A stretch of 64,000 nt of DNA from Octopus vulgaris (lineage: Eukaryota), in the NCBI GenBank assembly GCA_951406725.2, contig OX597816.1, positions 74,090,001 through 74,154,000 on the forward strand, given 5' to 3'. The first letter of the stretch is position 1, and each line of letters opens with the position of its first letter. A program made the position numbers and the translations under genes. The notes beneath the pieces were generated by a model. The model was not told the DNA's origin. It ran no database searches and saw nothing but the letters and a program-made list of their open reading frames with translations. This document shows positions 1 through 64,000 of this stretch, piece after piece.

Positions 1-638
1 TTCAAACGTTTATGAAGAACGGTAAATGGAAAAGGATTTTCGCCACACCCTATATTACATTATTTGGGTCAACATTCAAATTTGACACAAATTTAGGTGA
101 CATAAATTAGAGAATATTTTGTGTAATTACTCTATTTTCATTATTCTCCTATGTTAGGGTGGCGAGCTAACAGAATCATCAACGCTGAAGGCTTAGAAAC
201 ATGTTCATCTCAATGTTCTGAGTTCAAATTCCACTAAGATCTACTTTACTTTTCATCCTTTTGGGGCCGATTAAATAAGTACCAGTTGAACACTGAGCGC
301 AATAAAGACAACTTCCACTCTCCTCTGAAATTTCGAGCTTTGTATCTATGGTAGAAAGGTTTATTTTCCTATGTAGTAGAAGCACAATTGAATATTTGGC
401 CTTTAATGTAGTTTATTGAGAACAAGTCATTTCAGTATACCACCCACCTCTCCCTCTCTCTGTCCTCATTCAAGATACACCTATTGGAAGATTTAAGCTG
501 CTCACACATCAATTGTGTAGTACTCCCACTGTTTACAGTGTTGAAGTTTACCAAAGATGGAGAATTATATCATTATTTTGATATGACCCTTCAGGGAGCA
601 AGCTACCACTTTAATTCCTCCAAGTCTCTTTCTTTCGT

Positions 639-670
<32 letters not shown>

Positions 671-2131
671 GATGGGCTTCTTTCAGTTTCCATCTACCAA
701 AATCACTCTCAAGGTTTTGGTCAGCTTGAGGTTATAGTAGAAGACATTTGCTCAAGATGCCATACAATAGGAATGAAGCTGGAACCATGAGGTTGAGAAA
801 CAAGCCTTTTACCACACACTCATACCTGTAAAAACAATTTAACCTCAAAAAGTATTCCTCATTATTTTACTCAACTCTTTTAGTAGAATTGAAATCAACA
901 GGGACCTTTTAGTTCTGATTTGCTTATCTTTGTTTTATGACTACAAGTTTCAATATAAGTCACAGATCAATAATTCAAATTTATGACAAAATGTCCTTAA
1001 AATCTATGCGGCTGTGGTTCAAAATATTTAGATATTGTTAAATAAATTTTGAATTAAAATAAATAAGGTTGTAGTCAAACTTCACACGATAGTCATTCCC
1101 TTTTATAATTTTTCACTGAAAGAAAAAACATCTCACAGCAATAAACAGTGGGAGCATGATAAAACTGATGTGTGTTTTGTCAATTTGAATACTACACTGA
1201 AATCCATTCATGGTTATAACTTGGAGCTTAAAAAAAAAATTCATTATTAAGCATTATTCATGCTATCTGAAGAGGAGACCTTCAACAGTGCCTCTAATTT
1301 TTAGCATTATGAAACACGACACCATTGGCAAGAAAATAAATAAAATATTTATATTTTTGCTGTTGTTGTCATTTTGCTAATAAGAATTGTGGAAAGGGAT
1401 TAGTATATGATTGAGATAACCAGAATAAACCCAATGTTTAAAAACTCAACGAGGAAGAAGAACCAAAAAATGAAATGGAGATTAAATACTTCAAGTGATG
1501 GAATTTGAAAATGGGGGTGGGGGATAATGTCATTATACTAAGTCTTAACAACAATTAACTAACATGTTGTGAAAGCAGTGGATTAAATCAGATTAAAATG
1601 GAACCTTCTAGGCATTTAGACATCTCACGTTGACAACTACACAAATAGATTTAGTTTACTTCCAGGAATTATCTAACATTGAATAAAGAGGCTATGCTTA
1701 CACACACATATTCATATATGTGCATGTATATTTATATATCGTGGCACTCCGGCGGTTACGATGACAAGGGTTCCAGTTGATCCAATCAACGAAACAGCTT
1801 GCTCATGAAATTAACGTGCATGTGGCTGAGCACTCTACAGACACATGTACCCTTAATGTAGTTCTCAGGGAGATTCAGCGTGACATGGTATGTGACAAGG
1901 CTGGCCCTTTGACATACAGGTACAACAGAAACAGGAAGAAAGAGTGAGAGAAAGTTGGAGTGAAAGAGTACAGCAGAGTTTGCCACCACTCCCTGCCGGA
2001 GCCTCGTGGAGCTTTAGGTGTTTCCGCTCTATAAACACTCATGAAGCCCAGTTTGGGAATCAAACCGCAATCCTACAACCGCAGGTCTGTTGTGCCATTG
2101 TGCCTCCATGTATATTTATATCTATGGATGG

Positions 2132-2165
<34 letters not shown>

Positions 2166-2181
2166 AGTGTATTTATATAAA

Positions 2182-2229
<48 letters not shown>

Positions 2230-2273
2230 TATATATATATTTTATAATTTATTAAAATAAACAGAAATATCAC

Positions 2274-2320
2274 AAAAGCTGTTACTCAGAGTTTCATGTT
2301 CCCGTTCGTCAGACAATTTT
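2274..2320 (-). ncRNA. Minimal type I hammerhead ribozyme motif, second family
   Basis: Reverse strand reads AAAATTGT-CTGACGA-ACGGGAACAT-GAAA-CTCTGAG-TA-ACAGCTTTT; mutated inverted twin at 2336-2381 with stem I AAAACTGT/ACAGTTTT. Confidence 0.65.
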
Positions 2321-2481
2321 GTTTTAGATTCTAACAAAACTGTGCGACAAACGGGAATGTGAAACTCTGAGTAACAGTTTTTGTGATATTTCTGCTGCTT
2401 TTAATAAAGCATATTATTCTACCTCTAGTAATTGCGTACTCTTTTTTTCCACCTTGTTTCACATTTATGTGCTTACTCCAG

Positions 2482-2826
<345 letters not shown>

Positions 2827-3846
2827 GATGCCAGCGCCGCTTTGACTGGCTTCCGTGCTGGTGGCACATAAAATACACCAATCCGACCGTGGCCGTTGCC
2901 AGCCTCGCCTGGCACCTGTGCAGGTGGCACGTAAAAAGCACCCACTACACTCACGGAGTGGTTGGTGTTAGGAAGGGCATCCAGCTGTAGAAACATTGCC
3001 AGATAAGACTGGAGCCTGGTGCAGCCTTCTAGCTTCCCAGATCCCCGGTCGAACCGTCCAACCCATGCTAGCATGGAGAACGGACGTTAAACGATGATGA
3101 TGATGATGATGATATATATATATATAAATATATATATATATATGTGTGTGTGTGTATATATGTGTTTGTGTGTGTGTGTGTATGTATGTAATCTGTTTAT
3201 ATTTTGCAAAGGGGAGTGACTGGTGTGACTCAGTGGATTCTTATGTTATGATTCCTTCCTTTGAGACTCATTTGAATCAGATTCGCTCTTAAGTTTAGAG
3301 TCAAACCATGCAGTATACTAGTGTCTTGTAAATTACTTCACACAAGATGTCAAGTTAACCCTCCAACTTCTATTGTATTTCAGGTAGGTCATTATGCCAA
3401 TAATAAACTTGTGGTCTTCTTTTATCATTATTAATCAACTGGTTAAATAATTAACCAGTTGATTAATTAAATTGTTTAATTGATTGTTCAGTTAATCAAT
3501 CAGTTAAGTTGGTTTGTCAAAGTCCTTTCATTGTCACCATTTGTGACTGCATTGATGACATTCTCTCTTTACTGCAGGTCTGGTCAGCTAATTTACTTAA
3601 CAATTAATTAAACAATTAACTGGTTAAATAGTCAATCAATTAATCATTAAAAATAAAGTAAGGAAGTGAATCAGAACCGGTGTGTGTGTTTAATTATCAG
3701 CATAATGATCCTCCCATGATGCAACAAAATATTTTAATTTCCTTTTGTATAATAGATAATTTAATTTAGGTTTTGCTTCTTTAATTTAGTTTCATTTCAA
3801 AGAATAAATATTTTGAAAAGCAAACTTTTAATTAATTAATCTTAAA

Positions 3847-4055
3847 GGCGGAGAGCTGGCAGAATCGTTAGCATGCCAGGCAAAATGCTTAGCAGTACTT
3901 TGTCTGTCTTTACATTCTGAGTTCAAATTCTGCCGAGGCCAACTTTGCCTTTCATCCTTTTAGAGTCAATAAATTAAGTACCAGTCGCATACTGGGGTCG
4001 ATCTAATCGACTGGCCCCCTCCCCCCAAATTTCGAGCCCTGTGCCTAGAGTAGAA
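3847..4055 (+). mobile_element. tRNA-derived SINE with Meta-like central domain (representative of many copies)
   Basis: GGCGGAGAGCTGGCAGAATCGTTAGC...GAGTTCAAATTC...GCCTTTCATCCTTT..GTCAATAAATTAAGTACCAG; further copies near 160, 7345, 14830, 31810-32215, 55960-56155, 60630-60990. Confidence 0.8.
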
Positions 4056-6493
4056 AACAATTAATTAATCTTAAAAACAAATCACTTAATGAACAGACCA
4101 GATATTTTCTGACAAGTTTTGCAGATTTGGTTTTTTCTCATATACTTCATCTTTTATCTTTTCTATCTTTTATTTGTTTCAGTTATTTGACTGTGGTCGT
4201 GCTGGGGCACTTCCTTGAAGAATGAATCGACACCAGTATTTATATTCTCTTTAAGCCTGGTATTTATTCTATCAGTCTCTTTTGCTGAACTTCTAAGTTA
4301 TGAGAATGTAAACACACCAACACTGGTTGCCAAGCAGTGATGGGAGACAAATACACACACACATACACAGATGACAGGCTTCTTTCAGTTTCCGTCTACC
4401 AAAAATCCACTCTCAAGGCTTTTGTCAGCCTAAGGCTATGATAGAAGACACTTGTCCAAGGTGCCATGCAATAGATCTGAACCTGGAACCACATGGTTGA
4501 AAAGCAAACTTCTTACCACACAGCCATGCCTGTATCTACTTGGGTAGAATCTTCCCCCCATAAATATACAAGACTCTCCACCCATTCCACCCCAGCAGAA
4601 ATATGGCAATTCCTATCAAATCTTATTTATTCTTTAGATTTTCATTTCTGTAAACGATAGAGGTGCAAGGCCTTGTGATTGTTGAGCTCACAGCCATGGG
4701 TTCTGTGGTCATGAAAAAAACCACTTCATATTTTTTTTTTGTTACCTCAGTCTATTCAGCTGCAACTGGGTACCAACCTGATGGCTGGTAGAGTCTTCTT
4801 CCCCCCCCCCTCCAGTTTCATATTTTTCATATTCCACAGAGGACTGAGAAGATGGCAATGGATAAAAGAACATCACCAGAATTAAGCCATGCAGAATTAG
4901 GACTAAAATGCTGAACATCTAAGACTGGTTGTGGCAGCAGATTCTTCTAATGCTGCTTAGTAGATAAAATACAGGGTTTTTTTTAGTGATGAGCAAAAGA
5001 AAAAAAAGAGAGAGAAAAGAGAATCATTTCTTTTGAGGAGGCCTACAACTTAGTAGTTAGGGTGTTGGATGCATAATCAGCAGATTGTGGTTTCAAATCC
5101 TGGACTGAGCAATGCGTTGAGTTCTTGGACACTTCAATTTTGATGTTATTCCAGTCTCCTCAGCTGGCAAAAATGATTATTCGTGCAAGAGACCAGTGTC
5201 CCATCCAGGAGGAAATACATGCACCATTGGAAACCAGGAAACTAGCCCTACGAATCTATATAACTTAAAAAGGGTCTTTATCCAACTTTTATCCTAATTT
5301 TAGTGAAAAAATATTCTAGTCAAAGAATCACTACAGCACTGTATTTTATCAACTTGCAGAACTTTGGTAAATTATGAAATTAGAAATGGAACAAAGCAAA
5401 TTCTGTTAAGCAAAGATTCTTAAAAATTTTGGACATGTTTCTCTCCTGTCGGAGTACAAAAATATTGCATGCTCTTGCAGTTTGTCTCCCACCCCACCAT
5501 TTTCCCTCCCTGGAAGAGTACAAAAAAAAAAAAAGAAGTTTTTATAGTTCATTCACCAAAAGGTGTAAAGATAAATTTGTTAAGTCTTGGAATAACTGAA
5601 AAACAAAATAATGACCTCTCAGAAGTTTCAAAGGGGTTGGGTAGTCTGAGTCACTACACACTGGTTTTGGTTGCTGTTTTTCTCTCTGGTCATCATTTAA
5701 TATTTTCCATACAGGCATGGGTCGGATGGTTCAGTGTGAGCTGGTGAATTGGACAAAACTACATCATGTTCCAATATCTGTTTTAGTATGGTTTCTAAAG
5801 TTCAATACATTTCCTTCACCAACCTCTTCACAGAGTGTAACGGGTACTTTAACAATTATATAAAGATCATGTAACCATAAGTCAAGTTTATCTTTAACCC
5901 TTTAGTTACCATATTACTATTGAAATCCTCTGCTTTTGTTTTTGTTTCATCATCATCATCATCGTTTAACGTCCGTTTTCCATGCTAGCATGGGTTGGAT
6001 GGTTCGACCGGGGTCTGGGAAGCCAGGAGGCTGCACCAGGCTCCAGTCTGATCTGGCAGTTTCTACAGCTTGATGCCCTTCCTAATGCCAACCACTCCGT
6101 GAGTGTAGTGGGTGCTTTTTACGTGCCAGGGGAGGCTGGCAACGGCCACAATCGGTTGGTGCTTTTTATGTGCCACCAGCATGGCAGCCAGTCAAGACAG
6201 CACTGGCATCGACCACGTATGGATGGTGCTTTTTACATGCCACCGGCACAGGTGCCAGGGGAGGCTGGCAATGGCCAGGAGGCTGCAATTTTCAAAATGA
6301 TGAAGAATTTAATAATGCAACTTTGTCGTTATTAAGTTGGTGTTTTGAAGATAAATTATCATAAAATTTTTTTTGTGAAAAGTTTTAAATTTATATCACT
6401 TTAAAATGGAGTATGTAACATAGGATCGAGGGTGATCTTGCGTAGGTTGGTACCAAAAGATTTTTTCTCTTCTTGTTTTAGAAAAAAATGTTC

Positions 6494-6551
6494 AATTCAA
6501 CTTGTCTTGCCTGGCCAATATTAATATTGGCCAGGCAAGACAAGTTGAATT
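6494..6551. repeat. Perfect 58-bp spacerless palindrome
   Basis: AATTCAACTTGTCTTGCCTGGCCAATATT|AATATTGGCCAGGCAAGACAAGTTGAATT. Confidence 0.97.
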
Positions 6552-6714
6552 AGGAGAAATTTCAGCTTCTTTAAACTTTAGTCATAATTTTCTGTTATTA
6601 TTGTAGAATTCTATAATTCTGGTTTCATTTAGAATGCATCATAAGAATTTCAGTTGATCCCAGAATGATGCCAACCAAAATGTAACAATTTCTTAATCCA
6701 CTGGACAGAACACC

Positions 6715-7100
6715 AATTTATTTTAAGTGACTTATCAAAACAGAGCACCTTTTCAAACTCCATCTATCTAACACCCGTGGACATGTTTACAAAGTCAGAA
6801 AACAGCACAGCTCCCATGACTATCGGAAACATTTTTTCACACTAAGAGTTGCTGAAGCATAGAATAAACTGCCGGCATCAGTTGTTTGTTGTCGGAGCAC
6901 TGCATCCTTCAAAACTTCCATGCTTCCTAAGATTCACCAACACTACACCTGATTTTCTCCCCTCCATACACACGCAAGCATGTATCTGACACATACACTG
7001 TTCACTTTCCACACATTTGTACATTACTGCATATGCTTTATACGCACCTTTGACAAGTTGCGGTGCACCTGAGCACTGTATACAATAATTTCATTATTAA
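6715..7100 (+). mobile_element. CR1/L2-like LINE 3' end
   Basis: TRGHVYKVRKQHSSHDYRKHFFTLRVAEA*NKLPASVV...FK resembles the CR1/L2 ORF2 C-terminus; ends in an ATT repeat. Confidence 0.7.
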
Positions 7101-7912
7101 AAGGACAAAATATAAAGATTAAAATATCTGCATACAACCACCAGGAAGACTTGCTACAGATTTAAACTCCTCATAGAGTCTTACCTAATTTGTTGTTAAT
7201 TTAAATAACAGAATTATGTGGCGGGGAGCATTCAGTTTTTCCCACTTCTGAAGGGAGCATACATTAAATGTTTGAGAAGGACTGGCATAAATTATGAAAT
7301 GAAGCCAGAACAAGATGGTTCTCCGTCACCTGTAGAAGTTGAAATTTTTAGTGCAAGGCCAGTTATTTCAAGGGAGTGGATAAGTCAACTACCTTGACCC
7401 CAGTGCATAACTGGTATTTATCTTATTGGCCCTGAAAAAACGGAAAGCAAAGTCGACCTCAGTGGAATTTGAACTCAGAATATAAAGCTGGATGAAATAC
7501 AGCTAAGCATTTCACTTGGCATGTATGTTTGTTTGTACATATATATATAGGCACAGGTGTGGCTCTGTGGTAAGAAGCTTGCTTCCCAACCACATGATTC
7601 CAGATTCAGTCCCACTGCATGGTACCTTGGGCGCCTTCTACTATAGCCTCAGGCCAATCAAAGCTTTGTGACGGAAACAGGAAGAAGTCTGTCATATATA
7701 TATATGTATGTATTATATATATATATATATATACATATATATGTATGTATTATTTGTGTGTCTGTGTTTGTCTTTCACCATCGCTTGACAACCAATGTTG
7801 GTGTGTTTACGTCCCTGTAATTTAGTGGTTCGGCAAAGTCCAGGGGTTGATTTGTTTGACTAAAGGTGATGCTCCAACATGGCTGCAGTCAAATGACTGA
7901 AACAAGTAAAAG

Positions 7913-7985
<73 letters not shown>

Positions 7986-8013
7986 GTATGTGCATGTATA
8001 TATGTATGTGTGC

Positions 8014-8046
<33 letters not shown>

Positions 8047-8699
8047 GTATATATGAGTTAGAGGTTAGACAACCATCTAAGGGATAATAAATATCCAGTA
8101 TACTACTATTTACATTCAAAGTATAACAAGTGGAGTTAAACAAAAGTTTATCCAGAATTTATATTTGGCAAGGAATAAAATGGAGAAGAGATTCAATTGA
8201 GAAACATCAACAAGATTTATTTATTACAATCATAGGAATAAATAAATAAATGCAACTCCTCTCTTACAGCTGTTTTTACTTTGGAGGTCCAGCTGTAAGA
8301 GTAGAGAGTTATATTTATTTATTTATTCCTATGATTGTAATAAATAGATCTTGCTGATGTTTGTCAGTTGAATCTCTTCATTTTCTTCCTCTTGGTAGAA
8401 AACGAAATCAAAGTCTTCCCATGGAACTTGAACCCACATCACCATTGTTCTACCAAAGCCTTTGACTCTATTCATAAAAGTTTTTTGTTTTTTTTTTAAC
8501 CTCATACCCCCTGCTAAACAATGTCAAATCAGTGTGGTAGAGTAGACTCATTAAACCAGTATGAGCTCAAGTTCAAATTCACAGCTTCCACATTGGACTG
8601 TGGTTAGGTGGAGAGAATGTCCTGAAGCCTTCATCCTGCAGTGGATGAACATAGGCAATCCAATCCAATCCTACACACCATATTTATAACCTTACCTAC

Positions 8700-8826
8700 T
8701 TGATGGATATTCGTCCTCATCTTGTTTGTTGTTAACATGTTTCAGCTGATATATCCCCCCAGCCTTCATCAGGTGTCTTGGGGAAATTTCAGATCTGGAT
8801 TCTCATTCCTAAGGTATTTTTTGATG

Positions 8827-8865
<39 letters not shown>

Positions 8866-9210
8866 TTACTGCCTGGAATCAAACTTGGAATCTTGGGCTT
8901 AGTAGCCCGTGCTCTTAACCACTATGCCATATGCCTGTAGTGGTAAAGAGTGTGGGCTACTAAACCCAAGATTCTGAGTTTGATTCCAGGCAGTGACCTG
9001 AATAATAATAATAATAATAATGATAATAATAATAACATCGAAAAATACCTTAGGAATGAGAACCCAGGTCTGAAATTTCCCCAAGACACCTGATGAAGGC
9101 TGGAGGGTCTATCAGCTGAAACGTTGTATTGACAACAAACAAGATGAGGACAAACATCCATCAAATATAAATAATGTACATAATTCCTCATCACTTAAAT
9201 ATAGAACTGT
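8700..9210. mobile_element. Fold-back element with tRNA-like head, (AAT)n and hammerhead motif (copy A)
   Basis: Arms 8700-8925 and 8936-9165 are reverse complements; the plus arm has GACAC-CTGATGA-AGGCTG..CAGCT-GAAACGTT. Confidence 0.85.
9085..9130 (+). ncRNA. Minimal type I hammerhead ribozyme motif (Penelope-like)
   Basis: stem I GACAC, core CTGATGA, stem II GGCTG/CAGCT, GAAA, palindromic ACGT stem III, GUU triplet; other copies supply stem I partner GTGTT. Confidence 0.65.
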
Positions 9211-10813
9211 ATTACTTACCTACTTAAATTCCACTGTTAAAAATGATTTATTTCATATCTCTCAATATTTCTAAACTCTTATGATATACATACGAATATG
9301 TGTGTCTATATTTACCAACACCACTCCTCCCCACTACATCACTACTTGATAACCAGTGTTGTTGTGTTTACGTCACTGTAACTTAGCAATTTGGCAACAG
9401 ATTTAAAATAAATAAATACTATGGTTGATCAATTTGACTAAAAATTTTTCAAGGTGGTGTCCCAGCATGGCCACAGTCTAATAACTGAAACAAGTAAAAG
9501 ATAAAAGATCTCTTCATGTGTCCATTTGGAAAACAAGTAAATCCTGCCAAGTCTCTTTCAGTTTGATCCGAACAGATCCAGTTTAGTTCACCAAAGGATC
9601 TGTTACCCAAGGATCAAGGAGGAGAAACTCAGAATTACAGCTCATAAAAATTCAACTTTGAATCTATGTTATTCCACTCTTCTTGACAGTATTGAGTACT
9701 TTTTTAAAAGCATTTGCATTTCACAGTAGTTTGATAATAACAACAAGGACAACGGCAACAATATATATATAAACCAGCAAGGGGAAGCTGCTGACCTCCC
9801 CTGTTCGAAAGTTATAATGGATACAGGTTTGTGTGTCACATAGCTAGCTAGAGGCAATGGCCTCTTGGAGCTAATCAACGGCAGCATTTGTCCTATTTTC
9901 CTGGACTACCTTGTTAGCTTGGCAATAACTGTTAATATCCAGTACCACTGCTGTAGTCTCCTTTAGAGAAATTTAGAAATATTAATATTTCTATTATATA
10001 TATATATATATATATAAGTAGAGATTAATGTAAAAATATTATGGAAGATATATTATAAATAATTACGATTATTTTTGAATATACAAATGGCCAAACATGT
10101 TATAAATACATAGAAGAAGGTTTATAATTATGGACAAGTCACAACTAAGAGGGTTTAAGAAAACCCTTACATGTTAAAAATAGCAGCCAAAACTGTTATA
10201 AAGCCATTATATCACTCATATATTTCAATTCAAAACTTGATTGTTTAGATAGAGGTGAAAATGTTTCTATTGCTGGTCGAGATTCATGCTAGCCCCAAGG
10301 TAAAGTCTTGTTTTGATTTCTATCTATAGGAATATTTCCCCTGAGAAGGTGAATGGGTCCTTTAAGAGGTCCCTAACGTCGAATTTGCTATAGGGAATTA
10401 TAGTTGTGGATTCTATCTGCCATGTCGTACGAAGACAGTTTTTATTGTGAGGAGAAACGAGTGATATGATGGATTTATAGTGGTTTTGGCTGCTATCTTT
10501 AACATGTAAGGTTTTTTTAACCCTCTTAGTTATAATTGTAACTTGTTCATAATTATAAATGTTTTTCTTCTTTATATATATATATATATATTTAAGGAAT
10601 GGAGTAGATAGAATCCAGGCTACATATGTTTCATAGCGAGTGGAACCGTGGAAATGGTAAATATCCAAGCGAGGTGTATACCGCAGGCTAATCTTCAAGC
10701 TGAGGATATCTTCATTAAATGAAAGTTTACAGTGTCGCAAGGAGGTACATGTTAACACATGGAAGATTCAAAGATTCAATTGGATCTTACATATATATAT
10801 ATATATATATATG

Positions 10814-10863
<50 letters not shown>

Positions 10864-11753
10864 CTGCAGTGAATTGAAGAGTAACCATCACCACCACAAC
10901 CACCGCAACCAAGAAATTGTAAAGCACCATCACCATTGCAAAATTCAATCAGTTTATTGTCTTTAAAAAAAAGAGATTATTGGAGTGGGAGAGTTACATT
11001 AATATGATTATATGAGGGAGAGTCCATTCGTGGAAGACATGTCTCTTGTAAGGAAAAGGCAGCAATAGGAGGAAGACAGCTCAGTGAAAGTGTAAGAGAG
11101 CTTGTTAAAACTAAAAATAAAAACATTCAACATAATAAGCATGGTTTGTAACAAGGGTGAGATTTATTTAATGCTTCTATTATATTTCGGGAAAGATTTC
11201 CCTTATCAAATATAAGATAGAAAATAATCGAAGAATTTAGAAAAAAAAAGTGTTATTATTGTCACAACACACCAGAATGGCTTGCTGATAACAATACTTT
11301 TTCTCAACACTGTTGGTTTATTTTCCATGTAATACTTAACAAAGTGAAGATTTTCCAAAATATATTAGAAGCATTAAACAATCTGTGAAGGTGAGGATAA
11401 GCAGGAAATACCCAGGTTATGAATGCAGCGTATTTAGGAGTACAACGGAGTCAAACAGTTAGCTTCCATTTTTTTTTGTAACCTTTGTTTTGTTTGTTTG
11501 TTATACTGAATGAAATTCATTTGCTTTTTAATATTGTACAAATTGTTAAGTAATGAAATTATGTGGAATATACTATTCAATATATATAACAACTATTATT
11601 TTCATTCATAGCACCAATATAACAGTGAGTGTGTGATAAATTTGTACTAAAATATTACATTTATATAAATTTAAGGCACTTCCAGACTTGTAAGAAAAAG
11701 AATATTTTTAGAAAGTGAAGGAATTTACCCAAGTTTTGGCTAATCGTTTGGAA

Positions 11754-11792
<39 letters not shown>

Positions 11793-12305
11793 CACATGCT
11801 TATATATGTATGTGTGTATATATTTAATATATACAAAACTAGTAATGTCCTCTCCAACATATATTTGTGTCTATTTCACTTTTGTTATGTTTTTTTCCCT
11901 ACCACACATTGCAAATTACAAATTTCCTAATTTATTTCTTATTTGTTTGAAACTGTCTTAGGTCTCTGTTTCTGCACGTACTCTTGAATGCCATTTAATA
12001 TTTTACAAGTTTCCATGCAAAAGGGAAACTTTATATTCAACGTTTAGCTTCCCAGAGCCCTAATACACGCAGAAAACAGCAGATAGTTCTCATAAGCACC
12101 AAGATATACTTCTCTGTTTTCATAAAGTGGTTTGCCACTCAAAAATGTGTGAAATGCTACGCATCTATATCTACAAGGAAATACAGCCCTTAACAAAAAT
12201 ATGCTAAAATTTTACAGTTTAACAGAAAACACAAAATATAATACAAGTTTAAAAAATAGACATATTTTAAAATATGGAATGTAATTTACATGTCATAATA
12301 TTATT

Positions 12306-12346
<41 letters not shown>

Positions 12347-13586
12347 TAATAATAATAATAATAATAATAACAATAATAATAATAATAATAATAATAATGA
12401 TGATGATTATGATAATAAAATAATTTATGATCATGATGAAAATGATATTTTTTTTTACTTTTCCGTTAACCATTTCAAGTACCAAATATCTGAATTTATT
12501 TTTTGGTAAGTCACAGACAAAACCAAGTAAAGAATTTTGGAATAATTCAGATACAAAAAAGACCAACTTAAATTTTATGGTTTGCATGCACACACACACA
12601 CGCACACTGGTACACACATTACATAGACATGCAGATGCACACACATACATGCTACACCCAATGCAGGTACAGTTTTATGATGGCATATTGCAAGGAATTG
12701 GTTACCTTCACCAGTGCCATCAGCATTTGGTACTTGAAATGGTTAATAACAAACTTAACAAATATAGCAACAAAAATTCAAGTGAAACATTTTAAACTAA
12801 AAGAAGGAAAGAAACTTCTTAAAGAATGTCTGGATGTGTGAAAGAGGGTGGGGTGGTGGGGGGGGGGAGAAGAAGAAGAAGAAGAAGAATCCAGAGGGGA
12901 ACACAGGCAGGGGAGAGAGCAGAGACTAAAAAAAACAGATAGAAAGAGAAAAGAATAGAAGAAAAATAGGATAGAGAGGGGCATGAGCCAAAAGAAGAAG
13001 GAGAAGAGAATGAAAGAGAGAAGAACAGAAGGGAAGAAGAAGAAAAATGGTGTCGGGTGGGGCAGAGTGCAGATGTTCTAAGAATGTCAAGCCAGATTTA
13101 TTCTTCAAAGAACATTTTCTGTAAATAATATACAAATAACATTTTAAGAAGTTAAAAATTCTAAACTCCCTCACCGAAAGCCCAATTAATATGTGTGTAT
13201 GTATATGTGTATATATATATATATATATAACACTCACACAGATGTATGTGTGTATGCACACACACACATATATATATATATATAAACAATTTAAGTGCAG
13301 TAGGTGTTAATAAGCCATTTAAAAACACACAAAAACCATTGGATTCACTTCATCATTTAAATTTAATTTGTCGAAATTTTCCATGCAGCACAGAATTTTG
13401 TCAGTGAACCGGTTGCAGTCTCAAAACAATGAAAACATTTTGACACAAATTAAATTTAAATATTAAAGTGAATCTAACGGTTTTTGTGTGTCTTTAAATG
13501 GTTTATAAACACCTTCCACGCTGCAATTGTTTTTGTTTCAGCACATGATCTCAGATCAGGTCACTTGCTATGCAAGTACATCTCCC

Positions 13587-13631
<45 letters not shown>

Positions 13632-15034
13632 TTCACAGAAGCATGTATATAAAGGTATATCTATATACACATACAAATATATGCATATAAAAATATATTC
13701 ATACACACACAAATGTATATATATAAAGACATATATTTCTCTCTCACTATATATATATATATATATATAGGTAAAGAAATGTGACATCAATTGTGCACAC
13801 ATACAATTATATGCATGTTTGTGCTTCATGTGGGACATTTTCTTTTTCTTCACACAAATGACTAGAATTGGTGTTGAATTGTCATGGAGAAGTAAATTTT
13901 TGCTCTACTCAACCATATTAATATGATAAACAGCAGTAATCAATTAACTAATTAGTTAATTAGTCCTAATATTTTAGAGAACTGTGTGCATTTTAATGTC
14001 CACTTTTCCATGCTTGTCTGGGTTGGGCAGATGTCATTGAGGCATATTTGCTACCACTGGATGCCTTTCCAGTCACCAACCATTACTTGTTTCCAAGTAA
14101 AGTGAAATATTACCCCATAGCCAGACATGTTTTTGCAATATATTGGAAATGAATGACACTGCTTATATGACAGTGACAATCCTTTACAGCTCTCATGCAA
14201 TATGAATCCTAGGAAATATACACATACGTACATATATGAAAGGTGTCTTTCAATTTCCATGTACCAAACCCATTGTAGTAAAAGACACTTGCTTGAGGTT
14301 CCACACAGTGGGACTGAACCCAAAACTGTGTGGTTGGGAAGCAAACTTCTTAACTACACAGCCACACCTGCACCTCTGGTGTTAGACAAAGCTTGTTGTT
14401 GTTGCGTAGCCCTAGGTCAGTTGTGATCGAGCAGAACTATAATCAAAGATATTCCAGCCATAACCATCCTGTCTTTTTAAAGAGTGTCTCAGACAACATT
14501 GTCCTGCTGAGACAGTAGAGAAATTTGACTGGTCTTTCTAGTTAATCAATTAGCTACCTTGCTAGTGGTTCATGGGATTACCCTAAGAGGGACATGCTAT
14601 GAAGGGGGGGGGGGCGAAAGAGGGGGAAGGGGTGGAAAAGTAGGGGGATGGAGAGGAGTGGAGGTGGAGGGAGGAGAAGAAGAAGAAAAGGAAGAAGTGT
14701 AGAGGAAAAATAGTAGAAAACAATGAAACTTTGCTGCAGGCCCTGTTTTCTCAAATGTTTATTTATCCCAGAACCAGGATCTAGGAGAGGAAATTTGGAT
14801 TAATCAAACACTAATTTCAAATTTTGGCACAAGGCTAACAATTTCAAGGATGAGGGGAAGTTGTTTTAAATCAGTTACATCAACCCCAGGGCTCAACTGG
14901 TCCTTATTTTATCAACCTTGAATGAATGAAAGGTAAAGCCAACCTTGGCGGAATTTGAACTCAGTACGTAAAGCCAAATGAAGTGTTGCAAAGCATTCTG
15001 CCCACCGTGCAGACCATTCTGCTGGCTCACTCCC

Positions 15035-15422
15035 GAAGTGGCTGTGTGGTAAGTAGCTTGCTTACCAACCACATGGTTCCGGGTTCAGTCCCACTGCATG
15101 GCACCTTGGGCAAGTGTCTTCTACTATAGCCTCAGGCCGACCAAAGCCTTGTGAATGGATTTGGTAGACAGAAACTGAAAGAAGCCCGTTGTATGTATAT
15201 ATATATATGTATATGTATGTGTTTGTGTGTCTGTGTTTGTCCCCCCCAACATTGCTTGACAACCGATGCTGGTGTGTTTATGTCCCCGTCACCTAGTGGT
15301 TTGGCAAGAGATCGATAGAATAAGTACTAGGCTTACAATAAGTCTTGGAGTCGATTTGTTTGACTAAAGTCGGTGCTCCAGGATGGCCGCAGTCACTGAA
15401 ACAAATAGAAGAATAAAAGAAT
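15035..15422 (+). mobile_element. Abundant SINE (GTGGCTGTGTGGTAAG head, internal microsatellite, AGACTGAAACAAG-type tail), representative copy
   Basis: Near-identical copies at ~4150-4535(-), 7550-7915, 53220-53632, 54335-54700(-) and others. Confidence 0.85.
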
Positions 15423-15845
15423 AACTACTAATTGTCAAAATGGTTTAACATTAATCTCAACCCTTCAAGAAGGTCTGTTGTCCCCAGGACAACGCTGATC
15501 AAACTGAGCTAAGATCAAGAGCATTCCTGCCATGACTATCATGTCTTTTCAGCAGTATCTAGGACTACATTATTTAATGTGACCTTTTTATTTTCAAGAT
15601 GATAGAGTGTGATTTGAAGGAGCTCTGGCTGCTATTTCTAGGAAGTAGAGTGACCACAGAAGCTCCCCGTTGTTGTTGAGTCTTCTTGGTCAGCTCAGCT
15701 TGACCAAACACCAGACTGAGGATTTGAGAAGAATATAGTTCAACATGGTTCAACAAAGCTGTAGAACAGTATTTCCAGCCATGGCAACCCAGTCAATATT
15801 ACATGTTGATCAAAGAATGTAAAATTTAAAACCAAATGGCTTCCA

Positions 15846-15893
15846 TTTTCAAGTCAGTGGAAATATTTTCATTGAGCAAGAATATAATTTTTC

Positions 15894-15943
<50 letters not shown>

Positions 15944-16085
15944 GGGTGTTTATTTAACAATCCAACACATTACTGTTTTCTTCAAGTCAGTGGAAATATT
16001 TTCATTGAGCAAGAATATCATTTTTCTCTTTCTGTGTGTGTGTGTTGGGTGTTTATTTAACAATCCAACACATTACTGTTTTCTT
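15846..16085. repeat. Local tandem duplication, two copies with different (GT)n lengths
   Basis: TTCAAGTCAGTGGAAATATTTTCATTGAGCAAGAATA..(GT)n..TTGGGTGTTTATTTAACAATCCAACACATTACTGTTTTCTTC occurs twice. Confidence 0.92.
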
Positions 16086-17703
16086 CTCACAGGCCTCTTG
16101 AAAACACACACACACACATATATATATATAGGTATGTGTGTGTGTGTGAGAGACAGTGCTTAAACAGTGATGTGCATAACAACAAGCTTGTCACCAGTTA
16201 AAATATGCTTGATGATTATTCAAGCCTTTAAGGTCATTCATTGAAAACTGGAGAAAATGTCTCATTGAAGACAAATAGCTGTAAATACACCAAGTCAGCT
16301 CACAGCAACCCCTAACCATACTATGGCATGCATGCATTTCAGAGTGGTTATCACCTCTTCAGCAGCAGACACTGGAAATATATGCATTCATTCAACAGTG
16401 TGGTTAGGTGGTTTTACATCTATTTATAAACAGTGAGAAATCATCTCCGCAACAAAATGCAGTGAATGATTTTCATCCAGGTTTGAATATGTTCAAAACA
16501 TATTTGAACTGGTAACACACACACACATGCACATATACGAGAGACTTCCACACAGTTTCTGTCTACCAAATTCACTCACAAGGTATTGGTCAGCCCAGGG
16601 CTATAGTAGAAGATACCTTCCCAAGATGCTGTGTAATAGGATTGATCTCAAAATCACATGGTTACAAAGCAAACTTCTTAAGCACACACACACACGAGTG
16701 TGTATGTGTCCATACACGCATTGCATTTGGCTAGCAGATAGTCAAAAGGTCAGAGTGGACAGAATCTACCAGAGTACAAATACATTTACTAAGTATGTTT
16801 TGACCCTGGGGGAGTAAAAGAAACAGCTGTACCCAGAAGAATTCGAACTGGACCAATATTTGATTTAAAAAATTCTTGTTCCAGTCCTCTTAGTGATTTT
16901 TGTTAATTACCCTCTTTTATTAATTTCAATATTTATTATTTAGTTGGAATGTCAAGGAAGAGAGCTATGTAAAAAATTAAAATAATAATAAAATAATATA
17001 AATAAAATCTTCCAAATTGCATATCTTAATGCACAAAGGGGGCAAGTTTTGAGAGAGTAAAAGGAATGATAGTAAATAAAGCCCAGCATATGACTGGTAT
17101 TTTATGTATTTTATCAACCCTTGATGGATGAAAGGTAAAGTTGGCACCAATGAGATATTGAACTCAAACTGTCAATGGACAAAAATGATATTCTTATAAA
17201 ATATTTCTTGACAGTTTCTGTCAATTTACCATTTTCATCTTTTAGAAATCATCAGCTTTTGTTTATTTGTAAAATATTTTAAAATAATTGGAAAAAAAAA
17301 ATTATATTTGTTTACTCCCCATGAGGAAATAATAAATTGATTGAGATCAAGAATGAATTCAAATTACATTATATAGAATAAGGAATCTGGTTAGTTCTCA
17401 ACCGATAATGCAAAGATGGTAGGGATGAGAAAAGAAGAAGGGAAGGAAGGGTAGATTTCTATAGAGTTTAGTAGATAAAAGATACCTCATTACTCTGGTA
17501 CACTGGCTAAGTCACTAGAGCCTATGAGTTGTAACTTCCCCACCTGAAGTGAATAGATTTCAGGGGTTATTTAAAAAACACAACAAATGCTTGTGAGACA
17601 AAGCAGAAGTAATGAGGGTTAACAAGTTGTGAATTATTTGTTACTTTGAACTACATACACTCTGCCATTTCATCTTTACTATTTCAACAAAAATAATGTT
17701 TAA

Positions 17704-17922
17704 CCCATTAGCATTTAAACCGGCCATATCCGGCCCAAATATTCCACCCGTTTTATGTTCAGACCAGCCAGATCTGACCTCTCACATGTACCCTTAAATG
17801 TCATTCTAAAAACAATCAATCACATCATTGAAATCTCGAAGCTATGAGATAAGCCATGATTAAATCAAAACAATGTGAATAAATAAGCATTATTTTGATA
17901 GAATAATCTGAATACTAAAGGG
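17704..17922. mobile_element. piggyBac-like MITE
   Basis: TTAA|CCCATTAGCATT ... AATACTAAAGGG|TTAA; related reversed copy near 59395-59622. Confidence 0.7.
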
Positions 17923-18130
17923 TTAAATAGTTTGATAGAAGAGACAGGTGGACAGAGGAAAGGGTGGAGTACCAGAAATATAAAACATTTTTAGGCTTAG
18001 TGGGATTTGATGAAGATTGTTTATATCTATCTATCTTTCTATCTATCTACTATATATATATATATCATGCTAGCATGGAGAACGGACGTTAAACGATGAT
18101 GATGATTTATATATATATCTATATATATAT

Positions 18131-18224
<94 letters not shown>

Positions 18225-19689
18225 TTCTTTAATTGATGATTATACTGTACGTTACTGATGATCATTTCTATTATTTAAAACAGTTTGGTTCAGCCCCATG
18301 TGACTTAAAGTTTTGTAGGTTTCTTACAGAAATCTAGTTTGTCAGGCTTAATTGACTGAATGAAGAGATATGTGTGTGTATACCTGTCAATACATACGCA
18401 TATATATATGTGTATATATATATGTAGTAGCTGTAGTAAATCAACTGATAAAGTTGTTAAATTGACTCCTTCATTAAGGACTCAGTAACCAGGGCTTCAT
18501 TTTTTTAGGATCTTCAAGATGTAGTGGGGCAGGGAGGAAGAGACATTACCTTCAGTCCAAAGATCTATCCCAAAAACTTTCATCTCATCACACTTCACGA
18601 AAGGTACTTACAGACCAAGTGGAGGTGTTAAATCAGTCCCTACACTAAGGGTACCACCTAAAAACACAGGAAAGTTCTTTCAAGCAGACTTCCACACCTT
18701 TTCAGTCTACCCAGCTTCATTGATAAGGCTTTGGGTCAACTAGAGGCTATGATAGAAGACACAAGGTGCTTCACAGTGGGATGGAACCTGAAACTATTTA
18801 GTTGGAAAGCAAGCTTCTTAACTACGGAGCGACAACTCCAGCCCATATAGATTCCATTTCAAAAAGCAGAATTTGCTCTACAGTCAGCAGATGTCTTAGA
18901 CAGAACCGATTACAACACTCAATGAGTCTTGGATCTGGAGCACCTTAACCATCCAGGGAAGTTGCAATGCAGACAACAGCACAGAATGTGGCAGCAGAGG
19001 CATCCAGGTGTCATGACCTGATTGCCACCAGGCCCTCTTTGAGTGTACGAAGTTAAGGCCTGAAACATTTGCCTCAGGTGGGGGCTTCTCGGAAGACCTG
19101 CTAGTCAGCTCTCCTTAGAGCCTCTTACTACCATTAAGATAAAAAATTGATCAGAAATGTCTCATTGTTATTTGATCTCTGACCATCCTGATTTCTAGAA
19201 TTTTGCCCAATTATCATAAAAAGTATAAAGAATTAAAAATATCATACTCTTTTAGGGAGCTTGGTATATCATAGCTTAATGAATGTTAGTACTGTTGAAA
19301 ATAGAAACTAACAGCCTCCCAATGTTATTTCCTGGTCCCTTAAAAAAATAGATTCCAGGAAGGAAAAAAAGTAAAAGGATTTGGGGACAATTTACTTTTA
19401 AATTGTAAATGGAGTTTGAAGTAGAAGCAATATTTTTGGTACATCACAAACTTTTGTAGATTAAATATAATATGAAATTAGGAACAGATTCTGTGATGAT
19501 TTTTAATGTTTTTTTTTTAAGTACAAACATAGATATACACAGGGATCATATTTGAGGGACTGATGTCAGAGGAAACTATTTAGAAAACTATTTTTTCATG
19601 GCTGGATTTTTAAGAGTGAGAAGAACTAATAATTATACTACTGAGATGATCACAGGTGAGGATAGACTGGAAACTGAACTGTAGGTAGC

Positions 19690-20200
19690 GAGTTTGGCTT
19701 CTTGGATTAAAATTGCCTCTTTTGACGATCAGGTGCTGGAGTGGGTGCATTGCTATGCCAGCACCTGTAATTCTAGCGTCCGATTTCAGCCTCCTGCTTC
19801 CCAACATTCAGGAATATGATCCCAAAATGCTTAAACTGTTCCACTTGCTTTGGTGATGTTCCATTAACATGCAAAGCACATTGAGAAGACATTCTTGAGA
19901 GGACCAATGTCTCAATTTTCACAACATTCTTTTTCATCCCTGCTTTGCAGCACTCAAATATTTCTTTGCATTGAGAGGTCACAGCTCCAGTATTATGGAG
20001 ATGTGATTAGAATGTCACAGGAAAAAATTGCAAAATGGATTCTTCAAGCTGAGCCAAACAACAGAAGATCAAATGGTAGACCAAGAATGAGATGGTTCAA
20101 ATTGGTCATGCTTAGGAATCCAGGCAGAAAGTATAATGACAGTTGCCTCCAATAGGACTCTATGGAGGAGGTGCATAAGAATTTTTTGCCTTGCAACTCT
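19690..20200. mobile_element. Degraded RTE LINE with inverted 5' segment
   Basis: Minus strand 19920-19690 KIETLVLSR..LHVNG..KQVEQFKHFG..DARI; plus strand 19950-20200 IERSQLQYYGDVIRM...RRSNGRPRMRW. Confidence 0.75.
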
Positions 20201-21361
20201 TCCAGGAATTGTGGACCGAGAAAAACAGGTTGTTTATTGAGATGTTATAGAGACTGAGAGCCACATATGTGGACTTGAAATGGGATCAAATGACATTCAT
20301 GACTTTCCTAAATTAACATAGACATGAAGGAAAATTCTACAATTAAGAATAAAACCTGTGTATAAAACCTTGGTATGAGGTTAGAGTGACCATGTGTCTA
20401 ACAGTTTAGTGACCATATCTTTCATGTTATGGTAGCCAAACCATTGGGGTTAGAGTGACCAAGCTTAGGTTAAAATAGCCATACCTCTTAAAGTAAAGTG
20501 ACCATACCAGAGGTTACAGAGAGCATATTTCAGGTTGTACGTTATAGTTATAGCTGTCAGGTTATAGTGACCAACACAACTGAGATTACTCACAAGAATT
20601 GGTTTAGGGATATCTGAAGGACCAGTTTAACAGACCAAAGAAGAGGGGAGAAAGAGATGATGAGGATGATAAGGAAGAGGAGGTGAGAAGCCATTATCTG
20701 ATTCCTTTGTTCTATATAAAGTTTTAACTTAGAAAGAAAGAAAAAACAAAAATATAATTTGATATGGATTTTGAGTAAGAATATGGAATGGTAATAAATG
20801 GCACCACAAGATGCAATATAGCTTTTTTCTTTTTTTTTCTTTTTTTTGTATATTTTTTAAACATATTTACAAAAAGAAAACAAGAATAAAAATATTTTCA
20901 AATAATGTCAATAACAGACGAAGAGTTGGATGCCATTGTTAAAATTTTGAATAGATAATATATACATACATATATAGTCATAAATGACAGAGAAATATAT
21001 ATATATATATATTTGTGAGTGCATGTGTGTATATAAATATATATATATGTATTTGTTAATATTTGTTTTCTATGTTCAGTAATAATAAAAACAATTTTAC
21101 GTTAATCTGGAGGGTTACTCTATATTTCTGTAGGGTAAAAATTTATTATTCTTAAGCAACAATATTATTGATAGTGACTTCAAAGTCACTATCAATGATA
21201 TTCTTCTTTAAGAACGATATGTGTATTTGTATATTTATGTATACACATGTATATATGCATATATATACGTATATATGCATATATATATGCATATATATGC
21301 ATATATATATATATATATATGCATATATATGCATATATATATATATATATATGCATATATA

Positions 21362-21406
<45 letters not shown>

Positions 21407-21657
21407 GTATATATATGCATATATATATAAAAAACATACATATATATATCCATAATATATATACATATATCAAAAAACATTTATATATATATATATATAT
21501 ATATACGGCCTGTCAAGAATGTGGAGAGGAAACCATTTCATAAATTGATTGATTGATTAATTAATTCATTATTGAATGGTTTTATATAAATTTGAATGTA
21601 CAAACCAATGTATAGTGATGAAACAGGTCCTCTTGAAATGATGGTAACTTAATCTTC

Positions 21658-21703
<46 letters not shown>

Positions 21704-21906
21704 TATATATACATATATATATATACATACATTTATATATATATATACACTCACATATATATACATATATACACACACACACACACACATATATAACAGA
21801 AACAGCTAAATTTCAAGAGTACTCCCCAGCAGGATGAAAGGTAATGTGGAAAATTGCTCTCCAAGGCACTCATTATCTTATAAACAGACAGTACACACAC
21901 ACACAT

Positions 21907-21955
<49 letters not shown>

Positions 21956-22262
21956 CTTGTTTGCATCTATGCATGCATTCATTCATTTGTTTCGACATTT
22001 GGTTTTCCATTCTATCATGAGTTAAATGAATATAGTATAAAAGGCATTGTTTTAAAACCAGATGCCCTTCCTGTTTTGTTGACCCTTAACAAATGAGGGG
22101 TCTCTTATTTCACAGGTCTTTTAAGGTACAAAGCCTGCGGATGATTCGTTGACAGGGGAAATGACAACAATGTCACCAACAGTTGGTGAGCATTTATTGG
22201 AGCAATGCAAATGTAAGTGAACACACAAACACATATATGTATGTATGTGTGTGTTTGTGTAA

Positions 22263-22303
<41 letters not shown>

Positions 22304-22595
22304 CACACTTACATGTATATCTATATCTCTCTTTGTATATATGTATACATGTGTATGTATATATATCTATATATCTATATATATACACATATACATACAC
22401 ACTTACATGTATATATACATGCATGTATATCTATATCACTCTTTGTAGATATGTATATATGTGTATGTGTGTATATATATACATACACATGTATACATAT
22501 ATACATGTATATGTATATATGCATGTATATCTATATCAATCTTTGTATATATGTATGTATATGTGTGTGTGTATGTATAGTATATATATGTGTGC

Positions 22596-22644
<49 letters not shown>

Positions 22645-23200
22645 TATGTATATACACACACACACATATCATCATTTAACACCCAACTTCCATGCTGGGA
22701 TGGGTTGCACTATATTTGCATATATATGCATATCGATATGTTCATGTATAATGTGTGCATGTATATAACTACATATATAATGACATATATGTGTGTGTGT
22801 GTGTGTGTGTGCATGTGTGTGTATGTATGTACATTGCTTTTTTTCTTATATTCTTTTTTCATTTTTTAGTGAATAAAATTTCCAGATCATAGATAACAGT
22901 CAACTCTTAAAAATATTACATAGATCATCAACGACAATTTCTCGTTTTCACAACTCTCATGGTTCGTTAATTAACCAAGACGTTAAAGTAACCAAGACTG
23001 AAACAGAGATGGGAGTGGGGTGGGGCAGGGGATGGGCATACGGAATACAATTTTTTTTTTGTTTATATTTTGTCATATTTCATTAGTTTTGCTTTTTAAA
23101 TGCGAGTGGTATATAAGGATGGTTTCTGAAATGTCTTGGTTGCCTGAAGGAGAAATAAAGTTTTTAGAGTTAGAATCTTTCACATGAAAAAACATTAACA

Positions 23201-23359
23201 TTATGCCATAAACAGCTCTATGTATCGGTTGCCAATGTTGTTTCGATTCCGTTCAGTAATGGCTCGCTCAGCTTCACAACGAGAACCAAAAGTGATGAGT
23301 GCATCACCGTTGGGGCGGCCATCTGTGTTTTGTTGGATCTGTACTGATTCTGGTGACAC
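23201..23359 (-). CDS. ESRP: ESRP terminal coding exon H (second half of qRRM4, stop)
   Basis: attgcag|GTGTCA...ATGGCATAA; VSPESVQIQQNTDGRPNGDALITFGSRCEAERAITERNRNNIGNRYIELFMA*; in frame with exon G. Confidence 0.93.
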   Translation of the reverse strand: MSPESVQIQQNTDGRPNGDALITFGSRCEAERAITERNRNNIGNRYIELFMA

Positions 23360-23592
23360 CTGCAATTCCAGAAAATGAAGATCGTTAACAATAAGGACTT
23401 GAATGGAAAGAATCTAAATGAATACCACTTAATACAAAATAAGATTACTTTATTTTTATTATTATTATTTTGTTTTGTTTTGCTTAAAAAATGTTAGAAT
23501 GGACAAAAATTTACTTTGAAGAACAGAAAAAGCTTCACTACACCCAAGAAGCATGCAAAGCAAGCAAGTTGTAATAGAAGTGTGACATGTAC

Positions 23593-23616
23593 CTGTGAGT
23601 TTCTTGACGAACTCTG
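23593..23616 (-). other. Candidate 24-nt in-frame alternative microexon (QSSSRNSQ) between exons G and H
   Basis: tttctcttttaattttggttcttgtag|CAGAGTTCGTCAAGAAACTCACAG|gtacat; phase 0/0; TGCATG and TGCT repeats 25-45 nt downstream. Confidence 0.55.
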
Positions 23617-24560
23617 CTACAAGAACCAAAATTAAAAGAGAAACAGCTGTAACATTTTTAAGGGTTGGAAAACAAAAGAAATAAGAAGAATTCAGACACT
23701 TTACAATCCTTCACCAAGCCAGCATCATTTTTTCGTTTTGTTTTGGGTTTTTTTTATACATTAAAAAAAGAATTGTCTCAAAGTGAAAAATTTTACAAAA
23801 TATATTTGTTCCTAAAATTATGCCAAGTTGGCTGATTAAAACCAACTGAGGTTCTTAATCAGCCTAGGTTAATCCCAATGAAATATTAAACCACCTGGAT
23901 ATTAGGATTAGTTTGTTTCATCCCTTGTAAGTTAACAGCCGTACAGATATAATTTTATTGAAATGAAAAAAAAAAAACATCAATTAAAAATAATTGGGCA
24001 GTGGGTGGGGGTCACCCTGAAGAAATAATTAGTGAGGTCACCCAAAAGATATGATTTAGTGGAGCAGGGGGTCACCAGAGGTAAGTTTTGTTGAGAAACT
24101 ATTGTTTGTTTCAGTAGAATTTTCCCCACAAAAGCAAAAATTTTTAAATAGAAAATAAAATGAAGCAGAATTTTATTGGACTTCTCATTGAGTGTATGTG
24201 CATATCTAACTGGGACCACATTGGTTACAACAATAAAAAGTCCAATTGATCTGATCAAAGGAACAGCCTGCTCATGAAATTAACGTGCAACTGGCTGAGC
24301 ACTCCACAGACACATGTACCCTTAACATAGTTCTCAAGGAGATTCAGTGCGAGACAAAATGTGACAAGGCTGGCCCCTTAGAATTACAAGTACAACTCAT
24401 GTCTGTGAACAGAATGTACTGGAACATGAAATAAAGTGTCTTGTTCACAGATACCACTGGGAATTGAACTCACAGCCTTATGATTGTGAGCCAAATACCC
24501 TAACTGTTAATCCACGCACCCTCTCTAGCAACGTGCATGTATACATTGGAGGTAGATATA

Positions 24561-24793
24561 CAGGGTTGGCCAAAAGTCACCCGACAGTAAATCGAAATTC
24601 CATAAATACTACCTGTATTTCTGTATTGATTCTAATAGAAAAAATGCGTCGCTCAAGAAGGACTTCAGTTTGAACAATTCCCATGATGTTTCTTATTTGG
24701 ATGCTTTTATTAAATTCATTCAGTTGTTAAACATAAAAAATCTTGGAATTAAATGGCTTTGATTTACTGTCAGGTGACTTTTGGCCAACCCTG
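24561..24793. mobile_element. Tc1/mariner-type MITE (233 bp)
   Basis: TA|CAGGGTTGGCCAAAAGTCACCCGACAGTAAATC ... GATTTACTGTCAGGTGACTTTTGGCCAACCCTG|TA; TIRs with TA TSD. Confidence 0.9.
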
Positions 24794-24870
24794 TACATTG
24801 CAGTCTTTTCAGAATAGAAAATAGTAAAGGAGTAGAGAAGCATGCTGTTTTAGAAATGAGTGGCACTTAC

Positions 24871-25145
24871 CTCAGGGAATCCTTGGAAGAAGTTGACAAT
24901 ATCTTGGACAGATGAGTTATAGGGAAGACCTCTCATTACAACAACAGATGGACCATTTTGAGCATAGTAGGTCTGTGGGGAAACGGGTGGACTTGGGTAC
25001 CAGTAAAAGACAGGAGGATAATATGAAGGTCGTGGAGGCAAGTGTGCCAAAGTTGGATGGGGAAAAGAAGGTACAGTTTGTGGAATATGACTGTAAGGAA
25101 TTGCTCCTGTAAGTGCATTTGGTGTTGGAATGAGAGAAGTGCCAT
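24871..25145 (-). CDS. ESRP: ESRP exon G (Pro-rich region, YPSPPVSP motif, first half of qRRM4)
   Basis: ttttctag|ATGGC...CCTGAG|gtaag; 275 nt; contains WYPSPPVSP and VVVMRGLPYNSSVQDIVNFFQGF, matching the ESRP C-terminal motifs. Confidence 0.94.
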
Positions 25146-25431
25146 CTAGAAAAAAAAACATACAAAAAAAATGGTTCAGGAGTGAGATAAAATTCAAGGT
25201 AAGACTATAAGGATGGAGAGGAAGGAAGTGAAGAATATGGTATCTGAGACATTGATTGTAAAAGACTTTCTAACAAGAGCCTTTAGAGCAGTGATTCTCA
25301 ACCATATTTTGCCTTTGGACCAATTTGATTCCTGTTCTACTCTACTGGACCCTCACAGCTATTCGATGTTTAAAAAATTTCCATTATATTTTGTTAGAAT
25401 TAAATATTATTATAAATTGTAAAAAAAAATT

Positions 25432-25618
25432 CAGTTCTATATTTGAAAGATGAGGAATTATGTACATTATTTATGTTATTTACATTTGATGGATATTTGT
25501 CCTCATCTTGTTTGCTGTTAACACTACTTTTTGGCTGATGTACTCTCCAGCCTTCATCAAGTGTCCTGGGGGAATTTCGAACCTGGATTTTCATTCCTAA
25601 GGTACTTTTCTGATGTTG

Positions 25619-25661
<43 letters not shown>

Positions 25662-26025
25662 CATTATTATCATTATTCAAGTCATAGCCTGGAATCAAAC
25701 TTGGAATCTTGGGGTCAGTAGCCCATGCTCTTAACCACTACACCCTTGGGGTTAGTAGCCGGCACTCTTAACCACGACACTTATATCTCCACAGGCATAT
25801 GGCGTAGTGGTTAAGAGTATGGGCTACTAATCCCAAGATTCCAAGCAGTAATCTGAACAACGACGACGATGTTGTCGTCATCATCGGAATTATACCTTAG
25901 GAATGAGAACCCTGGTTCAAAAATCCCTCAGGACACCTGATGAAGGCTGGAGGGTATATCAGCCAAAACGTTATGTTAACAACAAAGATGAGGATAAATA
26001 TCTGACAAATGTAAATAATGTAAAT
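25432..26025. mobile_element. Same fold-back element, copy B (ESRP intron F-G)
   Basis: Same arms; A-box-like TGGCGTAGTGG at ~25800; CTGATGAAGGCTG..CAGCC at ~25937. Confidence 0.85.
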
Positions 26026-26554
26026 ACAAAAAAGTGTTAAAGACATTTTGTGTGCTGTAGAAATATAACTGGTTTATTGCACATATTTTTAAACAGCAAA
26101 ATTTTATGTGCGCTGTGGATGAGAAGCACTGCTTTGGGGAGAGGAAATATAAGGAAAATAATGTTAGCTATAGAATACTGGGACTACAAATAATTGTTAC
26201 ATGAAAAGCAAGTCTTCGGTGCTGTTGCTATCCCAAGAGTCCAATCATCTTTGGTTATAAATATCTAATGTATTACATCTGTGTTGGAAATGGACTGCAT
26301 TTGCCAGAATATAAGCTACCCATATTCTATAAGGACATTTTGCGGAAAAAAATAAATCTATTATATATTTTGTTATGCACTAATGGAAATATATTTTAAA
26401 GTGGTTTTTGTAAGGGAAAATGTATGATTCTCTACATGTAAATACAATATTCTGACCGTATACTAAAATAAGGTATGGAATCATAAATTGATCATAAACT
26501 GTTATGAGAGTACTCTGTGTTAACTTTATCTTGTTTCAGATTAACTGTACAGTT

Positions 26555-26978
26555 CAGTTCTATATTTAAGAGATGAGGTATTATGTACATTATTTACATT
26601 TGATGGATATTTATCCTCATCATGTTTGTTAACACGTTTCAACTGATATGCTCTCCAGCCTTCATCAGGTGTCTTGGGGAAATTTCGAACCTGGGTTCTC
26701 ATTCCTAAGGTATTTTTCAATATTATTATTATTATTATTATTATTTTTATTCAGGTCCCTGCTGGGAATCAAACTCGGAATCTTGGGGTTAGTAGCCCAT
26801 GCTCTTAATCACTATGCCATATGCATAATAACATCGAAAAATACCTTAGGAATGAGAACCCAGGTTCAAAATTACCCCAAGACACCTGATGAAGGCTGGA
26901 GGGTATATCAGCCAAAACGTTGTGTTAACAACAAACAAGATGAGGACAAATATCCATCAAATGTAAATAATGTAAATA
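26555..26978. mobile_element. Same fold-back element, copy C (ESRP intron F-G)
   Basis: Inverted arms, right arm 5'-truncated; hammerhead motif 26881-26925. Confidence 0.85.
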
Positions 26979-27311
26979 ATAGAATAATAGAATAAATACC
27001 AGACTTTAAAAAAAATAAAAAAGAAAAGAAATATTAGGGCCAATTCATTCAACTAAGAATTTCTACAAAGTGGTGCTCCAGAATGGCCACAGTCAAATGA
27101 TTGGAACAAGTAAAAGATAAAAGTAAAGAGTAATAATTACTGTTCCTAACAGACCAATTCTCATCTGGCTCCCTATCTATGGCACTGGGTCCCCCATCCT
27201 TATTGCTACAATAGACACTGGGTAATTTTTGAATACATTCAAAATCAAAAACTGCTTCTTATACATCAGGAAATACTGTAATCAAACGATGGTAAAAGTT
27301 CTTTGTCTTAC

Positions 27312-27537
27312 GTGGTGGTGCAAACATTGGACGTGGCATTATGGGAGGATGAGATGGAAGTATGGTTGGAACGCCGTTGGCCAAAACAAGGTTCATATCA
27401 TCTGCAGAGCACTGAATGACATCTATGACGCGCTTCTTGTTGGAAAAAATCATAGGTTTTTTGTGTTTGTTGATGCCTGTCATGTGTGCTGAATCTTCAG
27501 AGTTCATCTGTATGAAAGCTTCTCCAGAAAGTTCACC
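27312..27537 (-). CDS. ESRP: ESRP exon F (second half of qRRM3, start of Pro-rich region)
   Basis: ccttcag|GGTGAA...CCACCAC|gtaag; 226 nt; GELSGEAFIQMNSEDSAHMTGINKHKKPMIFSNKKRVIDVIQCSADDMNLVLANG...FAPP. Confidence 0.94.
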
Positions 27538-27724
27538 CTGAAGGAAAAAGAGGTTTAAAGGTACAGACTACAAATTGTTGGTATTTCTTTTTATTAAAGA
27601 CAGAATGTAACGTTATCAATGTCATTTTAATGTTTCCTTTTTCATACTTGTAATGGGTTAGACAAAATTCATTGAAGCAAATTTCTTTATGGCTGGATGC
27701 TTTTTCTGTCACTAACCTTCACCT

Positions 27725-27877
27725 TATTTACATTATTTACTTTTGATGGATATTTGTCCTCATCTCATTTGTTGTTAACACAACATTTCAGCTGATATAC
27801 CCTCCAGCCTTTATCAGGTGTCTTGGGGAAATTTCCAATCTGGGTTCTCATTCCTAAGGTATTTTTCGATATTATTA

Positions 27878-27908
<31 letters not shown>

Positions 27909-28205
27909 TATTATTATTATCATTATCATTATTATTATTATTATTGTTATTATTATTATTCAGGTCACTACCTAGAATCAAACTCCAAATCTTGGGGTTA
28001 GTAGACTGCACTCTTACACCATAATGATAATAAGATCAAAAAATACCTTAGAAATGAGAACCCAGGTCCGAAATTTCCCCAAGACACTTGATGAAGGCCG
28101 GAGGGTATATCAGCCAAAACGTTGTGTTAACAACAAAGATGAGGACAAATATCCGTCAAATGTAAATAATGTACATAATTCCTCATCTCTTAAATATAGA
28201 ACTGT
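27725..28205. mobile_element. Same fold-back element, copy D (ESRP intron E-F)
   Basis: Inverted arms with expanded (ATT/ATC)n; degenerate hammerhead motif 28083-28127. Confidence 0.85.
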
Positions 28206-28863
28206 ATATCCTTCACGTGTCTTTAAGTTAGATAATACGTGACAGTTTATTACTGGTTTCACAGACGTTGGCAAATATTTTGTTTGCTAAATCACATAAA
28301 CAAGAGTTATCACTCCTGTTTAGATCCGTTGATCTGGGGGTAGCTTTGACTGTTGAGACACTAACACATTGGATCACAAAGGAGTCTCAAAGATGGCTTA
28401 CCTCAATGAATCAAGTGTGTTGTGAACACACATTGTCTGAAAGGAGAAGTTGTTCTCTCAAGTCATAATACTACAGTGATTAACATATTTACATTCTTAA
28501 TATGCTGAAATGTATTAAGAATGAAAATGACTGTCGTTGTTGCACTTAAATAAATTATGGTAAAAAGATTTACTTCAGATATAGTTACAAAAGTAGAACC
28601 AGGTTGAAGTAGGATGAAATTAAAAAGTTAATCACCGTTTTGCTTCACTGAACCACTACAAAGACAAGACAGAAATGAGGAGAAAATATATTAAGGAAAG
28701 TAGGCATGGCTCTGTGGTAAGTAGCTTACTTCTCAACCACATGGCTCCAGGCTCATTCCCACTGCATGGCACCTTTGGCAAGTGTCTTCTACTATAACCT
28801 TAGGCCAACCAAAAGTTTTGGGGCTGGATTTAGTAGACGGAAACGAAAGGAACCCATTGTGTA

Positions 28864-28931
<68 letters not shown>

Positions 28932-28934
<3 letters not shown>

Positions 28935-30522
28935 TTGCAGTCAAAATGTTCAGAACGGCATTGTTTTCGTTAGAAAAGTAGGTATAATTTTTTATCAAAG
29001 TTGTTTTCTATTCTATAATTTTCACAGACAATAAATACGATATTAATTGTTATTGTCTGAGATTTTGGTGTAATTTGAGAGGATAAAGTTATGGATGATT
29101 TAGGGATTTACTGCAAAACCCATGCCGGCCAAAATGATCAGAATGGTTGAAAAAATAACAAAATAATCAAAAATGACAGCGAATACTGGAATTATTTAAT
29201 ATTTAGTGTGAAGCTCTTTAGCTTCAATCACACTTTGACATCTTCAACTGCATGAGGAAATTAAATTTTCAATTTCTTGCTGGGTGAACTTATTTCATTC
29301 TTCCTGAAGGGCATTCCATAATTGCTCAGTTGTTTTAGGATTTTTGGCTTTCGAACGTTCTCCTAGAATATTCCACACATTTTCAATAGGATTGAGATCT
29401 GGGCTTTGAGCAGGCCAATCCATAACAATAACCTTTTCAGCCTTGAGAAAGTTCATAACCACCTTAGTCTTGTGACATGGAGCATTGCCCTGCATGAATA
29501 TGGGTGATTGCTTAGTTGAATTTCTCAGCACAGACAAGGCATGATCTTTTACAAGTTGTTTATAAACTCCTGCATTTACCTTTCCATGTAATCGCACCAA
29601 AGGGCCCACACCATCTCCAGATATCATCCTCCAAACCTGACACTTCCTCCGCCGAATTTAACACTAGTCTTAAGGCATTTAGGCGACAATTTTTCACCTA
29701 CTTTTCGATGAACGTACCTTTTCCCATCTGAGCCAAATAACATAAACTTAGATTCATCACTGAAATGCACCGTTTGCCATTTTTCTTGAGACCACAACAC
29801 ATGTTCGGTTGCAAAGATAAGACGACACTTTTTATTCTTGGAGCTGATCATTGGCTTCACTGCAGGTGCTCTTGCTTGTAGGTCATGTTCAACTAAACGA
29901 TGAGACACAGTTTTTCGAGATAAAGTTTTCTTCAGTACAATGCTCATTTCCCGAGAAACAGCAGCAGCAGTTTTAAATCTGTCCATTTTAACCAACTTTA
30001 CCATAGCACGATCTCTCTTGGTCGTTTTTCTTGGCCTACCTGTAGACTTTCTTGCTTCACACGAACTACAATCATCGTAGACCTTAAGAATACCGTGAAC
30101 AACACTTTTTGACTTGTTAACAATCTTTGCAATAGACCCAATACTTAACTTATCCTTTTTTTGAAGCTTAATAATCTGCTGACGAATTGGTAACGGAGTA
30201 AGTGGCATTATATTAACAAAGTACACTGCAGATATTCTTACTAATGATTAGTAAACGAACCGTCACGTAAACAAATTCAAAACATTAGGGTTCGCCGGTT
30301 AAATATACTAAAACACGGAGTAAAAGCAACTGTTCTGATCATTTTGGCCACCATGGATTTTGCAGTAAATCACTAAATCATCCATAACTTTTGTATTATC
30401 CTCTCAAATTACACCAAAATCTCAGAAATCTGTGAAAATTATAGAATATAAAACAACTTTGATAAAAAATTATACCTACTTTTCTGACGAAAACAATGCC
30501 ATTCTGAACATTTTGGCCGCAA

Positions 30523-30525
<3 letters not shown>
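28932..30525 (-). mobile_element. Tc1/mariner (Tc1-like, IR/DR type) DNA transposon, non-functional copy
   Basis: ~200-bp TIRs starting CAGTTGC.GTCAAAATGTTCAGAA at both ends, flanked by TA within a (TA)n tract; inner repeat GCCAAAATGATCAGAA; transposase remains inside. Confidence 0.95.
29196..30208 (-). pseudogene. Tc1 transposase pseudogene
   Basis: GRPRKTT, W..V.FSDESKF, VKFGGGSV, WPAQSPDLNPIENVW and terminal HTKY*; frameshift near 29630, catalytic QDNA changed to QGNA, premature stop at 29295. Confidence 0.92.
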
Positions 30526-30566
<41 letters not shown>

Positions 30567-31257
30567 ACCCCGGACTTATTTTTTGTAAGCCTAGTACTTA
30601 TTCTATTGGTCTCTTTTGCCGAACCGCTAATTTATGACAGCATAAACACACCAACATCGGTTGTCAAGCGATGGTGGGCAGACAAACATACACACACACA
30701 CACACACAAATACGACAGGCTTCTTTCAGTTCCCATCTACCAAATCCACTCACAAGGCTTTGGTTGACCTGAGGGTATAGAAGACACTTGCCCAACATGC
30801 TATGCAGTGGAACTGAACACGGAACCATGTGGTTGGGAAGCAAGCTACTTACCACACAGCCATTCCTGTACCCATATATCTATGAGTGAGTGTATTTGTG
30901 TCTGTGTTTATTTCCCATTATCACTTGACAAGAGGTGTTGGTTTGTTAACATCCCTGTAACTTAGTGGTTCGGTAAAAGAGTGATAGAATAAGTACCAAT
31001 CTTTAAAAAGAAATAAGAACTGGAGTCATTTCATTTGACTAAAATTCTTCAAAGCGGTGCCCCAGCATGGCCTCAGTCTAATGACTGAAACTAGTAAACA
31101 ACAGAAGATAATGAAAGGAAACAGGAAGAGCAGAAATAAGAGGCAAGTAGAGAGAAGGGGACGGACAGAGATGACCAACATAGAAGAGAGGTTAAGGGGA
31201 AAAGAAGAGATAAAGAGAGAAGAGAGTGAAAATAAGGGGTGAAGCAGACCTACTCAC

Positions 31258-31506
31258 ATTAGCACCATAAACCATATGAACTCCTTGATAAACAATAAAT
31301 TGGGAATATTCTCCAAGGTAAGTCAAGATATCAGTGACATGGGCCCCAGTGGGAAGGTTTCGTAACCGTATACAATCGCGCTTGCGAGATGCAGAAATCA
31401 TGTTGTGTGGTACCAAAGGCCCAGATGTTGGATGTGTAGCTATCAGTGGTGGAAGAGCAGTTTCCTGTTGTTCAGGGTTCCTTGGGTCCATGCTACGGTT
31501 TAGCAC
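31258..31506 (-). CDS. ESRP: ESRP exon E (linker and first half of qRRM3)
   Basis: ttgtag|GTGCTA...GCTAAT|gtgag; 249 nt; VLNRSMD...RDCIRLRNLPTGAHVTDILTYLGEYSQFIVYQGVHMVYGAN. Confidence 0.95.
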
Positions 31507-33677
31507 CTACAACAAACAAAACAACATTGTATAGAGATTTATCTTGGTTAAACTTAGCCAGGTGCCTTGTAGTATTTGGAGGAAATTCCTTCTTCTATTG
31601 GTAAACATTTTATATAAGTAATTGTTACATTATGAACTCTCTAACATTCAGTGCAACTGTTTCACTTTTTTTCTGTATCCTATTGGTTCTTTTAAAGGTC
31701 AAGTTAGCACCACATTCTTTTGAAGATCTTAGTAATTAACTTAGAGTCACAATGTGTCTAATGTCTCGGTGAGTAACAACAGGCTAGATATAATAGAAAT
31801 AGTATTGGTTTCAAAATTTGGCTCAAGGCCAGCAATTTTAAGGGAGAGTGCTAGTTGATTACATTGACCCCAGAGCATAACTGGTACTATTTTATCGCCC
31901 CCCCCCCCTCCAAATGATGAAAGGCAAAATCAACCTCAGCAGAATTTGAACTCAGAACATAAAGATGGACAAAATGCCACTTAGAATTTTGCCTGGCATG
32001 CTAACAATTCTTTTCTACATTAGGCACAAGGCCTGAAATTTTTTTTTTGGGGGGGGGCAGTCGATTTGGTCGACAGCAGTACGCAACTGGTACTTAATTT
32101 ATTAACCCCGAAAAGATGAAAGGCAAAGTCAACCTTGGCAGAATTTGAACTCAGAATGTAAAACACAGACAAAATACACTTGGCGTGCTAACATTTCTGA
32201 CAGCTTACTGACCTAAATAGAAATAATATTAATCTCTGTTATGGTAATTACTTTGCTTTCTTCCAAACAGTCAACATTAAACAGATATATGTATGTGGTT
32301 GTGTGTATTTAGAACCAGCAGTCTCTGTCAACAAATATGATCTAGTAATTTACACTATGCTTTCACTCATTGTTTTAGGTGCCTGTATAGTCACAAGCAG
32401 TCATAAGATACCTTGTTGACTCAGTCACCCTTTAACCCAGCAGCATGTCCAGGAAGAGAGAGGGAGAGAGAGAGAGAGATGCATTTCTTGTTGGACAGAC
32501 TGGAGCAATATAAAATGAATTGAATCTTTGCTCAAGAGTACAATGCACTGAAGCCTGGTCCTAGAATTGAAGACTTGATATAATTATGAGCTGAATAACC
32601 TAACTCCTAGGCCTTGTATCTTCACCCACACCCACACAGACAAGCAGATCTGTAGATGCATGTGTAATATTCCAAGACATTTTGGACATCAAAATACAAA
32701 AACATGAAGTCTCCACTTTCTTAATTAACCTTAGATATAGTACCTGAAACTTTGGTATGAAATTTTCAGTTTTCATTACCAAATATGGTAATTTAAAATG
32801 AAGTCATCATCGTCATCATTATCATTATTGTCATATAACATCTGCTCTCCATGCTGGCATGGGTTGGATGGTTTGACCAGGACTGGCAAACCAGGAGGCT
32901 GCATCAGGCTCCAGTCTGATTTGGCATGGTTTCTACAGCTTGATGCCCTTCCTAACACCAACCACTCTGAGAGTATAGTGGGTGCTTTTACGTACCACCG
33001 GCATGGGAGTCAGTCAGACGGCACTGGCATCAACCATGCTTGAATGGTGCTATTTATGTGCCACTGACAAGGGGGCCAGTCAGGTGGCACTGGCATCTGC
33101 AATGACTGCGATTTCACTCAGTTCAACAGGTCTTCACAAGCATAGCATATTGCCCAGCCACTGAAGGGTGCTTTTGAATGGGCCAGTTGTGTGACACTGG
33201 CATCAGCCACGACTACAATCTCACTTGGCTTGCTGGGTCTTCTCAAGCAAGGCATATCTCCAAAGGTCTTGGTTGCCTGTCATTGCCTCTCTGAGGCCCA
33301 ACTTTCGAAGGTCAGCTTCAAAGTAAATAATAATAATTTTACTAAACATACCAGTTCTTCTACTTTTTTCTAATCACGTATTTTGATCAGTAATAGCTAC
33401 ATTAAACCAGTTTTCAGGAAATTTTTCTCATAATTTCTACGGGAGTTGACTCTTTTATGACCAGCTTTTTTTCACAGAACTTTCAAAATAAATAGAAATC
33501 TTTTCATTGAAATCTATCCTACAATATATATTTTTGTTCTCATTATCATGTTTTATCAGGTTTTATTGTGATAGTTGATGTAAATATTTTCTTTGTAACA
33601 ACAACCCAACCTATTTTGTAAGTCAATAGTCGTGGAAGGGTTATTCAGTGGTTGAACTGGGACAGCAACTCGCTTAC

Positions 33678-33893
33678 CTGCTGTACTTCGGCCATTGTGC
33701 TTTTGAACAGCTCGATGTAGCGTGTTCCCATCGTGTCTCGGTGTTTCTTAAGTGCCTTGGAAGCTTCTTCTTCTGAACTGAATAAAACAAAGGCATCTCC
33801 AGTCGATCGACCATCTGGATAATAAACAAACAGAATGCCTTCTTCTCCATCAAGGACATTGCAAGGATTAGGTTCTCGGGTAAAAAATTCCAG
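33678..33893 (-). CDS. ESRP: ESRP exon D (qRRM2)
   Basis: cttgtag|CTGGAA...CAGCAG|gtaag; 216 nt; [72 protein letters not shown]; preceded by a ~20.2 kb intron. Confidence 0.96.
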
Positions 33894-35029
33894 CTACAAG
33901 AAAAGAAGAAACAAAGGAGATTCAGAATATATTATAAAAAGGAAAATTAAAGGGTGTGGGGTAAAGAACAAAAGGAAGCCAGTCTGATTGTATGAGTTAA
34001 TGCTACAAGAAGCCCGCTTTCACCTGAAATTGTTAACACACTAGCACAGATCCAGGTTATTTAGAAAGTATATCTGCAACCATGTCAGCTTGTAAATGAA
34101 GAGTATATATTTAGAGGGGGCCGTTATTATTGTTGAACAAAACAAAACACCCTTGTAGTTTATTTCCAAGAAAGACAAGCATTAATCGATAAAAAACTAA
34201 AAGGATTATCAGAAACAGAAGAGAATATACCATTTTATTACATAGGACAATCGTATGTCTCAGAGAGGAGGCTTATAATGTTGAGGTCATTAAAGATAAG
34301 TTGTATAACAAGTTAATTCACTGAAGCTTCTGGAATTTTATGAGATGAAGAAATATAAACACTCTTTTCATGGTCCTTTTTCAGAAACAAAAAAAAGGAT
34401 GAATTTCCTCTCATTCTACTATTACAGACTTTATTCTAGATATTCCATCTCTATTATAAATATTTTTACATTCCTTGCCCTTTGGTGCGTTTCTATTTCT
34501 ACACTCCTGTTAATGTACATTGCCTGCCTGCCTGCATTCATAAATACATACATACATAACCAGATTGAAGACCAAAATATTAAAAAAACAACCAAAGTAT
34601 TAAAAACAAAAGTAAAAAAGGTTCCAGACCATTTTGCAGCAATGGAAGGAAACGGAATTTAACTGACCCCTGCAGAAATCTGAATAATGAGACCAGCGTC
34701 AAATTTTCCTACTCTCTACATAGTTTCAATTCTTTAGTTTATTTTAGACTTCCCAGTCAAGACCATGCTGGAACATCCCTCATTATTGTCTTACAAAATT
34801 ATCACTTACACCTGATGAATTTTAATGAACTCCTGTGGCTAACAAACCCTTCATGATCAATAATTATGTAATTAATTATTTCTTACATATATTTTCTTAA
34901 ATTTTGATGAAAAAGAATAGAGCTGAGACTAGTAAATTCCTGTTTGTAAATTATTGAACTATTCTCAGTAAAAAAAAAAAAAGAGCAAGAAATGGTTTTA
35001 TTCTGAATTTGCTGTTTGAAAAGTATCCG

Positions 35030-35960
35030 CTAAGTGACATAATTGATGTTTTGGTCGTATTACGATTTAATTAACTCGCTCTTTGACATAACTAATCCTC
35101 TGGTCACATTATGACATAATTAGTTCATTAGTTACTCACTTAATATAATTGACCCTTTGGTTACACAGTGATATTAATTTACCCATTGATCAGCCTACAG
35201 CTTAATTAATTTATTCCCTGTTTACAATGGTTATTCTTTGACATAACTCACTGATCACTCTAAGATGTAATTAAAACATTAAACACTCTAGATATGTTTA
35301 ACCCATTAGTCACTCTTTGTCATAATTAACTCATTGGTTATTCTCAGACATAAATAACCCACTGGTAACTCTACAACATAACTACCCCATTGGTAATGGT
35401 GCAATTATACACAATGACCACTCCTTGGTCATTCTATGCTGTAGTTAACCGATTGATCACACTATTATATTTATCCTATTTCGGAGCTATAAGTTATCAT
35501 TATTTATTTACTCTTACATTGTTATTTGTAGTAATAAACTGGTGAATTTCCAGGCAGTATTATATTTTTAACACTGTGGACACTACCAGATTGAATGGTA
35601 CTGCCCAAGTATCAAAACCATAATGACATCTGTTTGGACAGCTGATGATGGGAATGCACATATGCAAGATTCTGAATTCATTATATCTTAGTCTTGTTAT
35701 TCTGGGTTATTCTTCATTTTTGTAACCTAATTAAGCTTGGACAGTGCTTAGATTCTGGTGCCTAGTTTTGAGAAGTTCTGTGGTATACAGTTAGCTCAGT
35801 GGTCACTCTATAATTAGCCCACTAACCTAATTATCCACTGGTCACTATGGTGCAATTAACTCTCAATCATGCTATAGAATAGTTAACCCATTTGTTACTA
35901 CTCTTTGACATAATTAACCTCAGGACACACTGATATAATTAACGCCCTACTTACATTATG
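35030..35960. repeat. Degenerate ~28-29 bp tandem repeat
   Basis: Recurrent GACATAATTAACCCATTGGTCACTCTAT-like units in two blocks (35030-35470, 35790-35960). Confidence 0.75.
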
Positions 35961-36924
35961 ATTTGCTTAATTGTTGAGTGATAGAAAAATGGAAACAGTA
36001 AAAATATCAATTTTGACCAAACAGGCCAATATAAGTTCCTGTGAGTTATCAAAAGCTGATAGATCACAGTTCCAGCAGATATTGCCAATAAGGCTCAGTG
36101 TGTCAGAAGCTAAATACACTTCACTCGATATTGAATAAAGCATCAAGGAAACTTCACTATTCAATCTATCTGCAGTGATTTTAATATACTACCAAAGTCT
36201 CAAACAAAGAAAAACGAAAGAATATTATAAAGAAAATAGTCCTCTGCTTAAAGAAATAGATATTTGCTGTATAAAAACATTTACCACTACAAAAATAGCT
36301 GGTATCTATCTAAATTAGAAAAAAAAAAGGTATTTATATAAGAAAAAGACAGGTATCTACATAACAAAAACAAGCACCTATGTATCAAAAGATGGCTGTA
36401 TTCCATATACAGAAGAGGTATCTATGTAAGGAAGAGATGTCTATATAAAAAGCAGAGTGTTTTCGTTCTCAAATGGGCAGAACAAGCAAAAATTTGGTTA
36501 ATAGATAAACCCACAACCTTTTAAATGAATTAGCAAAGAAGCAAAGGAATTCACTTGAAGATTAAAAGAACCCATTTTTAGTATCAGATCCTTAGCCTGG
36601 ATGTGTGCTAGTATAAAATCCAACTAAATATTGGTAAAAAAAGTCAAAAAATAAGTAAATAAAAGACATGAAGTATTAAACACCATAGTCCCAAAACTAC
36701 CACCGCCCGCACACCAATGAAACCGCGCCTCACTAATGTAGTAGAACTGGAGAAACTGGCATCAAACGGAACCTTGCAAATGGCCAAACACAGTGTGACA
36801 ATGTTAGCACAAACATTGATTATAAAAAGTTGACCATTTGTTGTGCCGGCACCGATACTGCCATAGGTAAAAAATCCGATCCACAGCCAGTTATACCTGA
36901 TAATTCCTGACCCTATCCACTTAC

Positions 36925-36975
36925 CTGGGTGCAGTTTTAGCTTTACAATAGCTTAAGCTCAATTTAGTCAGGGCG
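36925..36975 (-). other. Candidate 51-nt poison (PTC) cassette exon in ESRP intron C-D
   Basis: ctaac branch-like motif, tattttatgttcctttcag|CGCCCTGACTAA...CACCCAG|gtaagt; TAA is codon 4 in the phase-0 frame. Confidence 0.6.
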
Positions 36976-37949
36976 CTGAAAGGAACATAAAATAGTTAGA
37001 TAATTAAGTGGTCGCCATTTTCAGTATTGTTGTCAATGGCATTAAACCAAAAGACAACTTTTGACATTACAAGATGCTTCCTACAAGTGAAGAAATCCAT
37101 AACAATTCACTATTTTTCATAGTATATTCCATCTTTAGATGTTTTAGATTCCAATTCATTTATGTTCATTGAATTCTTCCACAGGTAGAGGAATCTGTTT
37201 CTTGGAGGTCAAAGTTTCAATGAAAATTCTTCAAGATTCAAAAGTGTCTTTTGTCTGATGAATCTATTGTTTTTCATTTTTTTTTTTTTTTTTTTGGTAT
37301 TTTCACTGTAAAATGCCGAACCAAATTCTAGACTTATCATGGGTTCATTTTTCTTTTTTCTTTCTTTCTCTTTCTTTTAATTTTTTTTATAATCTTTGTT
37401 GAATAAAATTTGATTGGACTAAAACAAATACTAATTCTCGTTAAAAAAAAATTAAGTATGCCAAGCTTTGGCAATTCTTTAGATGATAAAACAAATAAAA
37501 AAAGAATTGGTAAATGTGAAAAATACAAAAAAGAAAAAGACAGATGTAAGTACCAGTACAGAAATGTTATAGTTTTTTTTTATATGATATTCTGAAAATA
37601 ACCAAAGAATTAAATCTCCAAGACAATGAAAAACAGTGAATAGTCAAATCAAAACTAATCAAAGAGTGGTATAAAGAAGTTCTATTTTGGGATTGAAAGT
37701 TAAATTCTTTATTTTATGCATTTTATATTGCAAATGCTGAATAAGACCATTGTTGTTCATAGATTTCCAAAGACGAAAATTTCCTTGGAAATCTAATTCC
37801 AGAGAGACAAACATCACTGGTCCATTAAGTAGAGTTACAAGACAAGGTATGTGGAACACAATGAGGTAAAATAAGTACAATGGGATATAAAGTACCTGGA
37901 TTTTCATTTGGAAGTACCTGTTGATCAATTTACTGCTCTCTCACATTAT

Positions 37950-39154
37950 ATCATCATCATCATCATCATCGTTTAGCGTCCGTTTTCCATGCTAGCATGG
38001 GTTGGACGGTTCTACTGGGGTCTGTGAAGCCAGAAGGCTTCATCAGGCCCAGTCAAATCTGGCAGTGTTTCTACGGCTGGATGCCCTTCCTAACGCCAAC
38101 CACTCCGTGAGTGTAGTGGGTGCTTTTTACGTGCCACCCGCACTGGTGCCAGACAGAGCTGGCAAACGGCCACGAACGGATGGTGCTTTTTATGTGCCAC
38201 CGGCACGAGGGCCAGGCGAGGCTGGCAACGGACACGAAACGGGGCGGTGCTGGCAACGGTCGCGAAACGGAAAGTTCTCTTACATGCCACCGGCACTGGT
38301 AACACATCTGCAATTTCCATTGATCGATTTCCATTGATCGATTTCGATTCTGATCGTCACTTGCCTCAACGGGTCTTCACAAGCAGAGTTTTGACATGCC
38401 ACCGGCACTGGTAGCACATCCGCAATTTCCATTGATCGATTTCGATTCTGATCCTCACTTGCCTCATCACGTCTTCACAAGTAGAGTTTTGTGTCCCAAG
38501 AAGGGAAGGTATGCATACGTAGGCTGGCTCCATCCCATGTAGAAGGCCACGGGTTATGGACTCACTTGTCCTGCCGGGTCTTCTCGCGCACAGCACACTT
38601 CCAGAGGTCTCGGTCTCTAGTCATTTCCTCAGTGAGACCTAAAGTTCGAAGGTCGTGCTTCACCACCTCGTCCCAGGTTTTCCTGGGTCTGCCTCTTCCA
38701 CAGGTTCCCTCAACCGCTAGGGTGTGGCACTTTTTCACACAACTATCTTCATCCATTCTCGCCACATGACCATACCAGCGCAAACGTCTCTCTTGCACAC
38801 CACAACTGATGCTTCTTAGGTTCAGCTTTTCTCTCAAGGTACTTACACTCTGCCGAGTGTGAGTACCGGCATTACACATCCATCGGAGCATACTGGCTTC
38901 ATTTCTTGCGAGCTTACGCATATCCTCAGCAGTCACGGCCCATGTTTCACTGCCATGTAGCATGGCTGTTCGTACACACGCATCATACAGTCTGCCTTTC
39001 ACTCTGTGCGAGAGGCCTTTTGTCACCAGCAGAGGTAAGAGCTCTCTGAACTTTGCCCAAGCTATTCTTACTCTAGCAGTTACACTTTCAGCACACCCGC
39101 CCCCGCTGCTGACTTGGTCACCTAGGTAACGGAAACTATCAACTATTTCTAGTT

Positions 39155-39158
<4 letters not shown>
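37950..39158 (-). mobile_element. 5'-truncated RTE-clade LINE (ORF C-terminus, 3'UTR and (GAT)n tail)
   Basis: Open frame 39158-38562 EKLEIVDSFRYLGD...YDACVRTAMLHGSETW...RRLRWYGHVARM...GRGRPRKTW..RDRDLWK is typical of the RTE post-RT region; 3'UTR ends in a tgatga repeat. Confidence 0.92.
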
Positions 39159-39210
<52 letters not shown>

Positions 39211-39376
39211 ATATATATGTATATGTATGTATATATATGCAAATAAGTAACAAGGATGTCCAGGTCTGGACATTCTTGTTACTTATTTGCTTTTTATTCA
39301 CCTAACTTTGAGCTGTGTGGACAATACCAGACTGACATGGTGCCTCCACTTAAGTACCTAATTCAACTGAATCTTA

Positions 39377-39414
<38 letters not shown>

Positions 39415-41832
39415 CTTTTGTGTGTATATATATATATACACACATAAATATGCATATATATACACACATACACACCCACATATATATATTTATATATACA
39501 TACACATGCACACACACATATATACATATATGTCCCCTAAATCCTTCTTCAGCCGAGTGAGCTTAATGTTGCAGGTGCTCATGGGTGCTGTCGCCACATA
39601 TAAAGCACCTATGCTGATGCCACATAAAAAAGTCATGCAGTCCACTCTGCAAAGTGGTTGCCATTAAGAAGAGCTTCCAGCCATAGAAACCATGTCAAAA
39701 CAGACGGAGAGCCTGGCCACTATGGAAAACAGACATTAAATGACAATGATGATGATGATGACCTACATCAAAATATATATACTTTCAGACACATACTTAT
39801 GGACATACACACTCACATTCATACATACACACATATACGCAAACATACACACATACATTCGAAAACTTAGGAAGGGCATCCAGCTGTAGAAACTTTGCCA
39901 GATCAGATTGGAGCCTGGTGAAGCCTACTGCCTTGCCAGCCCTCTATCAAACCGTCCAACCCATGCCAGCATGGAAAATGGACGTTAAACGACGACGATG
40001 AAGAAGACAATCTATCAATCCATCCACACACACACACAGACACATATATTCATCTATTCATTTGGTTAAATAATTGCCTTACTACCAATCTCAAGAAGCC
40101 AGAAAGAACATACCTAATCAAGTGATATACAGATACATGCAATCAAAAGCACTGTCAAAATGTGTAAAACATTCATAAAGTCCAGTATGCAATAAGATCT
40201 ATGCTTGCTCCCCCCATATGTGCCTGTGCACATGCACTTAATACATGCATTATGAGCTTCCATCTCCTACATTCCAGTTACACTTTTTATCTCAACACCT
40301 TTGTCTTTCATTAATCAGTTACACTGAAGGGAGTTTGTCTCATTTCTCTCCAAACTCCACAAATCTCTGAAGAGCCATGTCACTCAACTAGGCAACAGCA
40401 CATTTTGTATATAATCATTGAACAATCGGTCCTTCACTTTGAAAGAGAGACCCTTGATGATTATAGTTCTGCACCAGAATCTTTCCTTGTTCTTACATTG
40501 CTTACATTTCCAGTGCTAAAGGGATCTCCCAAATAACAGAAGCTATCAACAACCTACTTCTAGAGGACTTTCTGACCATACGAATGAGGCTGGTGCCAGT
40601 GCCCCCTGATTGGCTCCCATGCCAGTGGCACATAAAAAGCACCATCTGAACTTGGCTGATGCCAGTACTCTCTGATTGGCTCCCATGCCAGTATCCTCTG
40701 ACTGACCCCCCCGTGCCGATGGCACATAAAAAGCACCATCCAAATGTGATCAATGCCAGGCCCGACTGACTGGTTCCTGTGCCGGTGGTACATAAAAAGT
40801 ACCCACTACACTCTCGGAGTACTTGGTGTGAGGAAGGGCATCAAGCTGTAGAAATATTGTCTGATCAGATTGGAGCCTGGTGCAGCTGCTGGCTCTCCAG
40901 ACCTCAGTCAAACTGTCCAACCCATGCCAACATGGAAAATGGACATTAAACAATCATGATGACAATGGAGTTAATCTCACATGGATTCTTACTGTTTTCA
41001 ACTCTTATGCATTTCTCATATCCGACACCTAACTTTATTGTCAACCTGTTTGTACTCCCACAAAATCCTTTGTGAGATGAAACTTTGCTATGATTACACT
41101 GTACGGAGTTCCTACCAACTCCTTTTCTGCATACTGAGTATAGCTACTGTCCTGTTTTCTTTCCAGCTAATTAAAATTTCAGCATTTGTTATGTTTCCTT
41201 TGAGACCTCTTAATTCTTGGTTTTGCTCCCAAATTTGGAACTTTCTTGCTAAATATTTGACTAATTCAACAAGAACAAGGTAATTGGCTTACAGGGGTAT
41301 ATACAGAGAACTGGTTGTAAATTCCCTTTTCATGGCAAGTGTTTGAGAAGACCTATCAGGCCAAGTAAAATCATAGCCACGGCAGATACCGGTGTAATGC
41401 AAATGGCACCCATGCCAATGGCACATAAAAGCACTCATTACACTCTCGTTGACGTTAGGAAGGGCATCCAGCCATAAAAAAAAAAACGTCAAATCAGACT
41501 GGAGTCTGGTGCAGCCTGCCAACTTGTCAGCCTTGCTCAAACTCCCCGATCCATGCCAGCATGGACAATGGATACTAAATGATGATGATGATGATCAGTG
41601 GGGTAAAAATTGAACCTTAATGTACACCAACTTGTATCTTGAATTGCTTGCTGATCACACTCCTTTCACCAAGCTGATGGCCTGAAAACTCTCTGAACCC
41701 ACTAGCAAAATTCAGAGTAGCATTAGACTGACTTGATATATATATATATATATATAACTCCAAGAAAGTTAGAGATTGTGAATCCAACCCACTAAGAGAT
41801 AATATCTATCTAATATACTGCTGGTAGAATGA

Positions 41833-41875
<43 letters not shown>

Positions 41876-44800
41876 TAGGGATGGTATTATTAAAATACCA
41901 TCACAAGTGGTAAGCGAATTATCAGCTGTACAGGCAAATTAATAAAATATACACATACAATATTAGATATGTACATATATACACAAGGCTACTACATGAG
42001 TACCTATATCGCTAATGATAGAAGTCAAAAAATACTTCTGTACCACTGAATAGTCACAAATCTATTACAGACTAGATAGGGAAATATATATATATATATA
42101 TCTTTTATCCTTTACTTTTTTCAGTCACAAGACTGTGGCCATGCTGGAGCACCACCTTGAAGAAGTTTTAGTTGAATGAATCAACCCCACTGCTAATTTT
42201 TTATTTTAAGCCTAATACTTATTCTATCAGTCCCTTTTGCTGAACCACTAAGTTACAGAGATGTAAATGCATGATCCCCGGTTGTCAAAAAGTGGTGGAG
42301 GACAAACAGAGACACAAAGACATACTCACACACACACACACATACAGTTTGTGTGTACCAAATCCCTTAAAAAGTAAAATATGTACCTGTGTGACTAGCA
42401 TAAAGTGTGTGTGTGTATATATATGTATGCATGTATATGTATATACATAAAAAGCACCATCTGAATGTGGCTGATGCCAGTACCACCTTGACTGGCTTCT
42501 GAGCTGGTGGCACGTAAAAGGCAGCAACCAATAATGGTCGTTGCCAGCCTCCTCTGGCCCCTGTGCCGGTGGCACGTAAAAAGCACCCACTACACTCTCA
42601 GAGTGGTTGGCGTTAGGAAGGGCACCCAGCTGTAGAAACACTGCCAGATCAGACTGGAGTCTGATGCAGCCTCCTGGCTTCCCAGACCCCAGTCGAACCG
42701 TCCAACCCATGCCAGCAGAGAAAACCGACGTTAAACGATGATGATACATGTAGGCATTGTAGGCAGATATCTAGGCTATAGAAGAAGACAATTGTCCAAG
42801 GTAACACACAATGGAACTGAACCTGGAACCACATGATATGAGTGCAAACTTCTTACTACACAGCCACGCCTATATAAATTTACTTATTCAACTCTTCGCT
42901 ACTTGATCAATGACTTCTGTTCTAAAATTAGCACAGTTCAATATGGATTCCTAACTTACATTGTTTAAATTGAATATAGTGTAGCAGGATTGCAGTTATT
43001 TCTAAACACCACAACATCATGCCACTCCACAAACTGTAAAATATTAAATAAGCTTATAGAAAATGGGAATAATAGTCATGAGAATAGAAACTGCCTTTTT
43101 ATGAGTCAACATACGTAAAATGCATTGAATAGAATGTGAGTGCATGTGTGTGTGTATGTGTATAGACAGAAATACAATTACGAGGTCAAATGCAATTATA
43201 AAGGTTCGTTCTCAGAGAAAAAAATTGTAAACGTGAGAAAAAAACATTGTATTGGAATGCAGGTTAATGTTTAATTGTTTTCTTTAGCTCTTTCAAAAGG
43301 ACATCTTTGTATTCTAAATAAGATGAAAAGATAGAGGGAGAAAAATAGAGAGAAAGATGGATAGTTAGTGGGAGAAAGGTAGATAGATAGCGAGAGAAAG
43401 ATAGATAGATGGTGAGAGAGAGGTGGGGGGAGATGTAGATAAAAAAATGAATTGGTGAAAGAAACAGAGTGAGGGTCATTTACTGGCCTCAATCATAGAA
43501 CTGTAGGCAAGATGAAGTCCCATTTCAAGGTTTTAAGTTAATGATGTTGGTATATATTCTTAAGCAAGGCTAGTGTTTGTGTTTATTGGTTTCTTTTTAT
43601 CAAATTGCTTTGAATAATTGCCAAATGAGTTGTTTGCTTGAGTAATTAGTAACATAAAGCTCAGAGTAATGAATCTTGAAGCTACAATTTCTGATAAAAC
43701 AAACAAGTTCTACCTTTTTGGTATAAAGCATTTATTTTCTTGTGAACACAAGAATTCACCATACCACACACACACACACACACACACATTTGATCATCAT
43801 CATCATCGTTCTGACATCCACTTTTCCTTGCATGCATGGGTTTGAGTTTATTGAAACAGATTTTCTACGACTGGATGCCCTTCCTGTCACCAACACTCAT
43901 CTATATCATCATCATCATTGTCGTTTAATGTCCGCTTTCCATGCTTGCATAGGTTGGATGGTTTGACTGAGGACTGGTGGGTCAGAAGGCTGCACCAGGC
44001 TTCGATCTGATTTAGAAATGTTTCTACAGGTGGATGCCCTTCCTAACGCTAACCACTACAAGAGTCTAGTGGGTGCTTTTACGTTCCACTTGCACGAGAG
44101 CCAGTCTGGCGGTTCTGGCAATAACTACGCTCATATGTTTTTCATGTGCTGTTAAGGTGACACTGGCAATGATCACGCTCGAATGGTGCTTTTTATGTGC
44201 TACTGGCACGGGAGCCAATCCGTGGCCATGGCAGCAATCATGCTTTGATGTGCTTTTAACATTCCACTGGCACGAATGCCAACCAGGCAATACTGTCATT
44301 GGCCACGTCAGCAATTTTGATTTTGTTTTCACTTGCCTCAATAGGTCTTTGCAAACAAAGTCTGTAATAAGTAATATTTCTTCATGGGCAAACATAATTT
44401 TGCAGAATATTGGAAATGAATGACACTGCTTGTATGACAGTGGACAATCATGTGACATCAAGGCACAACAACAATAACACACACACACAAAGGGCTTCTG
44501 TCAGTTTCCACCAACCAAATTCACTTCCAACACTTTGGTTGGGTCAGGGCTCCAGCAGAAAACTCTGGCACAAGGGGCCATACAGTGGCAAACTTCTTAA
44601 CCACACAGCCATGTCTGTCTCTCAGCTCTCCATAAAAGAGAGGGTCAACCACATTGTTCAGGATTGAATCCCACTGCATGACACCTTGGGCAAGTGTCTT
44701 ATAGCTCCAGGTTGACCAAAGCCTTGTGAATGGACTTGGTAGGCAGAAACTGAAAGAAGCTCGTAAATATATCATAACCATTATCATACTTTAATGTCCA

Positions 44801-45178
44801 TTTTCCAGCTTTTGTGTGTGTGTTAGCATGCACGTGTGTGTGTTCCCCCATCACCGCTTGTCAAATAGTCTTGGTTTATTTACATCCTCATAACATGGTG
44901 ATTCTGTAAAAGGTACCAATAGAATAAGTACCAAGGTTATAAAAAGAATAAAAAATTTAAGGCAGTACCCCAGTATGGCCACAGTCTAATGACTGAAACA
45001 AATAAAAGAAAAGAAAAGAGATAACAATGTTTATAAATAATTTCAGACTTTCTGGAATGTCCTAGAACAAGTGGTTTGAAACTTTTATTCCAGTATACTT
45101 TGGTGTACCCTTGACAAAGAATATTGGGTATCACAAAATAGACAAATAGTGGAAACCATAAAACAAACAATCTGTAAT

Positions 45179-45438
45179 TTGTAGTAAAGATTGTTTGCCA
45201 ACATAACATGGCAGTGCTGGTTTAGGACGAATGTTGTTGTAGTTTAGCCCCAGGAGACGTCGTGTCCAGCTGGCTATATGGCATGATCTGTGTCCTTATA
45301 TTTTCAAACAAGGGAATATAAGGACACAGGCTGTGTCATATAGCCAGCTGGAGATGATGTCTCCTGGGGCTAAATTACAGCAATATTTGTCCTAAACCAG
45401 GACTGCCATGTTATGTTGGCAAACAATCTTTACTACAA
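45179..45438. repeat. Long fold-back repeat (~120-bp arms)
   Basis: TTGTAGTAAAGATTGTTTGCCAACATAACATGGCAG ... CTGCCATGTTATGTTGGCAAACAATCTTTACTACAA; related element at 56250-56490. Confidence 0.9.
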
Positions 45439-45589
45439 AATACTGTTGCTGAATATCTCACCTTGTGAGATTTAGAAATAGTAATTTTCTTATCTGTAAT
45501 TTGTTGTCAATTAATTATAATTAACTAGAAGTCATGACTTCCAAACAAATCTCTTTATTAAAAATACTCTCTCTCTTTAGGTATCAAGT

Positions 45590-46140
45590 CCTAATGGGCA
45601 GTCATGTCCTGCTACAATTCCCTGTTCGTCAAGCTTGACATCCTTCTCCTTCCTCTGCTTCTTTTTCCAACAATATTTCTGATCATCGCTAAATTCTCCA
45701 GGCCTTCTTTCCTCATCACATAACCAAGAAATCTCAGTTGCTTGGCCTTTATCTCTTGAAGCAGTTTCCTACTTACTGCAACCTGGTTTGTCCATTACCA
45801 TCCTCAATATTCCCCTTTTGAACCACATTTCCCAGCTCTCAAAGCCCCTTCTCATTTCTGACAGTATAGACTACACCTCACTTCCATACAAGGTAGACAT
45901 AGCAGGTTAAAATACAGATTTTGATCTCGATGCTCAGACTACGGTTTCTCAAGAGGTTTTACAATTTTGAAAATGCAAATTTTGTCAGCACTATTTGTCT
46001 TTTGATTTCCATCACACATCTTCATCTTCTGGGATGAGAGTTCCAAGGTAGTTAAAGGACAACACCAGCTTAATGGTTCAATTGTTCACTTTCAGCATGC
46101 ACTTTGGGTTTCCCTTCTTTGTCACCACCATACACTCTCC
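45590..46140 (-). mobile_element. Old RTE LINE fragment
   Basis: Minus-strand remnants FNYLGTLI..DV..EIKRQI..KFAF, LYGSE, QLRFLGYVMRKEGLEN, KRSRGRRR with frameshifts. Confidence 0.7.
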
Positions 46141-49100
46141 CTCCTTGCCATATCAGTTGATGAAATTTTTATTTTTTAAATATTGTTTATTCAATGTAAG
46201 GTCATTGAAAAAATTTGGTTGTGACTATTTCAAACTTCCAACATTTTTATAAATGTATATCTCAGTAATTTCACATGTATACCCCTATATTTTCTCTGCC
46301 ATTTATGTCTATGCCCTCGCATACTGTCTATCCCTGATGAGTCTCACCCCAACTCATCTTTCTAACATGCTCCCCCTCCACCTGTGTTCATCACTCACTG
46401 CATGCTCCTCCTCCCTATCTCCCACTCTCATCAACCTACCTATTCACTCACTCTGTCCAATCTTCTGCACCGCCAACACATATTCATGACCAACATCTCT
46501 CTCTCTCTCTCTCCTCTTTCTCTCTCCTCTCTCTTTTTCTAATGGAGCAACCATGTATCACCTCTGCTGCAAGACACATGCTTCTGTCCCTCTATCATAC
46601 ATTAACTTCTCATCACCTGGTGTAAAGCCATCTCCCTCAATACTAACCCCACCTCTCACTACAATCAGCTGATGGGGTTCTTGTCTTGCAAGTTACTTGA
46701 TGACCTTACAAGTGCTGGTCACACATAAAAGACCTAGCACATTCAGTAAAGTGGTTGGTGTTAGGAAGGGCATCCAGCCATAGAAACCATGTGGATCTTC
46801 GCACAGGTCTTCAAAGGGGTCTCAGGAAGTAAGCATGCCTCCGTTCCTGAGCTAATTTTCCACTACATTTCTTAAAAATCATGGTAGAAGCTTTGGTGTC
46901 GGGACCACTCATGTCTAGAAACTGAGGCTGGGGATAAGCAAGGGCATGCTCCCTGTAGAAAATCCAGCTCCAAAAAGACCTCATGATAGCAAAAGAGAAT
47001 GGGCACCAGCCAGCCAGAAGGTTGGGGTGGGCTGCACCTGCCTATCTCAGTTGCTATGGCATTGAGGTTGTTCTGGCCACCTTTGTTAACGGGAACAAAA
47101 CCCGGATTTAAAACACTGGATAATGATGATGATGACGACATAGTCCTCTACCTCACTGGCTGCTGTTGAGCCATCCAACCTATGCCAGCATGGAAAACAC
47201 TAAAATGTGATGATGACGATGACCCTTGTTTGAAAACTTTGTGAATCAAATAATCAATAGAAAAAAATACAGTTTGACTTCCTATAATGGTTTTCTCTCT
47301 AATGCTACCACGCAAACAACGATGGCAAATTACAAGAGGGCCATTACAAAATTACTTCTTAAAACCCATTTATTTTTTACCTGGCTGCATAATATTAAAT
47401 ATTTGTTTTATTAACCTAAGTGAAACAACATGGGGAAGGGTGCAGAAACCTAGCAAAAGCAGAAGATAATAGGGGTTGTCATCACCCTTAACCCCCCCCC
47501 ACCGAAGTATTCCCCCCACTCCTATCCCAAACGCCAGTTTATTGGGTTTTATTTCTTTCTTTGTTAATGTTTGTTTACAAGACAGAGAAGTGCTTAATAA
47601 ACAAAGAGAGGAATTTGGACAGCAAGTCTCATATTGACCCAGTGTCAACAGTAAAAGGGTGGTGGGTGGGAGGAGGGATGTGCATTAAGCCAGCCAACCA
47701 ACCAAAGCAAATAAGGAGACTTGTGTTAATATTGCCTTTTTTCTCTCTGTCTCCCTCTGTCTCTCTCTCTGTCTCTCTCTCTCTCTTTCTTTCTCTCTCT
47801 TTCTCTCTCTCTCTCTCTTGTTCCCCAACCTTTAGACAAACAGAGTGTTTGTTGAAGTTTGAGTTTAAAGCAGGAAATAACTACAGGAACCAAGAAGAGA
47901 ATATTTTAGTGATGGTCACCAAAGGAATAAATAAATTGAAAAAACAAAAAACCCAGACATGTTTGAATTTTTAAGATTTTATCAAGATCAACGTAACCGT
48001 TTTTTTGTGCCGACCAACTTTACAAGTAATCTTCTTGGATTTTAACTATTTTCTTTCATCTTTTCTCTTTTATCTTTTACTTGTTTCAGTCATTAGACTG
48101 TGACCATGCTGGGGCACTGCCATGGGGTATTTTAGTTGAACTAATTAACCCCAGTACTTATTTTCTTTTTAAGCTTAATGCTTATTCTATTGGTCTCTTT
48201 TGCCAAACTGCTAAGCTTGATCCTCACAGTCTTTTAACAACCGGTGTTGGTGTGTTTTCATCCCTGTAACTTAAAAAAACAAGTACCAGAGCCTATTCAT
48301 TTGGCTAAAAATTAGATTGTAGCCCCAGCATGGCCACAGTCTAAAGATTGAAACAAGTAAAAGATAAAAGATTTAAATATAATGCCCTAGCTTGTTATAT
48401 ATTTAAATATAAGACATAGGCATAGGAGTGGCTGTGTGGTAAGAAGCTCACTTCCCATGGCTCCGGGTTCAGTCCCACTGAGTAACCAGAGCCTTGTGAG
48501 TGTACTTCATAGACAGAATCTGAAAGAAACCTGTTGTGTGTGTTTGTCCCCCCCACCATCATTTGACAACTGATGTTAGTGTGTTTCTGTCCCTGTAACT
48601 TAGCAGTTTGGCAAAAAGACTAATAGAATAAGTACTAGTCCTGGGGTCGATTTGTTTGACTAAAATTGTTGCTCCAGCATGGCTGCAGTCAAATGACTGA
48701 AGCAAGCCAAAGAATAGCCAGTCCGCCATTGCTTTCGTAGTAAAAATAGATCTTGTTTTAAAAGAACACACAAAAGCTCTTAACCATTCCTTTATATTTT
48801 CTTGAGCAAATTATTCCAGCTTTGGAAAATATCAGCAACCAACAACTCTAACAAATTTCCTGCTTATTCTTTAGTTCAGATCAAAATTGTATTTATACTA
48901 TTTTATGGTTTAAAAAAACAAAAAAAATAAAAGCTTTGCAGAATATGTCTCATGTCCTTTGCTAAAAAAATAAAACACCGTGACAAATTGAAGAAGAAGG
49001 GAAAATGTGTTTTTCTGTCATTCTCACCTCAAAAGGCTTTGTTTGTTTGTTTTTATAAATATAAAATGGAAGATAGAAAATATAATAATTCCTTCAAAAT

Positions 49101-52100
49101 TGCTAATAAAATTGCTATAAAGATTGTTCATCAAAGCGTAGGGTGAGTAATTAGAATATTAAGTTTATAAATGAGCCATTCAGTTCACCAAACCATATTA
49201 AATATAATGGTTGGCCATGATTATTCTGTAGCCAAACTGTAACAGGAATGAGGTGATCCTATTGGCCAACTGGTTTAATCATTTAATTTGTGAGGTGACA
49301 AAATTAGGTCGTCTGAGTCCCTAATATAATATACAGAAGTATGTCTTCAGAATATTGCTGTCTTTTGTAGTACTGAGACATAATGGCATTTAAGATACAC
49401 ATAAAAAAATGTCTTCTGCTGAAACAGACATCATCATCATCATTTAATGTCTGTATTTTACGTTGGAATATGTTGGATGGTTTGACAGGAGCTAACGAGC
49501 CAGATTTCTGTGTTGATCTCCAGTGTCTACATTAGCATGGTTTCTGTGGGTGGATGTCATTCTTAACCTATTAATGGCCAATTTTTTTTATTTAATTTAT
49601 TACCAAAAGTCTTTTTTTTTTATACAACTTTATCTGATACTAAATATATAAAAAAAAATTTGATTACAATACTTGAAAGACACTCCAAACTTGATGACTA
49701 ATTAAATATATCTCAGAAAAATACAGGTGTTACAGAAATATGATGGATTATCCTTCTGGTCCTAAAAAAAAGGACCATGGGTGCTAATGGGTTAATGAAA
49801 GCCACTTCACAGTGTGTGCTGGATGCTTTTTTTGTGGCACTGGTGCTAATGAAGTTACCAAGTAACTCACAGGATACGACCCCTTAACAAAGTGGTGGGG
49901 TGGCATGCAGTATAGAGGGAGATGGCTTTGTGCCAGGTGTTGAGAGGTTAAAGTATGATGGGGGCAGGTACAGGTGTCTTGCAGAAGAGGAGATACATGG
50001 CTACCCTAGTAGGAAAGGAAGAAAAGATGGTGGAGGTAAAGTGACAGACATATGGCTCAATGGTTAGGGTATATGGCTTGTGATTATGAAGTCATGAGTT
50101 CAATTCCTAGTGGTGTGTTGTGTCCTTGAGCAAGATACTTTATTTCATGTTGCTCCAGTCCTCTCAGCCAGCAAAGATGAATCTCCCTGAGAACTACATT
50201 AAGGGTGTGCATGTCTATGGCATGCTCAGTCACATTGATTTCACGAGCAGGCTGTTCTGTTGATTGAATCAACTGGTAGATTCATCATAACCAATGGAGT
50301 GCCAAGCAATTGCAAGCATTGAGGACAGGTCTCTGATTTCAGGATCACTCCCTCCCACCAGGCTCTATAAAGGGTCATAGGTATTTCCTTCCCTACTCAC
50401 TCTTAGCAGAGGTTACAATGTGAAACCTAATGCTAACATACAACACAATTAGTCAGTGTGTAATATAAAACATGTCACACAAAGTAGCAGGTATTTGTGA
50501 TACAAATCACATAACTGCACTGACTTAGTCTGTGGTACCACTTAAAGAGCTCAGTATTTAAATAAATTAATAAAATACTTGTAGATCATATAACTATAAG
50601 GTTTGTTTTACTGGAAGATGATTCATTGAAAAGATTTGCTGTTAGAATTCTTTGAACAAAAACAAAGGAAGCAAGGCAGCATTATTAATATTCAATTAGC
50701 AAACTGGGTTGTGGTATATTTGGTGTACTTGAGTGGCTGAGTATCTCCTCTATGTTAAGATAACTATCTCTGTCCCTTTATTATATTTGAACCTCTCACC
50801 TGGCACACACCCACTTCCCTTAGTTTCACTTCCTCTCTTCAGCTGGCAGATCTTTGTCGTGTTAGATTCTTGGTGACCCCAGTGGTGCTGGTGCCACGTA
50901 AAAAGCACTCTGTGCCAGTGCTGTGTAAAAGGCACCCAAGTCATTGCCATGTTAAAAGCACTCATGCCAGTGTCACATAAGAAGCAGCCATACTAGTGCC
51001 ACATATAAAGCAGCCAGCACATTCTGCAAAGTGGTTGACATTAGGAAGGGCATTCAGCCATAGAAACTATGCCAAAACAGACAACTGAAGCCCAGTGCAG
51101 TTCTCCCGCTTGTCAGATCCTGTCAATCCATCCAACCCATGCCACAATGGAAAATGGACATTAATCACCACTGCCAATTGTGACCAATTAATTACCTATA
51201 CCTGTGTCTCCATCATACTATAACCTCTCATCAGCTGGCACAAAACCACCTCCCTCAATGCTATTCCCACTCTCAGCTGAGGAGCCTTGTCTTGTGAGTT
51301 ACATGGAAACCTCACTGATGTTGGTGCCACGTAAAAAGTACCCAGTACACACTGTAAAGTGGTTGGCATTAAGAAGGGCATTCAGGCATAGAATGTAAGC
51401 CAAAACAGACACTGGAGATTGGTCCAGTCCTCTGGCTTGCCAGATCTTGTCCAACCAATGCTAGTATGAATATGGATGTTAAATGATGATAGTGATAATG
51501 ATGATGACAACACTCTTAATGATGAGAAATAAACAAGCATTAGCTTAATAATTAATTGTGGTCAAAATCTACAGAAGAAACAACCCTAGAAGTTTAAATA
51601 ATTAAAAACAGAATTCTGTAAGGAGTGTACTATATTTCTGGTCAGAGTAACAGTGTTTTAATCTTATGAGATCTCATCAGCAACACATAGTATAACAATT
51701 GCTGCCAGATCCTGGTTTAATTGATTGACCAGCTCTACAACCCTCTGATCATGAACTGAACACTCTCACCACTGGGCCACATCCTTCATACGAAGAAAAT
51801 GTTACACAATTTCATTCTTGCAGCCTATGAATGTTTGGTTTTGGGACTCAGCAAGACCTGAATTAATCCCACCATTGTCTCCTTGACTTAAGAACAAAAA
51901 ACAAAAAGGGAAAATGAAAGGTAATCACTGAACAACATTGCTCTTTCTTCATTATATAATTATTTCTAATTAGGCTTTTCATTCTCCCTGAATTAAATAT
52001 ATTAACAGCAGACACAGGCGTGGCTGTGTGGTAAGAAGTTTGCTTCTTAATCACATGGTTCTGGATTCATTCCCAGTGTGTTGTAGCTTGGGCAGATGTG

Positions 52101-54115
52101 TACTACTATAGCCTATGCCGACCAAAGTCTTGTGAGTGGATTTGGGAGACAGAAACTGAAAGAAGCCTGTCGTGTATGTGTGGCTTTGTGTCTGTGTTTG
52201 TCTTCCACTACCGAACGACAACTGGTGCTGGTATGTTTACATCCCAATAACTTAGTGGTTCAGCAAACGGGATCAATTGAATAAGTACTTGGGTCAATTC
52301 ATTTGACTAAACATTCTTTCAAGGCAATGCCCCAGTATAGCCACAGTCTAATGACTAAACAAGTAAAACATCATCATCATCATCACGATTATCATCATCA
52401 TTATCATTTTATCATCCATCTTTCCATGTTTGTATGGGTCAAAAAGTGTTTATTAAAGCAAATTTTCCGTGGTTGAATGCCCTTCCTGTCACCAACCCTC
52501 GCCCTTTTCCAAGGAAGGTCAGGTATGTTTTCACAGAACATCAGAAACAAATGACATTTATTTACAGCAATCACATGATGTCAAGACAAGGAGACACAAG
52601 CACACACACACACGACAAGCTTCTTTCAGTTTATGCCAATCAAATCCACTCACAAGGCTTTGGTTGACCCAGGGCTATATAAGACGATGCTGAAAGTACT
52701 ACACAGTGGGGCTGAACCTGAAGCCATGTAGTTAGGGAAGAAAATAATCTTAATCACACAGCCACAGACTATTCGATTTGCCAACATCAACAAAGGTAAA
52801 TAATTCTGTAAATTTTATGGCAAGGACCGTGGAGATTATATTCCACTGATGAGATCAGAATAATGCTGAAACATATTCACAATTGTCTCCTATATTTGAT
52901 GGAATAACCAAAATAATGTCATTGACTAATGTTGTTTTGTTTTCTTGTCACTGCATATTTATTTCTGCTAAGCATTTATTTAAATGTTAAAACTAACACA
53001 ATTATTGAATTTTTCTGCTCTGCTTATCCAATATGTAAGGAATTCCATTTTCTTACAGAAATGCCATTTATGCATTTACTGATTCATTCATAACTACCAT
53101 GACCTCAGTGGTGTACATATTTCACTGATAAGGTCTCAGGAGGTGGAAACATGTTCACAGTTATGTTCCTTGCTTGCTTGAAAATGAAAATTCTATTAGT
53201 CATTGACTAATACACACAGGAGGGGCTGTGTGGTTAGTAGCTTGCATACCAACTACATGGTTCCGTGTTAAGTCTCACTGCATGGCACCTTGGGCAAGTG
53301 TCTTCTACTATAGCCTCGGGTTGACCAAAGCCTTGTGAGTGGATTTGGTAGACGGAAACTGAAAGAAGCCCATCATATATATGTATACATATATATGTGT
53401 GTGTGTATATGTTTGTGTATTTGTGTTTATCCCCCAACCCCACCCCAACATCACTTGACAACTGATGCTGGTGCGTTTGCATCCCTGTAACTTAGTAGTT
53501 TGGCAAATGGAGACTGATAGAGTAAGTACTACGCTTACAAAGAATAAGTCCTGGGGTCGATTTGCTCAACTAAAGGCGGTGCTCCAGCATGGCCACAGTC
53601 AAAATGACTGAAATAAGTACAAGAATAAAAGAAGTTGCATGTATTGAATACCTGCCTATTCTTTGATACATTCCATCTGCCCATCCCTCCATTCATCTAT
53701 TCCTCTATCACTCCATCCATCCACCCATTCACCCTTACAACCATCCCACCATCTCTCCATTCATCTATCCATCCAGCCCCCTCCCTCCTTCTTTCCATCC
53801 ATCTTTTCAGCTCCCCCCACTCTCTCTCCATCCATTCATCCCTCTTTCCCTCCATCCATCCATCCATCCATTCATTCAGCAACCACACCCCATTCTTTCT
53901 CTCTCTCTCTCTCTCCCCTTCTCTCTCCATCCATCCATCCACCTCCCTGCATTTGTTTCTAGATAACATCTCAATGACCCTCCACACTTACATTAAATGT
54001 GTTTGCCCTAACCCACCAAGAACCCACCAAGAACACAAAATCCAATGACCAGCTGGGTTGACATTGGAGACAGCACAACAATAAAGGTATCAGAGTGGAC
54101 ATTCAGAGGACTTAC

Positions 54116-54210
54116 CACTTGTTGTACAGTTGCCGTGAAAGGTAATCCACGCATTCGTATAATCACTTGTCCTCCTCTGGATAAAAATGCTTGAGCTTCA
54201 AGATTATTTC
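54116..54210 (-). CDS. ESRP: ESRP exon C (linker and start of qRRM2)
   Basis: tttgcag|GAAAT...CAAGTG|gtaag; 95 nt; [31 protein letters not shown]; ends phase 0. Confidence 0.95.
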
Positions 54211-55692
54211 CTGCAAACAATAAGGAAAGAAAAACTTGGAGAAAGACTTTCAAACTGTTCTGGAGTCATTGGTGAGGATTAAATCAGAGGGTGTTGGGCA
54301 TTTAGCTGAGGTTTGCATATAATATACATCTTTTATTGTTTACTTGTTTCAGTCATTTGACTGTGGCCAAGCCGGAGCACTGCCTTTAGTCGAACACGTC
54401 AATCCCAGGACTTATTCTTTGTAAGTCTAGTACTTATTTTATTGGTCTCTTTTGCCAAACCGCTTAGTGACTGGGACATAAACACACCAACATCAGTTGT
54501 CAAGCGATGGTGGGGGGACAAACACACACATATATACGATGGGCTTCTTTCAGTTTCCATCTACCAAATCCACACATAAGGCTGTAATCAAGCCGAAGCT
54601 ATAGTAGAAGACACTTGCCCAAGGTAACACGCAGTGGGACTGAACCTGGAACCATGTGGTTGGAAAGCAAGCTACTTTCCACACAGCCACTCCTGCACCT
54701 ATATGGTAACAATAACAACAATGTTGGTTGAAGTTTATGTGATGGTACGTGGCCTTGTGGTTGGGGTGTTGAGCTCACAATCACAAGGTTGTAGGTTCAA
54801 TTCCAAGACCAGATGAGGTATTGTATCTTTGAGCAAGTCACTTCATTTCAAATTGCTCCAATCTGCTCGGGTGAGAAGGAGCAGCAGCCAAGTACAAGAT
54901 CAGCTCTCTCTCTACCTGTATTCCCCATCATTTAACATCCATTTGCGGTGCTGGTGGCCATGTAGAAAGCATCCAGTATATTCTAAAGTGGTTGGCATAA
55001 AGAAGGGCATCTAGATGTAAAACCAAACCAAAACAGACTACGGAACCTGGCACAGCCCCTGGCCTTGCCAGTGCCTATCAAACTGTCTAACCCATGCCAG
55101 GATGGGAAATGGATGTTAAATGATGGTGATGATGAAGATGATTCCCTGCTGGCATGGGATGGAAAGTTTGATAGGATCCAATGGATCCAAGGACTGAATC
55201 ATATTCCAGTGTCTGTTTGGCAATGGTTTCTATGGTTTGATGCCCTTCCTAACATAACCTTTTTACAACATGTATTGGGTGCGTTTTTCGTGCCCCCTCT
55301 ACTATTGAGATGACCTGCAGCTCATAGAACTACAAACCCTAAGGGTGGGGGAATCAGCTTCACGTTAGTAGATGAGGGGATTAGAATATGAGAAGCAGGA
55401 AGCAGTGCAAGTTCTTGCAGGGGATCTGTATGGCTATGTGAAAGATAGAAATATTAGCGTGGTCACTACTCTCACAGCCTACTAACCTGCCTAATATTGC
55501 GTACTACCAACAACAATTGAATGACCAAACCCACTAAAATTTTTGGAATCACAGACCACCATATTGATTCTTGGATTCCAGATTAAATCCTGGTTCTATA
55601 AGGATCGGGATTAAATTGCTTTCATCAAGTGGAAACCACAAATGAAGAGAAAAGAGAAAGTAGATAAAGACCCAATGAAGAGTTCATCTTAC

Positions 55693-55868
55693 CTCCAGCC
55701 ACATTGATGAAGTCTTTGCCAGTTGATTTATATACTTCAATGTAACGTTGGCCAATGTGGTGTTTGTGTCTCTTCATTGCAAGATCTCGATGTTCTTCAC
55801 TTTCAAACCAAATCAAAGCTTCTCCATTTCGCCGACCTTGTTGACTAAGACAAAGTGCCACACCGCCT
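55693..55868 (-). CDS. ESRP: ESRP exon B (qRRM1 C-terminal half)
   Basis: tgtag|AGGC...GCTGGAG|gtaag; 176 nt; [58 protein letters not shown]; frame continuous with exon A. Confidence 0.96.
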
Positions 55869-55903
55869 CTACATAAGGAAAACAAATGATAATAATAATA
55901 ATG

Positions 55904-55948
<45 letters not shown>

Positions 55949-57353
55949 TTCCTTTCTACTATATGCACAAGGCCTACAATTTGGGGGAAGGGGGTCAGTC
56001 GATCACATTGACCCCAGTGTTTTACTGGTACCTAATTTATTGACCCTGAAAGGCAAAGTCAACCTTGGCGGAATTTGAACACAGAATGTAGCAACAGGCG
56101 AAATGCCATAAAGCATTTCATCCAGTGTGCTAATGATTCTGCCAGCTTGCCGCCTTTAATAATAAAAGTAATTTTTAAAAATATTTTTAGTAAAATATCT
56201 AAGATAAAATTTAAAATAATAATAAATAAAAAGTAAAACAAAAAGTAAAAAGTGATAGCATGTTGTCAACTTAATGTGACAGTCCCATGAAAGGGAAGAA
56301 TGCTACTGTCATTTAGCCCTAGGAAACACCGTTTCCTGTTGGACTTGACATATTTCCTGTGTCCTTATGTGTCAAGTTCAATGTGAAATGTGTCAAGTCC
56401 AACAGGAAATAGTGCTTCCTAGGGCTAAATAACAGTAGCATTCTTCCTTTTATGGGACTGTCACACTAAGTTGACAACATACTATCACTTTATCATGCTG
56501 CTACTGCATAAATCTCTCTGAGAGATTTAGAAATGTATTATTTCTATTGTCAAAAAGTAAAAAGATAAAATGATAAAAATGTGATTATAAAAATGATATG
56601 GTGAGTGTAAATAGCTCGTTGTTGTAAATATGTAATTATTTATACTCTTCTTTTATGATGTGATATCTATTCTTGTTGCTGTCTTCCCAGTTTTGTGCCA
56701 CCTGACTGGCTCCCGTGTCAGTGACAAGTAAAAAGCACCATTCAAGCGTGGTTGATGCCAGTGCCACCAGTCTAGTTCCCATGCCGGTGGCATGTAAAAA
56801 GCACCATTTGAGCGTGTTCAATGCCAGTGCCACCTGACTGGCCCTCGTGCTGGTGGCACAAGCTGTAGAAACATTCAGCAGTAGAAACCTTGCCTAATCA
56901 GACTGGAGCCTGGTGCAGCCTTCTGGCTTAGCAGTCGTCAGACACAACCATCCAACCCATGCCAGCATGGAAAACGGATGTTAAACAATGATGAGTTTCA
57001 TGAAGAACAAAAATAAAGAAATAAAAGAAATCATCATCATCATCGTTCAATGTCCACTTTTCCATACTTGCATGGGTCCAATGGAATTTGTTGAGGCAGA
57101 TTTTATACAACCAGATACCTTTCCTCTCAACCACCCTCATCTGTTTCTAGGTAAGATAATATTTCCTTGTAGTCAGACATGATTTTTCAGAAACAACATT
57201 GCTTGTATGATGGTGATGCTCATTTACAATGATCATATGATGTCAAAACAAGGGTATACAGACACAAACACACACACAAACATATATACAAACACACGCA
57301 CAAATATTCATATACACGCACACATATACAAGCACACACACACACACACAAGC

Positions 57354-57386
<33 letters not shown>

Positions 57387-57635
57387 AACATAGATACACA
57401 CACACACAAACACACACACACATATATACACACATACTCATGACAGGCTTCTGTTAGTTTCCATCTACCAAATAAGGTTTTGGCTGACCGAGGGCTATAA
57501 TAGAAGGCACTTTGCAGCAGGACTTAGCTTGGGACTACACAGCCATGCCAGCCCCTTTGGAGCCACATCTGCAACTTTGGCCACAACAGTGGGAAAAGTC
57601 ATCTATGAACATGAGAAATGACGAACAGTTCTTAC

Positions 57636-57746
57636 CGCATGATATTGAGTCCTTTAAAAAATCTGGCAATGTCTTGATCGGATGACTGCCATGGTAGACC
57701 TCGAGCTCTTACAACTGTATTATCATCAACACGTTCATTCTTACTG
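57636..57746 (-). CDS. ESRP: ESRP/fusilli coding exon A (start of qRRM1); most 5' exon found in window
   Basis: ttccttggcag|CAGTAAG...ATCATGCG|gtaag; 111 nt, phase 2/2; translates [36 protein letters not shown], nearly identical to the ESRP1/2 [29 protein letters not shown] motif. Tandem CAGCAG acceptor. Confidence 0.96.
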
Positions 57747-57932
57747 CTGCCAAGGAAGAACAAGGAGAAAAACAAACAAGAAAAAAGAAACAGTGATAAA
57801 GTAAAACCATAAATTGTTCAGGTCAATCAAAGTGCACATTCAGGAAAAACAGGATGGTATATTGTGGGACATAAAAAAATATTAAAAAATTTTTATAAAA
57901 ATAAATCTAAACAAAGTTAGGCGTGCCAATAG

Positions 57933-57972
<40 letters not shown>

Positions 57973-60900
57973 TAATATCAGGGTAATAAAGATTTTAAAA
58001 TTTTTTGCTACCTGTGGCCTAGTGTGTAGCAAAATTAGTCAATAGATTAATATATATATATATACGTGTGTGTGTGTGTGTGTCAAGGTTATTCAGTCAC
58101 TGTAGTCAAATCCATCATGTGACTTTTAGAAGCCCTCTGCAACTTTTTTTTTCATGGCCCCATCCTTTCAATCAAAATTCATAATCTACACACCTTTTAT
58201 TCATAGTTGTACTTTACTTTAGTCTATCTGAAGTTCAATATTTCATGTTATCCTAAAGAACATCTTTGAAAGTACAAATTTCAATAAGTAAAATTTTCAG
58301 ATATGAATAAAAGAGCATTTTTATAATTCAGGCAACTTTCAAAGACAAACACGGCGCACTTTTCACTTTGCGAAATCATTGATCCATTCAGAATAATCAA
58401 ATAGATATCATTGACAATCCACAAAGTCTGGTACCCGTTTGTAGTACAAGGTAATATTTTTACAAGAACTTTTGCAGGTGCAATGTATTACAATTTTATT
58501 TCTTGAAATTTTCAGTTAACATAGTTTAATTCTTGTTCAACATCTTAACCAAAGCAAATAGATGACTCGTCTACATACTTTGATCTTAACATGGACCCCT
58601 CAACGGCAGGGGTTGCAGGGTCTTAGCGACGGCCCGGACTGTACTCGTAGTGTGTCACTAAGAACACAGTGAACTGAATGGCCTCATTTCAATTCAGATT
58701 GCTACTGCTGTAATCTTCAGTGTCGCTAGTAAATCCACAGGTTTTCATATCTATCTTACAACATTAAGCTCCAAACAAGATAACAAAGGCTACTTCTGTG
58801 TGAAATGGTCATTAAATTTCTTCAAATCAGTTTCTGTTGTGTTAAAATAGGAAGGCTGGGATACAAGGCTTTTTGACCATAGGTCTGCTCAATCAGTATT
58901 GGCCTGGGGCTAAACAGTAACAGCGATAACAACAATACTCTCTTCTTCCCATGGCTTGAGGCAGAAGAGGAAGGAGATCTCCCAGAACTATATTTGATGG
59001 TTTTAAACAAAGTGGTGGAAGATACTTTATAATTCCTTCTAATTTTGGCAACAGTTTTGAGGGGAGGGGAAAGTCAATTTCTTTGACCCATTTCTCAACT
59101 GATACTTATTATTACCGACCCTGAAAGGCTGAAAGGAAAATTCAGCCTTAGTGGAATTTGAACTCAGAACATGCTGGCATCATGTAAAAAGTACTCAGTA
59201 CACTGTAAAATGGTTGGCATCAGGAAGGGCATCCAGCTGTACAAAACATGCCAGAACAGATAACTGGAGCCTGGACAGCTCTGCAGCTGGCCAGATCCTG
59301 TCAAACTGTCTAATCCATACCAGAAAAGAAAATGGATGTTAAATGTTGATGATGAAGCATGAAAAAATGTTGCTAAGCATTTTCTCTGGCAACCAAACCT
59401 TTTGGCATTCAGGTTACCCTGTTAACTCTAAAGCTTATTCAGTCACTTTGTTTTAAATGAATCCTGCATTGTTTTGTAGCTTCAAGATTTCAATCATGTG
59501 ACTGTATATTTTTGGAATGACATTGTAGGGTAGGTGTGAGAGGCTGGATGTGGCTGGTTTGACCACAAAACAGGTTGAATATTTGGGAACAGAAATTGGC
59601 TGGTTTAAATGGTAAAAGGTTAAAACTGTAAAGAAACAATGAAGCCATGAGAAGGGAGACTAGAAATTATGAATCTAAGTAACTAACAATACATACCACT
59701 GCCACCACCACCACCACCACCATCCCAAGCAATGTGGCTCTGACAATAGACACCACCACCACAGTCTCATACAATGAGACTCTAACAATGTACACCCCAC
59801 CTACATCTTATACAAGAGAACTTCAATACAAAACCACCATCGCCACCCCTGCTCCCTCCACCTCATTTAGTGGGGCTTTGACAATTGTATATGTATATTT
59901 CCCATACTGTATACCACAATTAATTATGTATTATATATCAGAGGTGCAGTGAGACTGAGAGGTTAAGAAGTTCACTTCACAATCACAAGATTGTGGGTTC
60001 AATCTCACTGCATGATGTGTTCAGTAAATGTCATCTTCTATAGCCTTGGGTTGACCCAAATCTGGTGAGTGGAACTAAGTAGATGGAAACTGTATTGAAG
60101 CCCTTTGGGTGGGCTGTACCACTAACTCAAAAAGTACAACCTTGTCATGTCACACTGTGCCATGCTGAATTTATCTGAGAATTTTGTTAATTATCATTTA
60201 ACATCTATTTTCCATGCTGGCATGGGTTGGACGGTTTTTGACAGGTGCTGACAAAACAGTGGGCTGCACCAGGCCTCATTGTTTGCTTGGATGTTCTTTA
60301 CATTGACCACTTTACAGAGTGTACTGGGTGAATTGTTTGTGCCGCCTGCACTAGTGAGATTACCATAATAATAACGACAATAACAATAATAATGATAATA
60401 ATCATCCTCATCATCACTTAATGTCTGTTGTCCATGCTGGCATGGGCTGGACAGTGTGACCAGAGCTGGCAAGCAGGGAGGCTGCATTAAACTCTAGTCT
60501 GATTTGGCATGGTTTCTATGGCTGGATGCCCTTCCTAATCCCAACGACTTTATAGAGGGTGCTGGGTGCTTTTATGTGGCACTACATAGGCAATTTTATG
60601 TGTCGTCGTACAGGCAATAATTTTTCCTCCTACAGACACAAGGCCTGAAGTTTTGAGGGAGGGGGCATAGTCGATTACATCAACCCCAAGGTTCAACTGG
60701 TGCATACTTTATCAACCCCAAAAGGATAATAATAATAATAATAGCAACAACGATAACATTGAATAATATCTCCCATGATTCTTTTTAATTTAGGCACAAG
60801 ACCAGCAAGTTTGAGTGGTGGAGGTAGTGAATTACATCGACCTCTCTCTCCCAAGTGCATGACTGGTATTTATTTCATTGACCTGAAAAGTATGTAAGGC

Positions 60901-61335
60901 AAAATTGACCTTGGTAGAATTTGAACTCAAAACATAAAACCAGAAGAAATACCACTAAACATTTTGTCTGGTGTGCTAACAATTCTGCCAGCTAAAATAA
61001 TGGTAAGATTAATAACAATGGCTTCTGATTTAAGAATAAGACCAACAATTTTAAGGGGAGGGGCACAAGTCGATATCCTTGACCTCTGTACTTGACTGGT
61101 GTTTTATTTTACCCAGCGGAGGGGGGGGGGTGAAAAACAAAGCCAACCTCGGCATCAAAATAATTCATAATAAAAATAACAAAACTAAATAGTTAAAAAT
61201 AAACTAACAAATAATAATAATAATAATAATAATAACAACACTGATAATAACGATGATGATGATGATGATAATCACTGCCTGTCATGCTATGAAACAAGAT
61301 AAGGTATTTTGCTTAAAAAAATATATATGTACATG

Positions 61336-61382
<47 letters not shown>

Positions 61383-61599
61383 GTGTGTGTGTGTTTTAAA
61401 TGAGGCAAACATGTTTATTTAGCTTAGTAATGCTAACTGATAAGATGTAAATATTATTTGATAAGATTTTACCATCAGTGGTTGAAGATAGAGTGAACAG
61501 GATGATATTGTCAGAGTGGGCCCTCTGATGCACACACACACACACACACACAGCTATGCAAATATATATATATATATAACTTTGATCACTTTGATAGGT

Positions 61600-61800
61600 T
61601 TCAGGGGGCACCAAAACCCAGTCTAGCAAAGAGTTATTATTGTTGGAGACATGTCTGGGTGAAGGAAGTTGGTCCAGGATTTTTTGAAGAACTTTGTCTA
61701 GTAAACATTTGAAGTTTAGGGGATCCATTTCCATTTTGCCATATCTTGGTATAATATTAAAGAGAGCTGGAGTGGTTGAGGTAAAGTAATTGTGACATTA
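61600..61800 (-). mobile_element. CR1/Jockey-like LINE 3' remnant
   Basis: YFTSTTPALFNIIP...FKCLLDKVLQKILDQLP...NSLLDW. Confidence 0.55.
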
Positions 61801-62016
61801 TGTTGCTATGTGTCCTGAGTTCAATTTTTGTTGTGGGCAGATAGCATGGGGGCCAAGTCTTGGGTAGATTTTAAAATTGATGCCAACATCATTTGTGTAA
61901 TATGTATGTATATATATATAAAATATATATATATATAAAATATATATATATATATGTGTATATATATATGTGTGTGTATATATATATGTATATATATATA
62001 TATATATATGTATATG

Positions 62017-62325
62017 TGGAGGTGCAATGTCCCAGTGGTTAGGGCAGCAAACTCGTAGTTGTAGGATCGCAGTTTCAATTCCCAGACCGGGCATTGTAAG
62101 TGTTTATTGAGCGAAAAGATCTATAGCCCCAAGAGGCTCCAGCAGGGAGTGGTGGTAATCCCTGCTGTACTCTTTCGCCGCAACTTTCTCTCACTATTTC
62201 TTCTGTCGGCCTGCTCGCTTAGCTAACAGGGTGGCGCCATTTGAAGGCTAAAACAATGAGAAGCGCATTGTGACCAGCGATGTGTAGCAACATCTGATAG
62301 CCTGGTTGGTCACATGATCACGTGA
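62017..62325 (+). mobile_element. tRNA-headed SINE, third family
   Basis: GGAGGTGCAATGTCCCAGTGGTTAGGGCAGC...GTTTCAATTCCC; related reverse copy at 1741-2110. Confidence 0.7.
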
Positions 62326-62449
62326 TATGTATATGTATGGTTATATGAAGCTGGTATAGGGTACAGCCATGAACTCACTTTATTTGTCAGGTCTTCGCAG
62401 TCACAGCATATCTCCAGAGGTCTTGGTCTTTCGTCATTGCCTCTGTGCA

Positions 62450-62655
62450 TCATCTTTTAGGATGATTATGCACCAATTCACACAGCTAAATTTGTTACTG
62501 AATGGCACAAGGAATGTTCTAGTGAAGCTGAACATCTTATCAGGCCACCACAGTCCCCAGATTTCAATAGTATTGAACGTTTATGGTGCATTTTAGAAAA
62601 GCAAGTGAGGAGTCGATATCCTCCCCCATCATCACTGCAAGAACTAGAGACAATT
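62450..62655 (+). mobile_element. Tc1 transposase fragment
   Basis: DDYAPIHTAKFVTEW...PPQSPDFNSIERLWCILEKQV (DNAPxH / WPxxSPDLNPIE motifs). Confidence 0.75.
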
Positions 62656-64000
62656 CAAACTTTGTAGAATTCAAGCTGAATTTACTGCTAAAGGTGGTTC
62701 TACCCCATATTAAAATAAATATAGAACTTAAATATAGAATTGTAAAATACTTCAAGGCAGTGCTCCAGCATGGCTGGAGTCAAATGCCTGAAGCAAGTGA
62801 AAGATAAAAAATGTATATATGCACATACATGCATATACATATCAATATATATGTACATATATATATATCACCTTCATCATTTAATGTATGTTGCCCATAC
62901 TGGCATGAGCTGAGCAGTTTGACAAGGGCTGGTAAGGTGGAAGGCTGCACCAGATTCCGGTCTGATTTGGCAGGGTTTCTATGGCTGGATGCCCTTCCTA
63001 ATGCCAACCACTCCAAGAGTGCAATGTGTGCTTTTACGTGCCAATTTGTGTGACACAAGTATCTGCCATAACTATGATTTTGCTTGCCTTGATGGGTCTT
63101 CTCAAGCATGACATAATGCCAAAGGTCTTGTTCATTGCTGCCCTGAGGCCCAATACTCAAAAGGAACTCAGCCACTTCGCCTCTGACCCATGCCAGCATG
63201 GAAAGCAAACATTAAACGATGATGATGAACTATACATATGTGTGTGTTTAGGTCTTTGTGTTTGTCCCCATCACTGCTTGATAACCAGTGTTGGTTTGTT
63301 TACATCTTCATAACTTAGCAGCTCAACAAAAGAGAACCAATAGAATGAATACCAGGTTTAAACAAAAAGTACTGGGATGGGGGAAGGTGATTTGTTTGAC
63401 TAAACCCTTTAAGGTGGTACCCCAGCATGGCCACAATCTAATGAATGAAACAAGCAAAAGATAAAAGACGATAAACTATGGTACCACTGATTGGGTACTG
63501 GTGTTTATGTGAACAGAAACAGCTGTAGTGACTTAAGGGAGATGGGGGTAGAGCAAGGGAGGGTAACAGACAGGGGGTGGATAGGGTGCGGGGGAGGGGG
63601 GGGCAGAAGCTATCAGTGGTGCAATGGTTGTGAAATATTGGTGGTTGCTAGATTATCTCGTCAGCTGTTTTATTGTCAACTCAGTCAACAATGTGTAAGC
63701 GTGTGTATGAATATGTGAGCGTGTGTAAGTGTTTGTGCAAGTGTGTGTGAGTCTGAAAGTGTTTGACTATGTTTATGCTTGTGTGCATATAAGTATGTGT
63801 GTGTGTTCATGTGCTGGTTTTAGGCTTAAGACTGTGGCCATGCTGTAGCACTGTGTATGAGGATGTTATTGATTATGTTACTTCCATTATTTATATTATT
63901 GATCTTCTTTGATTGATAAAGTTATCGTTTATTTAAAGTCATGGCTGGTACCCTACAATCTTTCCCTCTCTTCCCTCTCTCTCATAAATGCACACATTTA

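Follow-up and report, generated by a model that had tools for sequence, protein, structure and literature searches.

A frame-preserving 24-nt cassette microexon in the fourth qRRM of octopus ESRP

Introduction

The stretch of Octopus vulgaris DNA analyzed here (64,000 nt, referred to as the window) carries the 3′ two-thirds of an ESRP/fusilli gene on its minus strand. A prediction made from these letters (the original prediction) placed a regulated 24-nt microexon near the 3′ end of the gene and cast it as a tissue-specific switch, neural/muscle versus epithelial, that adds a Ser-rich loop to the last qRRM. This raises the question of whether such an exon is used by octopus cells, what it does to the domain that it enters and which factors might set its inclusion. 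Within the listings and abstract openings of open-licence PMC and bioRxiv papers, no description was found of the microexon, of its regulation or conservation, of ESRP isoforms in cephalopods or of an ESRP protein with a fourth RRM, nor did passages and text supplements of PMC5703972 yield one; these subjects may be treated in subscription papers, in splicing databases or in that paper's supplementary figures.

Results

The host gene and its last two coding exons

Exact peptide mapping of the octopus ESRP model P0030 (722 aa; O. sinensis isoform X1, identical to one O. vulgaris protein) followed the window exon by exon from residue 214 through to the stop codon at 23203-23201, every mapped stretch matching perfectly. 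The same exact mapping gave no match for the N-terminal exonuclease-like exons within the 64 kb. The protein combines an N-terminal exonuclease/RNase H-like domain with tandem qRRMs, as expected of the ESRP/fusilli family, and is closest to ESRP1: human ESRP1 (7wrn) was the top PDB match by sequence (E 8e-90) and also by fold, and the named top homologues were all ESRP/fusilli proteins. At its C-terminus the octopus protein has a fourth complete qRRM split across exons G and H, whereas ESRP1 and fusilli lack this domain as described in the available text of PMC5478600 and PMC10853802. The coding exons in the window are:

about 57745-57636, 55868-55693, 54210-54116, 33893-33678, 31506-31258 and 27537-27312, minus strand: six upstream ESRP coding exons (qRRM1-3), from P0030 peptide mapping with boundaries read from the sequence
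24871..25145, minus strand: exon G, with a Pro-rich region, the YWYPSPPVSP motif, beta1-alpha1 of qRRM4 (RGLPY) and the donor GAG/GTAAGT, from sequence, model and contig coverage
23201..23359, minus strand: coding part of exon H, with beta2-beta4 of qRRM4 (GNRYIELF) and the stop codon, from sequence and contigs, the latter extending the 3′ UTR at least to 22960

The microexon lies between exons G and H, the last two coding exons, and comprises the following parts:

23617..23645, minus strand: 3′ splice site region with 15/20 pyrimidines and the TAG acceptor in use, from sequence and contig joints
23593..23616, minus strand: cassette microexon, 24 nt, phase 0, encoding QSSSRNSQ (residues 663-670 of P0030), from sequence, both junctions in 4/4 runs, and gene models
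23587..23592, minus strand: weak donor GTACAT after exonic CAG, lacking +4A and +5G, from sequence, with its use seen in contig joints

Acceptor, exon, donor, TGCATG, YGCY and upstream motif were all found at the positions given in the original prediction. The acceptor reads ...TTCTTGTAG followed by CAG, with TAG ending at 23617 and CAG at 23614, and the next AG upstream is at -32. The pyrimidine tract, which had been described as long, proved to be ordinary (15/20, compared with 13-18 for five other acceptors of the same gene, acceptors a55 and a54, whose positions were off by one base, being left out of the comparison). When a simple splice-site rule was applied to 33,035 intronic nt, three candidate exons were selected, the microexon among them; this is a post hoc count, as a pyrimidine cut-off of 16/20 gave no candidates, missed the microexon and was relaxed to 13-15. 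With three candidates, sequence alone is suggestive and not decisive, and it is RNA and orthologues that settle the microexon. A hairpin mechanism was rejected, since RNA folding of 23500-23730 revealed no structure (z of +2.07, with 200/200 shuffles folding at least as well).

Several other features were observed in the introns of the window. A candidate 51-nt exon at 36975-36925 (minus strand) has strong ends (tttcag and CAG/GTAAGT) and lies in a phase-0 intron inside qRRM2; as codon 4 is an in-frame stop, a role as poison exon in NMD-linked control of ESRP is possible. Two adjacent open frames at 30247-29298 (minus strand), inside an ESRP intron, presumably derive from a broken Tc1/mariner-type transposase, which they resemble by eye, and an open frame at 39278-38565 (minus strand) is by eye what we take to be the C-terminal part of a LINE/RTE-type reverse transcriptase. 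The intron between exon G and the microexon contains high-copy interspersed repeats at 24200-24800, where contig depth reaches tens of thousands.

RNA and gene-model evidence for the microexon

Assembled contigs were examined for four of the 24 runs listed, one run per study from four studies with two organism labels. The runs carry no tissue labels and are RNA by guess, none being recorded as RNA (14 guessed-RNA holders were listed), a guess that the spliced joints support. The joints 23616>24871 and 23359/23593, both with CT..AC ends, were present in 4/4 runs (the latter was reported as 23357>23591, a cut of +2). In runs X3, X4 and X6, a single 2.7-kb contig runs from exon G to exon H through 26 letters (24 plus 2 ambiguous), and in run X1 the path is broken into two contigs at the microexon; low-depth unspliced pieces over the microexon were also found in runs X1 and X3. 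Among the 15 joints shown for the four runs (two more exist beyond these), there was no G-to-H skip junction and no use of the 21-nt acceptor (CAG), in contigs that give the dominant path only, carry no levels and drop rare variants. The octopus microexon is real, a very short exon with canonical AG/GT ends that is spliced on both sides.

Public octopus ESRP models contain the same exon and peptide as the window; as these models are automatic annotation, the exon itself is already known to gene models. The microexon is included in P0029, P0030 and P0033 and skipped in P0031 and P0034. By species, O. sinensis XP_029633591.1 and XP_029633592.1 (X1 and X2) include it and XP_029633594.1 (X3) skips it, three of the five O. 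vulgaris proteins (CAI9719467-471) include it and two skip it, two O. bimaculoides models include it and then run on into the intron, and Argonauta GAB1600064.1 carries QSSTRNSQ. All six octopod models carrying the insert use the TAG form, and the 21-nt form is used by 0/6. A skipped isoform thus exists, in P0031 and P0034 among octopus models, where it comes from automatic database models and not from the RNA joints examined here, and in the pair P0037 and P0039 of the sister clade described below. The expectation of a frame-preserving, alternatively spliced 24-nt microexon was borne out, with both junctions in every run and with included and skipped public models.

The models also differ by one Ser at a tandem acceptor of the qRRM1 exon (about 57750-57745, minus strand). 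This acceptor, not the microexon, is the source of the one-residue difference between O. sinensis X1 and X2; the O. vulgaris models vary likewise, and Argonauta has the short form.

Predicted effect on the fourth qRRM

AlphaFold models of the long form (36 aligned sequences) and the short form (33) had the same RRM4 secondary structure. The insert forms a stretch of the alpha1-beta2 loop, which agrees with the Ser-rich loop that had been proposed for qRRM4, and pLDDT fell under 50 only at residues 661-668 of the long form, a drop that may partly reflect the few aligned rows carrying the insert. In human ESRP1 qRRM2, GGU is clamped by the beta1-alpha1 and alpha2-beta4 loops (PMC10853802). When compared with the residues given in the available text of that paper, the GGU-clamp motifs of octopus RRM4 are intact (RGLPY at 642 and NRYIELF, containing RYIE, at 714 of P0030). 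RRM2 of the same octopus protein naturally has a long loop at this place, with a spacing of 43; that of RRM4 is 38 in the short form and 46 in the long one. Since the insert is predicted to lie away from the clamp loops, the clamp motifs are intact and the RRM2 loop is long, the insert is predicted not to abolish binding. It is possible that it alters partners, phosphorylation or affinity.

Position and frame are kept in cephalopods

The original prediction proposed a search of cephalopod transcriptomes, and two counterparts were found in other cephalopods: QSSTRNSQ in Argonauta, keeping 7/8 residues of the Octopus insert, and a 7-residue insert at the same junction in a sister clade. The latter is a transcript-derived cephalopod cluster from assembled runs that shares 82-83% identity with octopus and groups as the sister of octopods (100/99-100) in a tree that contains no named squid or cuttlefish. 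We take this cluster to be decapodiform. Its insert reads NPQRALQ, and P0039 and P0037 differ by the insert alone. The balance of forms is reversed in the sister clade, with the skipped P0037 on 40 contigs and the included P0039 and P0040 on 3 each. The prediction had staked its case on a +24 isoform and on conservation of the site among cephalopods, and both were seen.

Among complete RRM4s of the fetched proteins, a 7-8-residue insert was present in 7/12 from cephalopods and 0/60 from other animals, in a sample with members listed for 20 clusters only, without Nautilus and without a full-length protein named as bivalve; 2/60 non-cephalopod RRM4s had far longer stretches resembling intron read-through. 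A search for shorter proteins gave no further cephalopod with the insert. Among the proteins seen, the insert therefore appears confined to cephalopods. The inserts of the two clades have 2/7 residues in common (R and the last Q, the Q being forced by the CAG|GT donor), compared with 71-72/78 in the rest of RRM4. Position and frame of the microexon are thus conserved in cephalopods, and the peptide sequence much less so; both inserts could be near-neutral, or they could be independent of each other. The exon presumably arose a single time in cephalopods, with a length of 21 nt after the CAG, and octopods presumably gained one codon via the upstream TAG, a history that fits the tandem acceptor. 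None of the 8 loci from a metagenome scan resembled cephalopods in sequence; the phase-0 donor is kept in the 6 that contain exon G, and exon H is reached in 2.

Two further variants were observed in the sister clade. P0040 (3 contigs) also carries 9 extra residues in qRRM3, inserted at the corresponding exon junction; no homologue of this second insert was found in the matching intron of the window (31257-27538, minus strand). P0041, a single contig, ends three residues after exon G, truncating RRM4 at the junction used by the microexon.

Other lineages also vary at the RRM4 end in database models. Twenty-six ESRP models among the fetched proteins join pre-RRM4 sequence straight to the exon-H part, deleting beta1-alpha1 in frame. 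The named ones are all arthropod (horseshoe crabs, ticks, scorpions, a mite, a spider, barnacles, Daphnia and termites), the set includes P0058, P0059, P0063, P0065, P0067, P0234, P0236, P0237, P0240, P0244, P0252 and P0255, and often the species concerned has a longer, full-length model as well. The deletion is likely to come from an upstream donor in the exon corresponding to G. Gastropod P0042, P0044, P0047, P0052, P0214, P0219 and P0224 end exactly at YPPI(L/I)YW, losing PSPPVSP and RRM4. A donor-like TG/GTACCC is found at the YW place in octopus (25001, minus strand) and in 6/8 metagenome loci, as follows from the codons; no use of the octopus site was seen among the contig joints of the four runs.

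Candidate regulatory elements around the microexon

Two flanking elements may bear on the control of inclusion:

23712..23724, minus strand: upstream TGCTGGCTTGGTG with a single ESRP-like TGGTG, from sequence and motif count
23550..23566, minus strand: downstream cluster of TGCATG (23557-23552) and three YGCY (23566-63, 23562-59 and 23553-50), a candidate intronic enhancer, from motif count

Against the background of the gene's own 34.5 kb, TGCATG occurs in 1.5-2.6% of 60-100-nt segments and TGCATG with three YGCY in 0.12-0.23% (a post hoc figure); the downstream combination named in the original prediction is therefore present and uncommon in this gene. Under the MBNL/YGCY rule, downstream YGCY sites lead to inclusion. 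The UGCAUG lies 35 nt downstream of the weak donor, which fits the Fox-family position rule for downstream UGCAUG (PMC2777236). A weak donor with a downstream UGCAUG supports a putative enhancer, not a tissue. In the O. bimaculoides read-through model, residues are kept at 21/22 codons over the motif; as the intron beyond is similarly alike, this likeness is not specific to the motif region.

The proposed upstream ESRP site held up as a motif but not as an excess over chance, with TGGTG at 1.39 per kb giving about a 1-in-5 chance of one within 150 nt. GGTG also occurs downstream of the microexon (23544-23541). Mammalian ESRP1 controls its own splicing, and the mammalian ESRP map predicts inclusion from a downstream site (PMC9550651). 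As the microexon is flanked by a GGU-type site both upstream and downstream, map and autoregulation alike could be argued either way. In squid, esrp marks epithelial cells (PMC9839350).

Discussion

The reading that we favor, by a modest lean, is that octopus ESRP has a cassette microexon that is included or skipped in frame and places 8 residues, predicted to be disordered, in a loop of RRM4, where they likely tune the domain mildly and do not switch it off. The downstream UGCAUG/YGCY cluster would help the weak donor through Rbfox- and/or MBNL-type proteins. Inclusion would be the usual form in ESRP-expressing octopus tissue, with skipping minor or context-dependent, "usual" here reflecting four assemblies, each limited to the dominant path. 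Skipping prevails in the sister clade, an observation more in keeping with regulated or minor inclusion than with default inclusion.

Other explanations were weighed against this reading. An annotation or assembly artefact, to which the two other candidates selected by the simple sequence rule in the gene's introns would lend some color, is refuted by the contig joints, with canonical junctions in four studies, independent models in four named octopod species and a sister-clade insert at the same place; its probability is negligible. More is to be said for a tolerated, near-neutral exon in a permissive surface loop that keeps the frame, drifts in inclusion level by lineage and has no effect on ESRP function. 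The two clades have only 2/7 insert residues in common against 71-72/78 in the rest of RRM4, the AlphaFold fold of RRM4 is unchanged, inclusion seems to prevail in octopus and to be the minority form in the sister clade, and RRM4 is lost or decayed in many insect models. However, both cephalopod clades retain the exon at one junction, keep it in frame and still splice it alternatively, Octopus and Argonauta have 7/8 residues in common and an uncommon enhancer-like cluster adjoins it, and we regard this explanation as unlikely, although the strongest of the alternatives.

The neural/muscle-versus-epithelial switch of the original prediction, with downstream Rbfox and MBNL favoring inclusion, upstream ESRP repressing it and epithelia skipping the exon, is somewhat less probable still. 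It is consistent with the UGCAUG and three YGCY, which are uncommon in the gene and positioned as the Fox-family rule requires (PMC2777236), with the self-regulation of ESRP1 splicing in mammals (PMC9550651) and with inclusion being the minority form in sister-clade contigs. Squid esrp is epithelial (PMC9839350), and skipping in epithelia predicts skipped transcripts in ESRP-rich samples, so that the included path in 4/4 ESRP-expressing octopus runs leans against the switch; the tissues of these runs are not given, and the observation is a lean and not a refutation. Furthermore, the upstream TGGTG is at chance level with GGTG also downstream, and Fox-2 acts in epithelial exon choice (PMC2777236), so that UGCAUG need not mean nerve or muscle. 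A neural microexon of the eMIC/SRRM4 type would share the 24-nt length, the preserved frame, the surface loop and the weak donor. In contrast to eMIC targets, where a long AG exclusion zone and a nearby UGC accompany the acceptor (PMC8797185), the octopus exon is preceded by 30 nt free of UGC and has an AG at -32, and its host gene is epithelial in squid (PMC9839350), making this origin highly improbable.

Comparison with known systems places the cassette microexon among short alternative exons of similar build. The alternative donors of mammalian ESRP1 exon 12 (CKLP) and the C-terminal isoforms of Drosophila fusilli are also small C-terminal alternative events (PMC5478600). These are alternative donors or terminal exons in proteins described as having three RRMs and switch a nuclear-localisation peptide, whereas the octopus event is a cassette exon inside a fourth RRM with an insert that, by eye, is unlike either peptide; the analogy drawn in the original prediction is thus loose. 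Rbfox-enhanced c-src N1 and NMHC-B N30 are likewise short exons with UGCAUG in the downstream intron (PMC2777236), compared with the single UGCAUG of the octopus microexon, a candidate Rbfox site. The eMIC/SRRM4 neural microexons (PMC8797185) are alike in size, frame preservation and surface-loop insertion; the octopus exon differs from them in lacking the UGC and the long AG-free zone and in being found in ESRP-expressing samples.

On a broader and speculative reading, which we consider rather doubtful, the fourth GGU-binding domain of invertebrate ESRP, intact in itself, would be set to different states by lineage-specific splicing, with arthropods deleting its first half in frame, gastropods stopping before it and cephalopods inserting a regulated microexon. 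If this were true, the cephalopod exon would let Rbfox/MBNL-type factors, or ESRP itself, tune an epithelial splicing regulator through a domain on which the cited papers are silent. By itself, the microexon is a further example of a short alternative exon in a splicing regulator, and its structural effect is predicted to be mild. What it adds is its persistence in the two cephalopod clades sampled and its absence from every other animal sampled, at the junction where database models of other invertebrates break RRM4. Should its inclusion be tissue-regulated and change the behavior of RRM4, the exon would offer an RT-PCR handle on cephalopod splicing-factor cross-regulation and on the function of ESRP RRM4.

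Follow-up and report, generated by a model that had tools for sequence, protein, structure and literature searches.

In Octopus vulgaris, the intron that splits qRRM2 of the ESRP/fusilli gene very probably contains a real, unproductive exon of 51 nt, and this poison exon is probably ancient in Spiralia. The gene lies on the minus strand of the window, by which we mean the whole 64,000-nt stretch of DNA that was analysed (contig OX597816.1, positions 74,090,001 to 74,154,000). Among epithelial splicing regulators ESRP is the main one; that splicing factors can carry poison exons is a well-known principle. The splice signals of the octopus exon, its stop and its position in qRRM2 can be read directly, and a matching cassette is present in other spiralians. 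To a modest degree it also seems likely that ESRP itself promotes inclusion of the exon through GGU/UGG words downstream of it, which would be a negative feedback on the level of ESRP. The full historical reading is put forward tentatively, with slightly less than even confidence: an autoregulatory ESRP/fusilli poison exon may have resided in the qRRM2-splitting intron since the mollusc/annelid/rotifer ancestor, with its position, splice-site and GGU architecture kept and its sequence, length and frame turned over.

Anatomy of the exon and its host intron

The first-pass annotation of this DNA had described a CTAAC motif, a polypyrimidine acceptor, a 51-nt exon (36975-36925) reading RPD and then a stop, and a CAG/GTAAGT donor (the slash marks the splice site), and had quoted several UGG/GGUG motifs farther on. 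All of these are present in the sequence (Table 1). Translated in the incoming phase-0 frame, the exon reads RPD-stop-IELKLL-stop-S-stop-NCTQ. Its donor is the sole [A/C]AGGTAAGT of the 20,222-nt intron, which interrupts the second RRM of ESRP. The downstream coding exon shares 94% identity with Argonauta ESRP and 100% with Octopus members of the same protein cluster, and has five matches in the genome, one of them full-length. In a Pfam scan of two short exon peptides the sole match was to RRM_1, below threshold.

Table 1. Features of the qRRM2-splitting intron and its flanking exons (positions in the window)
Feature	Position	Strand	Remarks
Upstream constitutive ESRP exon	54116..54210	-	qRRM2 start, ends ...FTATVQQV, phase 0
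Phase-0 intron splitting qRRM2	33894..54115	-	20,222 nt; position identical in all 21 complete-intron loci
Branch-point-like CTAAC (putative)	36995..36999	-	21 nt ahead of the exon
Pyrimidine tract and AG acceptor	36976..36993	-	ends TTTCAG, like bivalve- and most annelid-like loci; X1 record 7
Cassette exon with in-frame stops (very probable poison exon)	36925..36975	-	51 nt
First in-frame stop TAA	36964..36966	-	inside qRRM2, protein end ~340 residues in
Donor GTAAGT	36919..36924	-	X3 record 14 begins 30 nt before the donor
G/U-rich downstream tract, candidate ESRP site	36680..36918	-	contig cover in 4/4 runs
Downstream half-intron, retained or slowly spliced segment	34360..36924	-	X1 contigs with gaps; 37106-37798 uncovered
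Downstream constitutive exon, rest of qRRM2	33678..33893	-	

The island around the exon had been called non-repetitive, and this holds, a 1-kb stretch having one match in the genome (the search skips very common words). A dispersed repeat is ruled out by this single match and by a contig depth below 10 over 36413-37105, compared with tens of thousands at nearby repeats. Two such high-copy repeats lie at 31800-32250 and 32720-33180, with contig depths of tens of thousands or more in all four sequencing runs. The description of the island as relatively CpG-rich was too strong: its 8 CpG in 245 nt are matched by 7% of intron windows. In a recursive-splicing site with an RS-exon, the acceptor AG is directly followed by a GT donor; this explanation was rejected because CGC, not GT, follows the acceptor AG here. 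Rfam gave 0 matches at E 0.1 over 33900-38000, and the predicted RNA fold of 36670-37010 showed no special structure (z -0.91).

Two other parts of the gene deserve mention. A second TTTCAG..G/GTAAG candidate of 35 nt is found at 28436-28402 (minus strand), in the intron between 31257 and 27538; its inclusion is predicted to shift the frame and to give a stop in the following exon. A short exon at ~23616-23593 (minus strand), which encodes QSSSRNSQ, is present in the Octopus models P0114 and P0115 and missing from P0116. It has tandem AG acceptors (TAG CAG) and is an alternative microexon within the last RRM-like domain.

Cassettes in the same intron of other animals

Forty loci came out of a metagenome scan, and 35 of them have the complete exon; five weak ones (L037-L041) were set aside. 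The upstream exon is present in 23 of the 35, 21 with an intron at the identical position and 2 spliced, and absent from the other 12, in two of which the cassette is still visible. By best protein match, L002 and L003 are clam-like, L004 is mussel-like, L014, L020, L021, L026 and L028 are closest to Capitella, and L007 and L008 are Rotaria-like. Each of the eight complete bivalve- and annelid-like introns holds exactly one cassette of the pattern TTTCAG (or TTTCAACAG)..25-100 nt..G/GTAAG. The chance expectation is 0.005-0.045 per bivalve/annelid-like intron and 0.3 for the octopus intron, for a pattern that was fixed after the sequences had been seen; a reverse-strand control gave 0 patterns in 248,866 nt. 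L027, L028 and L030 are near-identical, which leaves roughly eight distinct sequences from four groups. Within each group the splice sites fall in conserved blocks, and in no group is any element kept better than the donor. Among the rotifer-like introns, a conserved TTGCAG is followed by an exon of 26-35 nt in 9 of 13 (four of the nine being near-identical); three others are only 59-81 nt long, and L015 keeps the acceptor without the donor. Translation of 18 candidates gave a stop every time: inside the exon in 7 of them and in the exon that follows in 11. This excludes a coding role only, since random intron pieces of such size would mostly break the frame too.

Other conserved segments were seen in these introns. 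The two clam-like loci share a second conserved block well downstream of the cassette (L002 intron 1260-1372, L003 intron 1278-1388), and the annelid-like introns have similar second blocks. L036 has, some 2,750 nt ahead of the downstream exon, a candidate TTGCAG..22 nt..GAG/GTAAGC that is followed by GCATTTGGG; it resembles the annelid-like cassettes and falls outside the strict pattern. Conservation of 72-80% extends over about 600 nt of rotifer-like intron past the cassette in L008-L010, L016-L018 and L032, where GCACGCGGGGAAAT and further GGG blocks occur.

The octopus island gave nothing better than E 0.08 in a DNA similarity search against the 40 loci, no alignment was obtained between octopus DNA and the bivalve loci, the annelid-like loci or any other group, and MAFFT alignments across groups were uninformative. 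The case for a common origin therefore rests on position and architecture. These are shared, and DNA is conserved within groups but not between octopus and bivalves. The exon is thus unlike the ultraconserved poison exons: its length (26-87 nt among lineages) and sequence turn over, while its position and architecture stay. The first-pass annotation had proposed an element of cephalopod ESRP and had suggested aligning the intron among molluscs to look for a conservation peak. The element is indeed found in octopus, but it is not specific to cephalopods, as bivalve-, annelid- and rotifer-like loci also carry the cassette; conservation was found at the level of the cassette, which lies in the same intron of bivalve-like loci, and not at the level of alignable octopus-bivalve DNA.

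At closer range, run X6, which carries another organism label, shows 32 differences in 945 nt over 36319-37263 (96.6% identity), compared with 159 in 2459 over four flanking pieces (p 0.0003); a fifth flanking piece, by the downstream exon, is conserved equally to the island (21 in 623). This last segment, 33865-34487, lies in the 620 nt ahead of the downstream acceptor and hints at further regulatory sequence.

Protein sets provide another view of the junction. We compared 394 proteins spanning it and 173 with the downstream exon. P0138, a spliced 318-aa product over several exons that matches L004, ends in TAPQV-LEVC and a stop, which is the exact translation of the L004 cassette. The gene model P0273 of Mytilus edulis ends in QV-LLVR and a stop, resembling the L004 cassette, and the Mactra model P0319 ends in QV-PNGIHFIMVR and a stop, resembling those of L002 and L003; the cassette thereby accounts for some truncated bivalve gene models. 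Four Rotaria gene models contain a longer form, with INRVNHEIENT and a further 12 residues inserted in frame; this speaks for the acceptor though not for the stop. Of the 173 proteins that have the downstream exon, 141 are normal. P0300 reads MCAK/LEFF, compared with LRLQ/LEFF in two members of its cluster, and P0322 and P0325 read MK/LEFF. These three proteins, with K before LEFF and spliced further on, hint at a cassette donor joined to the next exon, but P0096 demonstrates that K before LEFF can also derive from the intron end. Most other odd protein endings represent genomic read-through. Among the best 120 of 1563 vertebrate ESRP proteins, no product ends at the junction. Since protein sets tend to leave out NMD isoforms, this negative result says little.

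GGU/UGG words downstream and candidate regulators

In the mouse, ESRP1 binds to RNA rich in UGG, favours inclusion when it acts from the intron downstream, and binds its own pre-mRNA (PMC9550651). We assume that mollusc ESRP would have the motif preference of mouse ESRP1. The tract after the octopus donor has 8 GGUG/UGGU words, 6 of them within 36716-36681. To call it UGG-rich, as the first-pass annotation did, was an overstatement: 245 nt contain 10 TGG and 4 GGTG, counts that are reached by 6.5% and 2.2% of same-size intron windows, and the octopus tract taken alone does not exceed dinucleotide shuffles (p 0.19-0.58 for five UGG/GGU-type motifs).

The signal emerges when loci are taken together. 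In all nine octopus, bivalve- and annelid-like loci (9 of 9), the 250 nt after the cassette donor have more TGG/GGT than either the upstream flank or the remainder of the intron. They also have more than the stretch that follows the constitutive upstream donor in 7 of 8 loci, the exception being octopus (19 after the cassette donor versus 25). An 11-nt repeat and a GGAT repeat contribute part of the TGG/GGT richness of the octopus intron start (54110-53700, minus strand). Pooled GGTG/TGGT counts are 62 versus 39.1 expected for nine loci (none of 1500 dinucleotide shuffles reaches 62), 35 versus 23.6 for the five less related loci (p 0.017), and 27 versus 18.0 for the four loci without octopus (p 0.025). 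TGG alone is not enriched in the five-locus set (p 0.42), and the three rotifer loci examined have no UGG/GGU excess.

The activator role of ESRP is the weakest element of our explanation. A real poison exon could also be switched by another splicing factor, for example as a post-transcriptional shut-off of ESRP in non-epithelial tissues, and cross-regulation of AS-NMD exons is known (PMC3967051). We regard this as unlikely, though far from negligible. In its favour, the octopus tract alone lacks enrichment of ESRP words, GCAG, CATT and GCAGG match TGGT in enrichment across the pooled tracts, and the conserved blocks in the rotifer cassette loci are GGG-rich, not UGG-rich. Against such a factor stands the pooled excess of GGUG/UGGU on the activating side in mollusc and annelid-like loci, in which GGG is depleted (56 versus 75 expected in the pooled downstream tracts). 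GGG runs are preferred by hnRNP F/H. Under control by ESRP itself, a rise in ESRP would raise inclusion through the GGU/UGG words on the activating side and would lower the amount of productive mRNA.

The sole self-control of ESRP that we found in print alters the location of isoforms, not their amount (PMC9550651). There, as we infer here, ESRP acts on its own pre-mRNA with UGG words downstream, at exon 12's alternative 5' splice sites in mouse and human ESRP1. The exon 12 event alters nuclear versus cytoplasmic isoforms, whereas the octopus exon would lower the amount of protein; unlike that event, it lies in the qRRM2-splitting intron. The words 'nonsense' and 'NMD' are absent from the main text of PMC9550651. 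Term look-ups in PMC5703972, PMC12322889, PMC12179342, PMC8797185, PMC2265522 and 10.1101/2020.05.20.107375 turned up no ESRP poison exon. More generally, no poison exon of ESRP, fusilli or sym-2 was found in the literature searched, which covered abstracts and the main text of openly available papers.

Probable use and predicted fate of the exon in octopus RNA

Contigs of four sequencing runs from four studies, presumed (not recorded) to be RNA, were compared over 31100-38000, which excludes the upstream exon. In Logan contigs all 31-mers are distinct (10.1101/2024.07.30.605881). Listings of contig joints and loose ends were swamped by high-copy repeats; splice use was instead read from the positions of contig ends, which were compared with a simulated 31-mer assembly graph built from model isoforms.

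X1, X3 and X4 each have one record spanning both coding exons within this region without the intron between them, and the exon-skipping form is contiguous in X4. In X1, the first 28 letters of record 7 are unaligned and its alignment starts at 36976, which is the simulated signature of a junction from 54116 to 36975. In X3, record 14 aligns from its first letter at 36954, where the simulation places a contig start if paths branch at the donor. For both runs the main mRNA contig stops precisely at 33894; the simulation gives this end when a second path leads into the downstream exon, and such a path is needed to produce it. The extra depth in X3 (two bins, with 25.5 and 25.0 per base) agrees with pieces that span just 33865-33894 and, by depth bookkeeping, the intron just before 33893 is uncovered, so this path is not a long retained intron. 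A further 806 depth-letters in the bin of the cassette exon are unaccounted for by the listed record. X1 has cover past the donor to 36511 and over much of the half-intron down to 34360, none at 37106-37798, and neither residual depth for the full cassette nor any trace of it. Near the cassette, contigs of X4 cover 36907-36613 only; among the breaks listed for X4 and X6 there is none at either splice site, and X6 has an unspliced contig across both.

This geometry, together with the read-through of the donor in X1, indicates that both splice sites of the 51-nt exon are very likely used in octopus and that some transcripts which use the acceptor and read through the donor coexist with donor-using ones. 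The exon is internal and alternative and has both an acceptor and a donor: octopus contigs end as simulated, and use of the acceptor is seen directly in the mussel-like P0138. The earlier label of poison exon agrees with the octopus contig geometry, the same-intron cassettes elsewhere and the spliced or annotated bivalve products; it does not cover the part of the RNA that reads through the donor.

Spliced into ESRP mRNA, the stop-carrying alternative exon would end translation three codons in, after about 340 residues, leaving the N-terminal domain and qRRM1. Its first TAA occupies exon bases 10-12, 39 nt from its own donor and 255 nt from the next junction, with more junctions after. A 55-nt NMD rule has been stated for mammals (PMC2265522), and the premature stop of the included form lies farther upstream than the 50-55 nt of this mammalian rule. 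With several exon junctions far downstream of the stop and a UPF1 gene in the genome, nonsense-mediated decay is the likely predicted fate of the included message. Acceptor-using transcripts that keep the 3-kb half-intron would meet the same stop and would thus be unproductive likewise.

The main product might be such a transcript, nuclear or ended early, or else a short protein of the N-terminal domain and qRRM1. We consider this improbable, although X1, X3 and X4 all have contigs beyond the donor (those of X1 covering most of 36976-34360) and the half-intron contains 10 AATAAA/ATTAAA words. Moreover, the mussel-like P0278 begins inside the intron and is spliced downstream; a longest contig of 4,533 nt is listed for both P0278 and P0138, which are presumably on one contig. 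However, the donor is the element kept best in every group, the X3 geometry fits donor use, and P0300 and P0322/P0325 suggest that another exon is joined to the next, with the reservation about P0096 noted above. Decay itself would also leave the full cassette rarer than nuclear intermediates. Finally, we consider it very improbable that the exon is cryptic or reflects noise in the splicing of a long intron, with look-alikes elsewhere by chance. Chance would give some 0.3 patterns in an intron like the 20-kb one of octopus, a second one is found at 28436-28402 and the DNA does not align to bivalves, but all eight short mollusc- and annelid-like introns carry the cassette against the 0.005-0.045 expected, and the X6 island differs less than four of its five flanking pieces.

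The real, unproductive exon that we favour has parallels in other splicing-factor genes. Unproductive splicing of SRSF5 is conserved across animals (PMC4379411, Lareau and Brenner 2015) and likewise consists of stop-producing alternative splicing with very long evolutionary retention; the octopus case differs in concerning ESRP, of the qRRM-type family, and in that decay is predicted. Exon 7 of hnRNP L, also an hnRNP-type factor, is a cassette with an in-frame stop leading to decay or a truncated protein (PMC6885243). The protein and the motif are different there, and self-regulation has been studied for hnRNP L, whereas it is proposed for octopus ESRP.

If true, feedback of this kind would be a concentration loop so far undescribed, in the literature searched, for the ESRP/fusilli family. 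The ESRP cassette is also an example of regulation retained without alignable DNA. As a 51-nt switch in one intron, with counterparts in molluscs and in annelid-like and rotifer-like loci, the exon may offer a handle on the dose control or shut-off of ESRP in invertebrates.
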